NCBI GenBank assembly: GCA_008636045.1
Contig: SNRW01000037.1
Coordinates: forward strand, 1 to 37,231
Direction of reading: 5' to 3'
DNA length: 37,231 bases
From: Streblomastix strix
Taxonomy: Eukaryota
In this document: piece after piece, positions 1-37,231 of the stretch
Layout of the letters: the number at the start of each line of letters is the position of its first letter
How positions within the stretch are numbered: position 1 is the first letter of the stretch
Notes under the pieces: model-generated
Seen by the model: only the letters and a program-made list of their open reading frames with translations
Database searches by the model: none
Told to the model about the DNA's origin: nothing
Position numbers and translations under genes: made by a program

Positions 1-342
1 TTTTCGAATTAATTTATATGCTTTATCGTTATATTTTAATTTAAAAAGTTATGCGATTTATTCATTATTGCTATACCCATTAAATGAATATTATCCAAAT
101 TCAGGTATTAATGAGTTTAGCCATTGAAGAGTTAAATTATATTAGCTAATATCTTATACGTCATTTATATCAAAATATGGATGGCAATAACGTTGCTTCA
201 ACTCTTCATTAAATCCTAGTTTAAAATTAATTGTTGATATTTTATTAAATGGTATCTATAAAAAATTCCGTTCATAAGTATTGAAATATTTGCAATAAAT
301 AATGTTAAAATTAGTGGGGTCATCGAATTTGATAGTTGTCAT
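1..342 (-). CDS. AEP-superfamily (PrimPol/NCLDV-herpes-like) primase, N-terminal part
   Basis: ATG at 342, open to base 1 with TAR=Gln: MTTIKFDDPTNFNIIYCKYF...GFNEELKQRYCHPYFDINDVQDISQYNLTLQWLNSLIPEFGQYSFNGYSNNEQ. NE...HPYFDxxD resembles AEP motif I. The paralogue at 13.3-14.7 kb shows motif II/III-like segments. Confidence 0.65.
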
Positions 343-464
343 TTATCGTTTGATAAAAAACACAAGAAAATACAAATTAAATTTATTTAAATATAATTTT
401 ATAAAAATAATTTGATAAAAATAAATTATTTTAAAAATAAATTAATGAAAAATAAATTAATTAA

Positions 465-3400
465 TAACTATAAATAGTAACTTGAAAATGACATAAATTA
501 ATCATGGATTGATAATAATTGAGTTAATTTCTTTACTTCCTTATCCACTTTTATATTATTAGCTTTCATAAAATTATAGGTATAACTACCAATTGTATTT
601 TCATCAGTTACATATGTAAAATTTCTCAAAATAGGTGGAAAATTAATACATTTATTAATGTCTGATATATGTCCTTTAATTATCGCAATGAATAATTATC
701 CAGCGATTGCAAATCTGGTAAGTTTCGACTCAATTATATTTATTCATTGTTATTTTTATTTATCATTTGTTACGTTAATTACTTCTTCTATTATTCCTGG
801 CATATATATTTTCCTCTATGTGTAAGGACATAGTTCGTTCTACTAACAGCTCATAACACTATGATATAATGAATTAATATCTAAGCCTACTATATTAATA
901 ACCGCATTATTCATTTCGATTACTTTTATTTTGTTATCTTCATAAAATAATTTTTTAATTTTAGTCTAACCACGAATATTTACCAGATTCATTACATTTG
1001 ATAATCCACTTGTGATACTTCATCTTAATGTTTAATATACTTAAAAGTTATTAATTGTTGTAGGTAAATTATACTTACTATAAAATTTCTTTAATTGGAT
1101 AATAATTTCATCTCTTACTCATTTCTATTTCCTTTCGTTTAGTTACAATATAAGCTGCACTATCTGACATTGTCCTTAGTATATGATCATGAATTATCTA
1201 TGCGATCTAATGTAGATCTATTTTTAAATGTAAATTTCTCGTGGCAAATACAACAAGGCTTTTTTCATTAACAATCGAAAATATTAATAATCATCATTAC
1301 TTACATTATTAGTTATATCTCTTTTGGCAGTTTGATCTTATTATTTATATCCTAACACTTTAGTATTCTTATACTAGTTTGTGAGATAAAATAGTGAATT
1401 AAATGTTGGTTAGCTATAATTTCCATCTAGCGTAAAATCACTATATGCGATTGAATAATTTATAGCGTTAGCGCAACTAGTCATTGATATATGTTATAAC
1501 ATATCAACCTTGTGTTCGAAAAATAGGTTATTAAAATTTAATAATGGTTCAATCAAAATTTAGTATGTAATATATTATAGTGACGGAGATAATCCCATCT
1601 GTTTTCAAATTATTTATAATCTTAGAGATATAATTAATATTCTTGATCAGATATAGTAAAATTTTTCAATGTGTTATTGAAATCTGATTACTCAAAAGGA
1701 GCTGATTGATTTAATTAATCTTCATAATCATCCCCCATCAAATCGTAGGGGAATAAACATTTAGACCATTAACGACCCATGTCAAATGGCGTTTAACCTG
1801 AAAAATTAACTACCAATTATTTCAGCGTCATTGGTGGAGCAACATATAAGAAAGTATCAAGAAATTTAAGCTTTATTGATAGATTATTATGGGATACTAT
1901 TAACTGCTTACACAAAGCAGGGGAACCTATATGATTTGTTATTTTCCACTAGCTAGATTACATATGGGGAAAGAGTAATGACCTATCAAATTCTGCAGAG
2001 TTATATCCGATTACTGGAACTTCGATTGAATAAGGAATAGTTTCATCGGTATAATTATTATCCTGTTTAATTTATACTACTTCGTTAAAGAGTTATTTTA
2101 GCCATTAATTAACAAAATTTTACTACCTTATATCAAAATATATAGATTTATTGCTTTTGGATGAGTGTATGGTTGATGCTACACTTAAGGGTATAAGTTA
2201 ACTTATTAATTTGTTTTCTTTCCCAAATTTAGTATTTATTTTTTTTTCATAAGTTTCAAAATCGTAAGTGATAAAATATTACGAAAGTCTAAAATTTGAA
2301 TATCTATTGTTAGTAAGATGGTAACAGTAATTCTTATTTTACATAAAGTGGAGTATAAATGGTCACTGCTGATCGTCAAGTATGATTTATTTCACTATTT
2401 TTTTTGCTTTACGTTTTGCGATATATTTCTTCATGATCTCTTTAGTAAGCTAATCTTATTTAAAGCAATGATTCTTGCAATTAAAACAAAATAATAGTCC
2501 AGTAAGACGTTATTTATTAGTCAATAATAATATATGAATATTCGTACCGTTTAATTCCTCTGATTAAATAAGTAATAAATTGATCTCATCATCTCCTTTA
2601 GTACGAAAAGATTAGGATAAGAAATAATGAAAAGAATCCTTCATTTATTCGTAAGAGAAGAGATTAACTGATAATTTTAAATGCTGATGGATTTTCTATA
2701 TATCTGTTGCGTAATTGAATCCTTCAAATGTTTGAGGAATAATCTCACCGTAAAATAAGATACTAATTTCTTTCATCTTATGAAGCACTTAACTATCTCT
2801 ATATCTTTTCTCTTTAGTATCTTTCAATAAGTTTCTCGCTATTGCTTCCAAAATACAAGTATTAGGATAGGATGAATTAATATATCTGAGACATAAGTGT
2901 TTCTTACTTAGAAGCATTTTAATGAAGGGATTGGTTTTCCACTAATAGGAAGGAGATAAGTAATGACACAGATAGAATATATCGCTATATGTTTCTCTTT
3001 TGTATCGGTAAGAGTTTTTTCATATATAAATATGATTATTGATTAAATATACTATTTGTATAATTCGATATCATATCAGCTTCTTATGAACATCGATGCT
3101 CTTCTTTCTGTCATTGATTCTCCAGGGATAATATAACCGTAAGTAATTCGTTCATCATTATTCTTATTTCTATCTTTTCGCTTGTAAATAAACCCTAAAT
3201 CGATAGCTAATTTATACATCTTAGGAGCCATATTAATGTGAATTTGATCAATGAAATTATATATATCTAATATACTGATTGTCTAATTATTATAAAGCGC
3301 TGTAGTTATTGGGTTACGTTCGATATGATTCTAATCTTAGAAATTAGATTTGGCATCAAGGAGAATTTTAGTGAAATCATCTAGAGGTTGGGCTAATAAT

Positions 3401-3764
3401 AATACTCCTTCGTTTATAATATCAAGTAACTTATGTTATTTTGTTGACTCAATCTGTTATTTAATTTCTTGTAATTGCAGATAAAATATATATTATAATT
3501 ATTACTCAAATTAATATTTTAATGATGTAAAGTTATCTTATTTAGGTATTGGTTCGCATGTATAAAATTAATTATCTAATCTTGCGTCTAAATCTGTTTT
3601 AAATTATCTAAGAACATTATAATTACTTCTTGAACCATAAGATGGAAAGTTATTTTTATCAAGTACACGTTTCAATTATTATTTCAACTATTTACAAGTC
3701 GTTTTATCCGAAAGTTGGGGTGAAATAATAAACAGTAAATTTAGCAATTCTTAGTTAATACCAT
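465..3764 (-). pseudogene. polB: Protein-primed family B DNA polymerase (Polinton type), frameshifted and 3'-truncated
   Basis: Minus-strand motifs in the expected order: Exo I YFITYDFETY (~2250-2280), Exo II VPVIGYNSAEFD (~1985-2020), LKFLD, KCLFPYD, SGLSNVM, motif A VGLDINSLYHSVM (~855-890), FPPI and KKLTQLLS...FMSFSSYYL (~470-540). Motifs B and C are not seen before an AT-rich break at ~360-465. Candidate ATG at 3764. Confidence 0.9.
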
Positions 3765-3911
3765 TTTATGCTCAAGATAAAAAATGATAATTTCATAAAT
3801 AATTCATCAAGATATAAAAAGATTTTTCGCAATTCTGTTTTAAAATTAGGTTAAACCATTTTTGCCCTGACCCCCCGTTTTAAAATTAGGGCCATCGAGT
3901 TATTTTTCCAA

Positions 3912-4340
3912 TAGTATAAGATAGATAAAACCTGTATTAATGAGAAATATAATACATACTCAAATTAAGACGAAGATATAGATCAAGCGAGAATAAATAA
4001 TTAAAATATGCTATTTATGGTGAAAATTGCTCCCATAAACGAAAACAGTACAATTTAAGGGAAAATAAAATCAAGGAATTATACATGCAGTTTTTTTATT
4101 TATTTTGCCAATTAATAACGATAGGCTGTGTATGGAAAGCCAAAATTAGTAAAGTTATTGTTTATATATATTCAAATAGAAACGTTCAATACTAATTTGG
4201 TGAAAAAAGATAATTTTAAGAGCAATTTTCACCATAAGTTGTATGTTTTGAATATTTATACCCGCTTGAACTATATCTTCGTCTTAATTTGAGTATTTAT
4301 TCAATTTCTCATTAATACAGGTTTCCTACTTACTATACTA
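3912..4340. repeat. ~430-bp fold-back element with ~121-bp imperfect inverted arms (3912-4032 and 4220-4340); MITE-like or a Polinton terminus
   Basis: CCTGTATTAATGAGAAAT...TACTCAAATTAAGACGAAGATATAG...TTATGGTGAAAATTGCTC is the reverse complement of GAGCAATTTTCACCATAA...CTATATCTTCGTCTTAATTTGAGTA...ATTTCTCATTAATACAGG. Outer ends are TAGTATA and TATACTA. Confidence 0.9.
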
Positions 4341-5246
4341 ATCGCATGTAGTCCAGTTATCAAGTCAGCAATGCATACCAATTACGTAAATTATTTAATA
4401 TATTAGAATGCCAGATTCCAATTTCTGAAAATTAAATCGATATCCGTTAGCTTCTACGGACTACTACCTAATAACTCATCTTTATTCACTGTATAATATT
4501 TTGCCGTAGAAATAATTGGAATCACTTAGCAGAAAACGAATGCATGAGAATTTATTTTGAATTTTATTTTTAAATCACCAAATAGGCCATTAGAATAATC
4601 AGCGAAAGCAGAGAATATCATAAGGTCATCAAGCGAAATATTAACTCTGAAACGTATTAAAATTATATATGGAACAGATGTTTGATTTTCTATTAGTTCT
4701 TCAATCTCTTGCTTACTAATATATATTCCACACGCAGATGTATAAAATTTATGAATATTCTCTTAAAGGAAATAGATAGGCTTTCTATTATTTTTCTCAT
4801 TTTTTGGCTTGATTGTATTATAATTAAATGATTCAATTGTTGCGTCATTATATAGACTTCCATCAATGGTTTTACCTCTGTGATAGATAGTGTATTCACT
4901 AATAAGATTTGAACCTGATTTGAAGCCTACAAATAGAGCCAATCTGTCATTATATGATTCGTCAATTTTATCAAATTTATCATCGAGTTAGATATTTGCT
5001 GTTAGCACTACCGACAAGAACAAATTATATATATATCTATGTGATATTGTGGTCTGTGTCTGATAAACTAATAATTATCTCCTTATCAAACAATGCTTGC
5101 TTTTATGATTCAGGTTTGATTTCCATGACTGAATAATGGTGTTCTCCGCCATTAGTGAATGGAACAACAGCATTACCTAATAATGTTTCTTCAATGGTTC
5201 CTATTTATTGTAAATGTATAGCTTTCATTAAAAATCTATTCATCAT
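4341..5246 (-). pseudogene. Putative major capsid protein (double jelly-roll), 5' part; frameshifted and cut off at the fold-back element
   Basis: Reads ...FVGFKSGSNLISEYTIYHRGKTID...NDATIESFNYNTIKPKNEKNNRK...TSACGIYIS...ISLDDLMIFSAFADYSNGLFGDLKIKFKINSHAFVFCQV...FTQLVCIADLITGLHA and then stops abruptly at 4341. The capsid call rests on context, beta-rich character and recalled similarity to metamonad Polinton-like capsids. It has not been verified by search. Confidence 0.55.
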
Positions 5247-5361
5247 TTATATTCAATAAAAAATGAAATAGTTTAATAAGTACTTAATGAAATATAAAAA
5301 CGTTGATTAATGAAACATCGAGTTATAAAACATCAATTATTTCATTGGAATTGACACGATA

Positions 5362-5478
5362 ATTTGGTTTGAATCATGAATGACTTTTGACTGCACCGAG
5401 TGCATCGAGTGCATCGAGTCAGAAACTTTCATAAAAAACAGCTGCTAGCCTACCATTCTGCCAGAAGTGAGAAATATT
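5362..5478 (+). repeat. Iteron-like repeat, copy A
   Basis: TTTTGAC, then TGCACCGAG TGCATCGAG TGCATCGAG, TCAG, an AT-rich spacer, and CTGCTAGCCTACCATTCTGCCAGAAGTGAG. It differs from the reverse complement of copy B at 4 of 117 positions. Confidence 0.95.
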
Positions 5479-5529
5479 AGAAATAAATATTCCTAACGAT
5501 TAATGAATTGAATTTTACACTAATAATTT

Positions 5530-5844
5530 TCATTGGTTCTATAATTATATGCTTCGACTCTGTAAATCAATAGGTAATTTTTATCTTAAATATTCGCCGT
5601 TTCTTAACGTATCAATATCTTATCTAAATTATTCATTTTTATCCGCTCCATAGCCATAACCAAGAAATGAGCTAGCAACATCTAACCATTTATCTATTGT
5701 TTAGTCTATGGGACTGAAAGCTGCAAGTATTAATTTAGCAAATTGTTTTATGAACGGTTTATAAACGTTATCATTAATCCACAAAATACCATTCCTTATT
5801 TTTTAAACTAATTATTTGATTTTCGATAATACGCCGACTGCCAT
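5530..5844 (-). CDS. Small viral protein (104 aa) with an N-terminal amphipathic helix; possible membrane-penetration protein (adenovirus pVI/adintovirus PX-like)
   Basis: Intact ATG to TGA with TAR=Gln: MAVGVLSKIKQLVQKIRNGILWINDNVYKPFIKQFAKLILAAFSPIDQTIDKWLDVASSFLGYGYG... It lies next to the putative capsid gene. Function is inferred from the helix pattern only. Confidence 0.6.
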
Positions 5845-5913
5845 CGTTTATTTATAATAAAAATCAAATTTTATATGTATTTTTTTGGATTTGAATAAGA
5901 GATTATATTTTTA

Positions 5914-6030
5914 AATATTTCTCACTTCTGGCAGAATGGTAGGCTAGCAGCAGTTTTTTATGAAAGTTTCTGACTCGATGCACTCGATGCACTCGGTGCA
6001 GTCAAAAATAATTCATTATTCAAACCAAAT
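5914..6030 (-). repeat. Iteron-like repeat, copy B (inverted relative to A)
   Basis: CTCACTTCTGGCAGAATGGTAGGCTAGCAG...CTGACTCGATGCACTCGATGCACTCGGTGCAGTCAAAA is the reverse complement of copy A. Confidence 0.95.
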
Positions 6031-6039
6031 CTTCGTTCC

Positions 6040-7650
6040 GATTTCACAGATTTCGTAAGTTTATTTCATAAATAATACATTTCACTTGCGTAATATTTGT
6101 AAACATCAGCTGAATCATATGGAATTGACTCTTATTTTTATGAAAATTAAAAGTATAGCATTTTAAATTAAGCATTTAAAATATAATAATTCACTGAAAA
6201 ATTATTCTGTCTTCCGCCCTATGTTCTATATATTGCTGCAGGGAAGCTTAAACTTTTACCATCAGCAGGTATTACAGAATCAGAAATACGACTTACTTCT
6301 TACGTTCTCCATTGCAAAAGTTTTGATTCGAAATATTGATTGAATACGCATACTCTGCAAGTGCCATCATCAACGATATAGAAAGTATTATATGCTGATG
6401 AAGGGAAAAAATCATTAATTATGAATTAATTGAACTCATTTGTTATCGTATATTGTGGTTGTGGTTATGAATCAGATTATTTTTCATGTTTAATTATTAC
6501 TTCGTCGATGAAATAATAAGGTAATGCTTCATATGATGCTGATTCATTGGTGTTTGTGCTGTTCGCATAGTTATCAAGGATAGACGTTCCTTGAAATTCA
6601 TAATGAAACATATTTAACTATCTACTAACGGCTACCTACAAAGCTGACGATTTATCATAAATGTCATTGAACATACATATAGCGTAAAACTCTTGTTTTT
6701 TTAACATGAATTGCCATATATTTCGAATTAGATGGTAGAGCTTTTTACTGATTATCGAAAATAATTTATATATGGTTTATTGTGCTTCATAATTGGCGTC
6801 TAGTTGTGCCAATTTTGCTCCAAAACTATATGTGATAAATAGTCAGTCTTTAATGAAATATGCTGCTCTATCTGCTTTATATATTGCTTGTTCATCTATT
6901 AATTTAATTTCACTGTTCAAATAATTAGTTTTATTTAATCCTTACACTCCTGCCTCGATTAAATAAGTTTATTTTTTCACTGTTTCATATACAAGCGACT
7001 GTATTGCGAATGTTCCTTTTCTATTAACATTCCACGTATCCATAATATCAATTTTTTCATCATTATTAGCATCATAATTTATTTTTTTGATGGTTCATAA
7101 TATTTACAATAAGTAATGTTAAGCACGAGAGCAGTATTTGATGGGAGCTACCTAGGGCATATAATATATAGCCCGTTTTAGTCGATATAACAAAATACAT
7201 TATATGTATTTTGAGCATCGGTTCCACTAATACAATCAATTAATCACCTGCTTTTAATCTTGCTTCTAGGGTATAACTTTTGAATAAATTTCCGTTCGGA
7301 AATCGGCTTATTGTTGCATATGATGCTGTTAGCGTAATTATATCCCCATAAACGATTAATTACGGAACTGAACCACTGGATGCTAAGAAACTTTTTCGCT
7401 CAAAATATGAACTCAAATCAAGTTTCGTTATAGCATTCAGCACTGGTGGTTCGAACACTTCATTCGAATTACTGACTATATCATCATTATTTTTCATCTG
7501 TTATTGCAAAATTTGGACTCCAATTGGAACAAGTTGTGGTATCTCACCAATAGGCTTAGGATAACGTTCTTTGATGTATTCATACAATTATAATATGTCA
7601 GATAAACCAGTAACATCTAGCAATCTTTCTTCGAAATATACGTTCGACAC
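6040..7650 (-). pseudogene. Hypothetical viral (possibly virion) protein, ~500 aa, degenerate
   Basis: Long minus-strand frame under TAR=Gln, (M)SNVYFEERLLDVTGLSDILQLYEYIKERYPKPIGEIPQLVP..., with GTG where the shared upstream motif predicts ATG. It has internal frameshifts and the 3' end is approximate. Confidence 0.55.
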
Positions 7651-7689
7651 TTATATTCAATAAAAATAAATAATTAATCCAAACAATTT

Positions 7690-9696
7690 CAAGCAACTAT
7701 ATGCAGAAGCATGGATTCATGGTCTAACCCAAAATGTATTGATTGCAATATATATGTTCTATATCCATACTGTTGCTTGTGTAGTGAGATGTACATATCT
7801 ATCAGTTGTAAACATAGTTAAATAATCTCTGTTCATTGGACAAAATAGTGCGAATAATGGTGGTGGATTAAAAGTACAATATCACGATCTTATGATGATT
7901 ATATTGTATCATTTGGCTTGATAACAAAATAAAAGAAATACGTTATTCCATCTATTTTTATGAAATTAGATTATGATGCTGTAAATCCGGATAATATTAC
8001 TGGTGGAGTTAATACTTGATAGAAATTATAGAACTTTGATGTAATAACATTATTGACTTCGCGCCATGTTGGATAGGTCTCATTTACCAGTTCTTGAGAG
8101 TCATCATCTTCCATACCAAACGGATTAATATATAACAATCGATCTGTTATATTTTATGAATTTTATCCCGTTTTTTGCACATAAGCCGTTGCATTAATTG
8201 AAATGATTAATGTTGAAGTTTTATTATTTTCATTTAACCTACATACCCGAAAAACTTATCTATTCAAACCAACTGGCTCCAGCAGTATAACATCAAATTT
8301 CCCCTTTATTTGTAATATGGAGTTTAAAACCACCGTATGGACTACCAACTTGCATACATAATTCGCTTACTGTTGGCGCATAAAATTCTGGTAAAGTTCC
8401 TATTTTAATATTCACATTTGGCACAAATCCTTCAAATTTTGGAGTAACTTATAATTAAAATAAATATAAATTTCTTAATTTATCATATACAAGTAATGAG
8501 TAATTAAAACCAAATTATGTTTCATTAAAAGTAACTTAACTAGTTAAAATTTCATCTGTTGCTCTTCCACTAGAAAAATCTGATGATAATCTATCACCAT
8601 CACCAGCTAATTGAACTGATGTATCATCCTTGTCTGATTTTATAAATTAAGTTGCTGTTAGATTACCACTTATTGAACCGTTATAGATAGATGAAACGAA
8701 TTCACTTTTTACTGCTCTCAATGTTATATAATCATCATCTGTTGGTTCAGGTTATGGTTAATCTTGTGTTTTTTTTCGTAGTATACCATGAATTAATTAA
8801 AGTTCTTATTCTGTTTTCTTCATATAATTTGAATCATCAATAGAACTGGAAAATTCAGAGATTGGTTTAGTACCATCAGCTCCAAGTAAAACAACAGTAT
8901 TATCTGCATCAGATTTAATAAATGATGATCCTATTACTGTCGACATTCCATCGACAGAACTTATGAACCTACAACAATTATTAAACGTCTTTTTTGCATC
9001 TATTGTTTATGCAGTACCTACGGTCATATAACCACTTAAATCAAAGTCACCAACATCAATTTATGCTATCAAATAATCAGTTTCTGTTTTGATATAAGTT
9101 GTAAATTGACTTGCCTTCAACATCAACAAAGCATCATCTTCTCCTTTAGTGTATGAATCAATCAGTTATATTTTATCAGCTTTCAACAACAGCAGAGCAT
9201 ACTCTTCTTATTTAGTGTATGAATCAATTAGCTATGTTTTATCAGCCATCAACAACAACAGAGCATCATCCTCAGTCCTCGAAAATACATCAATTTAATC
9301 TGAAATATTTAATTTGTCAACGTGTAGGGCATCGGCTTCAGTCTTCGAATATGCATCAATTAGCTCTGATTTATCTGCCTTCAACAACAGGAGTGTATCA
9401 TCTTCTTATTTATTATACGCATCGATTAAATCTGTTTTATCATCTTTCAACAACAGCAGATCGTCATCTTCTATCTTTGAATAAGCATCGATTTAATCGG
9501 ATTTATTTAATTTTTTATCAAGCATTTCATAAATTTCTTCGCGATTATAAGGTTCTAGTGCCTCATTAATTATATTTAATAAATTTTCAATATTTTTGAC
9601 ATCATAAATCAAACCAATTGTGTTATATCCAGTTAAACCATAAAGTATCTTATCATGATTTAAACCAAATTCAAGCATATGTAAATTTCCATCCAT
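7690..9696 (-). pseudogene. Fibre/spike-like protein with 22-aa tandem repeats and repeated C-terminal modules
   Basis: ATG at 9696, open ~1.4 kb with TAR=Gln. Contains (IDxYxKxEDDxLLLLKADKxxL)n, AQTIDAKKTF, FIKSDADNTVVLLGADG, FIKSDKDDTSVQLAGDG and KIGTLPEFYAP. After a TGA (~8302) and a frameshift (~8235) comes a second YVQKTGQ..Q.I module. Confidence 0.65.
9100..9545 (-). repeat. 66-bp coding tandem repeat, 6-7 diverged units
   Basis: Successive units: IDAYSKIEDDDLLLLKDDKTDL, IDAYNKQEDDTLLLLKADKSEL, IDAYSKTEADALHVDKLNISDQ, IDVFSRTEDDALLLLMADKTQL, IDSYTKQEEYALLLLKADKIQL, IDSYTKGEDDALLMLKASQ. Confidence 0.9.
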
Positions 9697-9724
9697 TTAA
9701 TAAAAATAAAAATAATTATTTAAT

Positions 9725-10330
9725 GGCATAATATTTTATTTAAAAACAATCATTAATCCTTTTGATGCTGCTCTACTAATTTTACTAGTTATTTCTCCTA
9801 AATCTAAAATACTTATTATTTTTCTTATTTTTTATAAACATATTTTATAGCTATCCTTTATTAAATTTACTTTTTCGACGTATAATTTTAGAATATTTGC
9901 GTTCCCAATTATTATCTCATTTAATATTTAAGTGGAATCACTGCAAAACCTTCCACAACATCCTTCATCCTCTATACTTTACTAAATTTAATTTTCAAAG
10001 ACGTCAAAAGTGTAAACAAAAACTCGAATCAATTAATTTTCAAATAATGCAAAATGCATTGATTCTTTAACCATATGCTCGTCTTCACTAATGATATCCA
10101 ACAGCCAACGACACATTTACGAATCTGGAGTAAAATTTTCTTCAAATATTGAACTTCTGCGCCTTACTGACAATGTTGGTGTTTAACATCTGATAACCTG
10201 TTGCTGGAATGGTTGCTGAAATGGTTGTTAAAATGGGTTAATTTGAGATGCAACAGAAACTACAACCGCAATCACTTTAATTTCCTATTCAAATTATGGT
10301 TCTATTTCTGGAATGGTGGAATTCTTTATT
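9725..10330 (-). pseudogene. Hypothetical viral protein, degenerate
   Basis: Frame ...IPEIEPQFEQEIK...NPFQQPFQQPFQQQ...EGCCGRFCSD... lies behind the shared TTTTATT..TAAA motif, with ATA at the expected start. Frameshifted. Confidence 0.4.
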
Positions 10331-10423
10331 TTAATCACAATAAAATAATTAATAATTCACGTTAAATAAAACCATAAATTCATGTTCATCAAAAGTATAT
10401 GATTTTGGCACGAGAAAATAATA

Positions 10424-10517
10424 TGGTTAATGAATGACTTTTGACTGCATCGAGTGCATCGAGTCAGAAACTTTCTTAAAAAACTGCTGCCTGCCTGCCA
10501 TTCTGCTAGAAGTGAAA
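10424..10517 (+). repeat. Iteron-like repeat, copy C (two 9-bp units)
   Basis: TGGTTAATGAATGACTTTTGAC TGCATCGAG TGCATCGAG TCAGAAACTTTC...CTGCTGCCTGCCTGCCATTCTGCTAGAAGTGA. Same orientation as A and one 9-mer shorter. Confidence 0.92.
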
Positions 10518-10632
10518 ATCAATAATAAAAATAAATTTGTACCAAATAAAAAGTTTAAAAAATAAATAATTGAACTTATTTTAAAAATAGACGAGTTTGT
10601 ATTTTATAAATCAAATTTTTTATCTGTAATTA

Positions 10633-12967
10633 ATGGCAGAAAAAGAGTTTGAATCTGTAGGATGGGTCGGCAATTAGAATATATCAATCAGCCAAACCAG
10701 ATAAATAATCATTGTATTACATCCAACTGAAATAATTGATGATATGTGTGAAGCGTGGAAGAAAAACAGAAAAATTAACAAAATATTATTAGATATTCAA
10801 ACAAATATTTCAGAAAATAATTAGAAATATAATTATTTAACTATTGATGAACATATCAAAGATGCAATCACTCCATTATATAATTATAAAAAACATAATA
10901 ATGGAAAATAAAGTTCAAAAACAGGTTCAGCAGTTGAATTAGGCAAATGTGATGAATAATTATGCGTAATGGATTTTGATATCAAGAAAAAATTATTGGA
11001 TGAAAAAAATAACTGAAATAAGAAATTAAACTATTGAAAATTTAACTACAAACGTTGGATTCATTAAGACAGTATATGGAGGATTACACGCATATTTGGA
11101 TATAGATAGATATCCACTAAAAATTAATTCATAAATCAAAATCATTAAAACTGAAAACTTTGATGTAGACATAATTGCACATATCGATGAAAATTACAGA
11201 CTTGTTGTTCTTCCGAAATCAACATATAAACATTAAGAAAATAATTAAAGAAAAACATTAAAATGTGAGGAATAATTATTAATTGATGGAATTTATCATT
11301 TATAGATACATAATGATGCTTAGAAAGTCGAACGAGAAATAACGTTATTATGAATATCTACAGGATTAAATGGTCTTGCATTTGTGGATGAATTACTTGA
11401 AAATGAAACTAAATAATACATTGATGATGTTTATAACAAAGTTTAACCATAGAATAATTTAACTAATAATGCAATTTAAAATTTGGAGCTCAAAAAATCA
11501 AGATTTTATTCGAAGGTTAATCCTTGGGTGCTATAAAAGATTGTAAAATATCATAATCCATAGTATTACATCGATATTATAAAGCCTTATCTTGCAAAAT
11601 TATTAAAAATCGAATAAATATAAATAAATAAATAATAATTTAATTTAAAAGATAATTTTTCATTATAAGATATATAGAAAATTATTGCAAATAAAGTATA
11701 TAAAAAGATTGACTAAGTAGCTAAAGATTTAACAAGAATATTATATTGTGCTCCATGTGGTGGCTTGGTATTTATAGTGAAATAATACGATGCAATCAAT
11801 GAAAAATATAAAATTTAATACATAAATAAAACAGCAATATATGAACAATTATAGATGATTATTGTATGAAAAGAAAATTAAAAAAAAATTTATAATTAAA
11901 ATAAGTTTGCGAATAATTTAATTCTTTATATATGATGAAGAGTATTAGATTTATTAGTTAAGACCCTGAAATTTTCAGGATATTTTAAGGCTTTAAATAT
12001 TAATAATTGCCTACTGTTGATGATGACCTCATTAACGATTATTTAAATTTAATATATGATACGATAGCAGCAGGTGATGGAAATTTATATAATTACATCG
12101 TTAATTGGATTGCATTTGTTATATATAAAATGTTAGTGTTAAATCAGAGGTGGCATTGATATTGTAAGGCAGTCAAGGTATAAGCAAAAATAGATTCACA
12201 GATGTTTTATGTGAATTATTGGCTGGTTATTCAATTAAAAATATTACAGATATTAGTGAATTTACAGGCCAATTTAATTCAGTCGTTGAAAATGTAATCC
12301 TTAGAATAGCCAATGAACATAAAAACTTTGGGGATGCAAGATATTCGAACATGGATGCATTGACGTCAATTATAACGGATAATCAAATAAGAATAAATGA
12401 AAAAAATTAACCGCGTAGAACATCATAAAATGTAATGAATTTGATAATGGTAACCAATAATGATTTCCTTATGAAGATTGAAGCTAATGATAGGCGTTAT
12501 GTTGTATGTAGATGTAAAGCAGTTCATAGAAACGACGTTGAATATTTCACTACTTTATCAAATGGTTTCACAACTGAATTTTACAATAATTTATTTACTT
12601 ATTTTATGACCAAAAATATATGTAATTGGAATCAAAGAATCATTTCATTGACAGAAGAGAAAAAAATATAATTAGAGCATCACGTTCATAACTCGATGAT
12701 GTAATCTTATAAAATTATAAAGCGTTTAAAGAAGGCATACCTTGCACTATTGCACTATAATTCAATCTATGCGATGCTAAAGAAAAATCATTCTAATTAT
12801 AATTAAAAAATAAATATCAAAGAATATAAAAAACAGTATTAGGAAAACGAATATGGATATACAAATTTAATGAAGATTTAATAAATTTTTATGATTGATT
12901 AAGAGAAGAAGACCAAGACATCGACGAAGATGTAAATGAAGACAACAACGAAGACATTAACATTTGA
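10633..12967 (+). pseudogene. Prim-Pol domain plus superfamily-3 (D5/NrS-1-like) helicase, frameshifted
   Basis: N-terminal KTGSAVELGKCDEQLCVMDFDIK, IKTVYGGLHAY and RLVVLPKS (Prim-Pol-like DxD, TxxGGxH, VVxPxS). C-terminal Walker A ALILQGSQGISKNRF (G>S), Walker B-like LRIANE, RINEKN, motif C NLIMVTNN and Arg finger DRRY. ATG 10633, TGA 12965-12967. Confidence 0.88.
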
Positions 12968-13106
12968 ATAAATTTATTATTTTTCTCAATTATTGGCCAA
13001 TTCATTAAAATCGACACAATCCAATTTATTAATACAATAAAATTCATTGGTTAGCCTATAAAACATCAATAAAATTATGTTCTAAATCCATAGGGTTTCA
13101 TCAATG

Positions 13107-13231
13107 TTTCTCATATATTGGCCAGTTGTCCAGTTGGCTACAGTTTTTTTTATAGAATTATCTGACTCACTTTACCCAATCCACCCAGTCCAGTCAAAAG
13201 TCATTCATTAACCAATCCATTTTCTTGTGTC
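13107..13231 (-). repeat. Iteron-like repeat, copy D (diverged, inverted relative to C)
   Basis: Its reverse complement shares 24 identical nt TGGTTAATGAATGACTTTTGACTG with C. It then has three 9-mers (TGGACTGGG TGGATTGGG TAAAGTGAG), TCAGA, an A-rich spacer and 8-bp-period units. Confidence 0.85.
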
Positions 13232-13259
13232 ATTTACGAATATTTCATTGATGTTTTAT

Positions 13260-14688
13260 GACTCAATCCACCAATTCCTTATCAAACGTTCAATATATTT
13301 TGTTCAATAAGCAATGATTTCATCATTTATTTCTTCAATAAATTTTAGATTTCCATTCATTTTCATCCATAAACTATTCTATTATCTTTCCTATGTAGTT
13401 ATGAGAATATGGAGAGTGTCATACGTACAAAGAATATAACTTAATAATGAACATCATTTACGAACATCACTAATCCAATTCAAAAATCATTATTAGTCAT
13501 GTCATTAATTAATTTAAACCATGTGCTTATTTTTTTTCACTTTAACGAAGTGCAGCTATTTCCATACATTATATTACATCAATATTTATATAACATAATT
13601 TACTTGTTTAAATTATTTAATTTCTTTGATATGGGGAACTTTCCATATTTTCATAACTGTTATAGAATCATTTGTTTGTGAACGCCTGCCTGTAATATAT
13701 CTTAACATTATTAATAGTTTCATCATAGTTATGCTGTCTAGTTCGTTAGTTATACCGTTTCGTGTATCATTCATTAAGAAATTCTTCTATATTAAGATAA
13801 TGATGAATTTGGATAGTTGATTTCTTCAAATTTTCAATTGTAGTTTCTAATTTATTATTAAACACAATCTTCGAATCTTTATTGAATTTAATAAATATTC
13901 ATTTTAAACAATATTATCAATATAAAGTTCTAAATATGTGTTTTTGAAATAATTTTTCTATCGCTAAAGATTTATTTAGTATCTCGAATGATTTCAGTTA
14001 CTCATGAAACATAAATTTTTTCTTACTCCAACTCTTTCAAGTTAAATACTTTTTTCAAATAGCGTTTTGATTGTTCGATAACCACTCTAACTATATTCAA
14101 CAACTACTTTGTAGAAAATAACATCAGATATATCAGATTCTACTTATTAAAATTATACAATTTATTTAATTAAGTTATCAATCTCTTAATATATCTTAAT
14201 TACAAATAATATTTCTATTTCATTATTGTATGTTTTATTAGAAAGTATGCGTTTAAATATTTTTTGTGAATTACTGATTTAATTTTTGTATATATTAACA
14301 GAATTATCAACGAATTCAGAAATGTTACTAATAAATCAACTTATTTTTTAATTTTCAACTTTATTTACGAATTCTTTCATAATAGTTTGATATAATCTTT
14401 TTTAGTAGAATGTTTTATGAATTGAAAACTTTTTGCAACATTAAAAATGGAATTAAAATTTTTAATTTAACTAATTTTGAAATCATTAGAATACCCATCA
14501 ATTGAACATTAACCAAATTCATTAAATAACGAATCTAAACATTTTGATACTGATAAATATTATTTGTTAGGTTCAGTACAGTTAGGTTGATGATGATTTT
14601 TGATATGTACTTTTATATAGTTACAATAAATATATTCTATATAATATTAATGTAAATAAATTAAAATTTGGGATAAATTGAGGAACAT
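13260..14688 (-). pseudogene. AEP primase-like gene, degenerate paralogue of the gene at 1-342
   Basis: QYLSVSKCLDSLFNEFGQCSIDGYSND (~14485-14560) aligns with QYNLTLQWLNSLIPEFGQYSFNGYSNN. It is followed by frameshifted KFSIH (motif II SxH) and EFVDNSV...QKIFKRILSNK (motif III-like). The motif I segment appears deleted and the ends are approximate. Confidence 0.65.
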
Positions 14689-14986
14689 ATTGATTTTTTC
14701 CCCTATTTTTGAGATAGCGTTTTCTATGTAATAAGGATTATAATAATTATATATAATGTTATATATTATTTCTATCAATAGTGAATATATAAAAACATTA
14801 ATGAATATCGATATTTATTGTATGTGTGTGGCATATCATCGCTTGGAAAAATAATAAAATAAATATAATCAAATAAAAAAATCTTGATAATTTCTTATTT
14901 TATTTCATAAATTACAGCTATAAATATATAAATATATTATCAAAATATAAAGTACAAACTATTTCAATTGAAATAAAACTATTCAT

Positions 14987-16391
14987 TCACTCTAGTTCAA
15001 TGTCAATGGAATTATACAGGCTGTTGAACTCAATTTCGTTAACAAAGCCAAACAGTGTTGGTTTCCGCCCTCGCTTTTTAGGTTATGGCTCGATTTACTC
15101 ATATTTTATGATATCTCTCCTCGTTGCTATCAAATGATGAAAAAAACCAGATATTACATGTGCTTCCGCTCTCATTGTTCCAGGTTTTTGTATCAGTTCC
15201 GATCTCGAAAGTGATGTTCTGGAGTTAAGAAAAGTTGTAGCCGCTCCGTAAGCGTCAATTGCATGTCTTATTATATCGTGCAATGGCAGATCACCTTGAA
15301 TATCCCGCGTTTTATTTATTTATCCCTTTAAAGTTCCGAATGAAACCACGTCAAGCACTTGCAAAAATTTTGACGAATGAAGTGGGATAGTTCTCAATTT
15401 TATGTTATTATTTGCTAGAAATTGGCGTGTATATTCAACACAATGTGTTGAATGGTTGTCACAAAGTAGAACTCCAGGCTTGTGAGAAGTACCAAGGCGT
15501 TCTTTGGCTGCATCAATAGCGGGCACGAATCTGTCGCCAAGCCACCCTTCCCATACTGGAATTGTGATGTATGATTTTGCGGTATATGTAAAATCAGCAT
15601 ATATACCTGCAGTTACGTCCGATGGTATCCATTTGTCGTCCCATTGAGTTCCTTTCAAAATGAGTAAAGGTGGAATGGATTCGCAGCTTAGTGAAATCGC
15701 ACCCAACAATGACATTTTAGGTTCGTTTCTGTTTATTGGTATATTCACGTCAGTTGCATCATCTTAGCGTCTAACTACAACGTTTTTACTCCTTGCATCC
15801 ACGAAAAATTGAATCCCGCTTTCGTTAATGCAATAAATTACATCATGAGGCAGGCCAACAACTTCCTATTCTAAGGTATCCTCTTATTTTCTTACATCAA
15901 CTTCTTTAACATTTACTCTACCATTTTCAATAGGTTTTGCATCGGTAGATTCTAAGATATCCGAATTTCTATCCACTAAGCGGCGAACGACCCCATCTGA
16001 TGGCGATTTACCATTTATATCTTCAATGACTTCCTTCATCTTTACATGACTCATTAGTTGTCGCTCATCGCTTTTCTTAAGAATGGTTTGTACGAGTTAT
16101 TTTTCTTAATCATTTGTCAAAATTTTATTTTCTTTATTCTCAACTTTTTCATAATGGATGCCGTGCCTCAATTACGAAATGTGCGGTTGTGTACATTCAC
16201 AGAATGTGGCCATATGGGTAGGTGAAATCATTTCTAATCCAAATTAATTTGTGTAGGAATCTAGTTCTGCTACAAAATCGTCGATCTTTTCAGGTTCCGC
16301 ATCAATAATATCTCTTTAAAAACTTCTCAAATTTCTTCAATCTCAACCCTCTGCCTGAAGAAAATTCTATAAGTTCGTGTGTTGCATCCAT
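14987..16391 (-). mobile_element. pogo/Fot1-like (DDE_1) DNA transposase pseudogene, DD35D spacing
   Basis: With TAR=Gln the two track ORFs join into one frame: HTH-like N-terminus, IYCINESG (first catalytic D>N), IPPLLILKG, VLLCDNHSTH, IPLHSSKFLQVLD (35 aa between D2 and D3) and a basic tail PKKRGRKP. TGA at 14987-14989, frameshift near the 5' end. TIRs not resolved. Confidence 0.9.
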
Positions 16392-19300
16392 GGTGTTTAT
16401 GGTAAGTCAAAGTCCATGAGCAATTGGCAAGAAATGTATGGGACAAAATTTTTTTTTGGATTTATAGTATTTTTTAATTTGATATTATTTTGACAATTAT
16501 TAATGTCATATGTTTCATTGTTTTATTATATTAATATTCAAACAATATATATTAATATTTTATAATATATAATACTTAGATGAGGTTACATAGGCTTTGG
16601 CGCAAGACCAAAATAACTGCATTCTTCACATCATATTTAAGGATTGTTTGAGTCTCACTGTACACATATATATATGTATTATATGTCTATGTTTTAATTT
16701 TCATGTTATTATTATTATATGTAATAAATAAATTTAGTATGATTAAACATAATAGAATAATGATTTTTATTATCTAAACAATAAATAAGTTTATTAGTAA
16801 TTATCGATATATGAACCTAACTGTAAAATCTTAATCAAAATAAGGATGAAAATATTTATCAAGAAAGAAATATTTATTTAATGCATCGCTATTAAATTTA
16901 AACTAATAAATTTTAGATGAGTCATATGATCAACTTGTATTAAGTAGAATAACGATAAATTGGTATAATTTTACTCAGAATTTTATACAGTTATTTTGAT
17001 GATTGTTTTTTATGAATTTGTTGTTGTAGATAAAAAATTGGAATCATTGATTAAACAAACAAGAAATCTTTATCCAGTCACTAGTTTGAAAAATGCGACC
17101 GATAAACAGGAAAGTTAACAGCAAGTTTTTTAGGAGTTTAAAATCGGCACTGTTTGCGAATTTTTTAGAAACTCAATTTTATAAATTTTTTCCAAAAAAA
17201 AAAATTATATCGTTTTTTCACATTATTTCTCAGTATTCATAGTGACAAATTATTTATTATGCATCATTTGATGTTATCTTCATGACGCACTCATTAATAT
17301 TGACATTTTTGTTGAAATTCAAGTCAATCCGACAACTTTTATAATTACTCTATTTTTGTGTCTTTGATTGCTTATTATAAGAAGGTTAAAAAAATTTAAT
17401 ATTAAAAATTTAAATTTTTATAAATTATTGATTCTTTCGATTTTCAAAATTTAGATTATATAATGAATATGGATTTTAAAAATCATATTTAAATTCATAT
17501 CTAAAACTGTTGCTAGGTTCTGAATTCATAAAATAAAACAGATTAGTTTTTTGCATTTGAGAAAAAATACACTTCGCCAAAAAAACAAAAATAGTGGCAG
17601 ACAAATAAAAACAGCGAGTTCAATAATGTTTTTGTAAACAACATAAATTTCACAATTATGCAAATGATTTATAACTACTGATCATAGGTCTACTTCATAA
17701 AACAGTGATTAAAGATACTAAAATTTTTTTTGATTGTAAGCAACATATTTGACATTTATTTGAATAATAAGCTAAATTTCCAATGAAGATTGTACCTTAT
17801 GCAGCGTCGTAGATCTGAGATTTATATATTAAAATTTTTGTTAATTCATAAAAAGAGTTAATTCGTTACGATTTATCCATATACATCTTCAAGTAACATC
17901 AATTATCATCAATCATCATTAATCGTAAACATTCATCATCAAACATCTTCAATTAACTTTTATTTTACCAATATTGATAATCCTTCATAATTTATTTAAA
18001 TTTTAATTACCAAAAATTGCGCTATTGTGTCAATTTAGACTAGCCAAAAAATTCATTTACTAACTTTTCTGTCAGTTTATTTGTCGTTTTTTTCATATGT
18101 ATCATTGAAAAATGATTTTTAGGTCATTTTGTATTGATATATTAGCACTACCTTAAATTTTAAGAAAAAACATACTTGAATATGCATTTATCAATACATT
18201 AGATTATTGAAATTTCTCTTCGTTAATCGAATAAAATTATATGAAAATCATTGTAACTCCAGGTAGACCCAAAAAATCTTAATATATAAAATAATTAAAG
18301 AAGTCTTATGAATCTATGCAAATATTAAAATAATTTCTTTCACAGCAAAATCTCTGCATGAAAATAAATAAAAGATAATTTTATCGGATTAGAAAACATA
18401 CATATTTTCAAAAATTGTAGTCACCATCAAATTATTTCAATTATTTTTTTATCGCTTTTTTCATTCTGTACGTTAAATTCTTCATTAATTTCACGATCAA
18501 ATATTCTTATATAATTATTAAAATCTATATCAATATCCATAAACAAATCTAAAGTCACTTTATATAATACTTATATTTTATTATTTTAAACTTTTTTGTT
18601 GAAAAATTATAAACTTAAATCAATTTAGATTAATTTCAATAATAATCTAATCTGAAAAGCGTTGATTTTTATTGCACTTATCAAAATATTAATTTTATAG
18701 CCATTAATTATCATATTTACATATTATGATAATATTTCTTGCTTCAACTGTTAGATTTGAACAATCAGTTGTGAAGTTAAAAAAAACTATCAAAAGCCTT
18801 GCTAATACTAAGAATATTAGTTATTCACAACAACTGCTCTAATAAATGGTCCAAATATCGCAAAACAATATTTAATATCATTGTTCATATTAATTATATT
18901 CATATTTCAAGGATATTGTTTAATTTGATCATCTAAAAAAATCTTTCCATCAATTCATATATATTTATTAATCAAAGTACATAATGAATTATTTTATATT
19001 TATATATTTATTTTGCGTTTTTCAATTAAAATATCAATTCAAAATCAATAAATTTAGACAAATCATAATTTTAATCAATTTTCTAGATAGTTTCTTTCAT
19101 TATTACCAAGATTTTAAAATTGTTAACTTTATAATTTTCAAAAATAGACAAACGATATTCGTTTTCAATGTCGCAGCATCCATTTTTTTAACCACATTAG
19201 TAATTGAAAATATCAGATAATTTATTTTATCAGCTAAACTTTACTACAAGAGTAATAATCTTAAAAAATAATAATTTTTTTTGCTTAAAAGTTAATTTTT

Positions 19301-19446
19301 TTCTAATTAAATTAAAAGTAAAAAGAAAATGAATTATTTCTAATTGAAGTTCATATAAATATTATTTGAACAAATATTATGTATATGTTCTTAAATATTA
19401 CTTGCAATTTAACCAAAAATCCCCATTTCAGAATTTTCCGGAAAAA

Positions 19447-19807
19447 ATGGTAAGTTGACTGATTCTTTAATTATTAATATTGTAAAAAACAGGGCTAATG
19501 CTAAAATATTAACCCATTTATACATTCAAATAATATTTATATCAAGTGCATCAATGCAATTTTCAACTTATTTTTTTACATTTTTTAGGAGACGGCAGCG
19601 GCACAACAGTAAGCTCAACAGCAAGTTAAAAATGCAAGAATCACAAAAATAATTGGGCGAACAGGTTCTCGTGGAGGAATCACATAAGTACGCTGTGAGA
19701 TAATAGGGGACGGTAGACCAATCGTCCGGAACGTCATGGGCCCCGTACGCCTCAACGATGTCATTACGCTTATGGAATCAGAGAGAGAAGCTCGACGTCT
19801 CCGTTGA
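19447..19807 (+). CDS. RPS28: 40S ribosomal protein S28 (eS28); intron 19450-19588 directly after the ATG
   Basis: ATG|gtaagt...ttttag|[75 protein letters not shown]. The conserved Gln of TQVR is TAA (19685-19687). Confidence 0.98.
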
Positions 19808-20252
19808 ACATACCACCTCATCAACCGCATACCGTAAATGAGCTTACGAAGCATGACACTGGATCACTAAAAAATAAAATCACTGATTCTCAACGTTGCT
19901 TGTAGATATTGTTGATCGATATATTTTATTGTATGTAACATAGGTAAACAAAGCATTTTTTACATTTGAATATTTTCTCAGTTGAGTTACCGTTCGATAC
20001 ACGAACTTTAGAAGATTGGAAAAATTTCTATCAAATTTCTTGAACTAGCCATTATTATCCACAATTAAGACACTTATAATAATATGTAAGTAATTTGAAG
20101 CGACTCAAAAATATATTAATAAGGAAAATGCCCAGATATTTCATTTCATATTTTAATGCTAAATTTTCGATATAGGTTTTGCTCAATAGAATTGGCATTA
20201 TTTATTGTTAGCAGTACATCATATTGTGAAAATTAATAATTTTTTATCATCC

Positions 20253-23200
20253 ATGAGTAATTAAAGTACTTAGTATGATTTTTCTATCTTCTGCAACAAT
20301 TTTAATTTTTTTATCTTTGTATTGTTTATATCTTGGGAAATTAAAAAAATTAATTTTTAATCATTATTAGAGTTGATTCTTCGAACAAAAATGTAAAAAA
20401 GAGAATTACACCTGTACTGATTCATTCACAGGTACAAGTGTAAAAGCCGCCAAAAGTTCCAGAAGATGAATCTGAATTAATGCCACCACCAAAAACAAGA
20501 ATATTAAATTCTGAACAAATATCAATCAAACAACAACAAAATTTAGTATAAAAGCCCAAGCCAGTCATACATCGTCTTATTCCACACAAACCTACAAACC
20601 AGAAATAGCTAACACTTTCAATTTTTCTATAAAAGTAAACATAAACATAAACAATATCACAGTAATTAACTTAGCAAAAGTGGTAAGTTTAACTTCTTAG
20701 TAACCTCGGATATTCAGATAAGCCAATATCGCATTTTCGATAGTGGGTACCGCAATAAGGGACAATAAAACTTGCCGTTGCATGTCCATATGTGTTCACC
20801 AGCAGAGGTATTATTGCATCATCGGTAGAATATGCTGATAAATCTGTTCAAGAAATATCTTAACAGTCATCTTCATCCATTCCATTCAATGATTTGAATC
20901 AGTAAAGGGAGAGAAAAAAAGAAAAGAAATAATTATTTATTAGAGAAAGTCGAAACTAATCAAAATAATATATTCAATAATATTATAATACAATTAAAGT
21001 AGAAGAGTAAGAAAAAGAGGATGAGAAAGAATGTAAAGTAATAGAAGATGACATACCTGGTCTATTTCATATGACTGCAATTATGTAAAGATCGCCTCCT
21101 ACAAATTATGACAAATATAATAAATGCTTGTAATGTACAACTGGATTTTTATCATAATTTAGACAAGAAGCTGAATAATCAAAATTAAATGAAAATTTGA
21201 GTGATGATTAGAATATTGACTTAATTAATTAGCATTAGTGCATATCATCATAGTTTTAATATATTATCAAATTGTTATTGAATCATTCTTTACATTCTTC
21301 ATCAACATAATCAACAATACCACAAATATCATATCTCAACATTCTTGATATTATTTAAAAGAAATTAAATTCTGCTTCATGGGGATGTTTAGTTGATCCA
21401 ATATTCGTGGCCCCTGCAATGCTTAGAATTAAAAATACAATAATTTAGAATGAAGGAAAATAAAGTTTGAATGAAGACTCATAACCAAAATTAACAATAA
21501 ATGTTGCATTTGGTGAAGAATAAATTGGATTTGGAGGAGGATTAAATGATATATTGAATAACTAATAACTGACTAATACTGCATTAAGAGAATAATAATC
21601 TAATGAAAATGTGTTACCAGTATAATCTGGTAATAATTCAGATTCTGATGAAGATCCTTCATAATGCTCCATACCACATTTCAAATTGAGAAGATTGAGA
21701 AGAATTGAAAGAAGAAAAAGAAATATTGAAGATGAAGATGATTATGAAAAGATTAATGAATTGAATAATAATGAACACAAATAAAGATCTCATTCAATTA
21801 ACAATGAAATTAACTCACATATTAAATCTCTTCTTGGTCTTTAGTTTCGAATGTCACTTCTTGGGAAACGAGGTTCTGAAGATGTTGAAGTTTCAAATGA
21901 TGAATTTATCTCTTGGAATAATATGCCAAATATAAATAGCAAGAAAGGATATTGCGATATTTTCACATCAACAAATTAATAACAGTCTTAATCACAAACT
22001 TAAAATTCATTTTCTGTATCAGGTTCTGATAATTCTGATAATTCTCACTTCATATTTATTTAGAATGAAACATCTGAAATTCCATCATACTTGGGAGCAA
22101 TGATAAAAAGAAGTAAATTTATTTCAGGTATTAATCCTCTAATAGAAGACAGTTCAATAGATTATGATGTAGATAGTTCAGATGAAATGGATATAGAAGA
22201 AGATTCATTTGATCTTATTCAGAGATTGAGAGATGATGAAGTATAAGAATAAATAAGAGAGAAAGAAAGATAGAAAGATAATGGATAAGATGTAGAGGAT
22301 ATTGATGAAGAAGGAGCTGATGAATAAGATCAATAGGATGATAAGAAGGAAGAAGAAGAATTGGATATTGAAAGTGAAAAGGAAGATGAAGAGGGAATAT
22401 TAATGAATAATGATATGAATAAAGATATAGAAATAGATATAGATTAAAATGAGAATGAGAATGAAAAGAAAAAGGAAGAGAAATAAGATAATATAAATAC
22501 AAAGATTCATGATTAATTATTTCATGAATTGCAAATACCTCTTTTTGATAAATATTTTAATGATAAGATAATAAATGAAGATTCAACAAATACTATTAAA
22601 TAAGTATTCTATATATATTAATAGAGTTCTGGTATAGATGCAAATTAAATATAAGATTAAGAAGAATTAAATGAAGGAGAAATGGATATTAACATTAATA
22701 AAGTGAAAAGGAAAAGAGAGAATATTATTAGTGATACAATTCCAGAAGAAGAAGAAGATGGAAAAGGAAACAAAAGAAGAAGAATAAATGTGGATGAAGA
22801 AGATTATATGAATATTAATATGAACAAATAATAAGACTAAGAACAATAATAATTGAATTAAATGATAAAGATTGATTAATCTATGAAAGGGTTGTATTTA
22901 TTTTATGATGATGAAGATTAAAGTGAAGAATAAATTAATGAAAGAAGAATAGAAACTGAAATTGAATAAATTAAACTTGAATTAGATTAGAAAACACAAA
23001 ATGATCAGAAACAAATGGAGTAATTAAAGGATAATGAAATTGAGAAAGAATAATTGAAGATTATTGAGAAAGATAAAACATAAGAACCAGTCTTAGTGAA
23101 AATGTTCAAATAAAGATAAGATAAGATTAAATAATCAGAGAAAGAATAATTGGAGAAGTAAATAAAAGAATAGAAAAATCAGAAATTAAATGATTTGATT

Positions 23201-25156
23201 CTTGATTTAGAAAGAATAAGAAGAAAAAGAGAGGAAGATGAATTGCAGTTAAAATAACTCATTGAAGAAGAAGAGGATTAATAATTTATAGATTGGAATA
23301 TGAATACACTTCATAATCTTTTATAGTCATCAAGTTCAAACATTTCATAACAACAATAATTAGAAAAAGATTCAGATTAATCTACTTAAGTATAGTCACC
23401 TTCATAAGCACAAAGATATTCAGAAGATGTTCTGAGTGAAGAAGGAGCTATTCAAGCATTGAGTCTCATAAGAAGATGGGATTTTGATAGTGGAAATTCA
23501 CATCAAATGGATTTAGTTGGTTAATCTTCTTCTTCTTAATATTAATCACCCTCATAATATTCACCTCAATAAACTTCCACATCTTCACTTTCTATTCAAT
23601 TAACTGGTTGTCTTCATTTGCATTAATTGAATGGGAATGCAAATACACAACTCTGTTTCTTAGGTCTTTGTACCCGTTTTAATCCAGAAAAGAAAGTTAT
23701 ATAAATTGAGTCTAACTCACAAATGTAAAAAGAATTAGAAAATGAAGAAAGAAATGTTAATTAAGAAACGATTGAATTGAAGATAGAGTCAGATATAACA
23801 TGTGAAGTTCTTTAAATGGGGAAGCAACTATCTGCATATGCAATCATACCAATTCCATATGTTGAAAGACTGAAAAGAAAAAAGATAAATGAATTAAAGA
23901 AATTGGAAGAGAATAGAATAAGATAAAGAAAAGAAATGCTAAAAGATTAGATAATGAAAAAGTTAAATTAAGAAAATATTGTTACTGATGATATGACAAC
24001 AATTAGCAATATTGAGAAATTGAACTAATAATAAGACTCTAAATCTCTTATTTCATAATCATCTTCATTTACAAACACACTTTCTATTCCATAAAACATA
24101 TCATATACACCTCGTACAAAGTAAATGTTATATCCATCATTGAAATCGTAATCTTCTTCTTCATAATCTCCAGTTGTATTATCTTCATAGACTTCGATTC
24201 AAGGATTAGATAATTCATCTTTAAACTAACAACCACCAAACTAAATGAATAATTTATCTCCCAAATCCAAATAAAGTGTTATTTCTGGAGATATGTGGAG
24301 AGATTAATTGATATAGAATAAGAATGTTGTATAGTTGTCATCATTAAGTAGCAATGATCTATCAAGACTTCGAATGCAAACATTATAATTAGTTAGAGCT
24401 GTTGATGCAGTGACTGAATTAAAATGGAAAATGGATGGAATAATTGAACATGATGAGAAAGAGAAGTAATTATCTTCTTCATCTTCAAAAGAGATCAATG
24501 TATTAAACCCTGATACTATTCATGATCTTTTGAACTTAGTTCCACTACATGATCATAATAATCCTCCTCCTCCATATTGTCATACACTATTCCTTCATCC
24601 TCTTACAATTAGTTATTCCAATTCTCCTTTCTAATCTACATTATCATAATAGAATCAGTCAAATACAATTAATAACTTGGCTTAGAATATAAATGTAGAG
24701 GATATTGAGCTAAATACTGAAAAGGATTAGAAGGAGAAGGAAAACAACAACATTGATTCATCTGAATCAATTAAATCAAGACTGATTCTGACACACACTC
24801 CATTTGTTCTTTCTTCTCTTCTTGAAGCATCTACATCAGCAGAAAGTGGGCAACAATGGAATTGGAATGTTCCTTAATAACAGTCTTATTCTCTCAGAAA
24901 AGGGAAACTAAATGTTTCTTCTGATAATTATTCTGTTACATCATCAGGATCTGGTTAAAAGAAGATTAAGATACAAAGAGCTATTTCTATTTCTGATTCT
25001 AATGATGAAATGGGATAATAAGAGAAGGAGCAAAGAAAGATGGAAAAAAGCGTAGAACGAGCTTAACGGGTATCAAGAAGGAGCGGCTCGAAGCTTGATA
25101 AGTTTAATAGCACAAGTCAGCCTGATGATAATTTTAATATGGACACAAATAAATGA
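20253..25156 (+). CDS. Large (~1600 aa) low-complexity Q/E/D/N/S-rich protein of unknown function; intron ~20273-20370
   Basis: ATG 20253 and a GTATGA...TTAG intron lead into a ~4.8-kb exon with strong GAA/GAT codon periodicity, in frame with TGA 25154-25156. No TGA in the stretches translated and no recognisable domain. Confidence 0.8.
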
Positions 25157-25272
25157 ACTATTTATGTATTATTTAATCTACGTTTAAAATATACTATCTA
25201 TTACACAACTTATATATTGATGGATACAAGGCTGTAATTTGTTTTTCAAATATTTTAAGCTAGTATGGGCCA

Positions 25273-25430
25273 GAAAGTGAAAGAGTGGAAATTCAGAGCC
25301 AAACCTATTAAATTATCACGATCTTACTCATACATTATAGCTCCATTGAACTTATCCAGGGAGACATCCTACGACCGTTGATATCTGAAATTTGCATTTT
25401 TTGGCTCCATCGCAATTCCACTTACTTTCA
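25273..25430. repeat. Intergenic dispersed repeat with imperfect inverted ends; the core recurs at 36996-37075
   Basis: GAAAG..AGTGGAA....GAGCCAAA pairs with TTTGGCTC....TTCCACT.ACTTTC. The core 25290-25369 matches 36996-37075 at about 60 of 80 nt, ungapped. Confidence 0.65.
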
Positions 25431-25777
25431 AAATATATATTTTTACATAAAATTATATATTGCAAGTTTATATATGAATTTTATTTTCCAATTCTTCTTG
25501 TATGATTCAATTCATCCACATTTTCTTAACGCAATTTTCACATGCTGCAGAATATGATAAATCATATAGAATTGCAATTATTTTCTGCCTTGATTGAACC
25601 TTCATACTTTTCCGGATCCGGATTAATATTTCACCAAGATAATTTATAGAATCTCCAATTTTAAATATTAGAAAATAACTTACTATTTTTCAACGTTATG
25701 TGTAATAATCATTTATTTTTATTGCATATTTTTGTTGTTTTCGACTGTTTAACAATTATATATATTTTTAGAAACCA

Positions 25778-27512
25778 ATGATTCTTTTCGCGGTTTTGTC
25801 GTTGCTGTTTGCTGTTACACGAGGGGATGATTTTAATATGTGGTTGAACGACACAATTCCAGACGCTCCCTTTCTATATACTCATACCATGACATGGCTC
25901 AATGATGACTATATATACTTGTGGGGTGGCAAGTTAAAAGATGATACTATAAATAAAGATCTTTATCTCCTGAATAATAAAACTATCACCAAAGTTAATA
26001 TATCTGGAACACCTCCGGCTGTATATGGGCATACAGCTGTCCGTATCAAGAATGGGGGTTTAATAGGATTATTAGTTGCTGGTGGAAAAGATTCAAGTGG
26101 AAACCCCATTTCTGAAAGTGGAATATTTATCCCATCTACTATTGATTATAGTTTGATATTATTAGATACTTTTGGGAATTATTATTAATTTATATTTTCA
26201 AATAACATTTATATATTCATTCAGAAACAGCAACCTATTATAAACTTGGTGATTTACCAAATGCTCTATTTAATCACACAATGGCTGTTGTATAAGTATG
26301 TTATTTAATTATTTCACTTTCTATTTAATTATTAATATTCATTTATTGTATATAGGACAATAGAACTGCTATTATTTATGGTGGTTTAACAGGAAGATAA
26401 GGAAGTTTCACGGCATCATTAAGTGTTTATGCATTATATGTTGGTATATTAATTCTTGATTAATTTGCTTTCAAATTTTATTCTGTTACTTTAATATTTA
26501 TTCACACATCCAGATTTGAAAGATCAAACAACAGTATCCGGCACTTGGATTGCAGTTGTCTAAGAAGCTTCTAAAGAATATGAATTAATCTCATTACCTG
26601 TTGTTGCAAGTGTTCTTGTATATGATGAAGAGATTGGAAGTATTTATTTGATGCATTATTATTTATATACTAATTATATTCATATAATTACTTATCTATT
26701 AATTACATTTATATTATCACTTAACCATTAATTACATTTATATTATTACTTAACTATTAATTACATTTATATTATTACTTATATATTAATTATATTCATA
26801 TAATTACTTAACTATTAATTACATTTATATTATTACTTAACTATTAATTATATTTATATTATTACTTATATATTAATTATATTCATATAATTACTTAACT
26901 ATTAATTACATTTATATTACTTCTTATTCAGACACACCATCTGGTAAAGTATGGTCATTCCATTTAGTTGGTGGAATTACAAATGAGAAAGATGATACAA
27001 TCAAAGATAAAGAATTGAAGATACATAAACTCATAATAAGTATGATTTGCTATTATTATAAGTATTAATATTATTTTATTTAATATTATGTATTATATCA
27101 TTATATAAATATAAATAATATTATAATTATATTATCATTATATTATCATTATATAAATATAAATAGCTGAGACAGAGACAGGTAAGAAATATTAAGGTTA
27201 ATGGCAGCGTGTTTTCTATCGTCCAAATTCATTACCTCCCCGAGCTGGTCATCATGCACATGCTATAAATACAAATATATTCTTATGGGGAGGTGGTAGT
27301 GCAGATACTTCTGTATTCTCTATTGTAAGTACAGGTATTATTATTATATATTATAATAACTAATATCATATATAATATCATTTATTATATAAAGATGAAC
27401 TTGCCTGGTCTTCCTTACTTCCAAGACTATTTGATCATCCTCCTCCTCTCCAGGTATATATATATATATATATATATATAATTATTATTATTATTATTAT
27501 TATTTGTAGTAA

Positions 27513-27570
<58 letters not shown>

Positions 27571-30500
27571 ATATATATTTATTATTCATTATAAATTAAG
27601 AACTTTGCATCCACATATGATGAAAAGAATAACTTACTCTATATTCATGGAGGATATGCAGAAGAATAAGGACCTGCTTCTCCACCGTATGAGAATAATT
27701 ATATAATAATAATAATATATATAATAATAATAATAATATATTTATATAATAATAATATATTTATATAATAATAATATATTTATATAATAATAATATATTT
27801 ATATAATAATAATAATATATATAATAATAATAATAATATATTTATATAATAATAATATATTTATATAATAATAATATATTTATATAATAATAATATATTT
27901 ATATAATAATAATATATTTATATAATAATAATATATTTATATAATAATAATATATTTATANNNNNNNNNNTAATATATTTATATAATAATAATATATTTA
28001 TATAATAATAATATATTTATATAATAATAATATATTTATATAATAATAATATATTTATATAATAATAATATATTTATATAATAATAATATATTTATATAA
28101 TAATAATATATTTATAGAGTACCCAACACACGTACATATTGGTTCCATCATGATGATTGTGCATCACGAACTCATTGCAAAGACTGTATTGGTACTGATA
28201 CAAATTGTATATGGTGCTCAAGTAAAGCGAGATGTATATCATCCAAACTCACTGCAGAATAATTAACAGATGAAGAAATAGATCATAAGAAGAGAAATGG
28301 AGAATGCACTTCATAATCTGAATGCAATGCTGTATACAAACCTGCTTATGAAACATGTGCTTCATTCCTTACTGATGGTGCATAATGCCCAATTGGAAAA
28401 CCAATTCCATATAAACCAGGAGCTACAACATCATAAATGTGTTTCTCATATGAGAATTGTACAGATTGTAATTAAGATCCAAGATGTGGATGGTTTGTAT
28501 TGATTGAATGGATTATGAATGAATACATTTATTTACATTTATATCATTGTATGTATCTAATTAAAGGTGCGATATGTTATTCACATCTCCAAAGATTGTA
28601 TATGGATGTGTAGAGGGAACTGGAGATGGTCCATATTTAGGTATTTAGATTATTATTATTATTATTGTTATTATTATTATTGTATTCAATTATTCATAAA
28701 TATTATTATTGTATTCAATTATTCATAAATATTATTATTGTATTCAATTATTCATAAATATTATTATTGTATTCAATTATTCATAAATATTATTATTGTA
28801 TTCATTTAAGGAATTTGTGGTGATTGGGCATATGCTAATAAACAAATAAACTCAATTGAAGATGAAGGATTAAATGATGTTGAATTCGATCAATCAGATT
28901 TATATTCGTTTGTTTTCATTATTTAATTCTTTATTATAATATAATAATATCTCTTCATTTAATAGTCATTCTGAAGAACCAAGTCGTAAGATTAATGACG
29001 ATCCAATATAAATTGAGTGTGATCGAGTTGCTGCCAGAATTTCAATATATGAACCCACTGAAAGTATGATAATTGATATGGATAATAATTTGTATATTAC
29101 ATGAATATTTTTCTTATTAATTTAATTTAATTTAATTTCATTTAGATTAATCCTATTTTGAGAACGCAACAATTAATATGTATTGGTACACATTAGGTAT
29201 TATACTAAATATATATTCTTATTTCTATGTTTTATTATATTTTAATTACTTTATATTATTTATTATTTATTATATATTATATATTATATCTTCATTATAA
29301 CTTCAGGATCTGACAGTGATGTTGATTCATATAATGTATACTTACAATATGGTGAAGAAAAAGATGTATGATAATATTGAATGAATGAAAATAATGGATT
29401 ATTATAGAATAATGTTAAATATTCAATATTATTATATTTTGTATTAAATATTCATAAAAACACTTAAAGGCAAAAACATAACTGCTATATGAGAATGCAC
29501 ATAGTTCAGGGTATAATTAATATCTTATTACTGTAATACGATCTAAATAATATATTCATTATATTTTATTTTATTATAACTATATTCTTTATTGTATATA
29601 CCCTATTAATTATTAGGTACGAATATGTTTTGTTACCTCCTCTGAGCAATTGGACAAAAACAAATAAAAAAGATGAAGTTTGTTTTATTAGTTTTTATAG
29701 AGTTGATTTTATTATATTTATCATTTTTTTTGCTCATTCTCACTTTTTTCTAAATTTCAATATAGAATGCATTCCAGAACAATACATTATTATTTATTTT
29801 CAAGTAATTCAATTACATGAAAGGAGAATACATTGAATTAGGAAAAGTATGTTTATTTAATTATGAATATAATTTAATTTGAAAGTACTTATTTTCAAGT
29901 AATTTCCATGTTTTTATATAATTAATGTTAATATTTTTTTTAATTCTTTTGTTCATATCAATAAAGAAACGCATTTTTGTCACAACTGCTGAAGTTAACT
30001 TTACATTCCCAAAAGATAAGGGAAACTATTCAGATCCATAAATGAATATCACTTGGGGTGGTGAGGTTAATTAATTAATGAAAATAAAGAAAGAATAAAA
30101 CAACTCATTATTTAATATTTAATTTTATCTTTATTTATTTTTTTATTTGTTTTATTTATTTATTTATTTATGTGTTTATATATTTATTTGTATTATTTAT
30201 ATATTTATATATATATTTGTATTATTTATATATTTATATATTTATTTGTATTATATATATGCTTCATCTCTTAGCTACGTTACCCATATCATTCATTTGG
30301 TGCAGACACAATCACAATCGAACTCCATCAATACAAAACAAATGAAACTGTGAAAGTATATTCAAAAATTTAATTTAATTTTTAATTCTGTTATAAATCT
30401 TTCTTTTTTATTTTATTTTATTTTATTTATATTTTATATTATATTATATTATATATGTTTTTCATATTAAAGGATTAAGATGTAGTAGTAGAGAAAATAC

Positions 30501-31974
30501 AGGAGATATAAAGAAACAGAGGATATTATTAGTATGAAATAAGAAATGAATATATTTCATATTTTTCTTCAACATTATTTTCGTTCAAATCAGTTGGAGT
30601 ATTCCACGAAAGTTCATATTATCGAATGAGGCATATCATCTTGATCTCTTCTGGATTCAGCCAGTATGATATTTTGTGATAATAAATATAAAGTGGATAA
30701 TAATATAATATTCTTATTGATAAAATATAATTATTATTTCTTATTTTATTCGTATTTATATTAGAATGAAAAAGTCAAATTAGCTTCTTCTGGGAATTTC
30801 ACACTCTCAATGCTTACTATATAATACACTCTTATTGAACCGAGTACTTTCCAAATTATTAATATATTTTCAAATATTATATTAATAATTTTTATTTTTA
30901 TTTCAATACAGAATCAGATGTAACATTTTTGAGTGTTGGAGAAAATATAACAATTGAATGGAAAACCAACAGGTATATAATTATAATTTATTATTTGATC
31001 TTCATATATTCAATTATTATATTTATAGACTCCCGGTCTATTCAACGGTTGATTTAATGAGAGGAGAAGATAAGAAACATGCTGTAGTAGCTGTTCCTGG
31101 ACTTGGTATGATTTGAAATAATAAATATTATATTATTATATTATATTATATATTATATTATATTATATATTATAATTAATATAAACAGGTGGTTTCATTC
31201 ATCCTCCAAATGTTTCATCCACTCATTGGGTTGTAGAAGTGAATTAAGATTCAAAATTCTACTTCATTCACATTGAGGAATCATTCTCTGATATTGGTAT
31301 GCATTATATTATATTGATATCTGTTATATTTATACTATTTTACTTATTTACAACTAAATATCTTTATCTCAGGTGTTGATTCACAGTTCTTTGAGATAAA
31401 TTCACCTAATTTCAGTCCATAACTCAAACATGGAAGTGGAGGACCAAAGACTCAAACGATTGACAAAGTAGAAATTGGAGCCTTGGTCACATTGGAGTGG
31501 AAATATTCAGGAAAGAAATCGACATTCAATGTAACATTGGTTGGATAAAACGATATCACTCATATGAAGATGAAGAATGATGACCCTCCAACTCCAGTTA
31601 ATGGAACTAATGACATATATTACATTGATGGGAATGTAAGTTCAAATGCTTCATCAATTTCATTCAACCTACCAGATAATCTGAAGCACAAATCACTATA
31701 CTCAATCTGTATTGGTGCAAATGAATTCCGTAGAAACCCAATCACTCCAATTAGTAGAGAGAAATCTCCATATGATGATAACATCTTCTATCAATGCACA
31801 ACAGGAATCAGAATGTATGCTCCTGGTTCATCTGAGATAAAGACTCCAGGTTCTTACTCCAGTGGTGCTGCTATTGCATTGGCTGTCATTGCTATTGTCA
31901 CTGCAGTTGCTCTCATCCTCTTCTATTTCATCTGGTACAGGAAGTCAAGGCTTGGTGGATTCAGGTAGATTTGA
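25778..31974 (+). CDS. Type I membrane protein with Kelch repeats and two PSI domains (attractin/MEGF8-like architecture); about 25 GT-AG introns
   Basis: Signal peptide MILFAVLSLLFAVTRG. Kelch motifs (YTHTM...YLWGG, YGHTA...VAGG, RAGHHA...FLWGG, YIHGG). PSI motifs CASRTHCKDC...CIWC...C and CTDC...CGWC...GCVEG...GP. TM helix AIALAVIAIVTAVALILFYFIWY, then tail RKSRLGGFRQI-TGA (TAG at 31966 read as Gln). Confidence 0.88.
26670..26922. repeat. Intronic ~29-bp AT-rich minisatellite
   Basis: Variants of CTATTAATTACATTTATATTATTACTTAA in tandem inside the intron at ~26640-26931. Confidence 0.9.
27455..27570. repeat. Intronic (TA)n and (ATT)n microsatellites
   Basis: Directly visible after the GT donor at ~27454. 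Confidence 0.95.
27700..28114. repeat. Intronic 19-bp minisatellite spanning an assembly gap (N at 27961-27970)
   Basis: Unit TTATATAATAATAATATAT repeats on both sides of the N run, so the true length is unknown. Confidence 0.95.
28672..28805. repeat. Intronic 29-bp perfect minisatellite, ~4.5 copies
   Basis: Unit TGTATTCAATTATTCATAAATATTATTAT. Confidence 0.95.
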
Positions 31975-32636
31975 TAGTTGATATGAAATACAGAGGTGGA
32001 AGAATTGTATTTAGAGTTGTTTGATTCATCATACCATCTATATTCACTGATAATTCTTCCATTAATCGTTGTCACAAAAGAAATCATTCCAGTATATATT
32101 CAAGTAAAGAAATATCACAATAAAAAATGAGTATTAATAAATTTGTTGATTTGATTAAATTATTTTTTTTCCACTCAATGTTTTGTAGCTTCAACGAACT
32201 TTTACTTTGATTTCCCATATTCATGTTTTTAGTACAATTATAATGAATAGGATTATTTAATACTGAATACATTCTAAACATACTTTGAAAATAATTTTAA
32301 TTTCGATTTATATACCAGGTTCAACTTTATTATCATTACTAATATTATTTTCAAAACTTCCTTCAAACTATACGTTAATAAATATATTTTAATATAACGA
32401 ATATATTCATCTTTGAGCATATAATTAGACATTGAAGTTTTTTTTCTAGAAAATTAAAATCCACGATATCGAATGATTATAATTCATATTTATTTCATTT
32501 TCTCTATATAGTTGAAGTATATTAGATTACTTTCAATTACATTTTAATAAGTTATTCATTATGTAAGAATATTTTGCTCATAAACTATCTTTCTTAATTA
32601 ATTTTATTTTTATTTTAGAATATAAAATCCTAGAGT

Positions 32637-35257
32637 ATGCATCTTGTTATAGACAATGGATCATTTCGTGCAAAAGTTGGGGTAGATGGGCTGCATATTG
32701 AACCGAATTCATTCCTTAATTTGTTCTCAAATTCTAAAGCAAATAAATAAAAACTTCCAAGTCAAATATTTTGTAATGATGTTGAAAAATATCCTGTTAC
32801 ACTTTAAACAATCAAGAGCGGTTTTGAGAAGGGATATGTTGTAGATTGGCGCATTCAGAAAGAAGTTTTCAAATTCATATTCTCACACTTACCAAATGTA
32901 TGATTCATTCTGTTAGTGTTAACATTTCAAAATGAAGATTTATATCATTTTGATTATATTAGATTAGTCCTGAACAAATATCAAAGCTTCCTGTTATTCT
33001 TTCTACACCAATGAATACCCCAGCTTCTCTTTTATTAATGACTTATTAGGTAATGTTCGAAGATTTCCACTTCCCATCATTATTGATAGTTCCTACACCT
33101 GTTCTTTCTTATTATGGAATGATTGACGAATTAAAACCATTTAAACCAGAATGTGCAATAGTTGTTGATATTGGTCATTCAAATAGTTCATCTACAGCTA
33201 TAATGAATGGAATGCCTGTTTCTGGATCACATCACATCAGTAATATTGGAGGAAGGCATCTGACCAACTTACTAAAAGAGATAGTATCATATCGTACAAT
33301 GGATGTGAGTGCTGAACCTTTGATGGTTAATGATATGAAAGAGAAGATGTGCTTTGTTTGGTCTGAAGGGGAACATGAATGAAGAAGAATAAGTATATTG
33401 GCAGAAAGAGCAATTGAACAATTAATTACAAAGGATGAAGATGATATATAATGAATAATAAAGAAGGAAGAATCCGATTAAAATTAAGATTGTAATAATC
33501 TTACAAATATTCTAGATTAACTTCTTAGAATATCTCATCTTTTGGAATGCAATGATTTATATAATGTCGGAAATTATATTATTAATGATATAGAATGCAA
33601 TAATTAATAGATAAGTGATATTAATTTGCCTATAAGTGATTATTCTGGATTTGGCACAGTTTGTCTTATATTTATATTATATAATTAATATGCATTTCCT
33701 TCAATACAATAATCTTAATTGATGTTATTATATTGATCAGACTGGGTGTGTATCAAGAGAAGCAGATCGAGAGAAGAAGAGGAGAGAAGAATTGACTAAA
33801 CAAATGTTGGGTTTAATTGCAGAGTAAAAAAAGAAAGAAAAAATAAAATAACAAATAAATTTAGAAGAAGAAAAGGAAGCTATGAAAGTGAAAGGAATTA
33901 AAAGACTAAAATTGGAAGATGATTCAGATGAATATTAAAATAATACTTTTATTTCAGTTAATAATGAAAATGAGAATAAATGGACTGGAGATATTGAAGG
34001 TTTATATGCCTGTTATTATAAATGAATTCAATTACACACCAACTTTTGTTATAATTTAATTTAAATTAAATATTTCATATCTTTCTTATTAATTCATAAT
34101 ATAATATAAAAGGAGAAAAGATTGCCTAAATAGATTGTAATCCCCAATCATGGTTATTAGCTGAATATATTCTGCCTTCATTTGCTCCAGATTATAAAGG
34201 ATCAAGAATAATGCCTGGATTCCTTTAGAAAACTCAATGGTAAAAAGATTAGCTTCTTAAATAACATAAAGATATTAGCATGAAAGAATAAAAATAAAAA
34301 ATAAAAAAGAATAATGAAGATAAGGATAAAGTGAAAATAAAGAAGAAGAAGATGGATTTTGAATTTGAATTCTAAATGGAAAAAAAGAAAAGAAAGAAAA
34401 ATGAATAAATACTTGAAGAGGAAGAGGATATTTAGAAGGATAATGATAATGATTATAATATTGATGAATAAATATCAGATATTTAATAAGAAATTATTAA
34501 GATTAGAAAGATATTATGGTAAAAACATATATGTGAATTTGAAAAAGCAAAAAATAGCGAAAACGAGAAAATCGCAGATGAAAGCAAATTATTAGATGGA
34601 AATTAAAAAGAATTCCATCATTAAACTGGAGATTAATAAATGCTTACACTGGATATTGATAGAATTTCTATTCCAGAAGTACTTTTCACTCCTGCAAGTT
34701 ATGGTATAGTAATATATAATAAATAAAATATAATCTTTTTTGCTTTATTACATTATGCATTATATAATTTTAATAAGGTTTAAGCTCGGGTGGGATTATT
34801 TCATGCATTTTAGAAAGTCTTATTCCTATTCCATTTGAATAGAGAAGATAATTTCTGGAATGCATCTTTATTGTTGGTGCATCAAGTAAAATGAAAGGAT
34901 TAGCTGAACGAATGTATATATATTGAGAAGAAATTTCATTTTTTTACTTAATATTATCGAATCAATTATATTAATATTCTCAGATATTCTGAGCTTCGTC
35001 CATAAGTTCCTTCTAACTGGCATTTGCGCATCTTCTAATCATCAGATCCAGAATATGCATGTTGGCGTGGGGGTGTGATTCTTGCAAAAACAAAGGCAGA
35101 TCTTTATGCGAAAACAAATTTAACTCGTGATGCATATTTTGAAAGAAAGAAAAATGGATTTTCTTCTCATTCTTCTGGAGATCATTCAGATGCAGGCGCA
35201 TCTACACACAAATAATTAAACATTCATTTCCCTCAATTCACATTCAATTTAAAATGA
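32637..35257 (+). CDS. ARP6: Actin-related protein 6 with large insertions; 5 introns; two in-frame TGA codons in exon 2
   Basis: MHLVIDNGS, FEKGYVVDWRIQ, IVVDIGHS, IGGRHLTNLLKEIVSYRTMDVSAEPLMVNDMKEKMCFV (ARP6-type), EYILPSF, MLTLDIDRISIPEVLFTP, ELRP and ACWRGG. Terminal TGA 35255-35257; internal TGA at 33380 and 33452. Confidence 0.88.
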
Positions 35258-35346
35258 ATTATATAAGAAATACAATATAAACTAAATTGAAATGAATTGT
35301 TTATTTTTACTTTACTTTACAAATATTTATAGATTATTTTGTGGTT

Positions 35347-36780
35347 TCATGATCCTTTTTTCCATTCATTATATCGTTTTGTTATATTCCTAAATATTGC
35401 ATCAAATTACTCAGCGCTTTTAAAATCTGAATAGATAAGATAGAAGACAATAATTAATTTGATATAAACTTCATACTTGGATAATAATTGATATCAACAA
35501 GAGATAGGTCATGAGGTGCTGATGGAGATCTAATAATATCAAAACCAAAAAGCTAAATACCCTAAAAAACATTATTCAAAAATAATATATGTGTAATTTG
35601 AATACATTTAAACAAATCAATATTTACAAACCAATCTCTAATAAACAGAATCTGCTATATAATCATTTAAATCTTATGGTATTGGAGGAAGATTATGTTC
35701 TATTTCCAAAGCTGAGAAAAATAAAATAAAAATAAAATAGATAGTGTGTAAATATACCTTAATCTTCAAATGAAAATTTGATCTAAGTTTGAAAAGAAAA
35801 TATTTCTTATTCCAAATTATCTTCTAATTTTTAGCTTCTGAAATTATTGGATGGAATAGAAGCCACAAGAGTTGGGAATGTACCTTCTCCATACGCAGTG
35901 TAAACTTTATGGACAACTGGATGGTGCTCAATCAGTTGTTAGACAATATATCTGTTATGTGAATGTTTTATTTCAAATTATTATTAATCTTAAATAATTT
36001 CCATATTCTGGTTAATTTATTTATCAGCACTAAGTATTTTTCCATCCTTCTGCAAATTTGATATAAATTGTAGCTGAGTTATGCTATGGACAATATAAAG
36101 CTAATGTGAAAATGGTGAGCCGCATCCCTTTTCAGGTTTGATTACTTGAAAATTTGAAAATTTAAATAAGAAAATTAAAATGATGAAAAAACAATAGAAT
36201 AAAAAAATGTGATAAAAAATATACTTAATGGGAATGAAAAATGATACTTCTCCATAAAATTAGCAGATATAACTTCTTCGTTTGGATCAATAATTACAGA
36301 ATGTGGCCATTTAATCTACCATTTATTTTTATCACTACATTTGATAGTGTTGCAAAAATTTTAAAAAATATTACGAATTTCTTCCCTATTCGATAGTCGT
36401 GCAACATTCAAAGGTGGATCAATACATAAAATTTCTGAGTGTCGTAATAAATAACTCTATTAATATAAAAAATAGAATATTAACACAATAGCCAAGAATT
36501 AATATAAAACTTAAAAAATTTATGCTCTTTCTCTCAATGCATCATCCTCTGAATTTAATTCCTTCGTTTCCTTGTGTAACACAATTTCAAACACACCTTA
36601 TTCATCAATATCCTTTTCAATATCTACAAATAACACATCATATGAAGTGCTTTTTAAACAATAATGAAATATTTGATCATAAAACTAACTCTACCTTAAT
36701 CTCAACAAAACTTCTTTCGTGGATGGCCTATTTCGCACTTCAGACGCAAAATACCATCCAAGGCGTGGACGATGCTACAT
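35347..36780 (-). CDS. ITPK1: Inositol-tetrakisphosphate 1-kinase / Ins(1,3,4)P3 5/6-kinase (ATP-grasp); 6 introns
   Basis: VDIEKDIDEQGVFEIVLHK (Q=TAA), CIDPPLNV..LSNR, FPLIIKPEKGCGSPFSH, IVQQLIEHHPVVHKVY, LGIQLFGFDII and LVDINYYP. ATG 36780, TGA 35347-35349, intron phases consistent. Confidence 0.92.
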
Positions 36781-36995
36781 GATAATAAATCTAAAAAAAA
36801 TAAATAAAATTATTTAAAGAAAACAAGTAAATCAAGATTTTTAATATTTAAGAGAGAAACGTGAATAATTTTGTTTTATTTGTTTAGTTTACAGCTCAAT
36901 AAATATCAATAAGTATAATAAAAACCTAAATTAAAAATAAAAACCTAAATTAAAGGATAAAAACGAGTTTGTAATATTTTTTTCAAAAATATTAG

Positions 36996-37075
36996 AATTC
37001 AGAGCCAAAGCTATTTTATTGTTACTATTTTGCGCATACATTATAATTTCGTTTAAATTATCTGGGGATACAACG
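36996..37075 (+). repeat. Second copy of the intergenic repeat at 25290-25369
   Basis: AATTCAGAGCCAAA.CTATT...CATACATTATA...TTATC..GGGA is shared without gaps. Confidence 0.7.
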
Positions 37076-37231
37076 CAAAACTCTATATAACTGAAACTTA
37101 TGTTTAACCATGGCAAATTGAGCCAGATTCCGTGTCTACCAATGTCTACAAAATAACCCCAGCTCATTCGTAAATAAATCGATCGAAGTACAAAATGGAA
37201 CTCGAACATACTTGTAAAGAGTTGAACGGCT

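Follow-up and report, generated by a model that had tools for sequence, protein, structure and literature searches.

Repeats that bracket a replicase module are already described in viruses of this kind: in the polisuviruses, as set out in section 13 of one preprint (bioRxiv 10.64898/2026.10.13.758929) and section 9 of a second source (PMC11296320), they are non-terminal and flank a primase-SF3 helicase. The earlier note on the present DNA, which stated that nothing comparable was described in Polintons, was therefore too strong. The locus analyzed here resembles the polisuviruses of those sections in both respects, and its virus likewise seems to carry more than one replicase. It differs from them in that a small gene next to the capsid gene is bracketed by the same repeat family, in that its sites have an internal grammar of 9-mers, spacer and 8-mers, and in that, of the four sites, the two flanking the helicase resemble each other least. 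Our literature search turned up no description of one site family shared with a structural gene.

The hrs of baculoviruses are known interspersed repeats implicated as origins and enhancers (passages in PMC3230853). Like these, sites A–D are several interspersed, intergenic, non-coding copies with repeat units of variable number and, in A and B, putative imperfect dyads in a double-stranded DNA virus. Unlike the hrs portrayed there, they belong to an unrelated virus group with unrelated sequence, measure ∼135 bp, stand as inward pairs around single genes, and do not keep a palindrome in C and D; an hr-like function for them is putative.

Two further comparisons apply. Shufflons and pdif modules combine short sites with a tyrosine recombinase. 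Alternating inverted sites around single genes recall this arrangement, but neither a tyrosine recombinase nor any other recombinase gene was found among the decayed ORF fragments scanned here. In P4/SaPI-type origins, iterons flank an AT-rich spacer; here too arrays flank an A/T spacer and the helicase folds like the NrS-1 and SaPI5 proteins, but there are four sites, two of them far from the helicase. A one-mismatch copy of the NrS-1 priming site (PMC8718748) lies 8–13 nt outside each edge; with 33 such words in 14.5 kb, we treat it as a lead only.

The viral element and its four sites

The window, by which we mean the whole stretch of 37,231 nucleotides, contains a broken Polinton-like virus that uses genetic code 6 and whose genes match Streblomastix strix proteins (Table 1). 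Fragments on its left resemble a family B DNA polymerase by their motifs but gave no significant database match. The second primase matches the N termini of the L006 and L008 primase-helicases (E = 2e-9 and 6e-12), and searches assigned no function to the long ORF outside C. The 5′ half of the capsid gene matches S. strix proteins at 76%–89%; its 3′ half was not found in the window. Together with the primase-helicase, which provides the replicase expected of a Metamonada-group virus, it bears out the Polinton context proposed earlier. No packaging ATPase, integrase, or terminal inverted repeat was found in the decayed fragments scanned, and the left end of the element runs off the window. The capsid start, table 6 and the primase-helicase are shared with the Metamonada-group Maverick/Polinton-like viruses of PMC10120064, and compared by eye the capsid start is like the S. 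strix MCP in Table S3 of that paper; the parts of it used here, text and supplement rows, make no mention of internal repeats.

Table 1. Features of the window (coordinates as window positions)
Feature	Position	Strand	Remarks
Second primase of another type, gene start	1..342	−	Begins at 342; outside every site pair
Fragments resembling family B DNA polymerase	744..3019	−	Motifs
Major capsid protein gene, 5′ half	4345..5246	−	Frameshift near 5030
18-bp arm and 6-mer TATTTC	5320..5343	+	Just outside A
Site A	5344..5479	+	32-bp outer part, ATGAAT edge at 5376, three 9-mers, TCAGA, A/T spacer, 8-mer part; points back toward 3′ end of 104-aa gene
104-aa gene	5530..5844	−	Table 6 only; eight TAA/TAG read as Gln
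Site B	5913..6048	−	Edge at 6016; 172 bp upstream of 104-aa start codon
Viral ORF	6066..6842	−	Outside B; antisense strand is marker for inverted 104-aa cassette
Long ORF with 66-bp coding repeats	8293..10356	−	Outside C
Site C	10398..10524	+	Edge at 10430; two 9-mers; 203 bp upstream of helicase start codon
Broken primase-SF3 helicase gene, NrS-1-like	10633..~12967	+	Start codon 203 bp from the edge of C
Site D	13103..13240	−	Edge at 13208; variant 9-mers and 8-mers; points back at helicase 3′ end
TATTTC again and complementary 18-bp arm	13241..13264	+	Just outside D

A single pattern (the edge, 4–34 nt, then GAGTCAGA) has exactly four matches in the window, at 5376–5423 (+), 5969–6016 (−), 10430–10468 (+), and 13161–13208 (−), and none in 100 dinucleotide shuffles, which confirms four sites in inverted pairs, A(+) B(−) and C(+) D(−). 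All four are intergenic and share a fixed module order; a profile of them found no fifth site in the 37-kb window or in 18 distant helicase-scan loci. Several details in the earlier note change. The shared edge stands, but the sites are ∼135 bp rather than ∼100 bp long, since a further ∼30 bp beyond the ATGAAT edge are also common to them. The two to three tandem 9-mers are clean in A and B (three units) and in C (two), but D has two and a degenerate third. For the three units of 8-bp period, agreement is weak in A–C, at 9, 9, and 10 positions out of 19, whereas D, with 12, shows the period more clearly. Both the 9-mers and the 8-mers of site D are variants, and D-type repeats are not peculiar to the helicase.

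The cores of A and B are 96% identical (100/104), those of A and C 85/95, and of B and C 83/95. Identities with D are lower (A–D 77/101, B–D 74/101), and C–D is the least alike pair (67/93, 72%). The outer flank is common to A and D, with 9 of 3986 background windows scoring as high, and a weak likeness of the inner leader links B and C (18–34 of 3986); a common outer flank of B and C was considered and dropped. So was a CACTA/Transib-type end lying 21 nt beyond the edge, since its first bases are not constant among copies. Possible conversion of A and B after insertion was set aside, as their four core differences fit equal starting sequences followed by decay. Only in A and B does the core fold better than its shuffles (z = −2.9 and −3.5), and in C and D it does not; with this restriction and no Rfam match, a conserved RNA structure is unsupported.

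The repeats outside A and D bear on whether the 7.9-kb A–D block could be a nested element of some age that inserted into a hairpin loop with a 6-bp target duplication, its decayed terminal repeats being A and D. Target duplications of 6 bp are typical of Polintons, and TATTTC stands at the same offset outside A and D, each time beside an arm of the 18-bp inverted repeat (17/18 complementary between the arm outside A and 13247–13264). We consider this origin improbable. A symmetric 6-mer arose in 449 of 20,000 random pairs, a chance of about 2% per pair with three pairs tried and the match spotted post hoc; a duplicated flank with a flipped 6-bp loop accounts for it equally well, and the block adjoins the capsid gene in at least three other copies.

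Related sites in other viral copies

Comparison between copies drew on predicted proteins, which include spurious splices, and on one sequencing sample. Eight of the 37 database homologs of the 104-aa protein have at their end a translated site directed back toward the gene (23 of the 37 are uninformative on this point), and the helicase homologs P0018 and P0049 likewise end in a site directed back toward theirs. The same site type is found at the same gene borders elsewhere. Behind the 104-aa gene, P0010, P0014, P0050, P0051, P0054, and P0057 have D-like 8-mers with an A–C-like spacer, and P0013 and P0066 a third site variant. P0009 looks like a hybrid, with a C-like flank, A/B 9-mers and D-like 8-mers. 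In contigs of the sequencing sample, D-type sequence is found joined to the upstream flank of the 104-aa gene, and the outer flank of D to an A–C-type core.

The site grammar occurs at seven places in six of 137 proteins, which had come in through viral queries, compared with 0–1 in 20 shuffles. Among these, P0026 and P0084 have a helicase core 55%–56% identical to that of the window, and their subfamily has the same layout as the window sites with a 9-mer of its own. In P0084 the 9-mer array is carried on both strands; just 1 of the 16 9-mers that could encode the forward peptide also gives the reverse peptide. A D-like trace behind the P0099 helicase failed the grammar test, the related virus L016 has no such site upstream of its helicase, the site patterns had no match in the viral or metagenome contigs searched, and translated site frames used as queries returned 0 matches. 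From these traces we infer variant and hybrid sites and a lineage-specific 9-mer in the distant subfamily. This 9-mer would fit the co-variation of iteron and helicase put forward earlier but would fit plain linkage too; the comparison covers two subfamilies, and linkage alone would produce it.

Because the site type recurs behind both genes, forms hybrids and keeps its layout in a distant subfamily, the sites are an old, virus-borne family and not an artifact. It is very doubtful that the sites stem from four insertions of an ordinary SINE- or MITE-like dispersed repeat into the intergenic DNA of an ancestral virus. In favor of this, alternating orientation of four sites is expected one time in eight. 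Against it, no extra site lies elsewhere in the 37-kb window, terminal repeats, a tail and an Rfam match are all lacking, and the layout is kept while the 9-mer differs between subfamilies. Moreover, seven of seven grammar-matched traces are tied to viral genes, albeit in a set of proteins obtained with viral queries. It is still less probable that pairing and rearranged junctions reflect amplification chimeras or misassembly of hundreds of similar copies. Fold-back contigs do occur among the homologs, no contig of the sequencing sample spans the stretch, and the S. strix assembly has a count of about 820 capsid genes (PMC10120064). However, with 4 core positions separating A from B and 26 separating C from D, the pairs do not look like fresh chimeras, and sites lie at the same borders in at least ten other copies.

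The bracketed genes and possible rearrangement at the sites

Sites A and B enclose the 104-aa gene, as proposed; the gene is conserved, and its ORF exists under table 6 only. The N-terminal half of the protein is basic and likely amphipathic. The product is possibly like adenovirus protein VI, as a candidate only, with an atlas score against pre-protein VI of 0.79, under the lead threshold of 0.9; it has no Pfam match and no credible PDB match, and searches of viral contigs with the 104-aa alignment and with a capsid fusion gave no match. The gene adjoins the capsid gene here and in three other copies, as a resident gene would.

The helicase gene changes frame near 11005, 11885, 12123, and 12660 and also has in-frame stops. 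The fold of an intact homolog, P0046, matches NrS-1, ASFV PrimPol, and the SaPI5 primase-helicase. The helicase gene is the only identifiable viral gene on the + strand, a narrower statement than the earlier one that it alone opposes its neighbors, as the genes to the right of D gave no identification. A joint of 12629 with 5377 in X2 was considered as insertion of a site into the helicase and dropped: at that point the helicase is similar to the outer flank of C, so a chance fit is likely.

The earlier note suggested that C-helicase-D could be an autonomous mini-replicon; as a replicon with cognate iterons it finds no support here. In its fuller form, this would make C-helicase-D an autonomous replicase cassette ending in the sites and A-gene-B a non-autonomous derivative with swapped payload. 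The outer flank common to A and D and the leader weakly common to B and C look as if one frame held two payloads; two further replicase-like genes lie in the region, descriptions of polisuviruses include repeat-bracketed replicases as well as a lone AEP element, and several helicase homologs sit on contigs of 2.4–3.0 kb. Short contigs are, however, usual in those collections, and we judge the cassette rather unlikely. Near-identical terminal repeats would mark a mobile cassette, and C–D is the least alike pair; no target-site duplication flanks C–D, the longest candidate being 5 nt, which is chance level. D-type 8-mers behind the 104-aa gene in six other copies are not helicase-tied, and the second primase lies outside all pairs. 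The translated site that comes first behind the helicase is directed away from the gene in both P0026 and P0084, and L006–L008 have no terminal repeats. Nor is there a clear helicase excess, because Monocercomonoides has six capsid genes and a six-member helicase cluster.

P0012 runs on into antisense sequence of the viral ORF beyond B (score 168, reached by 0/300 shuffles), and P0015 runs weakly into the same antisense (2/300 shuffles, 11 zones tried). Cassette junctions comprise three window-like, one clear inverted, and one weak inverted, and fold-back contigs confound the count: P0058 folds back on the capsid gene, and the 104-aa gene is present twice on each of three contigs, the two copies having the same first part. 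Since amplification chimeras are mostly inverted (PMC1855051, as an account of such chimeras) and fold-back contigs are present, the flipped junctions may be artifacts. There is no A–B strand switch among the 15 joints listed. Considered together, the hybrid sites and the single inverted junction that is clear are signs of recombination at the sites, as had been proposed, with the flips themselves less secure; the junctions suggest that A-gene-B may flip.

Possible functions of the sites

We favor, at a little below even odds (roughly 0.45), a model in which the sites are candidate hr-type replication origins or enhancers to which a viral protein likely binds, and in which viral copies likely also cross over at them. 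The four sites are copies of one non-coding repeat family lying between viral genes, and a viral protein such as the primase-helicase is the candidate binder. Homologous recombination or template switching between sites would keep them alike, and the same recombination would exchange site halves and flanks. The near-identical A–B pair would flip the 104-aa gene, and C–D would be too diverged to flip the helicase readily.

Sites that act solely as transcription signals, a promoter or enhancer at 5′ ends and a terminator or insulator at 3′ ends with recombination incidental, are unlikely. B and C do face start codons, 172 and 203 bp off, with a weakly shared leader; A and D stand behind stop codons with an outer arm in common; and the edge and array end contain TGAC and TGAGTCA-like words, a putative bZIP/WRKY resemblance. 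One and the same core facing inward from both sides of a gene would nevertheless be odd for a promoter, and tandem arrays around an A/T spacer suit an origin.

A bolder extension, which we hold to be distinctly unlikely, would make these viruses modular, cut by lineage-specific iteron sites that the primase-helicase recognizes, so that genes or blocks could flip, swap, and replicate separately and a flip of the small gene might act as a virion switch. The viruses concerned are oxymonad Polinton-like viruses with hundreds of endogenous copies, and the small gene is the one before the capsid gene.

According to two preprints (bioRxiv 10.64898/2026.06.19.733378; 10.64898/2026.10.13.758929), Polinton-like viruses commonly swap replicases, by a mechanism that is open. 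A defined site family, with a lineage-specific 9-mer and in a host with about 820 capsid copies, would offer a concrete substrate for tests of binding, origin activity, and module exchange. Should the sites be merely transcription signals, they would still be a rare mapped cis-element for an unplaced virus group.

Site anatomy and the surrounding virus

Four related non-coding sites, A and B around the 104-aa gene and C and D around the primase-helicase gene, had been claimed previously. They are real: the site pattern has four matches in the window against none in 100 shuffles, with no fifth copy in the window. Each is ∼135 bp long and comprises, in order, an outer part of ∼30 bp, the conserved edge (ATGAAT..TTTTGAC), two or three 9-mers, TCAGA, an A/T spacer, and a weakly periodic 8-mer part. 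Core identity is 96% for A-B and only 72% for C-D, and the A and B cores contain a hairpin absent from C and D. A further ∼55 bp outward is also common to A and D, and the leaders of B and C towards start codons are weakly alike. An Rfam search with the sites gave no match; some words within them resemble bZIP/WRKY motifs. Between the helicase stop and D the outer-arm box recurs in inverted orientation.

Coordinates of features in the window
Feature	Position	Strand	Remark
Second primase gene, type of retrieved loci L006/L008	1-342	-	start at 342; downstream of PolB-like fragments
121-bp inverted repeat	3912-4032, 4220-4340		84-89% alike
Site A	5344-5479	+	
Site B	5913-6048	-	
66-bp coding repeats	9113-9513		in long ORF outside C
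Site C	10398-10524	+	
Outer-arm box copy	13054-13090		inverted
Site D	13103-13240	-	
DDE_1 transposase ORF	14987-16231	-	open, 414 aa, E 5e-11; GC-richer island right of virus
AT-rich tandem arrays	26597-26985, 27650-28146, 28643-28816		29-bp and 19-bp periods; host part

Under the standard code the window holds seven ORFs of at least 80 aa; the genes open up under table 6. For the 104-aa ORF there are 14 direct homologues, each assigned to Streblomastix strix, plus 23 further cluster members. The C-D gene has 34, which carry NrS-1-like or D5 helicase annotations and come from S. strix, Monocercomonoides, and unnamed assemblies. A PDB search matched its product to the NrS-1 helicase (E 7e-26), and the structure model of an intact homologue, P0046, matches NrS-1, ASFV PrimPol, and the SaPI5 primase-helicase. 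The ORF left of A resembles a capsid protein that Bellas et al. (PMC10120064) list for S. strix; they count 820 capsid hits in the S. strix assembly. Because of these homologues, the NrS-1-like helicase, and the S. strix-type capsid, the finding sits within a decayed Metamonada-group Polinton-like virus. Fragments further left are, by their motifs, presumably PolB-like; database searches with them returned no match. Capsid homology ends at the edge of the 121-bp inverted repeat, and the 3′ half is missing, so genes further left may be joined via rearrangement. The host part of the window includes 10 N bases.

Sites and junctions in other copies

Scans of viral and metagenome contigs with the site pattern gave no related contig bearing it. 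Gene models of other copies often splice into adjoining DNA and report it in translation; DNA readings of these copies are inferred from peptides. Eight of the 37 homologues of the 104-aa gene terminate in a site that faces back towards it, three continue into the capsid gene, the window's own arrangement, and one enters a forward hybrid site. One homologue clearly and another weakly continues into the antisense strand of the ORF that lies outside B, and 23 are uninformative. Inversion of A-gene-B is plausible from the A-B identity and P0012, a protein of another copy. Twin copies of the 104-aa gene occur on three single short contigs (P0051/P0058, P0057, and P0063); one pair flanks a capsid gene, by locus tag, and P0058 folds back onto the capsid gene. 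Amplification chimeras are 85% inverted and arise about once per 10–22 kb, according to PMC1855051. The twin contigs are either fold-back chimeras or real palindromes, and together with the P0058 fold-back and the chimera rate they keep inversion at plausible.

Among the 99 homologues of the helicase, P0018 and P0049 likewise terminate in a site oriented back towards the gene. P0026 and P0084 belong to a separate helicase clade with strong support (55–56% core identity) and carry a 9-mer array with a different unit, on both strands in P0084. The site grammar occurs at seven places in 6 of 137 proteins, versus 0–1 in 20 shuffles. The system is not universal, since L016, which is distantly related and has PolB-like, ATPase, and helicase genes, lacks a site upstream of its helicase. 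Positions 1–9384 of L016 hold an intact-looking Polinton-like set (A32-like ATPase, PolB-like ORF, primase-helicase), with two triple 9-mer repeats inside a small ORF (6629–6715); the contig, assigned to a bacterial MAG of sheep-colon origin, is likely a eukaryotic-virus contaminant.

Contigs came from three runs of one termite-gut sample. In X1, the set from one run, 14,584 contigs align to 5200–13400, mostly at <95% identity, which shows a large diverged family of copies. Among the joints listed (15 of 187), at least one connects D-type sequence with the upstream flank of the 104-aa gene, and at least one links an A-C-type core to the outer flank of D. Thirty contigs diverge just outside the edge of A. 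One X1 contig of high depth leads from 13265 back to 13016, as expected of a tandem unit or circle junction.

Nature of the sites

A reading of C and D as cognate ends of an active element does not fit, because no other pair of sites is less alike, no target duplication flanks them, and D-type repeats also recur around the 104-aa gene. Just beyond A and D a 6-mer is directly repeated, enclosed by the two arms of an 18-bp inverted repeat; this may reflect an ancient target duplication made by the entire A-D block, or a flipped loop. Polintons typically generate 6-bp target duplications, P4 and SaPI origins have an iteron layout, and shufflons and pdif modules have alternating inverted sites around single genes.

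Replicase modules flanked by repeats, together with a lone AEP element, are reported in bioRxiv 10.64898/2026.10.13.758929; PMC11296320 describes repeat-flanked helicases and proposes inverted repeats as primase-helicase origins. A shared site family bracketing a replicase as well as a gene next to the capsid gene was not found in the passages compared (these two, PMC10120064, bioRxiv 10.64898/2026.06.19.733378, PMC8718748, PMC1855051, and PMC3230853); figures and preprint supplements could hold one, and subscription papers lay outside the scope. The sites are a variant of already known repeat-bracketed modules.

The site layout appears to predate the helicase-subfamily split, with the 9-mer drifting per lineage and site halves mixed among copies. 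Such a pattern fits a functional cis-element undergoing exchange between copies, a parallel being the baculovirus hrs (PMC3230853). The repeat system is real, old, and virus-borne; its most likely reading, with a probability of roughly 0.45, is a putative family of hr-like origins or enhancers that would also mediate exchange.
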